Translations under genes and position numbers: made by a program
NCBI GenBank assembly: GCA_044070495.1
Contig: JBIPSI010000034.1
Span: 1-56,703, forward strand
DNA from: Spirulina sp.
GTDB lineage: Bacteria; Cyanobacteriota; Cyanobacteriia; Phormidesmidales; Phormidesmidaceae
Direction of reading: 5' to 3'
Length of the DNA: 56,703 nucleotides
Shown here: positions 1 to 56,703 of the stretch, piece after piece
Layout: every line of letters begins with the position of its first letter
Numbering within the stretch: position 1 is the first letter of the stretch
Notes under the pieces: generated by a model
What the model was told of the DNA's origin: nothing
Seen by the model: only the letters and a program-made list of their open reading frames with translations
Database searches by the model: none

Positions 1-139
1 TTTCATTGACAGGAACCTTGGCTTTGTTTCTAAGCTATGTAATTGTCGAGGTTCACTTGCAGTTCCCTCAGGAGCAGCGCGTTTGGCGCGTTTCCCTCAG
101 GCGCTTTATCAATATAGCGAAAGGGACAGGGGCTGTCAA
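1..139 (-). promoter_or_regulatory. rRNA operon promoter and 16S leader (operon lies left of the window)
   Basis: Minus strand has TTGACA (139-134), 17 bp spacer, TATATT (116-111), then a GC hairpin (about 77-90), a boxA-like GAACCTCGACAA (54-43) and GCCAAGGTTCCTGTCAA. This is the layout typical of cyanobacterial rrn leaders; no rRNA sequence itself is in the window. Confidence 0.75.
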
Positions 140-447
140 CAGTTTTCTCGAAAAATATTTTAAAAGCCTGAAGCCCTCACCACGCAAGGGTTTTGAGGTC
201 TGAAAGGAGGCAGATTGCCCAAAATACCCAAAACTTTTTTCAAAAAAATTTCTGAATGACCCCATATCTGGGGTCTTGATAGGGGTTATAAACGGCAGGG
301 ATAGTGTCCTGAAAACTCCGATTGACAAGGGTTTGAGCAGGTTATGGGTAGGTTGAGTGACTACGACCCAAGGGCTGGAGGCTAGCGGCGGCTACCCAAG
401 GTTCCAATCATCGGCTTGAGGTGAAGCAGGAGATCGGGATCGGATGC

Positions 448-1281
448 CTACAGCAACATCTGTTCGATGGCCACAGCGACTCCGTCCTCTTCAACATCTG
501 GGGCAACCCAGTCTGCGGCTTGCTGGACGGCTAGAGGCGCGTTGCCCATGGCGACTCCGATGCCTGCATAGCGAAGCATTTCTAGGTCATTGAAGTTGTC
601 ACCTATGGTCATGACTTGGTCAGGGCTGAGGTCTAGCAGGGTTTCCGCTACGAAGCGTACGGCATCGCCTTTGTTGGCTAGGGGATGGGTGGCTTCCACG
701 AAGTAGTCTACGGATCGGGTGAGATATAGCTCTTGGCTGGGGTATCGTCGCGCTAGGTCGTCTTGGATTTGGCTGAGTAAGTGCGTATTGCCGCTGAGGG
801 CTAGCAGTTTCGTCGTTTCTAGGCGGGTCTGGTTTTGCAGAAGGGCGATCAAGTCTCCCACGGCTATCGGTTGAACGCCTGATCGCTCGGCGTAGGCCTC
901 TGTATCTTCGATGATGGCCCGCACATGCAGTTGGTCATCAATGTACAGGTGTATGGATAGGTGTGCTTGGGCCTCCATGGGTGCTAGATAGGTCAGGATT
1001 TCCAGGGCTAGGGAGCGGGGTAGGGGGGTATGGCGGTGCAGAGTTTGGGTGAGGGGGCATTTGATCAGGGCTCCCTGGTAGGCCATGAGTGGCAGGGTGG
1101 ATTCTATGGCTTGGTGAAAGCGCAGGGCGGCCTGGTACATACGCCCTGTGGCAATGGCTACGGCAATGCCTCGTTGCTTTGCTTGGCGAATGGTTTCTAG
1201 CACCCGTGGCGAGATTTGATTTGATTCCCCCGCTAGGGTGCCGTCAATATCTAGCACCAGTAGCCGAATATCTGTTGTCAT
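448..1281 (-). CDS. Cof-type HAD-IIB family hydrolase
   Basis: DIDGTL motif I, ATGR motif II, KG and GDNFND motifs. Confidence 0.92.
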   Translation of the reverse strand: MTTDIRLLVLDIDGTLAGESNQISPRVLETIRQAKQRGIAVAIATGRMYQAALRFHQAIESTLPLMAYQGALIKCPLTQTLHRHTPLPRSLALEILTYLAPMEAQAHLSIHLYIDDQLHVRAIIEDTEAYAERSGVQPIAVGDLIALLQNQTRLETTKLLALSGNTHLLSQIQDDLARRYPSQELYLTRSVDYFVEATHPLANKGDAVRFVAETLLDLSPDQVMTIGDNFNDLEMLRYAGIGVAMGNAPLAVQQAADWVAPDVEEDGVAVAIEQMLL

Positions 1282-1500
1282 GGGCGTTTTCCTGCACGTT
1301 ATGAATCAGGGGCAGCCCCATTATCCCTAGCGACAGTGCCCGTTGGGTTGGGAAGGGGTTAAGTGCTATTGACATCTGAGTCTATGGGCTAGGGGGAAGC
1401 CGTGTTTTGTGGGTCATAGTAAATACAGCCAAGGTGGTGCGATGACTCGGTCAATCTGATCACCATCGGCTTGTGTTCCGCTGACGTTGGAGGTTTACCA

Positions 1501-1761
1501 ATGCCCGATGCCCTGATGTACCAGGAGGAGATGTATGTGGTGCTGATGCCCGGTGAGGCAGAATTTTTTGCCACCCCAGAGGAACTGCTGGCCCAGTTGA
1601 CGGATCTGTTGGCGGAACGGCAGGAGGACTTGCCCCGAGATTTGCAGAAATTTAGCACCGTAGCTGAGCAGGCTAAACACCTGCGGGATACAGCCTGCGA
1701 GCTAGAATTGCGACCGGGTGAAGCGATGCAGTGGTATGTGGTGCGGCTAGAGAAGTCGTGA
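1501..1761 (+). CDS. crr7: Chlororespiratory reduction 7 (CRR7) family protein, NDH-1 assembly
   Basis: MPDALMYQEE...LPRDLQKF...CELE...QWYVVRLEK matches cyanobacterial CRR7; ATG at 1501 preferred over TTG at 1471. Confidence 0.8.
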   Translation: MPDALMYQEEMYVVLMPGEAEFFATPEELLAQLTDLLAERQEDLPRDLQKFSTVAEQAKHLRDTACELELRPGEAMQWYVVRLEKS

Positions 1762-1765
1762 GTTG

Positions 1766-1805
1766 CCCCTCACCCCCAGCCCCTCTCCCAGGCAGGAGAG
1801 GGGAG
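1766..1805. repeat. Cyanobacterial palindromic dispersed repeat (CCCTCACCCCCAGCCCCTCTCCC...GGAGAGGGG)
   Basis: Hairpin-forming; the same family occurs at 24811-24833/25014-25037 and as a fragment near 19209. Confidence 0.75.
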
Positions 1806-1889
1806 CCAGAACCCGCTGTCACAGGATCTCTTTTGGGCATGGGAGGAGGCTGGTGCAAACGGATGGTTCCAGGAAGAAAGCATTTTGAC

Positions 1890-2522
1890 CTACGAGGTCT
1901 GCCAAGCGGCTTCAAAGAAGTTGAATTCGCACACCATGGCGTAGCGGTAGGTGCGTTGGGTGAGGTCGTTATCCACAGCCTGGGCGTTGACCAGTTCCTC
2001 TAGCTGTTGGGCGAGGGGTTCAAATTGGTCGCTGCTGTAGGTGTTAATCCAGGTGGTGTAAGGGTGTGGACTGGGCTGGTTTGCCGCCAGGGATTGCCCC
2101 AAAAAGGCGTAGAGCCGCATACAGGGCGACATGGCCACGGCGGTGGTGCCCGGATCGGCACTCCAGGCAGTGTTGAGCAAAAAGTCGGTGTATTGTCGGG
2201 TGGCGTTACCCGGTGCCACGGTGGAGAGGTCTACGCCCCACTCCTGGGCATAGCCGCCGTGGAGGTTTAGTTCCTCCAGCACCCCCGCCGTTAGCCCGTG
2301 GAACACCTGAAAAACCTCCCAGGTCGGAGCCTTGGCCGCTGCGATGCTGTAGGCCCGCGCGAAGGCTTCCAGGAAAAAGGTATCCTGCCCCACGTAGTAG
2401 GCAAACTTGGCCCGATCCAGAGAGCCATTGCCAATGCCCTGCACAAAGGGATGGGTGAGGGTGGCAGTGGCTAGGTCTTGATTGGCCTGCCAAAGGGATT
2501 GGGAAAGGGGGGGATGGGACAC
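1890..2522 (-). CDS. tenA: TenA family thiaminase II / aminopyrimidine aminohydrolase
   Basis: HPFV...G.L...F.YY..QD..FLEAFAR, PCMRLY, YTTWINTY, EFNFF motifs; probable GTG start at 2522. Confidence 0.88.
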   Translation of the reverse strand: MSHPPLSQSLWQANQDLATATLTHPFVQGIGNGSLDRAKFAYYVGQDTFFLEAFARAYSIAAAKAPTWEVFQVFHGLTAGVLEELNLHGGYAQEWGVDLSTVAPGNATRQYTDFLLNTAWSADPGTTAVAMSPCMRLYAFLGQSLAANQPSPHPYTTWINTYSSDQFEPLAQQLEELVNAQAVDNDLTQRTYRYAMVCEFNFFEAAWQTS

Positions 2523-2626
2523 GGGGAATATAGTCGATGGGTGAGTAGCGCAGGACTCTTCCTTTGGGTAGGTGGCAGAGGGGATCTGGTTTCCTAATAT
2601 TAAGGCCATCGTACGGCGTGTTCCCA

Positions 2627-3796
2627 ATGGATATCCTGAAAACGGTTCTCAGGGCGTGGGGCATCGGCACTCTGTCGGTGCTGGGCGCTCTGGTGGGTGG
2701 CTTTCTAATGTGGTTCGTGGTGAAGGCGGTGCTTGAGCCTCGTGGTGCGGCATTGTCGGCCTGCGTGGCTGAGGTGGCCTGTCAATTTACGGTGGTGAAC
2801 GGTAGTGCGAGTGTGCGGGTTGTGGGGTTTTCCGATGATGGCCGTTACCTGATTACCAAAGGGAGCGATACCCTTATTCATCGGGCAGACAGCGGGGATC
2901 GGGTGGCCCGTATCAACCCCGACTTCAGCCCCTTTGAGCTTAAGTTTATGGGGCAAATCCCAGAGGTAGCGGCAGTGGGCCGAGAAACGATTACCTTCTA
3001 TGACTATGGGGGGAATCTGCTGCGCACCTGGAGCGCCGATGCCGATGAGAAAACGACGGGGTTTGTCGCGTTGCCCAATCTCAATGGCTTCGCCCTAGCC
3101 CAGGACGATGGCATTACCTTCTATCGCCTCAGCGATGGTCAAGCCTTTACAACCCTGCCCAACTCCCAGGGAATGACCCAGCTCACGGTTTCGGAGGAGG
3201 GGCTAGTTTTGGCTGCCTATCATGGGGCAACCCAAAGCCTGCATATTTGGCCCCTCAACAACCTAGAAGGGGCCGTCGTGATTCCCCACGGTAGAGAGAT
3301 CCGCGACCTTGTTCACACCAACCTCCAAATTAGCCGCGATGGTTCCTTGATTGCGGCCCACAGCAACAATACCGCCTATGTATGGCGCACCGTTGATGGC
3401 ACCCTGCTCCAGAGCTTCCACCAGCCCGACTTCACCATTACGGCAATTTCCCTAGCAAAAAGTGGATCCCATTTAGCCATTGGCTATGACGATGGTTTTG
3501 CAGAGGTATGGTCTTTGACCGAGGCAAACATGGTGCAACAGTTTGAACACCGTCGCGGGATTTTTGGGCTTGCCCTATCTCCCGATGCCAACCAACTAGC
3601 GGTAGGCTTGAGCCGAGACACGAGCACTCGCCAGATTACGGCCTCTGAACGGGATCTCGCTCGGAGACAATATCAACAGGGGCAGCGAGTGAACACGGCA
3701 GACCGATTCCTCACCCCCAACACCACCTATGTGTCCACTCGGCCAGGGTTTGGCATTGTTTGGGAGGTCAGTGCAACCAGTGACACAACTCCGTAG
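2627..3796 (+). CDS. Membrane-anchored WD40/beta-propeller repeat protein
   Basis: N-terminal TM helix; repeated S.DG..L/IA and ...VW motifs. Confidence 0.7.
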   Translation: MDILKTVLRAWGIGTLSVLGALVGGFLMWFVVKAVLEPRGAALSACVAEVACQFTVVNGSASVRVVGFSDDGRYLITKGSDTLIHRADSGDRVARINPDFSPFELKFMGQIPEVAAVGRETITFYDYGGNLLRTWSADADEKTTGFVALPNLNGFALAQDDGITFYRLSDGQAFTTLPNSQGMTQLTVSEEGLVLAAYHGATQSLHIWPLNNLEGAVVIPHGREIRDLVHTNLQISRDGSLIAAHSNNTAYVWRTVDGTLLQSFHQPDFTITAISLAKSGSHLAIGYDDGFAEVWSLTEANMVQQFEHRRGIFGLALSPDANQLAVGLSRDTSTRQITASERDLARRQYQQGQRVNTADRFLTPNTTYVSTRPGFGIVWEVSATSDTTP

Positions 3797-3908
3797 CCCC
3801 GTACGCTACCCCCCAAGGATCTCCAGCCTCACCCGGTGGAACACCTCTACCCTAGGCATACCGGGTGATTCAGCCCAGCGCCATGGCTGCAACGCCAGCA
3901 CAGCCGAC

Positions 3909-4691
3909 CTATGGAAGAGCGCTATCCCCGCCAAGGGTGAGCAGTGATTCCGCCAGTTCTAAGGAGAAATAATAGGCGTCCTTGGCCTCGCCCCACAGCA
4001 CCTCGAAGGGTTGGCTGGGTTCCCCTAGATGGCTGATCACCAAGCTGGCCCCCGGCATAGGCTGGTTGCGGGTGTAGTCGTTAATCGTCACCACCGTTGG
4101 CAACCCAGCCGCCACGGCAGCGAGGACGCCCTGTTGGCTGTCTTCCAAGACCAGGCAACGATTGCGGGGCAAGTCCATGGTTTCGACGACCAGGTGATAG
4201 ATATCTGGAGATGGCTTTTTGGCAGGCACCATATCTCCGGCGGCAATCACCTCAAACCAACCGGGAGACTCTGGCCCTAGGAGTTGTTCGAGCAGGGGCA
4301 GCACCGAATCCTTGGCGCTGGTGGTGGCAATGGCGAGGCGCACATTTTGCTGGCGGGCTTCGTTCAGCAATCGCCGCACCCCAGGCCGCAGGGGGATGAC
4401 GTTGGCGGCAAGGAGATCCTTAAAATGCCGCCCTTTAGCTTGATGTAGGGCGGTGATCAGTTCCGTAGGATCGCCCTGGGGTAAGCCCTTGGGTTGGTAT
4501 CGCTCAAGGTAGTAACGAATCCGCTCTTTGCCCCCCGCCACCCGCAGCAGTTGGCCGTAGAGACCCACTGACCACTGCCAGGGCAGGCCCATTTCCTCGA
4601 AGGCACGGTTAAAGGCAACCCGATGGCCATCGCGTTCGGTTTCGGCCAGGGTGCCATCCACATCAAAAATTAGCGCAGCGGGCAGGGTCAT
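3909..4691 (-). CDS. cbbY: CbbY-like HAD-IA hydrolase
   Basis: FDVDGTLAETERDGHRVAFN, GGKERI, KKPSPDIY, EDS motifs. Confidence 0.88.
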   Translation of the reverse strand: MTLPAALIFDVDGTLAETERDGHRVAFNRAFEEMGLPWQWSVGLYGQLLRVAGGKERIRYYLERYQPKGLPQGDPTELITALHQAKGRHFKDLLAANVIPLRPGVRRLLNEARQQNVRLAIATTSAKDSVLPLLEQLLGPESPGWFEVIAAGDMVPAKKPSPDIYHLVVETMDLPRNRCLVLEDSQQGVLAAVAAGLPTVVTINDYTRNQPMPGASLVISHLGEPSQPFEVLWGEAKDAYYFSLELAESLLTLGGDSALP

Positions 4692-4947
4692 AGGGGCCAG
4701 AATCGAACAATCAGTAGAGGGTCAGGGAAGACTCAAGCGCAGGTTCGACAGGAGCAAGGGACAGGGATTCAGGAGCGTCGGCAGGCTGTCAGCCAACTAT
4801 CAACGAACCGATAGGGAGGGGTTATGGGGATAGGCAAAAGCACCCTGATTCTAGCCGAGAAGCCGCCCATTTCGCCGTAGGATGAAGAAGCGTACCCTTG
4901 GCCCCAGGGACTTTGTGGGGGCACTGTTGTCAACGGCTACCACTGGA

Positions 4948-5943
4948 ATGGACATCAAACGCGGCTTTGTCGATACGATTGGAAACACCCCGCTCATTCG
5001 CCTCAACAGCGTCAGTGAGGCCACGGGCTGCGAGATTTTGGGCAAAGCAGAATTCCTCAATCCCGGCGGTTCGGTGAAGGATCGAGCGGCACTCTACATC
5101 ATTGAGGATGCCGAGAAAAAAGGCCTGCTGAATCCCGGTGGCACCGTGGTGGAAGGCACCGCTGGCAACACGGGCATTGGCCTCGCCCACATCTGCAACG
5201 CCAAGGGCTACCGCTGCCTGATCGTCATCCCCGATACCCAATCCCAGGAAAAAATTGATCTGCTGCGTACCCTAGGGGCCGAAGTTCGCACCGTGCCCGC
5301 CGTACCCTACCGCGACCCTAACAACTACGTCAAACTGTCGGGTCGCCTCGCCGAGGAGTTGGACAACGCCATTTGGGCCAACCAGTTCGATAACCTGGCC
5401 AACCGCCAAGCCCACTACGCCACCACTGGCCCAGAAATTTGGCAGCAAACCGAGGGCACCGTGGATGCCTGGGTGGCCGCTACGGGCACCGGGGGCACCT
5501 ATGCCGGAACCGCCCTGTTTTTGAAAGAGAAAAACCCCAAGATTCAATGCGTTGTTGCCGACCCCATGGGCAGCGGCCTCTATAGCTTCATCAAAACCGG
5601 GGAAGTCAACATCCAGGGCAACTCCATCACCGAGGGCATCGGCAACAGCCGCATCACCGCCAACATGGAAAACGTCCCCATCGACGACGCTGTTCAAATC
5701 AGCGACCCCGACGCCCTCAAAGTGCTCTACCAACTGCTGTACAAAGACGGCCTGTTCATGGGCGGATCTGTCGGCATCAACGTCGCCGCCGCCGTGCAAC
5801 TGGCCCAGCGCCTCGGCCCCGGCCACCGCATTGTCACCATCCTCTGCGATGGCGGCTCCCGCTACCAATCCCGCATCTACAGCCGCCCCTGGCTAGAGGA
5901 AAAGGGCCTTTGGAGCGACGATCTGCTGCCCAGCGCATACTAG
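4948..5943 (+). CDS. cysK: Cysteine synthase A (PLP-dependent)
   Basis: IGNTPL, KAEFLNPGGSVKDR, GTGGT, EGIG; ATG at 4948. Confidence 0.93.
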   Translation: MDIKRGFVDTIGNTPLIRLNSVSEATGCEILGKAEFLNPGGSVKDRAALYIIEDAEKKGLLNPGGTVVEGTAGNTGIGLAHICNAKGYRCLIVIPDTQSQEKIDLLRTLGAEVRTVPAVPYRDPNNYVKLSGRLAEELDNAIWANQFDNLANRQAHYATTGPEIWQQTEGTVDAWVAATGTGGTYAGTALFLKEKNPKIQCVVADPMGSGLYSFIKTGEVNIQGNSITEGIGNSRITANMENVPIDDAVQISDPDALKVLYQLLYKDGLFMGGSVGINVAAAVQLAQRLGPGHRIVTILCDGGSRYQSRIYSRPWLEEKGLWSDDLLPSAY

Positions 5944-6105
5944 CTGGATCCAAAAACATCTCAGGCAACTTTATTCCATTCCCAACATCTATGGGTATGA
6001 TCGAAGCATTGCTCCGGGTGGGTAATTGGCCTAATCCGGCGGCTCGGTTGTGGAGATTGTGCTGTCTCACGCTCTCCAATCCATTCATCTTCCAGGATCG
6101 CTGCC

Positions 6106-6726
6106 GTGCCCGACACCTCCAAGCCCATCCCCCCCAACCCCAACTCATCCCCTGATCCCGCGTTGTCTCAAACCCCCGATAAAAAACCAGCCGCCGCGCC
6201 CAATCCCTGGGTAGAAGTGCTGCAAACCATTGGCCTCAGCGTAGTGTTGGCCTTTGGGATTCGTCATTTTGTAGCCGAGGCCCGCTACATTCCCTCCGGT
6301 TCCATGCTGCCCACCCTAGAGGTGAACGACCGCCTGGTGGTGGAAAAAATTAGCTACCGCTTCAACCCACCCGAACGGGGCGATATCGTCGTCTTTTGGC
6401 CCCCTGACAGCCTCACCCCTCCCGGCAAACGCCGCGATGCCTTTATTAAACGGGTGATTGGCCTTCCGGGCGAAGAGGTGACGATTCGCGATGGACAGGT
6501 CTTGATCAATGGCGAAGCGCTAGTTGAGGACTACATTCAAGCCCCGCCTGACTACCAATGGGGGCCAGAACAGGTGCCTGAAGACCACTACCTGGTACTA
6601 GGTGACAACCGCAACAGCAGCTACGACAGCCATGCCTGGGGGTTTTTACCGGGCGAAAACATCATCGGCAAAGCCACCGTACGCTTTTGGCCCCCCGGTC
6701 GCATTGGCTGGCTGGATACCGAGTAA
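6106..6726 (+). CDS. lepB: Signal peptidase I
   Basis: IPSGSMLPTL (catalytic Ser), FIKRVIGLPG (Lys), GDNRNSSYDS. Confidence 0.95.
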   Translation: MPDTSKPIPPNPNSSPDPALSQTPDKKPAAAPNPWVEVLQTIGLSVVLAFGIRHFVAEARYIPSGSMLPTLEVNDRLVVEKISYRFNPPERGDIVVFWPPDSLTPPGKRRDAFIKRVIGLPGEEVTIRDGQVLINGEALVEDYIQAPPDYQWGPEQVPEDHYLVLGDNRNSSYDSHAWGFLPGENIIGKATVRFWPPGRIGWLDTE

Positions 6727-6844
6727 GCAGAGACCGAATCAACCAGAGACCAAAGGCTGAATCCACCCCTTGCAGCAAAGGGTCTTGTCATTTGCGGTAG
6801 GCGATAGAGAGACTGGGGGGTGAGTAACGGCAGCCATCAACACC

Positions 6845-7198
6845 CTAGGTTTCTGGCACAGCATGAAAGCGAGGATGAAGGTGGGCCGATACAGGCTGGC
6901 CTTTGCCAAAATGCTGATCCACAATGGTCGCTACATCCCCAGGGCGCAGACGGCAATACCAAATATCGTCGGGCAAAATACGCACCGTTGGCCCAGAACT
7001 ACACTGCCCCATACAGCCACTTGCCGACACTAAAATATGGGCCGATTGATGGGATTGAAAGGCCGCTAACACTTCGGCAGCCTGATTTCGCAGGCAGGAT
7101 CGATACTGACAAACCTGAACCAACCAACGCCGAGAGGTATCCGTTGAGTCAGCTAACAGCGGGAGCGGGTTTGAGCAAGGAGGAATGGGATCCGACAC
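6845..7198 (-). CDS. Thioredoxin-like (2Fe-2S) ferredoxin
   Basis: VCQYRSC...SGCMGQCSSGPTV...WY motif. Confidence 0.82.
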   Translation of the reverse strand: MSDPIPPCSNPLPLLADSTDTSRRWLVQVCQYRSCLRNQAAEVLAAFQSHQSAHILVSASGCMGQCSSGPTVRILPDDIWYCRLRPGDVATIVDQHFGKGQPVSAHLHPRFHAVPET

Positions 7199-7343
7199 AA
7201 ACGGTGATACCGAAAAATTAAGCTTTACTTATCCTAGCGTCTACCTTGTTTCTAGGCAGGAACCACCCCCTAGAGTTCAGCACCATCGATATACCGTCCA
7301 AGGGTAGAAATAGGCAGAAAGAGAAGAGGCACAGGCCGACTAA

Positions 7344-7495
7344 GAGGATGTTTGAAAAGTCCTGTTGCTTGTAGCAACGGTGGCGATCCCCCTAAATCCC
7401 CCTTAGAAAGGGGGACTTTTACCCCCCTTTCCAAGGGGGGCAGGGGGGATCGGCGGGTGACTAAAGCTACAGGGGATCTCTTTTCAAACGCCCTC
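7344..7495. mobile_element. MITE with IS5-like ends and TAA target duplication, carrying the GATCCCCC...GGGGGATC core (7385-7451)
   Basis: TIRs GAGGATGTTTGAAAAG / CTTTTCAAACGCCCTC; TAA at 7341-7343 and 7496-7498. Confidence 0.8.
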
Positions 7496-7575
7496 TAAAC
7501 GTTACAAAAAGCAGCAGTTAGCTCATTCCCAAAACCTCCGGGTCTAAGATTTAAAAGGTTGTTCAGGAACACATC

Positions 7576-8571
7576 ATGGTCAGCCAAACCTTTGGGACAT
7601 TGGCCCAGGGTGCCATTGCCAAGTATTTGAAACAAGCCACGTCCTACGAAGCGGGGGTGCTTGCCGATAATGACCCCGAAGACTTGCACCAAATGCGGGT
7701 GGGGTTGCGGCGGCTAAGAACGGCCCTCCAGGTGTTTGAGGTCGGCATTGTGCTGCCCAAGGCAGGACGAGAGCCGAGGGTGGCCAAAATTGGGCAACGG
7801 CTAGGAAATTTGCGCGATTTAGACGTGATTGGCGACACCCTGCGTCAACAGTATTTGCCCCACCTGCCGGAGGAAGAACAGAGGGAGTTGTTGGCGGTGA
7901 TTGATCACCTCGCCCAAACCCGCCAGCACGCCTTTAAGGATGTAAAAAAACTACTGGTCAGCGATGCCTATCAGGCAATGAAGCAAGCCCTGGGAGCCTG
8001 GGCCAAGAAACCCGCCTATCAACCCCTGGGCCATTGTTCGGCGGCGATGGTGATTCCAGACGTGGTGCTACCCCTCGTTAGTGACCTGTGGCTGCATCCC
8101 GGCTGGTGGGTGGGGGCCAAAGTCACACACCACAACCCAGCGATACGCCCTCGCTTGAGTATGGCCGATGCCGATGCCCTGATTGCCGAGGAAGGCTACC
8201 TGCTCCACAGCCTACGCAAGCAAGTTAAGCGGGTGCGCTACCAACTGCGGGTGGTGGCCCCCCTCTACGGCGATGCCCTAGAAGCCGATTTGGAACGCCT
8301 CAGCGCCATGCAAGACACCCTTGGCTATCTGCAAGACAGCGTGGTGCTGGAGGACTTCATGGCCCAGGTAAATCCTAAAACCCGACGCCAAATGCCCGTT
8401 ATGGGCGAACTTCTGGCCCAGAACCGTCATCAATCCTGGCGGCAGTGGCAAACCTACCAAAAACATTACCTGGACAGCGACGTTCGACAACAACTCCGGC
8501 TCACCCTGCTGCAACCGGGTAAACCGTCAGAAAAAACCGCCGCATCCCCAGTTCCCCAAACCGTGGGATAG
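7576..8571 (+). CDS. CHAD domain (polyphosphate-binding) protein
   Basis: DPEDLHQMRVGLRRLR, LG.LRDLDV, LHSLRKQVKRVRY, QD.LG.LQD. Confidence 0.9.
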   Translation: MVSQTFGTLAQGAIAKYLKQATSYEAGVLADNDPEDLHQMRVGLRRLRTALQVFEVGIVLPKAGREPRVAKIGQRLGNLRDLDVIGDTLRQQYLPHLPEEEQRELLAVIDHLAQTRQHAFKDVKKLLVSDAYQAMKQALGAWAKKPAYQPLGHCSAAMVIPDVVLPLVSDLWLHPGWWVGAKVTHHNPAIRPRLSMADADALIAEEGYLLHSLRKQVKRVRYQLRVVAPLYGDALEADLERLSAMQDTLGYLQDSVVLEDFMAQVNPKTRRQMPVMGELLAQNRHQSWRQWQTYQKHYLDSDVRQQLRLTLLQPGKPSEKTAASPVPQTVG

Positions 8572-8633
8572 CTCCTTGCAGGTGGGGTACAGTCCCCAAG
8601 CCCTGCACAGTTGAAAAGACGACCCGTTCAACC

Positions 8634-9761
8634 CTAGTCATCCCACAATCGGCGGCGGTCTGGGCCTTTGAGGCGGTCGTGGGTGTCGCGTAGTAGGGCA
8701 GGGATATTGAGATTCTCAGGGCAACGAGGCAGACAGTCGCCGCAGTCGGTGCAGCGGTTGGCCTTGCGTCCGGGGAACCAGTGGCCCGCGTTTTCAAACA
8801 TGCGGTAGCGGTATTCCCCAAAGGCTTGCATGTCGTAGGCTAGGGCCAGATTTCGCAGGCGCAGCACTTCGGGAATGTGAATCTCCTCCGGGCAGGGCAG
8901 GCACTCGTAGCACTGGCGGCAGAGATCGGTGCTTAGGACGGCGGCAGGACGTTGATCCAATCGAGCCAAGGCGGCGGCTTCGGCGGGAGTGAGGGGATCG
9001 GTGCGGCGGGCTAAATCCTTTAAAAAATCCAGTTCCCCAGGGCAGGCAGGCCCGGTACTAAGGGTGGTAATACCCGGTTGGCTCAGCAGCCAACGATAGG
9101 TGAGAAACAGGGGGTCAAAAGGCTGACACACCTGCCGCAGAGTGTCCGGCGGCGTATAGATCATCCCGCCCTTGTCGCCGGGGGAGATGATGAACACACC
9201 GAGGTCTAGCGCCTGGGCTAGGTGAATCAGGGGAGCATGGCGCTGAAAAAAGTAGTAGTAATGCAGCAGCACAAAGCTAAACAGCCCCGTTTCCATGGCG
9301 GCCTGGATCACCTCGCGGGGGCCGTGGGTCGAAAATCCCACATGGCCAATTTTGCCGTCCCCTTGAGCCTGGTGGACAGCGGCCATACAGCCGTCGGGGT
9401 TCTGCACCCAGGCAAGGTGTTCGGGGGTATTGAGACCATGGATAGCAAGGCAGTCTACCCGATCCACCCGCAGCCGTTCTAGGGAATCCGTCAACAACTG
9501 GGCCATGGCTTCCCGGCTAGGCTGGGGCGGAATTTTGGTGGTCAGCACCAGGTTTTCAGGCTTGCCCCGACGGTGCAGCCAGTTCCCTAACCAGCGTTCG
9601 CTCGGCCCATAGCCCCGCGCCGTTTCGATGTGGTTGATACCGAGTTCTAGTGCCCGTTCTAGGGTGGCCTCAAAGGTTTCTGGGCTATCCAACCCGCGCA
9701 TGGTGCCCAGGGAAAACACCGACAGGCTCAGGTTGGTTTTGCCAAACCGCCGATACTGCAT
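8634..9761 (-). CDS. Aldo/keto reductase with C-terminal 4Fe-4S dicluster domain
   Basis: MQYRRFGKT...SLGTMR, ETARGYG; CRQCYECLPCP and CTDCGDCLPRCP; ATG at 9761. Confidence 0.9.
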   Translation of the reverse strand: MQYRRFGKTNLSLSVFSLGTMRGLDSPETFEATLERALELGINHIETARGYGPSERWLGNWLHRRGKPENLVLTTKIPPQPSREAMAQLLTDSLERLRVDRVDCLAIHGLNTPEHLAWVQNPDGCMAAVHQAQGDGKIGHVGFSTHGPREVIQAAMETGLFSFVLLHYYYFFQRHAPLIHLAQALDLGVFIISPGDKGGMIYTPPDTLRQVCQPFDPLFLTYRWLLSQPGITTLSTGPACPGELDFLKDLARRTDPLTPAEAAALARLDQRPAAVLSTDLCRQCYECLPCPEEIHIPEVLRLRNLALAYDMQAFGEYRYRMFENAGHWFPGRKANRCTDCGDCLPRCPENLNIPALLRDTHDRLKGPDRRRLWDD

Positions 9762-9813
9762 GGGTATCGCGGCAGGGGAATCGTGCGCTATCACAGGCTG
9801 GGCGGTCAAGGGC

Positions 9814-10332
9814 TTAGCTATCAAAGGCGTCGTTGCTGGTGGAGGAACGTCCACCCCGCTGAGTGAAGTCCGACGGGCTGAGGTTGGCCAAAAAGGCTTG
9901 GAAGGCTTGCTTTTCGGCTTCATCCGCATCCCGATCCACGGGCATGGAGGCTTCGGCCACCACTTCCTCCATCACCCAGATCGGCGCATCCAGACGCAGG
10001 GCAATGGCGATGGCGTCGCTGGGGCGGGCATCTAGTTCGCGGCGGGTTTCGCCCTTCACCAGGGTCAGCAGGGCATAGAACGTGTTGTCCCGCAGGGCGT
10101 GGATCACCACCCGCTCTAGGGTCATGTCCCAATCTTCGATCAGGTTGACAAACAGGTCGTGGGTGAGGGGACGGGGCGACACCTGATTCTCCAGTGCCCC
10201 GATAATGGATCCGGCCTGCTCTCGGCTAATGTAGATCGGAAGCTGCCGCCGCTCCGTGGTGTCCCGCAGCAGGATGACGGGGCTACGCGACACCGCATCA
10301 AGGGCAATCCCGGCGACTTTCATTTCAATCAT
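9814..10332 (-). CDS. Bifunctional nuclease family protein (DUF151)
   Basis: LPIYI, RPLTHDL, DARPSDAIAIALR. Confidence 0.92.
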   Translation of the reverse strand: MIEMKVAGIALDAVSRSPVILLRDTTERRQLPIYISREQAGSIIGALENQVSPRPLTHDLFVNLIEDWDMTLERVVIHALRDNTFYALLTLVKGETRRELDARPSDAIAIALRLDAPIWVMEEVVAEASMPVDRDADEAEKQAFQAFLANLSPSDFTQRGGRSSTSNDAFDS

Positions 10333-10676
10333 TGGCTTAGCCTCTTGGCTCCAGGGATGGGCAGGATAAACCCCCCGCCTCAGGGTATTAGAGTAGTATG
10401 GCTAGGAAATGGGCCATCGAGATAGGACGATTTTTATTGTTTTTTTGATCCGTTGCGGTGTCAGGCCGCCCCTAGATTAGGCCGTCACGGGGGTTGTCTA
10501 TTCCTGGGTCAGGCCGCTAAATGCAGTCGCCCATCGGCACAGGGTAGCCTGCAATCAAACTCCTGCTAACTCAGTATGCCCTGATCCTACCCTCCCTGAG
10601 CGATCCTGAACCTGAGATTTTAGGGCCTCTCCAGATTTCCCCACTCCATTGTTATCGTTCACCCATTCCATCTGCC

Positions 10677-11342
10677 ATGTTTACTGGATTGATTCAGGCC
10701 ATGGGTCGCCTCTCCCACAGCGGCAGCGGCCAGCTCACTCTCCACTACCCCACCCCCGTCCATCCTCTGTTGATGGATATTGCCCTAGGCGACAGCATTG
10801 CGGTAGACGGTATTTGTTTGACCGTGGAAACGCTACTGCCCCAAGGCTTTGTGGCGGCGGTCTCCCCCGAAACCCTGGCCCGCACCACCCTGGGCCAACT
10901 GCCCGAAGGAAGCTGGGTGAACCTGGAATCTTCCCTGCGGGTGGGGGGCAAAATCGGCGGCCATTTCGTCACTGGACACATCGATGGGCGAGGCCACCTA
11001 GAAACCGCCACCCAAACCGACAACGCCTGGGTCATGAGTTTCACCGTGCCCGATGCCCGTGTGGCCCGCTACATCGTGCCCAAGGGCAGCATCGCCATCA
11101 ACGGCATCAGCCTCACGGTGGCCGAATGCAGCCCCAGCGGCGACTGGTTTTCCGTGGCCGTCATCCCCGTCACCTACCAAGAAACCACCCTGCCATATCT
11201 CCAGCCCGGCCAGGCCGTTAACCTAGAGGGCGACATCCTCGGCAAATACGTAGAAAAGCTGCTCCAAGGCCGCCCTAGCCACGGTGCAGCGGCCCCCGGC
11301 GAAGAATTATCCCTCGCCTTCCTCGCAGAACATGGATACTAA
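10677..11342 (+). CDS. ribE: Riboflavin synthase (alpha chain)
   Basis: MFTGLI, GDSIAVDGICLTV, GGHFVTGHID, KGSIAINGISLTV. Confidence 0.95.
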   Translation: MFTGLIQAMGRLSHSGSGQLTLHYPTPVHPLLMDIALGDSIAVDGICLTVETLLPQGFVAAVSPETLARTTLGQLPEGSWVNLESSLRVGGKIGGHFVTGHIDGRGHLETATQTDNAWVMSFTVPDARVARYIVPKGSIAINGISLTVAECSPSGDWFSVAVIPVTYQETTLPYLQPGQAVNLEGDILGKYVEKLLQGRPSHGAAAPGEELSLAFLAEHGY

Positions 11343-11835
11343 GCCAATCATCGCAAACCTTACCATGCGCCTCGCGACCGCCGAAGACATTGCCTTGCTC
11401 GCGGCCCTTTACCGCGAAACGGTATTGACCCACGCACCCCAGCACTACAGCCCTGCCCAAACCAAAGCCTGGGCGGCCTTTGGCGCGAATACACCCCAAT
11501 TTCATCGGTTCATCCTGGGAGGCACCACCTATGTTGCAGAGGCAGAGACCGTTCTAGGCTTTGGTGGCCTAGCTGCCGATGGACACATCACCGCCCTCTA
11601 CGTGCGCCACGACTGCCTCGGTCGAGGCATTGGGTCACAACTGCTAAAAACCCTACTCAACCAAGCCCATCACGAAAGTATGACCCGCCTCTACGCCGAA
11701 GCCAGCGCCTTTAGCCTAGGCCTGTTTCAAACCTTTGGCTTCTGTCACTACGGCACCGATCAGGTAGATCGAGGTGGGGTCATGTTTGAGCGTTATCTGG
11801 TGGAGAAAATGCCTCCGTTGCTCATGCTGGACTGA
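11332..11835 (+). CDS. GNAT family N-acetyltransferase
   Basis: LYVRHDCLGRGIGSQLL acetyl-CoA motif; EAS...LF..FGF; overlaps the ribE stop. Confidence 0.85.
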   Translation: MDTKPIIANLTMRLATAEDIALLAALYRETVLTHAPQHYSPAQTKAWAAFGANTPQFHRFILGGTTYVAEAETVLGFGGLAADGHITALYVRHDCLGRGIGSQLLKTLLNQAHHESMTRLYAEASAFSLGLFQTFGFCHYGTDQVDRGGVMFERYLVEKMPPLLMLD

Positions 11836-12117
11836 CACAACTGGCCAGTGCCCAAATCCGTCAAAGGGTCAGGAAACCTGCCCCCTGCAGAATCCAAATA
11901 CTATAGGAGAGCGGTTGCCGCACCCGGTGCAAAATCTTTGGTCCGTCAACCTGGGAATGATCGCTACCTTGGAGGCTTCCTTTGCGTAAAAATTCCTTTG
12001 CGTTTAGAACAAGGTTGTTAGTCTGCGCTGGGCTAGACGGAGGGACATAGATGTCATACTGCCGCAGGAGAGAACTGCGCTACAGTGTCCACAGATAGAA
12101 ATTTACAGAAGTTCACA

Positions 12118-12801
12118 ATGGCGATGACGGCATCCCGGTCTCTAGTTGGGTTAGCGATGGCCCTAGCGGCTTTGGGCTGTGGCCCTTCAATGCAGGAAAA
12201 TATCCTGTCGCAGCCCCCGATGGAACCTGTCCTAGATGCTCCTATCAATTCGACGACGGATCGACAGGAGACGCTGCCCCAGCCTGAATCTGTCGCCGTA
12301 TGGGATCATCTGCAACAGGCGGATCAGCGGTTGTATGTCGTGTTGCTGCGCCATGCGTTGGCCCCTGGCACAGGGGATCCGGCCAACTTTCGCCTAGGCG
12401 ACTGTGCCACCCAGCGCAACCTATCAGAGGCGGGGCAGCAACAGGCAAGGGACATCGGCCAAGCGTTCCGGCAACGGGGAGTGTCGGTGGATCGGGTGCT
12501 GTCTAGCCAGTGGTGCCGTTGCTTAGACACCGCTGAACTCTTAGACTTGGGCCAGGTGGAGCCCTTTGCACCCCTAAATTCGTTTTTTCAAGATCGCCGC
12601 ACCGCCGATAGCCAAACCGCCGCTGTGGAAGCGTATCTACGCCAACAGCCGCCCCAGGGGGTGAGGGTGATGGTAACGCATCAGGTCAATATCACGGCGC
12701 TGACGGGCATTGTTCCGGCTTCTGGCCAGGGGGTCGTTGTGGCGGTAGATGGCGATGCTCCCCTAGACATTATCGGCACTTTAGATCCCCTGGCTCCGTA
12801 G
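12118..12801 (+). CDS. Histidine phosphatase family protein, probable lipoprotein
   Basis: LLRHA, QRNLS..G..QA, SS.WCRC..TA, VTHQVNI; LAALGC lipobox-like signal; start uncertain (12085 or 12118). Confidence 0.85.
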   Translation: MAMTASRSLVGLAMALAALGCGPSMQENILSQPPMEPVLDAPINSTTDRQETLPQPESVAVWDHLQQADQRLYVVLLRHALAPGTGDPANFRLGDCATQRNLSEAGQQQARDIGQAFRQRGVSVDRVLSSQWCRCLDTAELLDLGQVEPFAPLNSFFQDRRTADSQTAAVEAYLRQQPPQGVRVMVTHQVNITALTGIVPASGQGVVVAVDGDAPLDIIGTLDPLAP

Positions 12802-12897
12802 GGCACCTGTGCAGCACTTCGTAGGGCACACCAGCACTATCTCTAATCCCAACGGCTCTTGCCTTTAAACTGAGAACCAGTGCTCTGAAGATCAACC

Positions 12898-13761
12898 ATG
12901 TGGACTGCCATTGCTCAACACATCAGCGCTAAAACGGGAACGGCTTTTACGGTCGTGGATCGACGATCCGTGGGCGGGGGCTGTATTAACCAGGCCTATC
13001 AGATTAGCGATGGTCGCCAGCGGTTTTTCCTGAAGTTGAACCGTGCTGCCCAGGTGGCGATGTTTGAGGCGGAGGCGTTGGGGCTGAAGGAAATGTACGA
13101 CAGCCAAACCATCCGTGTACCTAAGCCGATTTGTTGGGGCACCGCCGAGGATTCGGCCTACCTAGTGCTGGAATGGCTAGACCTAGGAAATTCCAAGGAA
13201 GCCTCCTGGCGACGCATGGGGGAAAACCTGGCGGCCATGCACCGCATCACTCAGACCAAGGGGTTTGGCTGGCACCAGAGCAACACCATCGGGGCCACAC
13301 CCCAGCCCAACCCCTGGACAGCAAGTTGGCTAGAGTTTTACCGTGAATACCGCTTAGAACATCAGTTTCGCTTGGCACGGCGGCGAGGGGGACACTTTCC
13401 TCGACAGCAAGACCTGTTGCAGGCCTTACCCAACTTGCTGGCGGGGCACAATCCGGCTCCAGCCTTAGTCCACGGGGATTTGTGGTCGGGCAATGCAGCG
13501 GTGACCGCTGAGGGCGATCCGGTGATTCTCGACCCCGCCACCTACTACGGAGATCGAGAGGTAGACTTAGCGATGACCGAGCTTTTTGGGCGCTTTCCCG
13601 CCGCCTTTTATGCGGGCTACGGGGCGGCTTACCCCACGGAAGATGGCTATGCCCAGCGTAAAGTTTTGTACAACCTGTACCACATTCTTAACCACTTCAA
13701 CCTCTTTGGTGGCGGCTACGAAGCCCAGGCCAACCGCATGATAGATCAGGTGTTGCGGTAA
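12898..13761 (+). CDS. Fructosamine kinase family protein
   Basis: VGGGCIN, MFEAEALGL, LVHGDLWSGN, DPATYYGDREVDLAMTELF. Confidence 0.93.
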   Translation: MWTAIAQHISAKTGTAFTVVDRRSVGGGCINQAYQISDGRQRFFLKLNRAAQVAMFEAEALGLKEMYDSQTIRVPKPICWGTAEDSAYLVLEWLDLGNSKEASWRRMGENLAAMHRITQTKGFGWHQSNTIGATPQPNPWTASWLEFYREYRLEHQFRLARRRGGHFPRQQDLLQALPNLLAGHNPAPALVHGDLWSGNAAVTAEGDPVILDPATYYGDREVDLAMTELFGRFPAAFYAGYGAAYPTEDGYAQRKVLYNLYHILNHFNLFGGGYEAQANRMIDQVLR

Positions 13762-14020
13762 TTTTGTGCGTCGTCCGTGGGGTATCTGGCGTTGGTGTTA
13801 CCCGTCATCTAAACAAAATGTTAAGGTAAATGAAATAACCCCAATGCCCAGCAGGTCAGACTGGGTAAATATTGCGGCTCCCTAAGCTCAGGAAACTTTT
13901 CTGGGTGAATGGTGTAGTTTATCTCTATCAAAAAGAATTCATTGGCTTAGCGCAGAACGTTTGTACGGGTTGTGCTTATTTTTAATATTTTGACCACCCC
14001 TTCACCCCGCTTTATGTCCT

Positions 14021-16351
14021 ATGACTGCCACGGTTCACCCCTCGCAATCCGCCGATCTGGAGTCTCCATCGACCGAGGCCAAGGCGTTTTTACCGCCCGA
14101 CTGTAATTTGCCCAGTTGGTTGCGAACCTGCGTGCTGAGTTATCACCACCAGGCACAGGATGGGGAATCCTCCGTGGGCGACGATAAGTCTAACAGCGAA
14201 CTAGTCTGTCGGGCCTTTGAATTTGCCTATGCCCTACACCAGGAGCAATATCGGGCCTCTGGGGAAGCCTACATTTGTCATCCGGTGGCGGTGGCGGGGC
14301 TGCTGCGAGACCTAGGCGGCGACAGCGCCATGATTGCCTCCGGTTTTCTCCACGACATTGTGGAAGATACCGACACTCCTCCCGAACAATTGGAGGAACT
14401 GTTTGGCAGCGAAGTGCGGCAGTTGGTGGAGGGCGTTACCAAGCTCTCAAAGCTGAATTTTGAGAGTAAAACCGAGCGGCAGGCGGAGAATTTTCGGCGG
14501 ATGTTCCTGGCCATGGCCCAGGATATTCGGGTGATTGTGGTAAAGCTGGCGGATCGTCTCCACAATATGCGCACCCTAGAGCACCTCAGCGACGAAAAGC
14601 GTCGCCGCATTGCCCGCGAAACCATGGAAATTTTTGCGCCCCTGGCCAACCGCCTGGGGATTGGGCGGTTCAAATGGGAACTGGAGGATCTGTCCTTCAA
14701 GTATTTGGAACCGGAAGCCTATCGGCAGATGCAGGAATACGTCACCGAGAAGCGGACGGATCGGGAGTCGCGGCTGGTGCAGGTGGCGGAAACCCTACGC
14801 CAGCGAATGCACGATGCCAACATTCAGGTGGTGGATGTGAGCAGTCGCCCTAAGCACCTGTACAGCATCTACCGCAAGATGGAGAAGCAGCAGAAGAACT
14901 TCCACGAAATCTACGATGTGGCGGCGATTCGGCTGATTGTGGGCAGCAATGAAGAATGTTACCGTGCCCTGGCCATTGTCCACGATGCCTTTCGCCCCAT
15001 TCCTGGACGATTTAAAGACTACATTGGCCTGCCAAAGCCCAACCGTTACCAGTCGCTCCATACGGTGGTGATCGGCAGTAAGGGCAAGCCCATCGAAGTG
15101 CAGATTCGCACCCTAGAAATGCACCACATCGCCGAGTACGGGATTGCCGCCCACTGGAAATATAAGGAAACCGGGGCCTCCACCAACACGCGGATGACCG
15201 CCGATGACGACAAATTTACCTGGCTGCGGCAGCTTTTGGAATGGCAAAACGACCTCAAGGATGCCCAGGAATTCCTCGAAAATGTGAAGGGCAACCTATT
15301 CGATGAGGACGTCTACGTCTTCACCCCCAGCGGCGATGTGGTTCCCCTCAGCCGAGGCGCAACCCCCGTAGACTTTGCCTACCGCATTCACACCGAAGTG
15401 GGTAACCACTGCGCCGGGGCTAGGGTCAACAGCCGCATCGTTACCCTAGATACGCCCTTGGCCAACGGCGACATTGTGGAAATCATCACCCAAAAGAACA
15501 GCCACCCCAGCCTAGATTGGCTGAACTTCGTGGTCACCCCCAGCGCCCGTAACCGCATTCGCCAATGGTATAAGCGCTCCCACCGCGACGAAAACATCGC
15601 CCGTGGCCGCGACCTGCTAGAGAAAGAACTGGGCCGCAACGGCTTCGATGCCCTGCTGAAGTCGGAACCTGCCCAACTGGCGGCAGAACGCTGCAACTAT
15701 CCCACCGTGGACGATTTGCTGGCGGGCTTGGGCTACGGCGAAGTCACCCTCAACCTGTTCGTCAACCGTCTGCGGGAAGCCATCAAGGCCCAACATCCCC
15801 CGGAAGTCCTGTCCTCGGAAGCCTCCCTAGGCGACTCCAATCAGGTCTTGGCTGATGCCGTCACTAGCCCCCATCGCCATCGCCACACCCCCTCTAAGGA
15901 TCCCATCCTCGGTATCGAAGGTTTGGTTTACCACATTGCCGGATGCTGTAGCCCCCTGCCCGGAGAACCCATCCTCGGCAGCGTCTCCCTCGGCAGTCGC
16001 GGCATTGCCATCCATCGCCAGGGCTGCCCCAACCTGGCTGATATTCCTGGAGATCGGCTCATTCCCGTCAGTTGGAACAATGGTGACGCCACCGGAAATC
16101 GCCAAACCTACCCCGTGGAAGTGAAGATCGAAGTGATCGACCGGGTGGGCGTGCTGAAGGATATTCTGTCCCACCTGTCTGACCTGCAAATTAACGTCCA
16201 CAAGGCCCAGGTGAAAACCTTCCCCGGCCAAACCGCCGAAATCGACCTTGGCCTAGACGTGCGCGACAGCGCCCACCTAGAACAAACCTTCAGCCAACTG
16301 CGGAAAATGACCGACGTACTCAATATTCGCCGCCTTAACCAGGGGAGCTAA
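14021..16351 (+). CDS. relA: Bifunctional (p)ppGpp synthetase/hydrolase (HD, synthetase, TGS, ACT)
   Basis: RASGEAYICHP, HDIVEDT, KLADRLHNMRTL, YQSLHT, EVQIRT, TPVDFAYRIHT, CCSPLPG. Confidence 0.96.
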   Translation: MTATVHPSQSADLESPSTEAKAFLPPDCNLPSWLRTCVLSYHHQAQDGESSVGDDKSNSELVCRAFEFAYALHQEQYRASGEAYICHPVAVAGLLRDLGGDSAMIASGFLHDIVEDTDTPPEQLEELFGSEVRQLVEGVTKLSKLNFESKTERQAENFRRMFLAMAQDIRVIVVKLADRLHNMRTLEHLSDEKRRRIARETMEIFAPLANRLGIGRFKWELEDLSFKYLEPEAYRQMQEYVTEKRTDRESRLVQVAETLRQRMHDANIQVVDVSSRPKHLYSIYRKMEKQQKNFHEIYDVAAIRLIVGSNEECYRALAIVHDAFRPIPGRFKDYIGLPKPNRYQSLHTVVIGSKGKPIEVQIRTLEMHHIAEYGIAAHWKYKETGASTNTRMTADDDKFTWLRQLLEWQNDLKDAQEFLENVKGNLFDEDVYVFTPSGDVVPLSRGATPVDFAYRIHTEVGNHCAGARVNSRIVTLDTPLANGDIVEIITQKNSHPSLDWLNFVVTPSARNRIRQWYKRSHRDENIARGRDLLEKELGRNGFDALLKSEPAQLAAERCNYPTVDDLLAGLGYGEVTLNLFVNRLREAIKAQHPPEVLSSEASLGDSNQVLADAVTSPHRHRHTPSKDPILGIEGLVYHIAGCCSPLPGEPILGSVSLGSRGIAIHRQGCPNLADIPGDRLIPVSWNNGDATGNRQTYPVEVKIEVIDRVGVLKDILSHLSDLQINVHKAQVKTFPGQTAEIDLGLDVRDSAHLEQTFSQLRKMTDVLNIRRLNQGS

Positions 16352-16374
16352 TCACAGCTAGATTGCAAGCACAG

Positions 16375-16403
16375 AACCCAGAGTTCTTAGAGAACCCTGG
16401 GTT
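16375..16403. terminator. Stem-loop downstream of relA
   Basis: AACCCAGAGTTCT-TAG-AGAACCCTGGGTT inverted repeat followed by GTTT. Confidence 0.5.
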
Positions 16404-16497
16404 GTTTCGTTAACACGTCGGTTACCATCAACAGCTACCCAGGTTTGCTAGCCTGGAGGGGTTGGTATCAGTCCATGGGGCTGAATCGGGGGCAACA

Positions 16498-16941
16498 ATG
16501 AGCCGCATGGTGAGAACAATGGCCGTAAACCTCCTGGGGCTATCGGCCCTGGCAGGAGCCATGACGTTAGGGACCACAACCCTACCCGCCCTGGCCCAGT
16601 CCTGCACATCGGGCTGTCAGTCGGGGCAGATTCAGTTCACCCCTGGGGATCGCATCACCGTGCAGGTGGTCAATCGCAGCACGGTAACCATTGACCTAGA
16701 GCAAACCCCCATGACTGGCCCCCGCACCCTGCGACCGGGGGAAGCCATCGAACTGGGCTTTGGCTGGGGCACCTCACCCAATATTTCCATTCTGTTTTGG
16801 CCCCTGCAAGATCGGGCCATTCGCCTCAGACTAGGCCGACCCGAAGCTCAAACCCTGTCGGTGGAGATCTACAGCGCCCCCAGCGAACCCAGCCACCGTA
16901 GCATTTTTGTGGAAAACGACGGTCGCGTTATCCTCCAGTAA
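16498..16941 (+). CDS. Hypothetical secreted protein
   Basis: Signal peptide ending PALA, CxxxC, small beta-rich domain; start uncertain. Confidence 0.65.
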   Translation: MSRMVRTMAVNLLGLSALAGAMTLGTTTLPALAQSCTSGCQSGQIQFTPGDRITVQVVNRSTVTIDLEQTPMTGPRTLRPGEAIELGFGWGTSPNISILFWPLQDRAIRLRLGRPEAQTLSVEIYSAPSEPSHRSIFVENDGRVILQ

Positions 16942-16981
16942 TCGACCAATCCTTAAGTTTTTTGCTTTTTGCCCCACGCCC

Positions 16982-18205
16982 ATGAACCTGCAAGAAAGCT
17001 TCACCATGGCGGCCAAAACCCTCGCCGCCAATCGTCTCCGCAGCACCCTCACCATGCTGGGCATCATCATCGGCAATGCCTCGGTGATTACCATGGTGGG
17101 CCTAGGCGAAGGGGCGCAGCGGTATATCAATGCTCAGCTAGAGACCCTGGGGCCGAATGTGCTGTTTGTGGTGCCCGGTAGCCGAGAAACGCGGCAGTTG
17201 GGGTCTTTGAACATCCCCCGTACCCTGGTGCTAGAGGATGCGGTGGCGATTAAACAACAGGTGCCCTCGGTGACGGGGGTGGCGGCGGAATCCAGTGATC
17301 GCCAGCTCGTGACCCTAGGTAACCGCAACGCCAACGTGAATGTGGTGGGCACGGTGCCCGATTTCCTGACGGTGCGCAGTTTTGAGGTGGCCCAGGGGCG
17401 GTTCATCAGCGATTTGGACGTAACCCGCAATGCCCAGGTGGTGGTGCTGGGGGATACCCTCAAAACCCGCTTGTTTGAGGACGAACCTGCCCTAGGGCAA
17501 TCCCTGCGGGTGGGCGGTGTCAACTTCAATGTGATCGGCATTTTGGAAAAGAAAGGCTCGAACCTAGGGCTAGATTACGACGATGCCGTCATGGTGCCCA
17601 TCACCACCCAGGCCAACCGTCTGGCGAGGGGCGAGCGCTCCCCCTACGGCATTGACGTTTCGTTCATCACCGTCTCTGCCCGCGACCGGGAGAGCATGGC
17701 CACGGCGGAATTTCAGATCACCAACCTGCTGCGCCTGCGCCACAACATCCGCGACGACGACGACTTTTACATCAGCAGCCAAGACACCCTGCTCACCATC
17801 GCCAACACCATCACCGGAGCGCTGACCCTCATGCTGGCGGCGATTGCGGGCATTTCCCTCCTCGTCGGCGGCATCGGCATTATGAACATCATGCTGGTGT
17901 CGGTACGGGAACGCACCCAGGAAATCGGCCTCCGCAAGGCCATCGGCGCATCCCAGGGCGACATTTTGGGCCAGTTCTTGATCGAAGCCATCATCCTCTC
18001 CGTGGCCGGGGGCGTGATTGGCACCGCCCTAGGGGTCAGCGGCATTGTGCTGATTGGGATCCTCACCCCCTTCGAGGCCGGAATTTCTGTCAGCGCCATC
18101 GCCATGGCCGTCAGCATTTCCGGCGGCATTGGCCTGTTTTTCGGCGTCTTTCCCGCCCGCCAAGCCGCCCAACTCGATCCCATTGTGGCCCTGCGTACGG
18201 CATAG
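16982..18205 (+). CDS. ABC transporter permease (MacB/FtsX-like)
   Basis: RSTLTMLGIIIG, ISLLVGGIGIMNIMLVSV.ERT.EIGLRKAIGA, PA..AA.LDPIVALR. Confidence 0.93.
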   Translation: MNLQESFTMAAKTLAANRLRSTLTMLGIIIGNASVITMVGLGEGAQRYINAQLETLGPNVLFVVPGSRETRQLGSLNIPRTLVLEDAVAIKQQVPSVTGVAAESSDRQLVTLGNRNANVNVVGTVPDFLTVRSFEVAQGRFISDLDVTRNAQVVVLGDTLKTRLFEDEPALGQSLRVGGVNFNVIGILEKKGSNLGLDYDDAVMVPITTQANRLARGERSPYGIDVSFITVSARDRESMATAEFQITNLLRLRHNIRDDDDFYISSQDTLLTIANTITGALTLMLAAIAGISLLVGGIGIMNIMLVSVRERTQEIGLRKAIGASQGDILGQFLIEAIILSVAGGVIGTALGVSGIVLIGILTPFEAGISVSAIAMAVSISGGIGLFFGVFPARQAAQLDPIVALRTA

Positions 18206-18232
18206 GCGAGGTCAGGCAATCACCCAGCACCG

Positions 18233-19150
18233 ATGAAAACCGATAAACTCTACTATCAAATTTTTCTGAACCAGCCCGCCCTGCTGGCGGAGTTGATCCC
18301 CGGCCTACCCGCCGACTGCGCGTTTGAGTACGTTGCCCCCGTTGTCAAAGAGAGCGAATTTCGCCTCGACGGCCTGCTGATGCCGCTAACGGAGGAACCA
18401 TCGGTACCCGTCATCTTCATCGAAGCCCAAATGCAGCCCGACCAGCGGTTCTATGGCCGCTATTTCGCCGAAACTCACTTGTACCTATACCAATACCAGA
18501 TCGAACGTCCCTGGCGGGGACTGTTGATTTTGCGATCCCAACAGCAAAACCTCGGCAGCGAAGTTCCCTATGCCACCTTGCTCAACGGTCAGGTGCAAAG
18601 GCTTTACCTAAACGAGTTACAGAACGCACCCGACCTACCGCTAGCCCTAGCCCTGCTGCGGCTGATTGTGCTGCCGGATAATGCCCTACCCGATGCCGCC
18701 AAGCAAGTCCTTGAACAGGCGAAGGGCCAAGGAGACCCCACCTTTCAAGCCATCCTCGATAGCCTAGAAGCTATACTAATCAACAGATTTCCCCAGTTCA
18801 CCACCCAGGAGATTTTGGCCATGCTGGATCTAAAAATGGCCGACATTCGGCAAACCCGCTTCTACCAGGAAGTCTTTGCAGAAGGCCGAGAAGAAGGCCG
18901 AGAAGAAGGCCGGGAAGAAGGCCGGGAAGAAGGGCGTGAGCTTTGGACGCAACAAGGTGAGGCAGCGGCGGTGATTCGGGTCTTGACGCGACGATTGGGG
19001 CCATTGTCCGAAAACCAGGTGGCCCATATTCAGGGCTTGTCGCTGCCGCAGTTAGAGAGCTTGCTGGATGTGGTACTGGATTTGGCCGATGGGGCCGAGC
19101 TAGCGGATTGGCTAGCGGCCCACCCGTTAACCAACCCTCAACCCCAGTAA
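18233..19150 (+). CDS. Rpn family (DUF2887/RpnC-YadD-like) nuclease with EEGR repeats and DUF4351-like C-terminus, copy 1
   Basis: MKTDKLYYQIF, KE.EFRLDG, FIEAQMQ, RFYQEV, (EEGR)n, IQGLSL.QLE.L...LD.....L..WL. Confidence 0.9.
   Translation: MKTDKLYYQIFLNQPALLAELIPGLPADCAFEYVAPVVKESEFRLDGLLMPLTEEPSVPVIFIEAQMQPDQRFYGRYFAETHLYLYQYQIERPWRGLLILRSQQQNLGSEVPYATLLNGQVQRLYLNELQNAPDLPLALALLRLIVLPDNALPDAAKQVLEQAKGQGDPTFQAILDSLEAILINRFPQFTTQEILAMLDLKMADIRQTRFYQEVFAEGREEGREEGREEGREEGRELWTQQGEAAAVIRVLTRRLGPLSENQVAHIQGLSLPQLESLLDVVLDLADGAELADWLAAHPLTNPQPQ
18881..18940 (+). repeat. 12-bp tandem repeat encoding EGRE units in Rpn copy 1
   Basis: GAAGGCCGAGAA x2, GAAGGCCGGGAA x2, GAAGGGCGTGAG. Confidence 0.9.
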
Positions 19151-19348
19151 CGGCGCGACCTTCCAACAGCCATCAAACCGATGGCCTATCAAACAGATAG
19201 CAAAACATCTCACCCCCAGCCTTGCGTACGGGAGTGATGGAAGCCCCAATCGCGAATTACGGCCCTGGCTTCAGCGGCTAGGCTGGTTGTGCCCGTTGCG
19301 AATTGCGGCTTTGGCCAGGGAGAAAAGCCTATTGTTAAAATAATCCTC

Positions 19349-19376
19349 TAAACTCCGACCGGAATACCGGGGTTTA
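19349..19376. promoter_or_regulatory. Candidate transcription-factor operator upstream of the peroxiredoxin gene
   Basis: TAAACTCCG-N10-CGGGGTTTA imperfect inverted repeat about 105 bp upstream of the ATG. Confidence 0.45.
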
Positions 19377-19480
19377 TGCAAGAATAGGAAAACGATGGCG
19401 CTAGCGACCCATGGCGTGTTCGCCTAGTAGCTCGGTTTTTCGAGTGGCGCATTGTTACTGAGATTTCTTGGAGATTTGCT

Positions 19481-20116
19481 ATGACCCTACAACTTGGCGA
19501 TCAGGTTCCCAACTTTACCCAGCACAGCAGCGAGGGCGAGATTAACTTCTACGACTGGGCTGGCGATAGCTGGGTGGTGCTGTTTTCCCACCCCGCCGAC
19601 TACACCCCCGTTTGCACCACTGAGTTGGGCAGCGTGGCTAAGCTCAAGGGCGAATTTGACAAGCGCGGCGTGAAAGTGATCGCCCTCAGCGTCGATGGCG
19701 TCGAGTCTCACAACGGCTGGATTGGCGACATCAACGAAACCCAGGGCGTGGCGGTGAACTACCCCATCCTGGCCGACGAAGACAAAAAAGTCTCCGACCT
19801 CTACGGCATGATTCACCCCAACGCCAACGCCAAACTCACGGTGCGTAGCGTGTTTGTGATTGACCCCGCCAAGAAACTGCGCCTCACCATCACCTATCCC
19901 CCCAGCACCGGACGCAACTTCGCTGAAATTCTGCGGGTGATCGATTCCCTACAACTCACCGACAACTACAGCGTGGCCACTCCCGTGGATTGGAAGGATG
20001 GCGATGATGTGGTGGTTTCCCCCGCCATTCCCACCGACGAAGCCCGTGAGCGCTTTCCTAAGGGCGTTACCGAAATCAAGCCCTACCTGCGTATGACCCC
20101 CCAGCCCAACAAGTAG
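19481..20116 (+). CDS. 1-Cys peroxiredoxin (Prx6)
   Basis: FSHPADYTPVCTTE, GRNF.EILRVIDSLQ, ATPVDW; GGAG RBS. Confidence 0.95.
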   Translation: MTLQLGDQVPNFTQHSSEGEINFYDWAGDSWVVLFSHPADYTPVCTTELGSVAKLKGEFDKRGVKVIALSVDGVESHNGWIGDINETQGVAVNYPILADEDKKVSDLYGMIHPNANAKLTVRSVFVIDPAKKLRLTITYPPSTGRNFAEILRVIDSLQLTDNYSVATPVDWKDGDDVVVSPAIPTDEARERFPKGVTEIKPYLRMTPQPNK

Positions 20117-20192
20117 GTTTTCCATCACACCCCTGGGTTAGGCCCTAGGACATGTCTACGGCCTAATCATTCCACACACTGATGATGGTTTT

Positions 20193-20219
20193 GGCGCATT
20201 CCTAGGAGTGCGCCTTTTT
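20193..20219 (+). terminator. Rho-independent terminator
   Basis: GGCGCATTCC-TA-GGAGTGCGCC followed by TTTTT. Confidence 0.75.
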
Positions 20220-20473
20220 GTTGGCCCAGTCTTTTTGATCATGCCATCCCACCTCCTACAGAGAGAGGGCCATGTCCCTCGGTGGGTCGATGTGGGAAAG
20301 GTTCAGACCTCTTAGGGTAAAAAGGCGGTTGAAACAACCGTGTCGCGGCTTTTCTGTTCTGCAAATGCGAATTAGATGGCATCCTGTGAATTTCAGCAGG
20401 TTACCGATGCCTCAGAAAAACGTCAGAAGAACGTTAGAAAGCCGCCTGTTGATGCGCCCTTGGAGGCCCAAAC

Positions 20474-20818
20474 ATGAGTAACCCCAGAGTTGCCGCCGAT
20501 CATTACGATCCAAACCTCATTCCCGCCGAAACCGCCGCTCGCAAGGAACGGGAAGGCGAGGTCTACAAACAAGTGCCGACGGAGGCCGAGGGTAGCCTAG
20601 ACACCCGTGGCGGCTACACCGTGGATCAAGAAGGACTGGTCAATAACTACGCCATTGAACCCGAAATGTACATCGAAACACCGGGAGATCTCCAGGCCGA
20701 GGAAATCCTCAGTGAGCAACGGCGCGAGCAAGAACTCAAGGAGGTTAACCAAACCGACGAAACGGGCAAGGTTACCCCTGGATCCGATAGCCGAGGTAAG
20801 GGCGTGGGGCTAGTGTAA
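20474..20818 (+). CDS. Conserved cyanobacterial acidic hypothetical protein
   Basis: GGAGG RBS; IPAETAARKEREG and GYTVDQEGLVNNYAIEPEMY motifs; ends GKGVGLV. Confidence 0.75.
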   Translation: MSNPRVAADHYDPNLIPAETAARKEREGEVYKQVPTEAEGSLDTRGGYTVDQEGLVNNYAIEPEMYIETPGDLQAEEILSEQRREQELKEVNQTDETGKVTPGSDSRGKGVGLV

Positions 20819-20911
20819 ATCCCGGTGGCATGACGGGCGCAAGTCCCTGCCCTGGGGTAGCTAGGCTACAGGCGATGGTTGCCCTAGTACCGTCAGTTAA
20901 TACGCCGATCC

Positions 20912-20940
20912 ACCCTCCTCCAGCGGCTGGAGGAGGGTTT
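20912..20940 (+). terminator. Stem-loop / probable terminator
   Basis: ACCCTCCTCCAGC-G-GCTGGAGGAGGGT-TT. Confidence 0.6.
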
Positions 20941-21196
20941 CATAACAGGGCTACCAGTCCGTGGGGGCGGCCCAGGATAGGGTGCCATTGCCAGAAACTT
21001 ACTCTTCGTCCAGGCCGTCTACCCACTCCAGTACGGTCACGGTTTGGGCTGTGGGGTCTACCATCTAGCCCTCAGGAATGCAGCCGGATGGCCTATTCAA
21101 GAAACCGCGTACAGCCTAGCGCCCCAGCCTAGGGAGAACCTGATAGACTGAGCGAGGTCTGGTCTAGACCTACGGCGATCCATCGGTTGTGCGATC

Positions 21197-22042
21197 ATGA
21201 TGTCCGATTTCTCTGATCATTGTCCTGATGAGAGTCCTGATGAAACCTTTCATGGGGCTGGGGTGGCTGACGTAGACCCGCCCCCGGTGCTCTCGGATCA
21301 CGGTCAGGTGCACCTAAAGAGCGATGGAACTCGTCTGTGGCTGGCGCTTCCCCCCGAAACCAATGCCGAGGGCGAGGCGATTCCTTGGGCGGCGGTCTTG
21401 CAACAACTGCGCCAACGGCTGGAGGCCACCACCGCTGATCGGCAACCGCAGACAGAGATTTACCTGCAAGGGGGAGATCGTCTGCTGGATGTGCGCCAAT
21501 TGCAGTCCCTAGTCGAAATCCTCAACGAATTTGCCCTGGTGCTGAAGCGAGTCTTCACCAGCCGCCGCCAAACGGCTTTGGCTGCCGTCACTGCGGGCTA
21601 TTCCGTGGAGCAATTGGTGGCCGTGGATCATCTGGTGCAGTCGCCCCCCGCCGCCGGACGCCCCCAGGCCGATCCCCTCTACCTGCAAACCACGGTGCGA
21701 TCTGGGGTCGATATTCGCCACCCCGGCAGCATCGTCATCCTGGGCGACACCAACCCCGGCAGTGCCTTGATTGCCGATGGTGATATTATCGTCTGGGGCC
21801 GCCTGCGGGGCATGGCCCACGCCGGATTTAGCGGGGATCGCAGCCGTCGAATCATGGCCCTACAAATGCGACCCACCCAGCTCCGTATTGCCGACCTAAT
21901 GGCCCGCCCCCCAGCGGATGCCCCCGCCGACGATTGGCCGGAGGTGGCCTACGCTGGCCCCGATGCCATTCGCATTGCCCGCGCCCAAGACTTTGCCCGC
22001 ACCCAACTCAGTCCGGGAGGGCTTGGGTTTGAGGATCCCTAA
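21197..22042 (+). CDS. minC: Septum site-determining protein MinC
   Basis: TVRSG..IRHPG...ILGD.NPG...IADGDI.VWGRLRG.AHAG. Confidence 0.93.
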   Translation: MMSDFSDHCPDESPDETFHGAGVADVDPPPVLSDHGQVHLKSDGTRLWLALPPETNAEGEAIPWAAVLQQLRQRLEATTADRQPQTEIYLQGGDRLLDVRQLQSLVEILNEFALVLKRVFTSRRQTALAAVTAGYSVEQLVAVDHLVQSPPAAGRPQADPLYLQTTVRSGVDIRHPGSIVILGDTNPGSALIADGDIIVWGRLRGMAHAGFSGDRSRRIMALQMRPTQLRIADLMARPPADAPADDWPEVAYAGPDAIRIARAQDFARTQLSPGGLGFEDP

Positions 22043-22320
22043 ATAGCGCCCGATTTAACCACGCTCGACGGAACAACACCCGACTCAACGACGTTACACG
22101 GGGCATACTAGAGGGCTATGCTAGAAGGAAATATCTATCTGTATATCTATCTGTTTTGAATGTCCTAAAGGCCGGATTCAGAAACTCCTGAACTCAGAAC
22201 TGACTTTTTCAGAAGTTTTTCCCCTCGTCGTTTCTAGGGGGTTGAGGGATGCTAGGGAGTATCAGGAACACCGGATCGCTTTGGTGTTGCTATCTACCTC
22301 TCCTCGCCTTGGTGACTGTC

Positions 22321-22533
22321 ATGACGGTTTCTCCCTTTCCCCCCTCTGGGCTGTACTGTCCCTGCTGTGGCAAACACGCCGTGGTGGAATACAAGCCCAC
22401 CGTATATCACTGCCTCAACTGCGACTTTGAAAAAGATCTGAGTGACCGTCCTCATTCGGGGGCCTCGGAGGCGATGCAAATGTTGGCGGGGGCCGTGGGT
22501 ACCCTGCTGCTGGCGATGCTGTTTTTGCTCTAA
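22321..22533 (+). CDS. Small zinc-ribbon protein with C-terminal TM helix
   Basis: CPCCG...CLNC; hydrophobic C-terminus. Confidence 0.6.
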   Translation: MTVSPFPPSGLYCPCCGKHAVVEYKPTVYHCLNCDFEKDLSDRPHSGASEAMQMLAGAVGTLLLAMLFLL

Positions 22534-22645
22534 AGCATCGTCATCGAAGGCACTAGGTTGAGGACACAGTCCCTAAACATAGTGCCTTTGCACTAACCTT
22601 TGGCCCCAACGTATGATGGGGGAGCCACCTGCTAGCGGTTTTCCC

Positions 22646-23869
22646 ATGGCGATTGTTTCCTCCCACCAGCCCGACGCCACCGATCCACCGGATCAGAAGT
22701 CGCGCCGAGGTAAGGCCAAGGCTAAGACCCCAGCGGCCTCGACCTCTGCTACTCCCCCTGTGCCTGCGGATTCTAGCCCAGCGGCAGACTCCCCAACGGT
22801 TGTGCAACCGTCCTTGCCGATGGAAGCCGATGCCCCCAACCCCTCCTTGGTGAAGGGGGGAGAAGCCCAGGGTAGTGAGGCCACGGCTTCCGAAGAGAAA
22901 CTGCGGCCCCAGCGATTGCAGGACTACATTGGCCAATCCTCCCTGAAGGAGGTGCTCGATATTGCCATTAAGGCGGCCAAGTCCCGCCAGGAACCGCTGG
23001 ATCATCTGCTGCTCTACGGCCCCCCCGGTTTGGGCAAAACCACCATGGCGCTGATTTTGGCCCAGGAAATGGGAGTAGCGTGCAAAATCACCACCGCCCC
23101 CGCCCTAGAGCGCCCCCGCGACATTGCTGGCCTGTTGGTGAACCTGAAACCGGGGGATGTGCTGTTTATCGACGAAATCCATCGCCTGCCTAGGGTCACC
23201 GAGGAAATTCTCTATCCCGCCATGGAGGATGCCCGCCTCGACATCACCATTGGCAAGGGTCAGTCTGCCCGCACCCGCAGCATTCCCCTCTGCGCCTTCA
23301 CCCTGGTTGGGGCCACCACGCGGGTCGGAGCCTTGACCTCCCCCCTGCGGGATCGCTTTGGCCTGATCCAGCGACTGCGATTCTACGACATCGAAGAACT
23401 CACCCAGATCGTGCAGCGCACCGCCGACGTGCTGAATACCCCCATCGAAACCGCCGGAGCCGCCGAAATTGCCCGTCGCGCCAGGGGCACCCCCCGCATC
23501 GCCAACCGCCTGCTGCGACGGGTGCGCGATTACATGGAAGTGAAGGCCAAAGGGCCAATCACCGAAGCCATGGCCGCCGAAGCCCTAGAACTCTTCAACG
23601 TCGATCCCTGCGGCCTAGACTGGACGGATCGGCGGTTGATGTCGGTGATGATTGAAAACTTTGGCGGTGGGCCAGTGGGCCTAGACACCATGGCCGCCGC
23701 CACCGGGGAAGATCCCCAAACCATCGAAGAAGTCTACGAACCCTACCTGATGCAGATCGGCTACCTACAACGCACCCCCAGGGGCCGAGTAGTTACCGCC
23801 GCCGCCCGCCGCCACCTCGGCTATGACGAAAGCCCCCCAGATTCTGGTAGCCAAATGAGTCTTATCTAG
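22646..23869 (+). CDS. ruvB: Holliday junction branch migration helicase RuvB
   Basis: [48 protein letters not shown]; start MAIVSS at 22646. Confidence 0.96.
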
Positions 23870-23969
23870 CCTTAGCCCTGTCACTTTTTACGTTGTGAAC
23901 GTAGTAAGGCGCTGGGTTGAAGCAACGGACGCCCTTTATTGACAGCACCTTTGAGCCATTGGAGACCGA

Positions 23970-24695
23970 TTATGAAATCAGTCCGCCATAAATCGCCCAT
24001 GGCAGGGCCACAAACCCCAGGCTGATGGCCGCTGCCAAGAGGGCGCTTGCCCCATAGGCCAGGGGGCGGATCCCAGCATGCAAGGCCCCCATCGACTGAA
24101 TCGCGCTCCAAATGCCGTGGCGCAGGTGAAACCCTAGGCCCAGCAGCACCGCCGAGTAGCCCAGGGTGTAGGGCAGTTTGTGAAACACCTCAACGACCAA
24201 GCGGGCCAAGTCTCGCACGGTTTGTCCCTCTAGGTCTGTGGGGTAGTAGGGGCCAAATTTGAACGTCCACAGGTGCAGCACCAAAAACAGCGCCAGGATC
24301 GATCCGGTGATGATCATCGTGCGCGAACTCAAGGACTGGTAGCTGTTTCCCCCCGCCGAGGCGTACTGGGCGTAGGCTTCCGGTCTAGCCCGCAGACGGC
24401 CCACAAATACGGAGGCTCCCACCGCCGCGTGGAGGAGCACAATCCCCACCAGCAGGCCCTCCACAGCGTAGAGCAGCACCCCCAAACTGGCCAGGTGGTG
24501 AGCGTAGGCGTTGTAGGCATCGTGCCCTGCAAACAGCAGCACGTTCCCCACCATATGAACCAGCACAAAGACCGATAGCGAGAGGCCCGTAGCGCCGGAA
24601 ATCAGCTTTTTGCCAATGGGGGATCGATAGAACCGCACCAGGGGCGAGGGGGACAGATCTGGGGTGGACTCTGGGGCCTTGAGGAGATGGGTCAT
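23970..24695 (-). CDS. sdhC: Succinate dehydrogenase cytochrome b558 subunit
   Basis: SPIGKK...TGL...F...HM.GN, SSRTM..TG...F...HL, HL.HG.WS..QS.G. Confidence 0.85.
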   Translation of the reverse strand: MTHLLKAPESTPDLSPSPLVRFYRSPIGKKLISGATGLSLSVFVLVHMVGNVLLFAGHDAYNAYAHHLASLGVLLYAVEGLLVGIVLLHAAVGASVFVGRLRARPEAYAQYASAGGNSYQSLSSRTMIITGSILALFLVLHLWTFKFGPYYPTDLEGQTVRDLARLVVEVFHKLPYTLGYSAVLLGLGFHLRHGIWSAIQSMGALHAGIRPLAYGASALLAAAISLGFVALPWAIYGGLIS

Positions 24696-24810
24696 GGGGA
24701 GGTTGGGACTTAGGGAATCGGCATCGAACCGGAGTCAGCGTAGCCCGATGGGCTGACGGACTACATCTAGCCTTAGTAGATCACAAACTTGCTCTACTGC
24801 CCTGATCTGG

Positions 24811-25037
24811 CCCTCTCCCTAAATCCCTCTCCCAACGTGGGCTACTAAGTACACATAAGTCCTTAACGTAGACGATACAGGGAATCGATCCCCCCTAACC
24901 CCCCTTAAAAAGGGGGGAACCGGAGTCAAAGTCCCCCTTTTTAAGGGGGATTTAGGGGGATCTCCAAGGACTTGCGGCATGAAAGCAAGATGTGTGTACT
25001 TAGTAGCCCTCCTGGGAGAGGGGCTGGGGGTGAGGGC
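24811..25037. mobile_element. Three-layer nested repeat: outer CCCTCTCCC/GGGAGAGGG palindrome, MITE with 17-bp TIR (24839-25009), inner GATCCCCC...GGGGGATC core (24887-24962)
   Basis: GGGCTACTAAGTACACA (24839-24855) / TGTGTACTTAGTAGCCC (24993-25009) perfect IR; the core is the reverse-orientation homolog of 7385-7451. Confidence 0.8.
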
Positions 25038-25219
25038 TGTCAGGGCATAGAGCAACTGAGCTTAACCCGAACTGAGGCTACCTCTAGGGTAAACCGTGAG
25101 TTTCTACGGCAGGAGATATTAAGAAACGCATCATCGTGCATAGGGAGACGCTCTCCCTGGGCAGCTTAAACATAGCTCAAGATTTTAAGGCGTTATCCCT
25201 GATGGTAGGGAGGTTGACC

Positions 25220-25996
25220 ATGACCGTAATCGATGAATTAACACCCAAGGAAATCACGGTAAGTCGTCAGTCTGACCGTGAGGAGCGGCAAATGGCCCTG
25301 CGCCAGATTTATGCCCAGGTGCTAGAGCGTCAGCCCTACGCCTACGAACGTAAGCTGTTGGCTAAGGATGAACAGGATTTCCTCAGAAATAAAATTGGCG
25401 TTAAGCGTTTTCTGCGTATTCTCGGCCATTCTGAGGTTTATCTCAGCGAGTTTTACTACAATTCGTCCAACCTAAAGTTTATTGAACTGTGCTTTAAGCA
25501 CTTCATTGGCCGCGCCCCCAAAGATAACGAAGAGATGCGTGAGTATTGCGATATTCTCATGCGCCACGGGGTCAAAGAAGTGATTACGGCCCTGCTGGAT
25601 TCCGATGAGTATGACCATCACTTTGGTTGCTTCACGGTGCCCCACGCCTGGACGGAAGACAAGTATCCCTCCCCACGCACCTACTGGGAAACCGACGTGC
25701 TGCTCCACGAACTCCACGGTCGCCGGGGTCGGGTGCTGCCCACCATGACCTGGCACGATCTCCACCTCGACTGCGAAGGCGGCACCTGCGCCCTAGAGCA
25801 GCCTTCGGTCGCTGGAGTCGCTGGATCTCAGCCCGTCGCCCAGTCCTCCAATGCGGGGCCATCCGCCGCCGCCATGGGTGCCCTGCACCAAGTGCTCAGT
25901 ACGATGAGCAAGGCCGATGTTGCTGCCTTTGCCCAAACCCTTTCCCCCAGCGAACGGGAGAAGCTGCTGGCGATGCTGATGCAGCCTGTCGGATAG
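25220..25996 (+). CDS. Phycobilisome linker-domain protein
   Basis: LRQIY.QVLERQPY, I.VK.F...LG.SE.Y, IEL.FKHF.GRAP, LDSDEY...FG..TVP; GGAGG RBS before ATG at 25220. Confidence 0.85.
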   Translation: MTVIDELTPKEITVSRQSDREERQMALRQIYAQVLERQPYAYERKLLAKDEQDFLRNKIGVKRFLRILGHSEVYLSEFYYNSSNLKFIELCFKHFIGRAPKDNEEMREYCDILMRHGVKEVITALLDSDEYDHHFGCFTVPHAWTEDKYPSPRTYWETDVLLHELHGRRGRVLPTMTWHDLHLDCEGGTCALEQPSVAGVAGSQPVAQSSNAGPSAAAMGALHQVLSTMSKADVAAFAQTLSPSEREKLLAMLMQPVG

Positions 25997-26040
25997 GGTT
26001 TGGATAACCTGAGTTTGGCTGGTTTGTCTCCGATATCCGT

Positions 26041-26064
26041 GGGCGAGGAGACCTCGCCCCTACG
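26041..26064 (-). repeat. GTAG-type REP-like palindrome
   Basis: Reverse complement CGTAGGGGCGAGGTCTCCTCGCCC; one mismatch to the copy at 32888-32911. Confidence 0.7.
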
Positions 26065-26108
26065 GATTGGTGGGCTGGGAGGTGGGGCGATTCAATGCGG
26101 ACTTGGGG

Positions 26109-27350
26109 TTAATCGACCAGACGCACGAATTTTTTCTTGCCCACCTGCACCACCTTGCCCAGAAGCGATTCTGGGCTGGGGAATTCCTGGTTGGGGTCGG
26201 CCAGTTTTTCGCCATCCAGTTTGACGGCACCCCCCTGAATTTGGCGACGGGCATCGCTGCTGCTGGCACAAAGCCCCGTGGCCCCCACCAGGTAAAACAG
26301 CTTGGCCGGAAATTGAACGGTACTGAGGGAAAATTCTGGCACCCCCTCGGCGGGTTCGCCTGTGCCCTGCACGAGGCTGATGGCGGCCTGCTGGGCCTGC
26401 TGGGCGGCCTCAATGCCGTGGAACTGTTCGGTGACGGTGAGGGCCAGTTGCTTTTGCTGATCCCGTGGGTTTTCGGGCAGGCTGTCTAGGGGCAGGTCGG
26501 TGAGCAGTTCAAAATAGCTGCGAATCAGGGCATCGGGCACCTTCTCTAGCTTAGAGTACATGCTAAGGGGGGCTTCTTGCAGGCCGACGTAGTTGCCCAG
26601 GGATTTGGACATTTTTTGGTGACCATCGGTGCCCAGCAGCAGGGGCAATAGCATCCCAAACTGGGGCAACAGGCCAAAGTGACGCTGGAGGTCTCGGCCC
26701 ACGGCAATGTTAAATTTTTGATCGGTGCCGCCCAGTTCCACATCCGCCTGCACCGCTACAGAATCGTAGCCCTGGAGCAGGGGGTAGAGAAATTCGTGCA
26801 AAAAGACGGGGTTGCCCTTCTCGTAGCGCTCGGCAAAGCCCTCCTTGGCCAACATTTGGCCCACGGTCATGGTGCCCAGGAGTTCGATGATTTTGCCCAA
26901 ATCCAGGCCCGACAGCCACTCGGAGTTGTAGCGAATTTCCAGCCGTCCGGGGGTGTCGAAATCCAGGATGGGGCGCACCTGTTCTAGGTAGGTTTCGGCG
27001 TTGGCCTTCACCTCAGCCTCGGTGAGCTGGCGGCGCACTTCGGATTTTCCGGTGGGGTCGCCAATCCGGGCCGTAAAGTCGCCAATGATCAGCACGGCGG
27101 TATGTCCGGCATCCTGAAACGCCCGCAGCTTGCGCACCGGAATGCTGTGGCCCAGGTGAATTTCGGCCCCGGTGGGATCAATACCCAGCTTGACCCGCAA
27201 CGGGCGATCACAGGTGCACAGCCGCTGTGCTAGATTCTGCTCTGGGTCGCTAGAATGGGGCTGATCGGGGAAGACTTCGCTGATGCCACGATAAATGCTC
27301 TGAAGCTCAGGGGACAAGGCGGCGATTGCTAGGGAAGGGTCTTGGGCCAT
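26109..27350 (-). CDS. tyrS: Tyrosine--tRNA ligase
   Basis: [34 protein letters not shown]4 domain. Confidence 0.96.
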
Positions 27351-27525
27351 GGTGAAGGGATCGAGTTGCTGAGCTAGGGTGCATTTTATGGGGTTATGGG
27401 CCGGATCAGTCCGCGAAGTCGCGACTATAATTGCAGCTACTTCCTGGCCGAGGCTGTTTTAGCCGTCAGGGTGATCGCTCTGTCCCACTGTTCCTGCCGT
27501 TCCTCATTAAATACTGATACCTAAC

Positions 27526-29445
27526 GTGTCTACAAATACGATTCGTCAAAAAATTCGGTCTCAGCCCAAGCCGTTGCGGCGCAACACCAGCATTCTGAAG
27601 TACGTGCAGGATGTGGGACAGGTAACGGCGGCCACCCTGCTGGGCACCACCATGCTGGCCAGTGCGGTGGTGGCGGGGGGCCTGGTGGGGCTGGCCATTA
27701 GCTTCCGCAACCTGCCCGATGTGCGGGTGCTGCGCAACTATGTGCCCAGCGAAACCAGCTACATCTACGACATCGACGGTACCCTACTCTTCCGCCTCCA
27801 CGACGAGGCCAACCGCGAGGTGGTGGACATCAACGAAATTTCCCCCCACCTAAAACGGGCGGTGCTGGCGGTGGAGGACAGCTATTTCTATTCCCACAAC
27901 GGCATCAACCCCAGTAGCGTAGGACGGGCCTTGCTGGCCAACGTCCAGGCCGGATCTACGGTGGAGGGCGGTTCTACCATCACCATGCAGTTGGTGAAGA
28001 ACCTGTTCCTCACCCCAGAACGATCCGTCAGCCGTAAGGTGGCGGAGGCGGTGCTGGCCCTGCGCCTAGAGCAGATTTTCTCCAAGGAGGAAATCCTAGA
28101 GATGTACCTCAACCAGGTGTATTGGGGCCACAACAACTACGGTGTGGAAACGGCGGCCCAGAGCTACTTCAATAAATCGGCCAAGGATCTTACCCTGCCA
28201 GAGGCGGCGGTGATGGCGGGGCTAATCCAAGCCCCAGAGCGCTACAGCCCCTTCAACAACTATGAAGCCACCAAGCAGCGGCAGGCCATCGTGTTGGGTC
28301 GGATGCGCCAATTGGGCTGGATTACGCCGGAGGATCAGGCCAGTGCCCAGACCGCTCCGCTGTTGATTGGCGAAGTTAAATCCTTTAGCACTAGCAGTGT
28401 GCCCTACGTCACCGATGCTACGGTGCTGGAACTGAAGGAACGCTTTGGCGCAGATGCGGTGCTACGGGGCGGAATGCGAGTGCAAACCACCATCGACCTG
28501 GTGATGCAGCGACAAGCCGAGGAGGTGGTGCGTCGCCACAATTCCCGCATTGCCCGGATGGCTGACCAAATGGCCCTGGTGGCTATCGACCCCCGCACCC
28601 ATTTCGTGAAAGCGATGGTGGGCGGTGTGGATTACAGCCAGAGCCAATTTAACCGCGCCACCATGGCCCAACGCCAGCCCGGTTCGGCCTTCAAGCCCTT
28701 TGTCTACTACGCCGCCTTCGCCACCGGACGCTACAGCCCCGACAGCAGCATCGCCGATACCCCCGTCAGCTATCCCGATGGCTACCGAGCCTACAGCCCC
28801 CGCAACTACGACGGATCGTTCATGGGCAATATCTCCATTCGCAAGGCATTAGAGGTGTCCCGCAACGTGCCCGCTGTAAAGCTTGGTCAAGCGGTGGGCA
28901 TCAACACCATCATCGAACTGTGCCGCACCCTGGGCATCGAAAGCCCAATCATGCCCGTGACCTCCCTGCCCCTGGGGGCCGTAGACCTCACACCCATGGA
29001 AATGGCCGGAGCCTACGCCACCTTTGCCAACAATGGCTGGCACTCCGACCCCACCTTCATCGTGCAGGTGACCGACAGCAGCGGCAACCTCCTGCTCGAC
29101 AACACCCCCAACCCCCAACTGGTGCTCGATCCCTGGGCAGCGGCCTCCCTCAACGATGTGTTGCAGGGGGTGATTGTACGCGGTACGGCCCGCAGTGCCG
29201 CCATTGGTCGTCCGGCGGCGGGCAAAACCGGCACCACCGACTCCCAGCGGGACGTGTGGTTTGTGGGCTATGTGCCCCAACTGGCCACGGCGGTCTGGGT
29301 GGGCAACGACAACTACTCCCCCCTGCGGGCCGGGGCCACGGGCGGCACCTACGCCGCTCCGGTGTGGCGAGACTTTATGCGCCAAGCCCTGGCCGATACG
29401 CCGGTGGAACCCTTCAAGCGGCCCTCGGAATTTGTGCGCCCCTAG
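27526..29445 (+). CDS. Class A penicillin-binding protein (PBP1A family)
   Basis: EDSYFYSH, GGSTITMQLVKN, RQPGSAFK, SRN, GKTGT. Confidence 0.95.
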   Translation: MSTNTIRQKIRSQPKPLRRNTSILKYVQDVGQVTAATLLGTTMLASAVVAGGLVGLAISFRNLPDVRVLRNYVPSETSYIYDIDGTLLFRLHDEANREVVDINEISPHLKRAVLAVEDSYFYSHNGINPSSVGRALLANVQAGSTVEGGSTITMQLVKNLFLTPERSVSRKVAEAVLALRLEQIFSKEEILEMYLNQVYWGHNNYGVETAAQSYFNKSAKDLTLPEAAVMAGLIQAPERYSPFNNYEATKQRQAIVLGRMRQLGWITPEDQASAQTAPLLIGEVKSFSTSSVPYVTDATVLELKERFGADAVLRGGMRVQTTIDLVMQRQAEEVVRRHNSRIARMADQMALVAIDPRTHFVKAMVGGVDYSQSQFNRATMAQRQPGSAFKPFVYYAAFATGRYSPDSSIADTPVSYPDGYRAYSPRNYDGSFMGNISIRKALEVSRNVPAVKLGQAVGINTIIELCRTLGIESPIMPVTSLPLGAVDLTPMEMAGAYATFANNGWHSDPTFIVQVTDSSGNLLLDNTPNPQLVLDPWAAASLNDVLQGVIVRGTARSAAIGRPAAGKTGTTDSQRDVWFVGYVPQLATAVWVGNDNYSPLRAGATGGTYAAPVWRDFMRQALADTPVEPFKRPSEFVRP

Positions 29446-29564
29446 GGGAGTTTTCCAAACAGCTTCGTCTACTGAGGTTTCGCCCAGGCCATCGCGTCAA
29501 TGTAAATTTGGGATGAAGTTGGGAACGCTAAGGATAGCCTTCCCTCTCCCCCCGCTGGTGGTCT

Positions 29565-30830
29565 ATGCAAAGCCCGTTGCCCAGTTCCCCTATTCCCGCC
29601 GCTACCCCTGTCCACGGGACAAGGGAAACTCATCGGCGACCCACGGTTTCTTTACTGGTGGGCGATCTGTCGGCTAAGGGAGAAGGGCGATGGGCCGGAT
29701 CGCGACCCTTTTTGCTGGCCCAAGCCCTCCAGCGAGCAGGGTATGGCGTGGAAATTCTGGGCTTCACCGACGATCACCACATCGCCACGATCCAGTCTCC
29801 GGCCCCGGTGTGTGCCGTGGCCATTCCCTCCTTCCACTGGCGCTGGCGGGCGGTGGGGGAATTGTTAACTCGGATGCGGGGAGACCTTATCTACGCCCAC
29901 AAGCTCAAGCCCAGCAGCTTTGGGATAGCGTTGCTGCATCGACTGCGGCACCGTCGTCCGGTGGTGGTAGACATCGATGACTGGGAACTAAGCTGGCACG
30001 GGGGCGACGATTGGCACTATCGCCCTAGCCCCCGCCAGTTGGCCCGCGACCTGCTCAAGCCCCAGGGTGCCCTCCACGAAATGAATCATCCCTTCTACCT
30101 GCGCCAGATGGAAAATCTGGTCTCCTATGCCGACCGGATTACCACCCACAATGCCTTCTTGCAGCAGCGTTTTGGCGGCACCTACGTAGCCAACGGTAAG
30201 GATGTAGATGCCTTCGACCCCAGCCGCTACGACCCAGAGGACAGTCGGCGTCGCTACGGGTTGGCGGACTATCGGGTGATTATGTTCCCCGGTGCCCCCC
30301 GCCCCTACAAGGGCGTGGAGGATCTGTTGCAGGCGGTGGCCACCTTAAACCAGCCCGACCTGCGGGTGGTGATTGTGGGAGGCAGCCCCTACGATGACTA
30401 CGATCAACAGTTACAGCAGCGCTGGGGCCAATGGCTGATTTCCCTACCCCAAACCCCCTCAACGGACATGCCCGCCGTGTTGGCTGCTGCCCATGTGGTC
30501 GCCGTGCCCCAACGCCACCATCCCGCCGCCCTAGCCCAGTTTCCCCTCAAGCTAACCGACGGCATGGCCATGGCCAAACCCGTTTTGGCGACTCGCGTGG
30601 GGGATATGCCCCAGATTTTGGCCGATACAGGCTACCTGACCGAACCGGATAATCCCGCCGACCTAGCCACCCAACTCGCCGCTATCTTTGCCGACTGGCC
30701 CCAAGCCCAAGCCCAAGGCCAACGGGCCAGAGAACGCTGTCAGCAACACTACAGCCTCGCCGCCATGGCCACCCAACTCGACCAACTCCTCACCGAACTC
30801 ATCAACCCGCCCCCACCTTCCCACCCCTAA
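29565..30830 (+). CDS. Glycosyltransferase family 4 protein
   Basis: RPYKGVEDL, FPLKLTDGMAMAKPVLATRVGD. Confidence 0.9.
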   Translation: MQSPLPSSPIPAATPVHGTRETHRRPTVSLLVGDLSAKGEGRWAGSRPFLLAQALQRAGYGVEILGFTDDHHIATIQSPAPVCAVAIPSFHWRWRAVGELLTRMRGDLIYAHKLKPSSFGIALLHRLRHRRPVVVDIDDWELSWHGGDDWHYRPSPRQLARDLLKPQGALHEMNHPFYLRQMENLVSYADRITTHNAFLQQRFGGTYVANGKDVDAFDPSRYDPEDSRRRYGLADYRVIMFPGAPRPYKGVEDLLQAVATLNQPDLRVVIVGGSPYDDYDQQLQQRWGQWLISLPQTPSTDMPAVLAAAHVVAVPQRHHPAALAQFPLKLTDGMAMAKPVLATRVGDMPQILADTGYLTEPDNPADLATQLAAIFADWPQAQAQGQRARERCQQHYSLAAMATQLDQLLTELINPPPPSHP

Positions 30831-30864
30831 CCCCCCACCTTCCCACCCCCCACCTTCCCACCCC
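30810..30864. repeat. C-rich short tandem repeat (CCCCACCTTCCCACCC x3)
   Basis: Three copies spanning the glycosyltransferase stop and the intergenic gap. Confidence 0.75.
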
Positions 30865-32892
30865 ATGAGTGCCAACCGCCTACTCACCAACATCGCCCGC
30901 CGCTCCCCTGGGCTGTTTCTACTGTCCATTGCCTTTGGGCTGTCGGGGGCGATCTTCAACGGCATTGGGGTAACGCTGATTATCCCGATCATCCTCGATC
31001 TGCTGGGGCAGGATATCCTCTCCGACACCACCTTTCCCCCCGCCCTGCAACCGCTGTTTGCCCTGTTTGAGGACTTACCAGAGGACTACCGCGCCCTGGC
31101 CATGGTGGGGGTGCTGATTGGTGCCCTGCTGCTGAAGAATTTGGCCTTCTATGGCGGGGCGGTGGTGTCGAATGTGCTCAGCCGTTCCTACGTCTACAAC
31201 CTGCGGAAAGATGGCCTGCGGCTGTTGCTGGATGTGGATTTGGACTACCACGCCAACGTGCGCCTGGGCGACCTGATGAACAACCTCAATACCGAGGTGA
31301 ATCGGGTAGCGGTGGCCGTTCGTACCCTGGATCGCATTGCCACCCTGGTGATTACCATCCTGGTGTTTTTGGGGATTTTGGTGGCCATTTCCTGGCCGCT
31401 AACCCTGGTTGCCGTCCTGCTGATGGCGGGGGTGGCCCTAGCGAATCAGGTGTCGATCAATCAGGCCAAAGGGTTTGGGCAGGCGCTTTCTAAGGCGGCG
31501 GGGGCGCTCTCTAGCCGCACCATCGAGGTCTTGTCGGGCATTCGCCTGGTGAAAACCACCGCCAACGAGGAGCGCGAGTTTGAAGCCATCAACCACCTGG
31601 TGCGCCAGCGGGAGGAAGCCGAATTTAAGTCGCAGTTGGTCTATGCCAGCATCAGCCCCACCAACGAAATGCTCAGCATTTTGGCTCTAATTGCCCTGAT
31701 TTTGGTGGGACGCGCCCTGCTGGCGGAGCAACTGGAATCCGTGTCCTCGGTGCTGCTGATTTACTTGGTGGTGCTGTTTCGGCTGCTGCCCTTCATTGGC
31801 CAACTCAACAGCAGCCGTAGCCAACTGGCCAGCACCTCCGCCAGCGCCGACGTGATCGAAGCCTTCCTCAACCGGGCCGACAAACCCTTTATGGCCAACG
31901 GTCACCGCCCCTTTGCCACCCTGAATGAGGGCATTCGGTTCAACCATCTCTCCTTCCGCTACCCCAGGGCCGAGGGCTGGGCGCTGCAAGACATCGATCT
32001 GTTTCTGCCCAAGGGCCAAACCCTGGCGCTAGTCGGATCCTCTGGGGCAGGCAAATCCACCCTGGCCGACCTGCTGCCCCGGTTTTACGACCCCACTCAG
32101 GGCCGTATTGAGATCGACGGCACCGACCTGCGAGAGTTTGACATCCAATCCTTTCGCCGCCGCCTGGGGGTGGTGAGCCAAGACACCTTTTTGTTCAACG
32201 CCTCGATAAAAGACAACATTCGCTACGGCTGCCCCCAGGCCATCGATGAGGAGGTCACCGCCGCCGCCCGCCGCGCCAACGCTGAAGAATTTATCCTGAA
32301 ATTACCCCAGGGCTACGATACGTTGATTGGGGATCGGGGGGTTTTGCTCTCTGGGGGCCAACGGCAGCGCCTCGCCATCGCCCGCGCCCTGGTGCAAAAC
32401 CCCGAAATCCTTATCCTCGACGAAGCCACCAGCGCCCTCGACACCATCTCCGAACGCCTCGTTCAGCAGGCCATCGACGACCTCAGCAAAGATCGCACCA
32501 CCCTAGTCATTGCCCACCGCCTTTCCACCGTGCAGCGGGCCGACCAAATTGCCGTCCTCGACAAGGGGCGCGTGGTGGAAGTGGGCACCCACCAAACTCT
32601 GCTGGCCCAGGGAGAACACTACGCCAAACTCTACGCCATGCAGTTTTCCGACCATCCCACCCCCGCCAACGGCGTGGTAGATGCCCAGGTGCTGCGCCAA
32701 ACCTCCTACAAAGTGAGGTCTGATCTAAACGGCGTTCTGGGCATCCTCAGCATCATCACCACCGACCCCCCAGAACAATCCCAAGACTACGAAGAACTCG
32801 TCGGCGAAGGCTACCGCGCCGCCCTGAACATTTTGCAGACCCTAGAGGATTTAGAAGGACGCATACCCAAGGTGGCATCCACCAAATCGTAG
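30865..32892 (+). CDS. ABC exporter, fused permease/ATPase (HetA/MsbA-like)
   Basis: Six TM helices, GSSGAGKST, LSGGQRQR, DEATSALD, IAHRLST; ATG at 30865. Confidence 0.93.
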   Translation: MSANRLLTNIARRSPGLFLLSIAFGLSGAIFNGIGVTLIIPIILDLLGQDILSDTTFPPALQPLFALFEDLPEDYRALAMVGVLIGALLLKNLAFYGGAVVSNVLSRSYVYNLRKDGLRLLLDVDLDYHANVRLGDLMNNLNTEVNRVAVAVRTLDRIATLVITILVFLGILVAISWPLTLVAVLLMAGVALANQVSINQAKGFGQALSKAAGALSSRTIEVLSGIRLVKTTANEEREFEAINHLVRQREEAEFKSQLVYASISPTNEMLSILALIALILVGRALLAEQLESVSSVLLIYLVVLFRLLPFIGQLNSSRSQLASTSASADVIEAFLNRADKPFMANGHRPFATLNEGIRFNHLSFRYPRAEGWALQDIDLFLPKGQTLALVGSSGAGKSTLADLLPRFYDPTQGRIEIDGTDLREFDIQSFRRRLGVVSQDTFLFNASIKDNIRYGCPQAIDEEVTAAARRANAEEFILKLPQGYDTLIGDRGVLLSGGQRQRLAIARALVQNPEILILDEATSALDTISERLVQQAIDDLSKDRTTLVIAHRLSTVQRADQIAVLDKGRVVEVGTHQTLLAQGEHYAKLYAMQFSDHPTPANGVVDAQVLRQTSYKVRSDLNGVLGILSIITTDPPEQSQDYEELVGEGYRAALNILQTLEDLEGRIPKVASTKS

Positions 32893-32911
32893 GGGCGAGA
32901 TCTCCTCGCCC
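32888..32911 (+). repeat. GTAG-type REP-like palindrome overlapping the ABC-transporter stop codon
   Basis: CGTAGGGGCGAGATCTCCTCGCCC; its TAG (32890-32892) is the stop codon. Confidence 0.7.
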
Positions 32912-33029
32912 GCTGATACCGTAGGGAATTTACCATGAGATTGACTTTGATCGGGATTCCGGCTTGGGTTCTGCCGGAAGGATAACGTGGGGCATAATGG
33001 GGCCAGTTTGCGCTGGGTATTTTGTCGCC

Positions 33030-33617
33030 ATGCCCCCGGATTTTTCCCACCGTACCAATTCGTTGTCCTGGCAAATTCGCCAAGCCCTTCAGCGCACGGG
33101 GGAGTGGTTCGATTACCAATTTTCACGCATCAATATCGACGGCCCCGAAATTCAAAGCTGGGCGTGGCTAGAACCCTTGGCCCGTGGGCTGTTTTGGCTG
33201 ATGGTAGCGGGGCTGGCCCTGTGGCTGGCCTGGTTGCTGTATCAAGGGATGATGGCCTACTTAAACCGTCCTAAAACGCCGAGTAGTCTACGAAACCAGG
33301 CCATTCGCGAAGAGGCTCTGAAGCAAGCGGCCTACTGGTGGAAGGAAGCCCAGCGGCTGGCCCAACAGGGGGACTATGCCGCCGCTTGCAAAGCCCTCTA
33401 CATGGCAGGGCTGGCCAGACTCAACGACACCGAAACCGTTATATACCGCCCCAGCCGCACCGATGGAGAATATCTCACCTGTCTGGCAGAATCCCCTAGC
33501 CGTCCCTACGAACTGCTGATTCGCACCCACGAACGCCTCACCTTTGGCAACGGCCAAGCCACGGAGGAAACCTATCAGCGCTGCCGCCGCGCCTACCAGG
33601 AGATCGCCCAATCGTGA
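33030..33617 (+). CDS. Membrane protein with DUF4129 domain
   Basis: TM helix; A..LA.QGDY..A..ALY, SRTDGEY, HE.L.FG. Confidence 0.8.
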   Translation: MPPDFSHRTNSLSWQIRQALQRTGEWFDYQFSRINIDGPEIQSWAWLEPLARGLFWLMVAGLALWLAWLLYQGMMAYLNRPKTPSSLRNQAIREEALKQAAYWWKEAQRLAQQGDYAAACKALYMAGLARLNDTETVIYRPSRTDGEYLTCLAESPSRPYELLIRTHERLTFGNGQATEETYQRCRRAYQEIAQS

Positions 33618-35086
33618 AAACGGCCCTGACCTGGAATCGACGCACGGTACTCCTAGGGTCTGTGGCCCTGGTGTTCCTGCTAGGACTATTGCTACTCGGC
33701 GCTCCGGCCACCAGTCGGCTAGATAGCGGCTCCACCTGGCACCGGGGGCCAGCGGGCTATAGCGCCTGGTACGAGTCCTTGGAACAGCAGGGAGTCTCTG
33801 TGCAACGGTGGCAGCGCCCGGTGGCGGATTTGCTGGAGCAGGTGGGCAGGGTAGAGAAGAAACCCCAGCCCAAGCCGATTTCCCCTGGATCAGAAGGCAC
33901 CACGACTACGTTGAATCAGGATCTTCAGAACGTTGAGGGACTAGCGGCCAAGGCAGTTGATCCCCCTAAATCCCCCTTAGAAAGGGGGACTTTGAAGCGG
34001 ACTCAGACCCCCCTTTCTAAGGGGGGAAGGGGGGATCTCCACAAGGTTGAGGGACTAGCGGCCAAGGCAGTTGATCCCCCTAAATCCCCCTTAGAAAGGG
34101 GGACTTTGAAGCGGACTCAGCCCCCCCTTTCTAAGGGGGGAAGGGGGGATCTCCAAACCGTTGCAGCCACCAAGACAACTCCCAACGGCCCAGAAACCCT
34201 GGTCGCCATCCTGCCCGGATTTATTGATCAACAAAACCTGTACAGCCTCATCCCCTGGATGACGGACTGGCTGGATGCAGGCCATCGGCTGGTAGTGCTG
34301 GGCTGGAAAACTCCGGCGACGGCAGCGCCCTTTTCCCAAGTGCTGACCAGTGACCAAGGCGCGGTGCAGATTGATACCCGCCGCCGTTACGGCCCAACTC
34401 AGTCGCAGCGGGTGTATCTGCAAGATGAGTACGGTGCCGTGGCCTGGGAGCAGGGCTATTTTGACGAGGGCACGTTTATTGCGGTGGCAACTCCCCACCT
34501 GGGGGCCAATGCCTATCTGAATCAGCCGGGAAATTTGGCGTTTTTGACGGAGTTGGTCACTCGCGAGGGCGGGCGGGTGTGGGTTGACGAGTATCTACAC
34601 GGCTATCGCGACGCAGAGGCGGTGGCCGCTGAGGTGGGGAGCGACAGTTGGCTGGCCTACCTGGGTCGGACTCCCTTGTTGATTTTGGGATTGCAAGCCC
34701 TAGCGGTAACGCTGCTGGCGTTGCTGGCCTTTAACCGTCGGCTGGGGCAGCGGCGCAGGGTGCAAACGCCCCAAATCGACAACAGCCGAGCCTACATCCA
34801 AGCCCTGGCGGGGGTGTTGCACAAGGCCAACAGCCACGATTTTGTGGTGCAAACCCTCAGTCAGGCGGAGCGCATCACCCTACAGAAAGCCCTGGGATTG
34901 GGGGAAACGCCCGTCCCCACGGAGCAACTACAAGCGGCCTGGGTGCAGCAGTACCGCCGTAGCTCTGGGGAACTGGCCGACCTCCTCGACCCGCCCACCC
35001 CCCGCACCGAAACCCAACTGCGCGACTGGCTCCAGCGGGTACAATCCCTACAGCCCCTTTCCTCCGGAGATTCCCAACGACCATGA
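33614..35086 (+). CDS. DUF4350 domain membrane protein with in-frame repeat insertion
   Basis: GSTW..GP.GY.AWY, DEYLHGY, C-terminal TM followed by RRLG; typical partner of MoxR/DUF58. Confidence 0.8.
   Translation: MKTALTWNRRTVLLGSVALVFLLGLLLLGAPATSRLDSGSTWHRGPAGYSAWYESLEQQGVSVQRWQRPVADLLEQVGRVEKKPQPKPISPGSEGTTTTLNQDLQNVEGLAAKAVDPPKSPLERGTLKRTQTPLSKGGRGDLHKVEGLAAKAVDPPKSPLERGTLKRTQPPLSKGGRGDLQTVAATKTTPNGPETLVAILPGFIDQQNLYSLIPWMTDWLDAGHRLVVLGWKTPATAAPFSQVLTSDQGAVQIDTRRRYGPTQSQRVYLQDEYGAVAWEQGYFDEGTFIAVATPHLGANAYLNQPGNLAFLTELVTREGGRVWVDEYLHGYRDAEAVAAEVGSDSWLAYLGRTPLLILGLQALAVTLLALLAFNRRLGQRRRVQTPQIDNSRAYIQALAGVLHKANSHDFVVQTLSQAERITLQKALGLGETPVPTEQLQAAWVQQYRRSSGELADLLDPPTPRTETQLRDWLQRVQSLQPLSSGDSQRP
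33932..34159 (+). repeat. 114-bp tandem duplication (38 aa x2) containing the GATCCCCC...GGGGGATC core
   Basis: Units start at 33932 and 34046; 33959-33993 is identical to 7385-7419. Confidence 0.9.
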
Positions 35087-36033
35087 GCGACCTTCAGGCG
35101 GCGATAACGCGCATCGGCAAAACCCTCGGTAGCGTGGTGGTGGGGCAAGAGGCCCTGGTGCAGCAGCTTTTGGTGGCGTTGCTGGCGGGGGGGCACGTCA
35201 TTTTAGAGGGGGTACCGGGGACAGGGAAAACCTTGCTGGTGCGGGTGCTGTCGCGGCTCATTCAGTCGGATTTTTCTCGCATTCAGCTCACGCCGGATAT
35301 TTTGCCCTCGGACATTTCTGGCACCAATGTTTTCGATATGACCAACCGCACCTTCACCCTCAAGCGCGGCCCGGTGTTTACCCAGGTTTTGCTAGCGGAC
35401 GAAATCAACCGCACTCCGCCCAAAACCCAGTCGGCCCTGCTGGAGGCGATGGAGGAGCAGCAGGTCACCCTGGACGGCACTAGCCACCCCCTACCCGACC
35501 TGTTTTGGGTGGTGGCGACCCAGAACCCCCTGGAATTTGAGGGCACCTATCCCCTCCCAGAGGCCCAGCTCGACCGCTTTCTCTTTAAGCTGGTGGTCGA
35601 TTACCCCGCCCCCGCCGCCGAAAAGCAGATGCTCCTCAACGCCCAGGCCGGATTTGAGGCCAAGCGGCTCGACATCGGCCAACTGAAGCCCATCGTTAGT
35701 GCCAATCACGTTTTGGCGGCGCGGAAGGAGGCCAAGGCGGTTCCCGTGCAGGAGTCGATTTTGGATTACCTGCTGGCCCTGGCCCAGAAAACCCGCCAGC
35801 ACCCCGATTTAGAACTGGGCACCTCCCCCCGATCCACGGTGCAGTGGCTGGCCGCCAGCAAGGCCCACGCCTGGATCAACGGCCAAGAGTACGTCACGCC
35901 GGATAACGTCAAAGCCGTCGCCCCTGCCCTGCTGCGCCATCGCCTGGTGCTGGGGGCCGAAGCCCAACTAGACGGCCTCACCACGGATCGGGTAATCCAG
36001 GGCGTGCTGGATGCCGTGGCGGTGCCCCGCTGA
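35083..36033 (+). CDS. moxR: MoxR family AAA+ ATPase
   Basis: LEGVPGTGKT, RIQLTPDILPSD, LADEINRTPPKTQSALLEAMEE, ATQNP.E.EGTYPLPEAQLDRF. Confidence 0.95.
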   Translation: MSDLQAAITRIGKTLGSVVVGQEALVQQLLVALLAGGHVILEGVPGTGKTLLVRVLSRLIQSDFSRIQLTPDILPSDISGTNVFDMTNRTFTLKRGPVFTQVLLADEINRTPPKTQSALLEAMEEQQVTLDGTSHPLPDLFWVVATQNPLEFEGTYPLPEAQLDRFLFKLVVDYPAPAAEKQMLLNAQAGFEAKRLDIGQLKPIVSANHVLAARKEAKAVPVQESILDYLLALAQKTRQHPDLELGTSPRSTVQWLAASKAHAWINGQEYVTPDNVKAVAPALLRHRLVLGAEAQLDGLTTDRVIQGVLDAVAVPR

Positions 36034-37355
36034 TGGCCATCGTTCCCACGGGCAGAACCTACGGCCTGCTGCTGGGGGGCGGGCTGGTGGCAACGCTGTT
36101 GGCCAACTTTTTTGAGGGGCCAAATCGTCTGGCCATTGCCCTGCTAGCGCTAGGACTCTTCGACGGCCTGGTTCTGTTGGCGATGCTGTGGGACGGCTGG
36201 CGAGTGAAGGCTCGACGGGCCACCATCACGCGGGATCGCCTCCATCGCCTCTCCATTGGCCGAGACAACCCCATCAACCTCCAGGCCGAAGTCCCCCACC
36301 GCACCCGCCTACGCCTGTTCGACAACTACCCCACCGATTTCGACGGCACCCCCATGCCGCTGACCGTCGAAATCGCCGCCCGCGAGCCGCAAACCCTCAC
36401 CTTCACTGTCCACCCCAAACGGCGGGGGGAATACCCCTGGGGCGATGTGCAAGTCCAACAGCTCAGCCCCCTGGGCCTCGCCTGGGCCGATTGGACGATC
36501 GCCGCCGCCGCCCCCGTAGCCGTCTACCCCGACCTGATTGGCCTGCACCAGCTTTCCGTCAAGCTCGCCCTCCAATCCACGGGCACCCTGAAGCAAAAGC
36601 GACGGCTGGGGGTGGGCACCGAGTTTGCCGAACTACGGGAATACGGCATCGGCGACGACCTGCGCTTCATCGACTGGAAGGCCACCGCCCGCCTCAGCCA
36701 GCCCCTCATCCGCGTGCTGGAGCCAGAGCGAGAACAAACCCTGCTGATTTTGCTGGATCGCGGTCGGCTGATGACGGCCCAGGTGCAGGGGCTCACCCGG
36801 TTTGATTGGGGCCTGAATGCGGCCCTCTCCTTGGCGCTGGCGGGGGTCAGTCGCGGCGACCGCGTCGGCCTGGGCGTGTTTGATCGCACCCTGCACACCT
36901 GGCTCCCCCCCAAGGGCGGGCAGGCCAATTTTCAACGGATGATCGAACGGCTCACCCCCATCGAACCCGTCCTCGAAGAATCCGACTACCTCGCTGCCGC
37001 CACCCACGCCGCCCAACAACAGCACCGCCGCTCCCTGGTGGTCATCATCACCGACATTGTGGATGAAACCGCCAGCGCCGAACTGCTCTCGGCCCTGGCC
37101 CGCCTGCGACCCCGCCACCTGCCCTTCTGCATCACCCTGCGCGACCCCGCCATCGACCGCCAAGCCCACCAACCCACGACAGAAGTGGATGCCGCCTACC
37201 AACGCGCCGTGGCCCTAGATTTGCTGAGCCAACGCGAAACGGCCTTTGCCCGCCTAAAAAAACGAGGGGTTTTGGTGCTAGATGCCCCCGCCCACCAAAT
37301 CGTGGAACCCCTGGTGGAAAGTTATTTGCGGATTAAGAGCCAGAGTAGGTTGTGA
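36033..37355 (+). CDS. DUF58 domain (VWA-like) protein
   Basis: GTEFAELREY..GDD.R.IDWKATAR, LD.GRLM, GDRVGL. Confidence 0.92.
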   Translation: MAIVPTGRTYGLLLGGGLVATLLANFFEGPNRLAIALLALGLFDGLVLLAMLWDGWRVKARRATITRDRLHRLSIGRDNPINLQAEVPHRTRLRLFDNYPTDFDGTPMPLTVEIAAREPQTLTFTVHPKRRGEYPWGDVQVQQLSPLGLAWADWTIAAAAPVAVYPDLIGLHQLSVKLALQSTGTLKQKRRLGVGTEFAELREYGIGDDLRFIDWKATARLSQPLIRVLEPEREQTLLILLDRGRLMTAQVQGLTRFDWGLNAALSLALAGVSRGDRVGLGVFDRTLHTWLPPKGGQANFQRMIERLTPIEPVLEESDYLAAATHAAQQQHRRSLVVIITDIVDETASAELLSALARLRPRHLPFCITLRDPAIDRQAHQPTTEVDAAYQRAVALDLLSQRETAFARLKKRGVLVLDAPAHQIVEPLVESYLRIKSQSRL

Positions 37356-37562
37356 GAGTGTTGTTTAGGGGCGTTCACGACAGTGGCAATATGGCTGTGA
37401 ATAAGCCAGCGCGAAGCATAAAGGACTGTTAACTTTCGAGGAATATCATTACACCTAGAAGCCAGCTTGATTTTTCGGTCTATGATTGGAGCTAAAAGTG
37501 CAATGAAAACAGATGCTTAACTACTAAGCCAAAGCCCTTTAAATCAAACATGAGGTTACATA

Positions 37563-37778
37563 GTGGATGTAGTCAATTCAGCATTAGGTAGTTCTGTCGC
37601 GGCATCTTCAAAGATCGCAGTTGAAGTTGCAACTCAAGAGCTTGAAGACTTTTTAAACGGAGAAGGTTCACAAGAAAATTTAGAGAAGTCAATAAGCAAC
37701 TCAGTTGTCAGAGCTTCTACTTCAGCATCTGAGGAGTCTACTATCTCGGAAAAACTTAATGATTTTTTAGATGATTGA
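37563..37778 (+). CDS. Small acidic Ser-rich hypothetical protein (AT-rich island)
   Basis: GAGG RBS before GTG; 19 bp upstream of the next ORF. Confidence 0.55.
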   Translation: MDVVNSALGSSVAASSKIAVEVATQELEDFLNGEGSQENLEKSISNSVVRASTSASEESTISEKLNDFLDD

Positions 37779-37797
37779 GTAGTGAAGCTAGAAACAT

Positions 37798-38304
37798 ATG
37801 GATACCCTTAATTACTCTACAGGCTCAATTATTCAGTTAGATGGCGTTAAACATTGCGATATCGTACTGGACACGCATAGAGTGGTTGGATTAATAGCAT
37901 CTCAAGATGAGTCACGCAACAAAAAAACATGTAAGTTGTTCTTAGCAGATCTAAGAGCTATGCCACTTCATCCTGTAACAGAAAAGCCTGCAAGTTATAC
38001 ACTGATTCACCAGCCTATCTATCCAATAGATATCTCACAAATGAAAGAAAGGCTACAGAAGCTTAGGCCAAAATACGAAGGAACCGAATACAACATTATC
38101 CAAAATAATTGTCAGCATTTTGCATGGGAACTTATTACTGGCGAACGTAAATCACCAGATGCCGATAAGTGGAAAATGCTAGGCCCATTTTCTAATGCTG
38201 TTGGAGCAATAAAAGATTTTGGTAGCACCAATTCTTTTGAGAGTTTGGTTGATATCAATCCCTTTCAGGAGAATTTTTCTCTATTTCTGATGACTCAATT
38301 CTAA
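37798..38304 (+). CDS. LRAT/PPPDE-like permuted papain-fold protein
   Basis: N-terminal His (VKHCDIV) and YNIIQNNCQHFA..L.TG catalytic-Cys motif. Confidence 0.7.
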   Translation: MDTLNYSTGSIIQLDGVKHCDIVLDTHRVVGLIASQDESRNKKTCKLFLADLRAMPLHPVTEKPASYTLIHQPIYPIDISQMKERLQKLRPKYEGTEYNIIQNNCQHFAWELITGERKSPDADKWKMLGPFSNAVGAIKDFGSTNSFESLVDINPFQENFSLFLMTQF

Positions 38305-38405
38305 TGAATTAATAATAGTCCAGTGATGTGCTTCAGCCTTTCAGGATGATCGCTACATAATCATTTCAGGTACGGTAGACTAGCACCTCTTTATCTCCTT
38401 AGTTA

Positions 38406-38440
38406 GTAGGGTGCGTTATTAGGCTTAGCCATAACGCATC
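38406..38440 (+). repeat. GTAG-type REP-like palindrome
   Basis: GTAGGGTGCGTTAT...ATAACGCATC. Confidence 0.55.
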
Positions 38441-38652
38441 AAAGCCTTGAACACTATAAATTGCCTATAAAATAGGTGCAGCAAAGGAAAGCGAAGTAAT
38501 GTCTAGGAGAGACGATTTACATTTTTCCCTACGCCGCACTCTAGCTAGTAGGCACGTTAGGCTAAGCTGTAATTTTTCAAAAGATTGAAGGCTCGTGACA
38601 GCAGAATTCATAAATTTCAGGTGTATTTCTAAATTGAGACAGATGGTGAGTT

Positions 38653-39652
38653 ATGACCGATCCCTTACAGCCTCAATTTACTGAAATCCTCGCGCTAATT
38701 AAAACGGCTCAACAAAGAGCCATCACCACAGCCAACCAAGAACTCATCAAACTATATTGGAGCATCGGTCAATACATCAGTCAACGCCTAGCCAGCAGCG
38801 AATGGGGTCAAAAAAATCGAACAACTGGCAACCTTCATCCAACTTCAAGAACCTGGGATTAAAGGCTTTGAAAAGCGCAACCTGTATAGAATGTGCCAAT
38901 TTTACGAACCCCATCCCAATTTTCAAATTGTGTCATCACTGCTGACACAATTAAGCTGGACTCACCATTCAATCCTAATTTCTCGCTGTAAAACCGAAGC
39001 CGAACGCCTTTTTTACCTCGATCTTGCCGTCACCCAAAGATACAGCACCCGCGAGTTAGATCGTCAAATTAATAGCGGCATTTTTGAGCGTACTTGCCTT
39101 GCCGATACAAAACTTTCACAAATCATCCATCCAAAACCTCTCTCTGGGGTCTTTCGTGATAGCTACGTCCTAGACTTCCTCAACCTACCCTCCAATCACT
39201 CCGAAAACGATCTAAAAACGGCCCTCGTCTACCATCTCAAAGACTTCATCCTCGAACTTGGGCGAGACTTTACCTTCCTCGGACAAGAATATCGCCTTCA
39301 GGTTGGCAACAGCGATTTCTTCGTTGATCTACTCTTTTTCCATCGCGAACTTCAATGCCTTGTCGCCTTTGAACTCAAAGTCGATAAATTTCGACCTGAA
39401 TACCTTGGACAGCTCGAATTCTATCTTGAAGCCATTGATCGCAATCTCAAGAAACCCCATGAAAATCCGAGTATTGGAGTGCTCCTTTGTCGAGATAAAG
39501 ACGATGAAGTTGTTGAATATGCGCTCAGTCGTTCAGTGAGTCCTACCGTCGTTGCAGAATACGAAATCAAACTGATTCCCAAAGAAGTCTTACGAAGAAA
39601 GCTGAACGAGTTATACGAATTAATAGCCGTCCAAGAAGAACCGTATCCTTAA
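38653..39652 (+). pseudogene. yhcG: YhcG/DUF1016 PD-(D/E)XK nuclease, frameshifted at an A7 run
   Basis: N-terminal NQELIKLYWSIG..WG continues in the +1 frame as IEQLA...GFEKRNLYRM.QFY, LSWTH, ELGRDF, DLLFFHRELQCLVAFELK; shift at 38810-38816. Confidence 0.85.
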
Positions 39653-39710
39653 AATTACAGACAGGCGACAACGCTGCTTGATAACATCTAAATTTCAGAG
39701 TACTTTTGCC

Positions 39711-40022
39711 ATGAGTCAGACCTTAAACTACGCAGACGTCCTAAAAAAGACCTTGCAAGAGGCCGTAGTTAACCAACCCCGACTACAGGCCATCAAACTC
39801 TATCCCGTTTGCGATACCGAATCTGGCCACTTCCTAGTACTCGCCACAGGCTGGGACAAACAAACCTGGATGGACACCATTCTATTCCACGCCCGCTTAG
39901 TAGATCACAAGATCATCATCGAAGAAGACAACTTCGAGGAAAGCCTGACTCAAACCCTAATTGCAAACGGCATCAATCAGGAGGATATCATTACTTATTT
40001 AGAACCCACCTTTGCCGCCTAA
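39711..40022 (+). CDS. xisI: XisI family protein
   Basis: D.ESGHFL...GW, ILFH..L...KI.IEED..EE.....L...GI..EDI. Confidence 0.8.
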   Translation: MSQTLNYADVLKKTLQEAVVNQPRLQAIKLYPVCDTESGHFLVLATGWDKQTWMDTILFHARLVDHKIIIEEDNFEESLTQTLIANGINQEDIITYLEPTFAA

Positions 40023-40032
40023 AAGTTGAGTT

Positions 40033-40174
40033 AATTGTGTCATCGCTGCTGACACAATTAAGCTGGACTCACTATTCAATCCTAAGTTCGCGCTGTAAAA
40101 CCGAAGCCGAACGCCTTTTTATCTTAACCTTGCCGTCACCCAACGATACAGCATTTGCGAGTTAGATCATCAAA
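40033..40174 (+). pseudogene. Degenerate duplicate fragment of the YhcG gene (copy of 38926-39068)
   Basis: About 142 bp near-identical direct repeat with substitutions and a 1-bp deletion. Confidence 0.8.
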
Positions 40175-40232
40175 ATCCATCTCTAGCTTTTGATATAATT
40201 GATCCTAGATCTAAATAACTTAGGAGGGACTG

Positions 40233-40463
40233 ATGCGTTCAATTGAGCAACTGACCGAAGAAATCTTGTCCCTCCCAAGCGAGTCGAGAGCATTGCTCGC
40301 AGACAAACTAGTAGAAAGCTTAGAGTTCGACACTGACTCAGCTATTCAGTCCACTTGGGCCACTGAAGCCAAACGCCGAAGAGATGAGGTGCGAAATGGT
40401 TCCGTTCAGACCGTTTCGGGTGAAGATGCCTTAGCCCAAGTCAGACGCCTGATTGAGCCATGA
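40233..40463 (+). CDS. Addiction-module antitoxin component (TIGR02574-like)
   Basis: L.LP...RA.LA..L..SL...I...W..EA.RR..E...G.V; AGGAGG RBS. Confidence 0.88.
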   Translation: MRSIEQLTEEILSLPSESRALLADKLVESLEFDTDSAIQSTWATEAKRRRDEVRNGSVQTVSGEDALAQVRRLIEP

Positions 40464-40750
40464 GGTATGTATTTCACCCCGAAGCGTTAACTGAGTACGC
40501 TGAAGCTGTTAAATACTACTCCGAACAAAGAGTTGAGATTGCTCAAGCTTTCATCAACGCGATTGAAGATGCCGTCTATCGAATCAGGGAGTCTCCAACC
40601 CGTTACGCAGCCATTGCTGAAGATGTTCGACGATGTATGGCGCGGAGGTTTCCCTATGGTGTGCTCTACACCATTGAGGAAGACTACATTTTGATTGTGG
40701 CTATTATGCATTGCAGTCGAGAGCCTGGATACTGGAAAAATCGCAATTGA
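40460..40750 (+). CDS. RelE/ParE family type II toxin
   Basis: FHPEA..EY.EA..YY, RRFPYGVLY, IVAIMH.SREPGYW; ATGA overlap with the antitoxin. Confidence 0.9.
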   Translation: MRYVFHPEALTEYAEAVKYYSEQRVEIAQAFINAIEDAVYRIRESPTRYAAIAEDVRRCMARRFPYGVLYTIEEDYILIVAIMHCSREPGYWKNRN

Positions 40751-40800
40751 CAATTTGAATTGTCGTAGAGAGTAGCCTTGAGATACTGAGAGAGGTAGCG

Positions 40801-41010
40801 ATGACGGAATTACTTGAGCGTGCAATCGCCCGGTTGCAAACCTTGCCAGAAAGCGAACAGGACGCAATCGCATCCATCATCCTAGACGAAATTGAGGATG
40901 AACGCCGTTGGGATGAAGCCTTTGCCCGTTCTCCAGACATCCTGGCACAACTCGCCGCTTCAGCCATGAAGAATGGGCTTGCAAACTTTGGAACACCATC
41001 CATGTTCTAG
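40801..41010 (+). pseudogene. Probable C-terminally truncated antitoxin-like protein, no cognate toxin downstream
   Basis: MTELLERAIARL.TLPESEQDAIA..IL.EIEDE.RWD..FA.S resembles a common cyanobacterial antitoxin; the tail after ASAM looks unrelated. Confidence 0.55.
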
Positions 41011-41016
41011 CAAATG

Positions 41017-42393
41017 CTAGGCGGCGTAGGTGGGTCGCCGGGGCCAGGTGGCGTGGATGCGGGTGGGACGAACTGCCATGCATTGGTCGGCACTGAGGCT
41101 CTGTTGACAGGCGGTTTTGTCTGCCGGGGTGAGGTCGCTGTATTGCACATCGCGCCGCAGAATCAGGCCGTTGTGGCTGACCAGGAAGCGGGGCAGGATA
41201 GTGTCATCCACGGTTTGCAAAGTGGTGATGTCGTAGGTGGTGTAGGTGGTGAGGGCAGGGTCGGCAAAGTCGATGTCGATGACGGTGAGTGCCTTCCAGG
41301 GGGGGGCGGTGCCGTCAATGAGGGCACGGGGGCCAGAGCCAAGCAACCCGGCGTGGAGCAGTTGCAGGTTGCCCCGGTGGGCGGGGTAGTAGGCGTGCTG
41401 GTGGCCGCTGATTAGGGTGTGGACATTGTGACGTTCGAGGATTTCTTGCAGTTTGGGGGCATTGGCCAACACTTCTCCGGGTTGGTCGCGCCGCTGGGCC
41501 ACCCCATAGAGGGGCAGGTGGCTGAGTACCATCCGCGCCCTAGCCGACTGGGCGGCTTCGCTGGAGAGGGCGGATTCTACCCAGGCCAGCTTGTCGGCGG
41601 GAATTTGGCTGGAGGAACCATCCCAGGCCATAAAAAACACCCCGTTTTGCTCGAAGGTGTAGAAGAAGGGAAAGTCGGTGCGGTCGATGAAGTTCACCCC
41701 CGGATCGTGGGCGGGGGCGTTCCAGTAGGCCGAGGCTAAATCCCGTTCCTGCTGAAAAATGAACTGATTATTTTGGCCCCTAGCGCTAGAGGCATCGTGG
41801 TTGCCCAGGGTGAAGCCGTAGGGGATGCCCATTTCCCGCAGGGGATTGGCCACATGGTCATCAAAGGCTTGCCACATGGCGTTGACCTGATCCACCGTAA
41901 GGGTTTGCTTTTGCCCCGCCACCATATCGCCGCTGCACACCACCGCATCCGGCTGCCAAAAGGGCATCAGGGCAATGGCTTTGTCCACTTCGGGGTCGTA
42001 GTCGGTGGAACCATAGGCGCTGTTGAGGTCGCTAATCACCACCAGGCGCACATCCTTGCGGGGTGGGTTATACAAGCCCTCCGGCCCAGCACTGGCGATG
42101 ATGGCCTGAGCCTCCGCCAACAGCACCGGGGCTTCCGTCGGTGTGGCATCATCCGCCCATGCCGCACTATCTGCGACCCCATTATCTGCAACCCCATCCA
42201 GAGCCGATCCCCCCTCACGGGCCGAATCGGGGCTAACTTCCGCCGTTGCACCCGTTTCTGGGGTAGCCGGATCCGCCGATAACAGCACCCGCTGGGAACA
42301 GGCCAAACAAATCGCCAAAATTAGCCCCAGGCTAAGACCCGTGACGAAGCGTTGAACGTGGGGAGACATCGGACGGGAGAAGGTGGGGCGCAT
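41017..42393 (-). CDS. Secreted calcineurin-like metallophosphoesterase
   Basis: ISDLN, SGDMVAG, LGNHD, HLP, SGHQHAY; N-terminal signal/lipobox; start uncertain (42423, 42393 or 42369). Confidence 0.88.
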   Translation of the reverse strand: MRPTFSRPMSPHVQRFVTGLSLGLILAICLACSQRVLLSADPATPETGATAEVSPDSAREGGSALDGVADNGVADSAAWADDATPTEAPVLLAEAQAIIASAGPEGLYNPPRKDVRLVVISDLNSAYGSTDYDPEVDKAIALMPFWQPDAVVCSGDMVAGQKQTLTVDQVNAMWQAFDDHVANPLREMGIPYGFTLGNHDASSARGQNNQFIFQQERDLASAYWNAPAHDPGVNFIDRTDFPFFYTFEQNGVFFMAWDGSSSQIPADKLAWVESALSSEAAQSARARMVLSHLPLYGVAQRRDQPGEVLANAPKLQEILERHNVHTLISGHQHAYYPAHRGNLQLLHAGLLGSGPRALIDGTAPPWKALTVIDIDFADPALTTYTTYDITTLQTVDDTILPRFLVSHNGLILRRDVQYSDLTPADKTACQQSLSADQCMAVRPTRIHATWPRRPTYAA

Positions 42394-42517
42394 GGTGTTG
42401 TGCTTAAGTGGAGTCTTGTTCAATCCGTGGAGCCAAGTAGAAAACCATCCCAGGGATAAACTTACCCCACAGGTTGACCTTTGTGGGGCGGTGGGAGACA
42501 GAATTCAGAAGGTAGCG

Positions 42518-42545
42518 GTTGGGGCGCACTGCGGTGCGCCCGTAC
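42518..42545. repeat. REP-like palindrome
   Basis: GTTGGGGCGCAC-TGCG-GTGCGCCCGTAC. Confidence 0.6.
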
Positions 42546-42558
42546 GGGGATTCTGTTT

Positions 42559-43359
42559 TTAAGGCTTTTCAGAACGACGGAGGTTTTCTAGGGCCGTCAC
42601 GTAGCTGGGAGTGGCTTCGTCGGCGATGGCGCAGGCGGTTTTGTCTACGGCCAGGAGGTTGTCGCCCCAAATCACCTGGCCGATGGGGATGCCTTCGCCC
42701 CGGTCGGGTTGCCAGTCGCGGCTGACGAATTTTTGGGTGCAATCCACCACGCCGCCGTGGAAAAACTGGCCCAGGGTGCAATACACATCCTGGAGCACCA
42801 GGGGCACCGAGGGCCGGTGCAGTTGCCCTCGCGAGTTGGGGCTGCGAGCCTTATATTTCTCCCTGGGAAAGAGGCCGTAGAGGTTTTTCAGGGAAGCGGA
42901 AATCAGCGCTTCGCCTTTTAATTGGGTGCGCTTGAAGGCGCTGACCGAAATGCAGCCATCCACCTCTTGCAGCAACTTTGGTGCCCACAGGGTCTTGAAC
43001 CGTACCGGATTGGGGGACGGGTTAGGGTACTCCACACAGTCCAACTGATCGGCATCCAGCAGGCGCATTCCCTCATCCAGCAGGGCATGAACCCCGTTCT
43101 TGGCCATGATGGCCTCAAAGGACACCTTAGAGCACACCCCTTCCACAATCAGGATTTCCGCCTGGGGATTGTGGTGCCGTAACCCCGCCAGCACCCGACC
43201 CAGCACCGCCATGCTCACCGTCACTGGAGGCCCCACGGGATAGCCCAGGTTGGGTTTAACCACAATCCGCCGCCCCCCTTGCAGCGAGGTCGGCGGTATA
43301 TAGGCAAACTCCGCCGTAGGAGTCGTCTGTACCGAAGTGGTCACAGGGGATCGGGGCAT
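42559..43359 (-). CDS. DUF362 domain protein
   Basis: IVVKPNL, SLKNLYG, LH, D.LAVD. Confidence 0.85.
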   Translation of the reverse strand: MPRSPVTTSVQTTPTAEFAYIPPTSLQGGRRIVVKPNLGYPVGPPVTVSMAVLGRVLAGLRHHNPQAEILIVEGVCSKVSFEAIMAKNGVHALLDEGMRLLDADQLDCVEYPNPSPNPVRFKTLWAPKLLQEVDGCISVSAFKRTQLKGEALISASLKNLYGLFPREKYKARSPNSRGQLHRPSVPLVLQDVYCTLGQFFHGGVVDCTQKFVSRDWQPDRGEGIPIGQVIWGDNLLAVDKTACAIADEATPSYVTALENLRRSEKP

Positions 43360-43395
43360 GGCAACGCTGGAATGACGGGGGATGAGAGACTGACG

Positions 43396-44316
43396 TTACG
43401 GTTCAACCACAGGATGAGCCGCTAACCACGCGGTCAACTCATCCCCATCGGCCAAATCCAGCACCACATCCAACAGCCCCTCCAACTGTGGCAGCGACAA
43501 CCCCTGAATCTGGATTACCTGATCCTCTGGCAATGGCCCCAATCGTCGCACCAGTAACCGGATCAAGGTTGCCGCCTCTCCTTTTTGCGTACCAATTTGT
43601 TCCCCCTCTTCACGGCCTTCTTCACGACCTTCTTCACGGCCTTCTTCACGGCCTTCTTCGCGGCCTTCTTGGAAGACCTCCTGGTAGAAGCGGGTTTGCC
43701 GAATATCCTCGATGGTTAAATCCAGCATGGCCAGAATCTCCTGGGTGGTGAATTGGGGAAATCTGTTGATTAGTATAGCTTCCAGGCTATCGAGGATGGA
43801 TTGAAAGGCCGTTTCCCCTTGGGTTCTAGCCTGCTGGAGTACCTGCTTGGCGGCATCAGGTAAAGACACGTCTGGCAGCACAATTAACCGGAGTAGCGCT
43901 AGGGAGAGCGGTAAATCCGTGGCTTCCCGCAGGTCGTTGAGGTACAGCCGCTGCACTTGGTGGTTGAGCAACGTGGCGTAGGGCACCTCGCAGCCCAAGT
44001 TTTGTTGCTGGGAACGCAGAATCAGCAACCCTCGCCATGGCCGTTCAATCTGGTATTGATACAGATAGAGGTGAGTTTCTGCGAAGTAGCGCCCATAAAA
44101 TCGCGGGTCGGCCTGCATTTGGGCCTCGATGAAAATCACGGGCACCGCAGGATCATCGGTCAGCGGCATCAGCAACCCATCGAGGCGAAACTCGCTTTCC
44201 TTCACCACAGGCGCGACGTATTCAAACTGGCAATCGGCGGGTAGCCCAGGGATCAATTCCGCCAACAGAGCGGGCTGGGCCAGGAAAATTTGGTAGTAGA
44301 GCTTATCGGTTTTCAT
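43396..44316 (-). CDS. Rpn family (DUF2887) nuclease, copy 2; close paralog of 18233-19150
   Basis: Near-identical N-terminal about 200 aa; longer EEGR tract (about 43609-43668). Confidence 0.9.
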   Translation of the reverse strand: MKTDKLYYQIFLAQPALLAELIPGLPADCQFEYVAPVVKESEFRLDGLLMPLTDDPAVPVIFIEAQMQADPRFYGRYFAETHLYLYQYQIERPWRGLLILRSQQQNLGCEVPYATLLNHQVQRLYLNDLREATDLPLSLALLRLIVLPDVSLPDAAKQVLQQARTQGETAFQSILDSLEAILINRFPQFTTQEILAMLDLTIEDIRQTRFYQEVFQEGREEGREEGREEGREEGREEGEQIGTQKGEAATLIRLLVRRLGPLPEDQVIQIQGLSLPQLEGLLDVVLDLADGDELTAWLAAHPVVEP

Positions 44317-44414
44317 CAGACCTGAGGCGACTTCTCATCATGGTTTACCCGATCATCGCCCAAGGGTATCGCGATACTCCTGAAGCACCGCTTCGAGAGG
44401 CTGTTCCGCCGATC

Positions 44415-44480
44415 AGATCCCAGGGTTCTTGACCTGATCGATGCTGTGACAACAGTTCCAAAACCAGAACCCTGGGATCT
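44415..44480. repeat. 15-bp perfect inverted repeat downstream of purL
   Basis: AGATCCCAGGGTTCT (44415-44429) / AGAACCCTGGGATCT (44466-44480). Confidence 0.7.
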
Positions 44481-44494
44481 CGTTACAACAATGG

Positions 44495-46870
44495 CTAGGC
44501 GGCTAGGCGTTCGGCGATGGCACGGCTCCAAATGTCTGCCAGTTGGGCTACGGTGTCGGCGATTAGGGGTTTGCCGTCTTGGGTGGTGAGGGTTAACGTG
44601 TCGCCCTGGACGGTGCCAAGGGGTTGCCAGTAACCTGCGAGGTTTTCCGACAAGTAGGCTTCCCAGGCCGCTTGGTGCTCAGGGCTGACGGATACCAGAA
44701 TCCGGGCACCGCCTTCGCCAAACAGCGCTCGATCCCAGCGCAGATCGGTCTGATGAGAGTCCAAAGGCACCGTTACCGCCGCGCCCAGTTGGCCACTGAT
44801 GCAGGATTCCGCCAAGGCAACAGCTAAGCCACCTTCGGCGGAATCGTGGGCGGAGCGCACCCAGCCATGGGCAATGCCGTGGCGGCAAGCAGCCTGTACC
44901 CGTTTTTCTAGGGCCATATCAACAACAGGGGGATGTCCGGTGGCTTGCCCCTGTACCACCATCAGGTATTCCGAGCCGCCCAAGGTGACAAAGGGACGGT
45001 CGTTCACAGTAGCCGTTGCCGTGTTTTCGAGGGTGACGCCTAATAAATAGATGCGGTCGCCCGCCGATTTCCAGCCCTGGCCACAGGTGAAGGTGAGGTC
45101 GTCAATTAGCCCCACCATGCCCACAACTGGGGTTGGGTAGATCGGCTGGGGGTTACCCTCACTGTCTACGGTTTCGTTATAGAGCGACACATTGCCGCCA
45201 GTGACGGGGGTTTCAAACTCGCGGCAGGCGTCGGATAGACCCCGGCAGGCTTCCGCCAGTTGCCAATAGCCGATGGGTTTTTCGGGGCTACCAAAGTTGA
45301 GGTTATCCGTCACCGCTAGGGGCAGAGCACCAACGCAGCTTAGGTTACGGGCGGCTTCGGCGACGGCGGCTTTGGCCCCTTCGTAGGGGTTGAGGTACAC
45401 GTAGCGGGCGTTGCAGTCCACGGTGGCGGCTAGCCCTCGCACCACCGCACCGGGTTGATAACCGGGCACGGATTCTAGCGGACGCAGCCGAATTACCGCC
45501 GCATCGCCTTGGCCGGGGCATTGCACGGTGTTGTTTTGCACCTGGTGGTCGTACTGACGGTAGACCCACTGCTTGGAGGCGATGGTGGGCTGGCTCAAAA
45601 GCTGATGCAGAATGGCGGTCCAGGCAGTTTCTCCGGTGGTGTTGACTAGCCCTGATGCGGTGGCGGTGGGCAGGCTGTCTTCGCTCCAATCCCAGGCGGC
45701 TTGGGCATAGACGGGGGGGGTCGGCAGCAGTTCTCGGTGGTAGATGGGGGTGTTTTCCGCCAGGGCCAGGGCCGGAATTTCGGCGGCGACTTCGCCCTGA
45801 AACAGAATCCGCACGATGGGTTCTTCGATTACCGTACCCGCTACCACGGCATGGAGACCCCAGCGTTCAAAGACTTCAATCACCTCGGCTTCTCGCCCCG
45901 CCGCCACCACAAACAGCATCCGCTCCTGGGATTCGGACAGCAGATATTCGTAGGGCACCATGCCCGTTTCGCGCACGGGGATGAGGTCGAGGTCTAGCTC
46001 AATGCCGACGCCGCCCTTGGCCGCCATTTCGGAGGTGGAGCAGGTGATCCCCGCTGCCCCCATGTCTTGGGCGGCGACGATGGCCCCGGTTTTGAAGGCT
46101 TCCAAACAGGCTTCGACCAGGGATTTTTCTAAAAACGGATCACCCACCTGCACCGCCGGACGGTCGGCCTCGGATTCGTCGGTGAGTTCGGCACTGGCAA
46201 AGCTGGCCCCGCCCATGCCGTCGCGCCCGGTGGTGGAACCGACGTACAGAACAGGATTGCCCCGCCCCGCCGCCCCAGATTTCACAATATCCGGCGTTTC
46301 CATGATGCCGATGGCCATAGCGTTGACCAAGGGGTTGCCGTTGTAGGCGGCATCAAAATAGACCTCGCCGCCCACCGTGGGCACGCCAAAGCAGTTGCCA
46401 TAGTGGGAAATCCCCGCCACCACGCCCTGGCACAGCCGCCGAGTACGGCTATCGGCCAAATCGCCAAACCGCAGAGAGTTCAGTACCGCAATCGGTCGCG
46501 CCCCCATGGTGAAAATATCACGCAGAATGCCGCCCACCCCCGTCGCCGCCCCCTGGAACGGCTCCACCGCCGACGGGTGATTGTGGGACTCAATCTTAAA
46601 GGCCACCCGCAGGCCATCGCCCGCGTCAATGATGCCCGCATTTTCCCCTGGCCCCACCAGCACCCGTGGCCCCTCGGTGGGGAACTGCTTCAGCAGCGGG
46701 CGCGAGTTCTTGTAGCAACAGTGCTCCGACCACATCACCCCAAACATGCCCAGTTCGGCCCGGTTGGGATGGCGACCCAGGCGGTCCACAATCTCGTCGT
46801 ACTCTTCCGGCTTGATGCCCTCGGAGGCAATTTCTTCGGGGCTGAAGGGGGCAGTGGCGTAGGCAGTCAT
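44495..46870 (-). CDS. purL: Phosphoribosylformylglycinamidine synthase subunit PurL
   Basis: [53 protein letters not shown]. Confidence 0.97.
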
Positions 46871-47127
46871 GGCGAGCACTGGAAAAACGACGGTGCTTAC
46901 CGATCTTAGTTCAAATCCATGGGAGAACAGCCCTCTTCCTAGTCTTCGGGGCAGATCCGCCGCCTACACAACGCCTCCATCCTCCGGGGTTGTCGATGGC
47001 TGGTAGCAATGGCTAGCCTTGGGGAACGCTGAGGCTAATTCACTGGTCGCTGCCAAGGTGATGTCGTTCCATCAATTCAATTCGATGCCGTACCCCGACA
47101 TTAGGAAATCGCCCTAGGTAAACACCC

Positions 47128-48255
47128 ATGAACGGACTTGAATTAATCATTATTACCATCGGTCTTTTTGTCCTTGGATTACTTCTAAAGCATCTCTACT
47201 CCCTGAAGCAACAAAGTCGAAAAGCCCAGGCCAAAGCAACCTCCCTAGAAGATGAAGTCACTCGTCTGTGGACAACTCAATCGGAACTGTCCAGTGAGGC
47301 CAAACGGCTTCAGGCAGAGGTGGATCGACTCACGGCAGAAAACCGTACTCTCAAACAACGGACTGACATTCCTCAATCGGCAGAAAGTCCGCAGATCGTT
47401 GACCAACCCTTGATCACTCAATACAGAAATTTAGAGCATCGTTACGATCAGTTAAATCAAAATATTGCCGATGCTGAACGCCAAAAACAAGCCCTAGAGA
47501 CCGAAGTTAACCAGCTTAAGCAAAGCGTTGATCTCTGGCAAGAAGAATATCGTAGAATTGAAGCCCAACACGACGAAATTGTAGATTACGATCAGCGCCT
47601 AAATGCCTATCCCCATTTAATTCAACAACAGGAAGAACTCATTCATAGAATTGATAGCCTAGAGCAGGAAAAGACGGATCTGACAGAACAGCTTTGGCAG
47701 GCTCAAGCTCAGATCGGACGGGATTTACAAGGGCTGCATCGGATCAAAATTGTCTCCGCCTGTCGTCATCACAGTGCAGGCAGTCAAGAACTCTTCCACG
47801 CCAAGCTCACCCTAGACTTTAACCGAGTACGCGAATCCCTAGACTTTGCTGAAACGATGTTTGGAGATGTCTTAGAGATTTGGGATTCAGCCCGTATCTC
47901 CGCCGATGCCTCAAACTTTATTCGCCCCGATGATGCCTACCGCGCCCTGCAAAGTCTAGCCTGGTTTGGTCAATATTATTTTGAATGCAATGGAGAGATT
48001 GGCAATACTCACTATCACGTTCTTAAGACTAACTATAACCTAGACTGCACGCCAGAAAGTATAACCGTACAGAATTCTAAAAAATTGAGAAGTGAGCGCT
48101 GCTTCTGGCATGGTCATCAACGCAAGGAAATGTTTGATCACCTCAAAATTGGCGGTGGCAATGGTATGAATAGTATTCTACGTATCTACTTTTCTATCAA
48201 CAGCGAGAGCCAAAAAATTGAAGTCGGCCACTGTGGTAAACATCTGTCTAACTAA
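47128..48255 (+). CDS. Hypothetical: N-terminal TM, long coiled coil, C-terminal globular domain with RelE-like tail
   Basis: 375-aa ORF, AT-richer than neighbours; ends HLKIG...LRIYF...IEVGHCGKHL. Confidence 0.75.
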   Translation: MNGLELIIITIGLFVLGLLLKHLYSLKQQSRKAQAKATSLEDEVTRLWTTQSELSSEAKRLQAEVDRLTAENRTLKQRTDIPQSAESPQIVDQPLITQYRNLEHRYDQLNQNIADAERQKQALETEVNQLKQSVDLWQEEYRRIEAQHDEIVDYDQRLNAYPHLIQQQEELIHRIDSLEQEKTDLTEQLWQAQAQIGRDLQGLHRIKIVSACRHHSAGSQELFHAKLTLDFNRVRESLDFAETMFGDVLEIWDSARISADASNFIRPDDAYRALQSLAWFGQYYFECNGEIGNTHYHVLKTNYNLDCTPESITVQNSKKLRSERCFWHGHQRKEMFDHLKIGGGNGMNSILRIYFSINSESQKIEVGHCGKHLSN

Positions 48256-48353
48256 TCGCTAGGTATTAAGCTTACGCTAAGCAGCCATAGCCATTTTTTT
48301 CGGTTTTTGCAAGAGTACGACGAACGCTGACTCCATAGCCTAATGAACTGAGA

Positions 48354-49433
48354 CTAAGGCTGATCTGAGTGGGCAAACCAGGCGCGGTTGCGGTGCCTAG
48401 CATCTTGCCAGCAGACGTTGGCCAAGATCGTGGGTTGCGAATCTGGGACAAATCGGGTGTGCTTGAGGCTGGATCGGGCAAAGGTGCTGCCCGTCAAGTT
48501 AGCCCCACTAAAGCGGGTGCCGCCTAGGGTGGTGAACCAAAGCCCCCAGTCTCGCAGTCGGCTGGGTTGTTGGGTACTCTGACCCAGCCAACGATAGGTA
48601 TAGATACAAAGAAAGGGCATGATGCCAAACATTACCCCAGTCACCAGCATCACGATCTCTAGGGGAACAACCCTATCGCTAGCGAGCTGAAACGAGTCCT
48701 CTGCTCCCAGCACCACGCCACTCAGGCCAGTCAAGATAATCAATAGGCTATCCATCCAATCCCCCATCTCAACAACGTTGTCTTGGGGATCCGCCGCCCC
48801 CATGCCCGCAGCGGCAATCAGCCAGACCATAAAGAATACAACCATCGCCCGATCTAGGCTCAAAAGGGCATTCAGCACCGAGACCGCCGTTGCACCGTTT
48901 TCTAGCAGCATCAACGTCATCAATAGGGCGATGGGAAACGATATAGCCGCCGCCATCAGAAGGTTTCCGGCATTATCGCCCGCCACCCACAGGGCCAAAC
49001 GGAGCACCAGATTTGCCGCTAAAAGCAGCCCCACCGGAATAATCACGATCAAGCCCAGGACGATGACCCCCAGCACCGTTTGCGGATCAAACTGGCCCAG
49101 GATCGTCCCAGCTAGAGGCATCGCCATGGCTGTGGAGAGAAAGCCAATCGCCGCCACTAGCGCCAGCACCAGGAGTAGTTTTAGCCCTCCCCAAAGCTGC
49201 GGCAAACCGCCCTGGGCATGGCTAAAATTTGCGTTTTGCAGCGTCGCCCGTGCAAAGTTAGCGCCGCGAATGTCGGTATAACTAAAGTCGGCCTGGGATA
49301 GGATTTGTTCTTGCAGGTTGGCCCCTCGCAAAATCGCCCCGGCGAAATTGCGCTGGCCCTCGGCATAGAGTTGGGCCACGGTTCGACCCCGGAGGCGTTT
49401 ACCCTGGTGTGGGCCACGGACAACGGCACTCAT
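48354..49433 (-). CDS. Pentapeptide-repeat membrane protein
   Basis: A.L/F.. pentapeptide tracts flanking a multi-TM core; GAGG RBS. Confidence 0.85.
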   Translation of the reverse strand: MSAVVRGPHQGKRLRGRTVAQLYAEGQRNFAGAILRGANLQEQILSQADFSYTDIRGANFARATLQNANFSHAQGGLPQLWGGLKLLLVLALVAAIGFLSTAMAMPLAGTILGQFDPQTVLGVIVLGLIVIIPVGLLLAANLVLRLALWVAGDNAGNLLMAAAISFPIALLMTLMLLENGATAVSVLNALLSLDRAMVVFFMVWLIAAAGMGAADPQDNVVEMGDWMDSLLIILTGLSGVVLGAEDSFQLASDRVVPLEIVMLVTGVMFGIMPFLCIYTYRWLGQSTQQPSRLRDWGLWFTTLGGTRFSGANLTGSTFARSSLKHTRFVPDSQPTILANVCWQDARHRNRAWFAHSDQP

Positions 49434-49552
49434 ATCAAGTCCTCTAGATGCCTTAGGCCCTCAGTTTAGCTAAAACCCCAAGGGCAAGACCTTTGGCCGC
49501 TGCGACGATGAGAACCACGGTGACGGTACTGGGGGTGCTTGCATCAGGCTCA

Positions 49553-49683
49553 GAGGGCGCTTGAAAAGGGTTGCCTCAGGTGCGTTTGATCGTTAAATCG
49601 GCGCAAATCTACGGAATTTTTGACGGCTGAGGCTAACCTCATCGGTATAGCTTGGGACACACTTCGGCTTTTCAAACGTCCTC
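49553..49683. mobile_element. MITE with IS5-like ends, TCA target duplication
   Basis: TIRs GAGGGCGCTTGAAAAG / CTTTTCAAACGTCCTC; TCA at 49550-49552 and 49684-49686; same end family as 7344-7495. Confidence 0.78.
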
Positions 49684-49722
49684 TCAGGCAGGGTGGCAGG
49701 CGCTTCGGGAATTGAAGCTAAT

Positions 49723-50196
49723 TTAATAGGTGGTTTTGTCGGGCTTGTTGGCCCATTCCTCAAAGGCGGCTAGGGCTTCGGCTTGCATCATCGGTTCCAT
49801 GGAGATTTGGCGCTGATCACGGGGTTTAGCCAGTTCGTCGTAGATGGTTTGACTGTTGAAGTCGTAGGCGGCGGCGGTTGCGACGGTGTTGCCATAGTAA
49901 ACCCGATCTAACCTAGCCCAGTAGGCGGCGGCCATACACATGGGGCAGGGTTCGCAACTGGTGTAGAGGTCGCACCCTTCGAGCTTCCAGGTGTTGAGGG
50001 TTTTGCAGGCATCCCAGATGGCGGCGATTTCGGCGTGGTGGGTGGGGTCGTTACGGGAGGTGACTTCGTTCATGCCGCGCCCGATAACCTGTCCATCTTT
50101 GACCACCACGGCACCGTAGGGGCCACCCTTGCCCGAACGCATGGCCTCAAAGGACAGGGCGATGGCTTCGCCCATAAAAGATGCAGGGATGGTCAT
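49723..50196 (-). CDS. Nucleoside/guanine deaminase (cytidine-deaminase fold)
   Basis: GGPYGAVVV, DPT.HAE, EPCPMC; ATG at 50196. Confidence 0.9.
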   Translation of the reverse strand: MTIPASFMGEAIALSFEAMRSGKGGPYGAVVVKDGQVIGRGMNEVTSRNDPTHHAEIAAIWDACKTLNTWKLEGCDLYTSCEPCPMCMAAAYWARLDRVYYGNTVATAAAYDFNSQTIYDELAKPRDQRQISMEPMMQAEALAAFEEWANKPDKTTY

Positions 50197-50385
50197 AGAG
50201 GTCTGCTCCCAGGATGCAACAACGCTACCCAAGGTTTTACCACGACCCAAGACAAGCCAACGAATAACTTCCCCCTTTGCGATCAGAGCCTTGGTGAGAT
50301 AGGGGCTATCCCAAGGATTGAAGACGTTTGTCTTTTGCCAACCAGGGCACCATCATGAGGATGGTGTCCCATTCTCTACTGGATC

Positions 50386-53358
50386 GTGTCTATGCCCCGT
50401 AAGCGCCCGTCCTCAAAAAAATCGTCGCCTCAGGACAATTCTGAACTCGCATCCCAATCGGGAATAGACGCTAGCAAAGCCCCCTTTCCGGTGGTGGGAA
50501 TTGGCGCTTCGGCAGGGGGCTTAGAGGCGTTTACGCAACTGCTCAGCCATCTTTCTGCCAATACCGGGATGGCATTTGTATTGGTGCAGCATTTAGACCC
50601 GAAGCAAAAAAGCTTGCTCAGTGAGATTTTGGCCCGCACCACGGCCATGCCCGTCCAGGAAGCTCAGGAAGGCATGGCTATTGCGCCGAACCAGGTCTAC
50701 GTGATTCCCCCCAATACCCTGATGACCTTGCGCCAAGGTTGCCTCCACCTCAGCCCTCGCAGTCCGGGCAGTCGAGTAAGTCGGGCAGTGGATATGCTGT
50801 TTAATTCCCTGGCTGAGGATCGGGGGAATCGGGCCATCGCCGTGATTTTGTCGGGGGGAGATCGAGATGGTAGCCAGGGCCTAGAGGCCATTAAAGCGGC
50901 TGGGGGCATCACCTTTGCCCAAACGGCAGACTCGGCTCAGGTCAGCAGTATGCCCAGTACCGCCATTGCGACGGGGCAGGTTGATTTTATCCTCTCCCCA
51001 GAGGCCATTGCCGATGAACTCACCCGCATCAGCCACCACCCCTACATCGCCGCGCCCACGGATCAGCCTGATCTCCCTGCTCTTCCCGCCACCCACGAAG
51101 ACGATTTTGTGGCCATTCTCCAACAACTCCAAACCGCCTTTGGGGTCGATTTTAGAGCCTACAAGCGCACCACCCTTCAGCGGCGCATTCAGCGGCGCAT
51201 GGCCCTGCACCACCTAGAAACCCTCGCGGATTATCGGCGGTATCTTGAGTCTCAGACCACCGAAATTCAAGCGTTATACGAAGAGATTTTGATCCATGTC
51301 ACCGGATTTTTTCGCGATCCGGAGGTGTTTAAAGTTCTCAAACGTGATATTTTTCCAACCTTACTAAGAGATCGCCCCCCGGAAGTACCGCTCCGTATTT
51401 GGGTGGCTGGGTGTTCCACCGGAGAAGAAGCCTATTCCATTGCCATCGTCTTACTAGAGTTTTTGGCTCACCAACCCCGCCAGCCCCAAATCCAAATTTT
51501 TGCCACCGATGTGAGTGAACGGGTGATAGAAAAGGCGCGATCCGGCGTGTATCTAGCCAGCCAGGTAGCGGATGTTTCTGCTGAGCGACTTCAGCGTTTT
51601 TTCGTGCCCATGGAAGGGGGCTATCAAATTAATAAAACGGTGCGAGAGCTATGTATCTTTGCCCGTCAAAATCTCGCTAGCGATCCGCCCTTTTCTCGGC
51701 TAGATCTCATTAGCTGCCGCAACGTCCTGATTTACTTTGGGGCAGCTCTACAACATAAAATACTACCCATGTTTCACTATGGGCTTAGGCCCAGCGGTTT
51801 TTTGCTGTTAGGTTCCGCCGAAACGGTGGGAGATTTTTCCTCGCTATTTCACCTCGTGAGCCGCACCCACAAGATCTACACCAAACAGCCTAGCCCACTC
51901 CTAATGCCCATGGAACTGAGTAGCCCCGTGTATGCGGCAGAACCCAGTCCCGCCCCTGCCGTTCCGGCGCTCCCCGCCGAAGCCAGCCTGTTGGAATTGG
52001 TGGATCAGGTGGTGCTAAGTCGCTATGCCCCGGTGGGCGTGGTGGTGAATAGCAACCTAGATATTGTGCAGTTTCGGGGCCAAACCGGAGCTTATCTAGC
52101 GCCATCGCCGGGGCAGGCTAGCCTCAATGTGTTGAGTATGGTGCGGGAGGAATTGCGCCTAGAACTGCGTACCTTGCTGCACCAAGTGCGCCAAACCGGG
52201 CAAGCCGCCACCAAGACAACCATCGCCCCGATTGCAGGCTCCCCTCGATCTGTGCAAATTGACGTCGATCTCGTTTCTAGAGAAACGGCGAATGAAACCT
52301 ATATTCTGATTCTCTTTACAGAGGTGAATACACCCTCCAGTGCTCCAGAGACAACGACCCTGGGGGATGCTGACTCCCCTAGCCAAGCCTCCACCGATTT
52401 TCAGCGCCTAGAACAGGATCTAAAAACGACGAAAGCCTACCTGCAATCCATCATTGAAGAGCAGGAAGCCACCAACCAAGATCTGAGAGCCGCCAACGAA
52501 GAAATTCTCTCTAGCAATGAAGAGCTGCAAAGCACCAATGAAGAGCTGCAAACCGCGAAGGAAGAGATTCAGGCCACCAATGAAGAACTGAGCACCATTA
52601 ATGATGAACTGTATCGGCGCAATGCCGAGACGATGCAGGTGAGTAACGACTTTCAAAATCTTCTCAGCAGCATCAACATTCCCATCCTGATGCTAGAGGC
52701 AGATCTCCGTATTCGTCGATTTACTCCCACCGCCGCTGCCCTCTTTAATCTCATTCCCAGCGATATTGGTCGCCCGCTAAGTGATATTAAACACAACCTC
52801 AACCTTGACGATCTAGAGGCTCAGATTTTAGAGGTAATTAGCACCTTGGTGATGAGAAATCAGGAGGTTCAAGACCACGCTGGCCACTGGTATGATCTGC
52901 GGATTCGTCCCTACCGTACCCTAGATGATCGCATTGATGGGGCGGTAGTAGTCTTGGTAGAAATCGATGCCTTAAAACGCAGCACCGAACAACTGAGAGA
53001 AGCCCGTGACTATGCCGATTCTATTGTACAAACGGTGCGAGAGGGGCTGGTTGTTCTGGATAGTCATTTAACTGTCGTTACGGCCAACCAGCGATTCTAT
53101 CGCATGTTCCAGGTTAATCCTGCGGAAACTGAGCATGTTTCTATTTTTGAGTTAGGCAACGGTCAGTGGAATATCCCCCAATTACGATCACTTCTGGAGG
53201 ATATTTTGCCTGAGAATTCCCAGGTTGAAGATTTTGTAATCGATCATGTCTTTGAATCTATTGGAGCTAAGAAAATGAGTCTTAATGCCTGCAAAATGCT
53301 TCTTTTTGAGGGGGGCGAACGAATTTTGCTGAGCATTGAAGAAGTGGTTGATAGCTAG
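50386..53358 (+). CDS. CheB methylesterase/CheR methyltransferase fusion with coiled coil and PAS domains
   Basis: GIGASAGG, VQHL; VTGFFRD, RIWVAGCSTGEEAYS, DLISCRNVLIYF; NEELQSTNEELQT coil; PAS domains; no kinase domain. Confidence 0.93.
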   Translation: MSMPRKRPSSKKSSPQDNSELASQSGIDASKAPFPVVGIGASAGGLEAFTQLLSHLSANTGMAFVLVQHLDPKQKSLLSEILARTTAMPVQEAQEGMAIAPNQVYVIPPNTLMTLRQGCLHLSPRSPGSRVSRAVDMLFNSLAEDRGNRAIAVILSGGDRDGSQGLEAIKAAGGITFAQTADSAQVSSMPSTAIATGQVDFILSPEAIADELTRISHHPYIAAPTDQPDLPALPATHEDDFVAILQQLQTAFGVDFRAYKRTTLQRRIQRRMALHHLETLADYRRYLESQTTEIQALYEEILIHVTGFFRDPEVFKVLKRDIFPTLLRDRPPEVPLRIWVAGCSTGEEAYSIAIVLLEFLAHQPRQPQIQIFATDVSERVIEKARSGVYLASQVADVSAERLQRFFVPMEGGYQINKTVRELCIFARQNLASDPPFSRLDLISCRNVLIYFGAALQHKILPMFHYGLRPSGFLLLGSAETVGDFSSLFHLVSRTHKIYTKQPSPLLMPMELSSPVYAAEPSPAPAVPALPAEASLLELVDQVVLSRYAPVGVVVNSNLDIVQFRGQTGAYLAPSPGQASLNVLSMVREELRLELRTLLHQVRQTGQAATKTTIAPIAGSPRSVQIDVDLVSRETANETYILILFTEVNTPSSAPETTTLGDADSPSQASTDFQRLEQDLKTTKAYLQSIIEEQEATNQDLRAANEEILSSNEELQSTNEELQTAKEEIQATNEELSTINDELYRRNAETMQVSNDFQNLLSSINIPILMLEADLRIRRFTPTAAALFNLIPSDIGRPLSDIKHNLNLDDLEAQILEVISTLVMRNQEVQDHAGHWYDLRIRPYRTLDDRIDGAVVVLVEIDALKRSTEQLREARDYADSIVQTVREGLVVLDSHLTVVTANQRFYRMFQVNPAETEHVSIFELGNGQWNIPQLRSLLEDILPENSQVEDFVIDHVFESIGAKKMSLNACKMLLFEGGERILLSIEEVVDS

Positions 53359-53403
53359 TTCTTGGCATCGTCAAGATTTGGCGAAAGAATCGCAGCTACG
53401 CCC

Positions 53404-53430
53404 ATAAGCCTGATAAGTCTGATAAGTCTG
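53404..53430. repeat. 9-bp tandem repeat ATAAG(C/T)CTG x3
   Basis: ATAAGCCTG ATAAGTCTG ATAAGTCTG. Confidence 0.7.
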
Positions 53431-53520
53431 GCGGGGGTGGGACAACCTCATAATCTCATTACGGGTAAATTTAGAGTTTTTATCCGCCCCTCACTCGGCC
53501 AAAAAGTACTAAAAATACTA

Positions 53521-53665
53521 TAGCGGATTTCACTTGGGCGAAGTACATGGCGGTGATCCCCCCTACCCCCCTTGATAAGGGGGGCACAGAGTGAAGCTTA
53601 GACGGCTAGGGACTGGGGGATCTAGAACCCAGCAATGGTGTATCTCACTCTATTGAGAACCGCTA
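53521..53665. mobile_element. TAGCGG-ended MITE A (TA-flanked) with GATCCCCC...GGGGGATC core (53555-53622)
   Basis: Imperfect TIRs TAGCGGATTTCACTTGGGCGAAGTACA / TGTATCTCACTCTATTGAGAACCGCTA; TA on both sides. Confidence 0.72.
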
Positions 53666-53667
53666 TA

Positions 53668-53810
53668 TAACGGTTCTCAATAGAGTGAGAACAAGCTTTA
53701 GGGCTTCAGATCCCCCTAGATTCTATCGGTAGTAGATTTACCTAACACCCCCCTTATTAAGGGGGGATGGGGGGGATCTTCACGGCGCACCCCATTCAAG
53801 TGAAACCCGC
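53668..53810. mobile_element. TAGCGG-ended MITE B, inverted relative to A, right end eroded; core 53709-53778
   Basis: TAACGGTTCTCAATAGAGTGAG...CATTCAAGTGAAACCCGC; nearly identical to C. Confidence 0.72.
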
Positions 53811-54104
53811 CAAAAAGTACTAAATGTATCTCAATAAGTTTTGATCTCAAGCTGTGTTACCGCTCGTCAATAAAAGGATAATAGAGCTATAAAGACGATG
53901 CAGGATTTTGTGGACCAAAGGTAACTACGTCCTAATAACATTCCAGGATGTATCATTTAATACCTGCTTGCTGATCCTGATCGATTTCTCTTTTTTCGCA
54001 GTCTTTTTTTAAAAAAACCTCTGCGAAAAATGTCGCCCTGTGGCGCTTCCCCGTCTTTATTATCTAACCTGGGTTTGTCGAGTTCCCAGGGTAGGTTCTG
54101 TCCA

Positions 54105-54249
54105 TAGCGGTTCTCGGTTTAGTGAGGTACAAGTTTTAGGGCTTCAGATCCCCCTAGATTCTATTGGTAGTAGATTTACCTGACACCCACCTTATTAAGG
54201 GGGGATGGGGGGATCTTCACGGTGTACCCCATTCAAGTGAAACTCGCTA
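54105..54249. mobile_element. TAGCGG-ended MITE C; core 54147-54215
   Basis: TAGCGGTTCTCGGTTTAGTGAGGTACA...TGTACCCCATTCAAGTGAAACTCGCTA followed by TA. Confidence 0.75.
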
Positions 54250-54323
54250 TATATCAATACCAATCTTGGTTCTGCCTATGATGACGTAGCTGACCAGCCT
54301 AAGTCGCAAGGTAGGAGGAATCC

Positions 54324-56201
54324 ATGGGAATGTCATCGCACATCGAAAAAGTGTATCAGCGGGCGTTAGCACTCCGGCAGCAGGCCCAGGAGTTGTCGAT
54401 GCAGCCAGACCTTTTAGATGATGCGCTCCAACAGCTTTATTTTGTCTTAGAAGAATTACAGGCTGCCGATGAAGAAATACAGCAGCAAAATCAAGCCTTA
54501 ATGGTGGCCCAGCAAACCCTGGAAATTGAGCGCCAGCGCTATGTCACGCTGTTTGAACTAGCGCCAGATGCCTATCTTGTGACCGATTGCCATGGTCTGA
54601 TTTACTATGCCAACCAAGCGGCGGCCATGCTGTACGGCATGTCCCAGGACTATCTGGCCCAGAAACCCCTGATCGTATTCATTGCGGAGGGGGATCGTCC
54701 CCATTTCCAAACCCGACTGGCGACCCCAGGGATGGTTCAAGATTGGGAAACCACCCTGCTGCGTCGCGATCAAGCCGCTGTTACGGTATCGATTTCGGTG
54801 GCGGTGCTGCAAAATTCCTTGGGGGAAGCCCATACCCTGCTGTGGCTACTGCGAGATATTACCCCGCGCAAACAGATGGAGCAGCAGTTGCAAGCCGCCC
54901 ACGATAATCTGGAACAACAGGTGACTATCCGCACGGCGGAACTGACGGTGGCCAATGCCCAACTTCAGCAAACCCTAGACGACTATCATCGGGCCGAGGC
55001 CCAGATTCGCTACCAGGCGGAGCTGATCGATCATGTGCCGGATGCCATTTATGTCCACGATGGGCAGGGCCGGGTCGAATTTTGGGGGCCAGGGGCCGAG
55101 CGGCTCTACGCTTGGTCACAGGCAGAGGCCCTCGGCCAAGTGATCGACGATCTGTTTCAGGAGGACTGGGAGACGCTGCGGTTACGCGGATCGCCATCCC
55201 AGCCGGAGCCAAATTTTTGGCAGGGGGAACTAAACCAGACAACCCAGGCGGGTCAATCGATTACGGTGCTCAGCCGTCGTACCCAGATCTATACCGACCC
55301 TGGGCAACCTCCATCGTTGCTGGTGGTGAATACCAACATCACCCCGCTCAAGCAGCTAGAGGCCCAAATGTACCGAGCCCAGCGCATCGAAAGCCTGGGC
55401 ATCCTGGCCAGTGGAGTGGCCCATGATCTCAATAATGCCCTTACCCCAGTGATCACGGCTGCCGATATCCTGCTGCTGCCAACGCAAGTCTTACCGGAGC
55501 CCGCCCGTGAGTTGGCGCGGTTAATCAAGTCGGGGGGGAAGCGCAGTGTTGATCTCATTCAGCAACTGTTGCTGTTTGCCCAGGGCACCCCCCATCAACA
55601 GCGGCCCCTGTGGCTGCGCCAGCCGTTGCTAGAGGTGGCCGAACTGCTGCGACCAGCCCTACCCAACTCTGTAGATCTGGTGTTGCACATCCCCCTAGAT
55701 TGGCCCTCTCGGGTGTTGGCCAACCTCACCCAACTGCAACAGGTATTTATGAATCTCTGCCTCAATGCCTGCGATGCCATGCCCCAGGGCGGTACCCTGA
55801 CCCTCTCCGTGACCGACCGTTGGATTGATGCGACCCTAGCCCAGGCCCACCTGGGGGCCAGGCCCGGCCACTATGGGGTGGTAACGGTGGGTGATACGGG
55901 CACAGGCATTGAACCCAGCCTGATGGATCAGGTCTTTGATCCCTTTTTTACGACGAAACCCCCCGGACAGGGCACGGGGTTGGGCCTTTCTACGGTGTTT
56001 AGCCTGGTGAAGCAGCATGGCGGCTTTCTTGAAGTCGAAAGCAAGGTTGGATTAGGGACAACCTTTTGGGTGTATTTACCAATTTTGGGTACCCTAGCTT
56101 CGGATGCCGACTTGCCCCCAGAGACCTCAACAACGGCTGACAGTCAGGCAGATTGTGCACCCTCCAACACGGGCACACCCTACGATACCGAGCAGCCCTG
56201 A
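54324..56201 (+). CDS. Cytoplasmic PAS-PAS sensor histidine kinase
   Basis: AGGAGG RBS; coiled coil, two PAS domains, GVAHDLNN, QVFMNLC.NA.DAM, DTGTGI, FDPFFTTK, GTGLGL. Confidence 0.93.
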   Translation: MGMSSHIEKVYQRALALRQQAQELSMQPDLLDDALQQLYFVLEELQAADEEIQQQNQALMVAQQTLEIERQRYVTLFELAPDAYLVTDCHGLIYYANQAAAMLYGMSQDYLAQKPLIVFIAEGDRPHFQTRLATPGMVQDWETTLLRRDQAAVTVSISVAVLQNSLGEAHTLLWLLRDITPRKQMEQQLQAAHDNLEQQVTIRTAELTVANAQLQQTLDDYHRAEAQIRYQAELIDHVPDAIYVHDGQGRVEFWGPGAERLYAWSQAEALGQVIDDLFQEDWETLRLRGSPSQPEPNFWQGELNQTTQAGQSITVLSRRTQIYTDPGQPPSLLVVNTNITPLKQLEAQMYRAQRIESLGILASGVAHDLNNALTPVITAADILLLPTQVLPEPARELARLIKSGGKRSVDLIQQLLLFAQGTPHQQRPLWLRQPLLEVAELLRPALPNSVDLVLHIPLDWPSRVLANLTQLQQVFMNLCLNACDAMPQGGTLTLSVTDRWIDATLAQAHLGARPGHYGVVTVGDTGTGIEPSLMDQVFDPFFTTKPPGQGTGLGLSTVFSLVKQHGGFLEVESKVGLGTTFWVYLPILGTLASDADLPPETSTTADSQADCAPSNTGTPYDTEQP

Positions 56202-56241
56202 CGACTCTGCCCTATACAGCCCCAATGGCGGTGAGAACCTA

Positions 56242-56569
56242 ATGGAGATGGAGTTAAAGATAGAAGCGATCTATCAACGCGCCTTGGCTCTACAGCAACG
56301 GGCTAGCGAAACCCCGATACAGGCCGATCTCTTAGCCACGGCCCTGCACGACCTGCACGGCGTCCTAGAGGAGTTACGGGCCGCCCAGGAGGAATTGTTG
56401 CAGCAAAATCAAGCGCTGGTAGAGGCCCATCAAACCATCGAACTCGAACGCCAACGCTACCAAGATCTATTTAACTTGGCCCCCCAAGCCTACCTGGTCA
56501 CCGATGCCACGGGCCAAATTCAAGAAGCCAACCATGCGATGGCGATCCTGCTCAATCGCCCCCCATCCT
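56242..56569 (+). pseudogene. 5' part of a paralogous coiled-coil/PAS signalling gene, interrupted by an IS
   Basis: IEAIYQRALALQQ...LEELRAAQEEL...ERQRY..LF.LAP.AYLVTD parallels the 54324 protein; similarity stops at about 56569 and the frame reads on into the IS to a stop at 56640. Confidence 0.8.
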
Positions 56570-56703
56570 CAGTAGATCACAAACTCATGTGGATATCGGT
56601 AGATAGACAGCCTGGGCGAGGGGGAAATGTCGTTCAATGACTTGGCGGATGAAGGAGAGCATGGTTTTGAGTGGGAAACGCTCTCGAAAGACCCGTCTGC
56701 CGC
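56570..56703 (-). mobile_element. Right end of an ISH3-like insertion sequence with transposase C-terminus (stop 56587-56585), continuing beyond the window
   Basis: Terminus CAGTAGATCACAAAC; minus strand reads GRRVFRERFPLKTMLSFIRQVIERHFPLAQAVYLPIST*, resembling cyanobacterial ISH3-family transposase ends. Confidence 0.7.

Follow-up and report, generated by a model that had tools for sequence, protein, structure and literature searches.

According to the available part of Zhong et al. (2023; PMC10400941, cited below to the same extent), the Rpn proteins of Escherichia coli form long/short pairs (RpnA to RpnE, each with an RpnL and an RpnS form), in which the short form neutralizes the toxicity of the long one. 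RpnS carries four-residue repeats that begin 8 to 20 residues after its initiating methionine and whose number is hypervariable. Separately encoded RpnS proteins, such as YpaA (RpnE-Ss), are annotated as DUF4351 (PF14261) (PMC10400941). Outside enterobacteria, a nested small protein has been identified in an Rpn gene of Clostridioides difficile by its predicted ribosome-binding site (RBS) and internal start; immunoblotting in E. coli revealed its product, which disappeared on mutation (PMC10400941). The same source cites the type I-D Cas10d/Cas11d proteins of Synechocystis, a cyanobacterial defense system with a gene within a gene, whose small product arises from an internal start. In a second source, of which part was likewise available (PMC3045609), the family DUF2887 adjoins YhgA-like proteins, the likeness extending into the C-terminal helical region, and an EXQ motif is described for it.

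The window, that is, the whole stretch of 56,703 nucleotides of a Spirulina sp. contig that was analyzed, contains two full-length DUF2887 genes (Table 1). A preliminary description of this DNA had proposed that the first of them hides a gene for a C-terminal antitoxin with a dedicated internal promoter. From sequence features and by analogy, we consider it probable (roughly 60%) that this gene and its paralog encode cyanobacterial Rpn (YhgA-like) PD-(D/E)XK nucleases in a gene-within-gene arrangement with a small inhibitor protein.

The predicted nested frame agrees in its sequence features with the gene-within-gene organization of RpnL and RpnS that PMC10400941 sets out for E. coli. Both combine an N-terminal PD-(D/E)XK nuclease with a variable helical C-terminal tail, and both have an in-frame internal start with an RBS, variable four-residue repeats soon after the internal Met in a long helix (the pairing surface in E. 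coli, and predicted as such here), and multiple copies per genome. The internal promoter of the E. coli genes would have its counterpart here in a candidate −10 box alone. Unlike in E. coli RpnL, the N-terminal domain is DUF2887 (PF11103) rather than Transposase_31 (PF04754), and its score does not reach the threshold of the Rpn model of NCBI. At 109 amino acids, the small protein has about double the length of E. coli RpnS, and its repeats are built of E-G-R-E units in which the position of the glycine does not vary. Like the C. difficile protein, it was recognized by a predicted RBS and internal start; whereas that protein has the immunoblot behind it, the evidence presented here is comparative. 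To our knowledge, bench experiments have demonstrated the Rpn gene-within-gene antitoxin in E. coli genes and in a single Clostridioides gene only.

The separately encoded RpnS proteins also have counterparts here, in cyanobacterial stand-alone DUF4351 proteins and in nuclease-less copies such as L003. Internal deletions that removed the nuclease core gave rise to these copies, whereas ypaA of E. coli is an additional small gene that lies immediately downstream of its rpn gene. The likeness to Cas10d/Cas11d is one of arrangement; the proteins are unrelated, and the small product there is a required subunit, not an inhibitor. A nested small protein will be of little surprise to the specialist because PMC10400941, in its available part, already argued in 2023 that long/short co-expression is broadly conserved; Dataset S1 of that paper lists DUF4351 genes by species and may already include cyanobacterial entries.

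TABLE 1 Coordinates of the predicted features of the two gene copies in the window
Feature	Position	Strand	Basis
Full-length gene copy 1 (RpnL-like, 305 aa)	18233..19150	+	ORF; N-terminal DUF2887 PD-(D/E)XK nuclease domain and C-terminal DUF4351
Putative active-site residues D46, E64, Q66 (PD-(D/E)XK motif in its EXQ form)	18368..18430	+	Alignment; invariant in 97/97 homologs
DUF4351 domain, residues 240-294	18950..19114	+	Pfam E 1.8e-13 (about 2e-13)
TATACT hexamer resembling a -10 box, 43 nt upstream of the internal ATG	18772..18777	+	Letters; clade A conservation
AGGAG resembling a Shine-Dalgarno sequence, separated from the internal ATG by 9 nt	18807..18811	+	Letters; cluster conservation
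Nested in-frame small ORF (RpnS-like, 109 aa + stop), start M197	18821..19150	+	ORF; Met kept among homologs
12-nt tandem repeat, 4.5 copies, encoding EGRE four-residue units	18880..18933	+	Repeat search
Second full-length gene, copy 2 (306 aa; identity with copy 1, ~85%)	43396..44316	-	ORF, alignment
Copy 2 TATACT hexamer	43772..43777	-	Same as copy 1
Copy 2 AGGAG, 9 nt before the internal ATG	43738..43742	-	Letters
Copy 2 nested small ORF (110 aa + stop)	43396..43728	-	ORF
Copy 2 EGRE units, encoded by 5.3 copies of a 12-nt tandem repeat	43607..43670	-	Repeat search

Domain organization and the nested frame in copy 1

Copy 1 matched the Pfam model of DUF2887 over residues 3 to 198 (E 5e-60). 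When the 109-amino-acid part was searched alone, it matched PF14261 over residues 44 to 98 of the small protein (E 3.5e-14). TIGR01784, the NCBIfam model of the Rpn family, aligned with residues 40 to 276 of copy 1 (E 3.1e-9), and its C-terminal end was matched by the 109-amino-acid part alone (E 8e-5). The score of 37.1 bits for copy 1 lies under the curated cut-off of 52.1 bits, which places the gene in a distant branch, the Pfam family DUF2887. One DUF2887 fragment (P0074) is named "Rpn family" by NCBI. PADLOC returned no matching model. The link between the C-terminal part and RpnS that had been drawn earlier was borne out by the DUF4351 domain and by repeats 20 residues after the Met, both of which match the description in the available part of PMC10400941.

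The internal ATG (positions 18821 to 18823) is codon 197 and is in frame with the full-length ORF. When the letters were checked, the hexamer, the AGGAG, the 9-nt gap, the ATG and the 109-amino-acid frame were all found where the preliminary description had placed them. It had also pointed to unusual ATA and AGA codons in the TATACT stretch. Codon counts from 22 long ORFs within the window, 10714 codons in total, confirmed their rarity, with ATA accounting for 2.9% of Ile and AGA for 2.6% of Arg (GCT, 9% of Ala). Conservation of AGA did not hold: position 185 is R in 5 of the 11 genus-level genes (AGA in 4, AGG in 1) and K in the other 6. The constrained bases are GAA GCT ATA CT and CAG GAG.

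A second methionine, M202 (ATG at 18836), was rejected as the main start, as it is Ile in copy 2 and is missing from most homologs. Two stand-alone proteins (P0001 and P0002) start at M202. The minus-strand ORFs at 18798..19166 and 18830..19027, which lie over the repeat region, were dismissed as by-products of the G+C-rich repeat. Eight public RNA runs were uninformative on expression, containing at most 0.09 of the sampled words. The contigs of four of these runs belonged to other organisms and covered the neighboring permease and peroxiredoxin genes and, beyond these, only the low-complexity repeat; none covered any of positions 18232 to 18786.

Conservation of the internal start codon and RBS

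The comparison set comprised 97 homologous genes in 43 clusters at 60% identity. Expected values came from redrawing synonymous codons at random according to the codon usage of each individual gene, with the protein kept constant. Met197 was kept in 95 of the 97 genes and in 42 of the 43 clusters. No more than 19 columns of the alignment reach 95% conservation; this Met is among them and is the only such column between residues 144 and 256.

A Shine-Dalgarno sequence, defined as at least 4 nt of AAGGAGGT, was present 3 to 12 nt upstream of this Met in 95 of 97 genes, compared with 36.1 expected, and in 42 of 43 clusters, compared with 16.3 expected. When every codon of the gene was scanned in the same way, the maximum fell at codons 196/197 (42/43), with a median of 0.07 and a 95th percentile of 0.36 over the scan. 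The GGAG upstream of the Met was retained beyond what codon usage predicts even at a G+C content of 32 to 41%. Judged from these alignments, the start signals of the predicted nested frame are under nucleotide-level selection. Constraint at this level had been suggested before, and it was upheld by the synonymous-site comparison, both by the Shine-Dalgarno counts by cluster and by a per-position excess of the −10 hexamer that tops the gene, as described below.

Conservation of the −10-like hexamer

A tree built from residues 1 to 170 only separated clade A (13 clusters; support, 96/93), to which the window's gene belongs, from its sister clade B (29 clusters; support, 98/98). Every position of the gene was then scanned for TANNNT against the synonymous expectation. 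In clade A, the third base of codon 180 ranked first (13/13 clusters, compared with 3.4 to 4.0 expected; z 5.4), corresponding to TATAYT or TATAAT 43 nt before the ATG in all 13 clusters. In clade B, the second base of codon 175 ranked first (17/29, compared with 4.12 expected; z 7.1). The clade B hexamer is of the TAGAAT type (TAGAAT 11 times, TACAAT 3 times) and lies 59 nt before the ATG, 16 nt further upstream than the clade A box. Counted over all genes, the hexamer was found in 33 of 34 genes in clade A and in 43 of 62 in clade B.

At the genus level, 13 of the 137 amino-acid-invariant columns of the 11 genes were also codon invariant, and five of these are codons 179 to 181 (GAA GCT ATA) and 192 to 193 (CAG GAG). 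All 11 genes have ATA at codon 181, and 9 of them use ATA nowhere else. L013 and L011 carry additional ATA codons. Sliding windows over the same genes placed the synonymous minimum at codons 175 to 178, but this minimum was reached by 63 to 137 of 2000 column shuffles (3 to 7%). For clade A, sliding windows of 3 to 6 codons gave no significant synonymous conservation (458 to 1480 of 2000 shuffles). Codons 180 and 181 of clade A showed 0 differences, compared with 29 and 37 expected, and the signal is restricted to these adjacent codons; per-position scans were preferred over sliding windows for this reason. Taken together, the internal Met, the GGAG and the −10-like hexamer of the preliminary description are all supported by the alignments.

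These signals could also be read as an internal start without an internal promoter. The small protein would then be translated from the full-length mRNA, and the hexamers would serve another purpose or none, for instance as an AT-rich stretch that opens the mRNA. We regard this as unlikely. It is consistent with the absence of a −35 box beside TATACT, where no match was found; the consensus scan for sigma-70 promoters omitted the site because no −35 fits. It is also consistent with the aligned mRNA around codon 186 being among the less structured parts of the gene (mean z 0.67). At the internal start itself (codon 198) there was no local drop in mRNA structure, the mean z being 0.19, compared with 1.1 at the true 5′ end, a result that counts against the nested gene. 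What argues for an internal promoter is that the conserved hexamers fit TANNNT specifically, with the top excess of the gene in two clades, and that two sites 16 nt apart are more easily explained by a promoter element that has shifted its position than by any AT-rich stretch of a general kind.

Two occurrences of the 26-mer GCTATACTAATCAACAGATTTCCCCA were found in the window, one at 18770 to 18795 on the plus strand and one, within copy 2, at 43754 to 43779 on the minus strand (0/100 shuffles). Between copies 1 and 2, synonymous differences were found at 76 of the 148 amino-acid-identical codons within codons 1 to 170, compared with only 3 of 28 within codons 171 to 199, in line with the earlier remark that the paralog keeps the TATACT stretch while surrounding synonymous sites differ. 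For this pair alone, gene conversion could explain the near-identity over codons 171 to 199.

Gene conversion is also part of an account in which there is no nested gene at all. The Met and the Q/E-E residues would be retained because the full-length protein needs them to fold, the identity of the copies would be due to gene conversion, and the rare ATA would slow translation at the domain boundary. The Met does stand at the end of the DUF2887 model and therefore in a conserved protein segment, the paralogs are nearly identical in this region, and the genus-level window tests were modest. However, the excess of Shine-Dalgarno sequences was obtained with the protein fixed, and genomes that belong to different families are out of reach of gene conversion. 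Although those clade A members that are AT-rich do not use ATA rarely, the third-base T of the preceding GCT or ACT is likewise kept in 13/13 clusters. Broken copies, described in the next section, moreover hold the small frame open. We therefore consider this account highly improbable and retain the nested gene.

Repeats, nuclease-less copies and stand-alone small proteins

The xGxx units start 20 residues after M197 in copy 1, and the median distance over the 92 repeat-bearing genes is 19. Their number ranges from 4 to 8 in the 11 genus-level genes and from 0 to 12 in all 97. Three copies, L003 from the same genome, L032 and L026, have lost the nuclease core independently, yet each keeps the Shine-Dalgarno sequence, the ATG and an open small frame, and their dN/dS values are 0.10 to 0.20. 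A nuclease-less copy on contig 38 of the same genome has fewer repeat units than either full-length copy. Among 20 sampled stand-alone DUF4351 proteins, 6 start at the Met equivalent to M197.

Two of the broken copies bear on the internal promoter from opposite sides. In L032, TATACT has been deleted, while the gene's own 5′ end, the Shine-Dalgarno sequence, the ATG and the open small frame remain, as would be expected if the internal start worked from the full-length mRNA. In L026, on the other hand, the 5′ part of the gene has been lost, and TATACT, the Shine-Dalgarno sequence and the ATG are retained, which favors an internal promoter.

The same copies help to judge what the small protein would do. 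It might be made and yet not be an antitoxin but a needed partner of the nuclease, such as a DNA-binding or oligomerizing subunit comparable to Cas11d for Cas10d, or a regulator in its own right. A helix-turn-helix DNA-binding domain is predicted in the C-terminal region in the available text of PMC3045609, and Cas10d/Cas11d of Synechocystis, as cited in PMC10400941, is a precedent for a complementary gene within a gene; the family is also only distantly related to the Rpn proteins tested at the bench. The persistence under purifying selection of small-protein copies that have no nuclease partner is nevertheless easier to reconcile with a role in inhibition or immunity than with that of an obligate subunit. 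In addition, hypervariable repeat number in the pairing helix is the specificity device shown for RpnS in the available part of PMC10400941. A role other than antitoxin thus appears improbable to us, to about the same degree as an internal start without a promoter, and an inhibitory small protein remains the preferred reading.

Predicted fold and pairing of the small protein

An AlphaFold2 model of the small protein consists of a long helix (residues 13 to 59) and three short helices, the DUF4351 region being its confident part (pLDDT about 90). The homodimer model scored 0.66, compared with 0.00 for the best of 3 controls, a result that may echo likeness to the solved structure 7TH0. In calibration, 20 of 30 proteins solved as one-chain pairs scored at least this high, as did 1 of 23 solved as single chains. 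Three runs agreed in at least 93% of contacts, with a partner pLDDT of at least 84, and the predicted contacts are in register along residues 18 to 58. 7TH0 is the crystal structure of the E. coli RpnA-S dimer; because that dimer has already been solved, the passing score may not be evidence for the window's copy.

Searches from the cyanobacterial side did not list this structure. Foldseek with the small-protein model against the PDB returned no match at E ≤ 0.001, with 7TH0 not among the matches listed. With VIA-align, run over 48161 representative chains, the highest Z was 6.6, the proteins concerned being helical but unrelated, and 7TH0 was not listed there either. PDB sequence searches with the protein and with a 49-sequence profile returned nothing relevant, RpnA-S again not being among the matches listed.

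Proposed mechanism and implications for the DUF2887 family

We propose that the full frame yields the 305-residue nuclease, here called L, with D46 and E64-x-Q66 as its predicted active-site residues and a long helix joining the DUF4351 helical domain. TATACT (18772 to 18777), inside the coding sequence, would probably start a short transcript near position 18784. Ribosomes would initiate at AGGAG-N9-ATG (18821), on this short transcript or on the full-length mRNA. The 109-residue product, S, would have the same sequence as the last third of L. If the E. coli RpnL/RpnS pair is taken as the model, S may pair with the same helix of L, in register along the repeat-bearing helix, and this pairing would keep the nuclease from acting until a trigger, which might be infection by a phage, releases it. 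The number of four-residue units would then decide which S fits which L. Internal transcription, translation of S, its binding to L, toxicity and defense are thus steps that we infer. For a DUF2887 gene, toxicity, neutralization and phage defense are inferred from the analogy with characterized Rpn systems.

A wider reading would join these observations. The internal promoter and start, encoded at synonymous sites, would be ancestral to the whole DUF2887 family, with the −10 box shifted by 16 nt between the main clades. Copies that encode S only would be free-standing immunity genes against incoming or lost Rpn proteins of matching repeat number, not decaying remnants, and repeat number would act as a self/non-self bar code among cyanobacterial Rpn systems. 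As a whole, this reading is speculative, and we give it somewhat better prospects than either of the two alternatives on promoter and role discussed above.

DUF2887 genes are present in many copies in many cyanobacteria and also occur in some gammaproteobacteria. The predicted small nested proteins are all missed by gene annotation pipelines. If the proposed arrangement is true for DUF2887, it would provide a clean example of promoter and ribosome-binding signals that are maintained at synonymous sites within a coding region. It would also assign a function to a family that has long been listed as unknown or as "putative transposase" and would add a further defense system to those of cyanobacteria.

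Nested signals in the gene and its paralog

The preliminary description had placed a -10 hexamer, a Shine-Dalgarno (SD) sequence, and an in-frame start codon inside copy 1 of the Rpn-like gene, and all three were confirmed in the sequence at the positions claimed. Pfam assigned residues 3 to 198 of the full-length protein to DUF2887 (E = 5e-60) and residues 240 to 294 to DUF4351 (E = 2e-13). All three signals recur in copy 2, and a 26-base string surrounding TATACT does not differ between the two copies. The use of rare codons at TATACT also held true, with ATA accounting for 2.9% of Ile codons and GCT for 9% of Ala codons in 22 long open reading frames (ORFs) of the window. Between copies 1 and 2, synonymous differences were found in 76 of 148 amino-acid-identical codons from position 1 to 170 and in 3 of 28 from position 171 to 199. 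Such a near-identical patch in two paralogs of the same genome could be caused by gene conversion, and the comparison was therefore widened to other genomes.

Features of the Rpn-like genes in the window and on two further contigs of the same genome
Feature	Position	Strand	Description
Full-length gene, copy 1	18233..19150	+	ORF, 305 aa
TATACT	18772-18777	+	sequence
AGGAG, 9 bases before ATG	18807-18811	+	sequence
Internal ATG, in frame, codon 197	18821	+	opens 109-aa frame
Stop of 109-aa small frame	19148-19150	+	ORF
Paralog, copy 2	43396..44316	-	306 aa, ~85% identical to copy 1
L003 (contig 38)	1489-2061	-	third copy; in-frame deletion of residues 8-110
L004 (contig 45)	1510-1791	+	decayed fourth copy, residues about 104-201

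Judged by translation of their neighbors only, both copies lie among housekeeping genes and neither in a defense island. On the same basis, copy 1 starts 27 nt past an ABC-transporter-permease-like ORF (window 16907-18205), a peroxiredoxin-like ORF (19481-20116) lies beyond it, and copy 2 closely follows a long purL-like ORF (44495-46879). Co-occurrence of DUF2887 with transport genes is noted in PMC3424549.

Family placement and homolog set

The NCBI Rpn model TIGR01784 aligned over residues 40 to 276 (E = 3e-9) with 37 bits, below its cut-off of 52. PMC3045609 predicted that DUF2887 is a nuclease of the PD-(D/E)XK type carrying an EXQ motif, and that its kinship with YhgA-like proteins extends into the C-terminal helical region; PMC3424549 describes it as mainly cyanobacterial and of unknown function. 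Judged from this sub-cut-off alignment and the DUF2887 literature, the window gene represents a remote branch of the Rpn group, outside the tested Transposase_31 family.

The genome of the window carries two further copies, one on contig 38 that derives from an in-frame deletion and one on contig 45 reduced to a decayed fragment, and matches were found in 28 of 61 related genomes searched. Scanning a single genome per species yielded 602 candidate stretches, 581 of them confirmed relatives; the 80 best loci were retained. The 112 loci in all provided 102 coding sequences of near full length (with 39 partial matches excluded), reduced to 99 by removing identical ones and to 97 by removing two that were truncated. 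These 97 genes, forming 43 clusters at 60% amino acid identity, derive mostly from cyanobacteria (32 to 62% G+C within the gene) and in a few cases from gammaproteobacteria. Clades were drawn independently of the -10 motif, using a tree of residues 1 to 170 only: clade A comprises 13 clusters, including the window's gene (support 96/93), and clade B comprises 29 (98/98).

DUF2887 genes of Chromatiaceae, Methylococcales, Crenothrix, and a methanotrophic mussel symbiont (L060, L062, L063, L065, and L112) grouped with cyanobacterial clade B and keep the Met and GGAG; this grouping and conservation suggest horizontal transfer out of cyanobacteria. A head-to-tail array of four DUF2887 genes (locus L022; genome G055, contig 1, about 471926-475225), two of them both 276 aa long with similar scores against the query, fits the tandem-duplication arrays of rpn genes described in PMC10400941.

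Internal start codon and ribosome-binding site

Of the 97 genes, 95 keep Met197, which the internal ATG encodes, and so do 42 of the 43 clusters. Conservation of 95% or more is reached by just 19 columns of the 97-gene alignment; apart from Met197 these belong to the nuclease core (including D46, E64, and Q66) or the DUF4351 domain, and from residue 144 to 256 Met197 stands alone. To evaluate the SD, the protein was held fixed and the seven codons before the Met were resampled with each gene's own codon usage, counting at least 4 nt of AAGGAGGT with its end 3 to 12 nt before the ATG. The motif was observed in 42 of 43 clusters (16.3 expected) and in 95 of 97 genes (36.1 expected). Despite their preference for GAA and CAA, AT-rich genes have GAGGAG, AAGGAG, or CAGGAG at this site. 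A scan for SD-type motifs upstream of every codon reached its maximum at codons 196/197 (42/43 clusters), the gene-wide median being 0.07 and the 95th percentile 0.36. By these resampling comparisons, the SD at a fixed distance from the conserved ATG is under nucleotide-level selection. No local opening of mRNA structure was seen at the internal start when structure was compared along the gene.

The -10 box

Eleven genus-level genes, 65 to 85% identical, contain GAA GCT ATA without variation. The ATA at codon 181 is present in all 11 and used nowhere else in 9 of them. Of 137 columns with an invariant amino acid in this set, just 13 are also codon invariant, and five of the 13 are codons 179 to 181 and 192 to 193. 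For the promoter scan, the excess of TANNNT over synonymous resampling was calculated at every nucleotide position in each clade. The whole-gene top position in clade A was the TATACT site, 43 nt before the ATG, with TATACT, TATATT, or TATAAT in 13 of 13 clusters (3.97 expected; z = 5.4). In clade B the top position is displaced upstream by 16 nt, to 59 nt before the ATG, where 17 of 29 clusters have such a hexamer (4.12 expected; z = 7.1); TAGAAT accounts for 11 of these and TACAAT for 3. Counted over all genes, the hexamer occurs in 33 of the 34 clade A genes and in 43 of the 62 clade B genes. Behind the clade A signal are codons 180 and 181, which lie side by side and rank lowest among all columns of the gene, with 0 synonymous differences versus 29 and 37 expected. 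The nucleotide-level constraint proposed for TATACT is supported by the top TANNNT excess of the gene in clade A, with window-based synonymous-conservation tests (genus level and clade A) modest or not significant. No -35 box was found with TATACT; many cyanobacterial promoters are without one.

Small module without the nuclease

Three copies have lost the nuclease core, each by a different deletion. The L003 deletion takes out the whole catalytic core. TATACT, CAGGAG, and the internal ATG remain, and the small frame is still open for 97 aa, its EGRE units fewer than those of copy 1 or copy 2; L003 is a possible orphan small-protein gene. Locus L032 lost residues about 42 to 183 with a frame shift, and L026 is missing the 5' part of the gene. 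The SD, ATG, and open small frame are retained in all three, and TATACT also in L026. Over the small frame, comparison with full-length relatives gave the nuclease-less copies a dN/dS of 0.10 to 0.20, and L003 compared with L032 gave 0.17. The decayed L004 has a stop inside and Thr at the Met197 position.

A search limited to proteins of 59 to 191 aa yielded 150 with E <= 1e-5, DUF4351 in almost every case. Among 20 inspected, the start is the Met197 equivalent in 6 and the following Met in 2; the other 12 begin elsewhere. Because gene callers take the first good start of the remaining frame, these proteins show only that the module occurs alone. Synpcc7942_0807 of Synechococcus elongatus, a "DUF4351 domain-containing protein," is listed among differentially produced proteins detected by proteomics (PMC10754207); at least one DUF4351 protein is therefore made in a cyanobacterium, be it nested or stand-alone.

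Repeats, predicted fold, and comparison with RpnL/RpnS

In the E. coli gene-within-gene pair, the toxic full-length nuclease is blocked by the small RpnS protein, and separately encoded RpnS copies carry a DUF4351 annotation. The four-residue repeats of RpnS are hypervariable in number, begin 8 to 20 residues past the start Met, and sit in a long helix through which the protein dimerizes; neutralization is lost when the repeat numbers do not match (PMC10400941). The same 2023 paper describes the joint expression of long and short proteins as broadly conserved across COG5464. Here, xGxx units (EGRE, EGRQ, EGKL, QGLQ, and similar) are likewise variable, numbering 4 to 8 in the 11 genus-level genes and 0 to 12 in all 97; they start 20 residues after Met197 and are encoded by 12-nt tandem repeats. 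The predicted small protein is likewise DUF4351. AlphaFold2 (49-sequence alignment; mean pLDDT, 75.5) modeled a long helix at residues 13 to 59, then three short helices.

A homodimer model of the 109-aa product scored 0.66, and its best control (of three) 0.00. Among proteins of solved structure, 20 of 30 that are pairs of one chain attained that score, as did 1 of 23 that are single chains. Three runs share at least 93% of contacts, with partner pLDDT of at least 84, and the modeled contacts are in register over residues 18 to 58. Because a solved structure exists for the dimer of RpnA-S, one RpnS protein, the homodimer score may stem from resemblance to it and not be independent evidence. 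RpnA-S was not among the matches in fold searches with the 109-aa model.

Dataset S1 of PMC10400941 aside, none of the papers listed by full-text search deals with such a gene within DUF2887 or within cyanobacterial genomes; those pairing "recombination-promoting nuclease" with cyanobacteria contain, judged by title and abstract, annotation mentions only. The gene did not turn up in the public RNA runs searched. The short transcript, small protein, toxicity, neutralization, and phage defense are putative here. With TANNNT excess at the top in both clade A and clade B, the internal promoter element is likely a feature of the whole family, beyond this genus.
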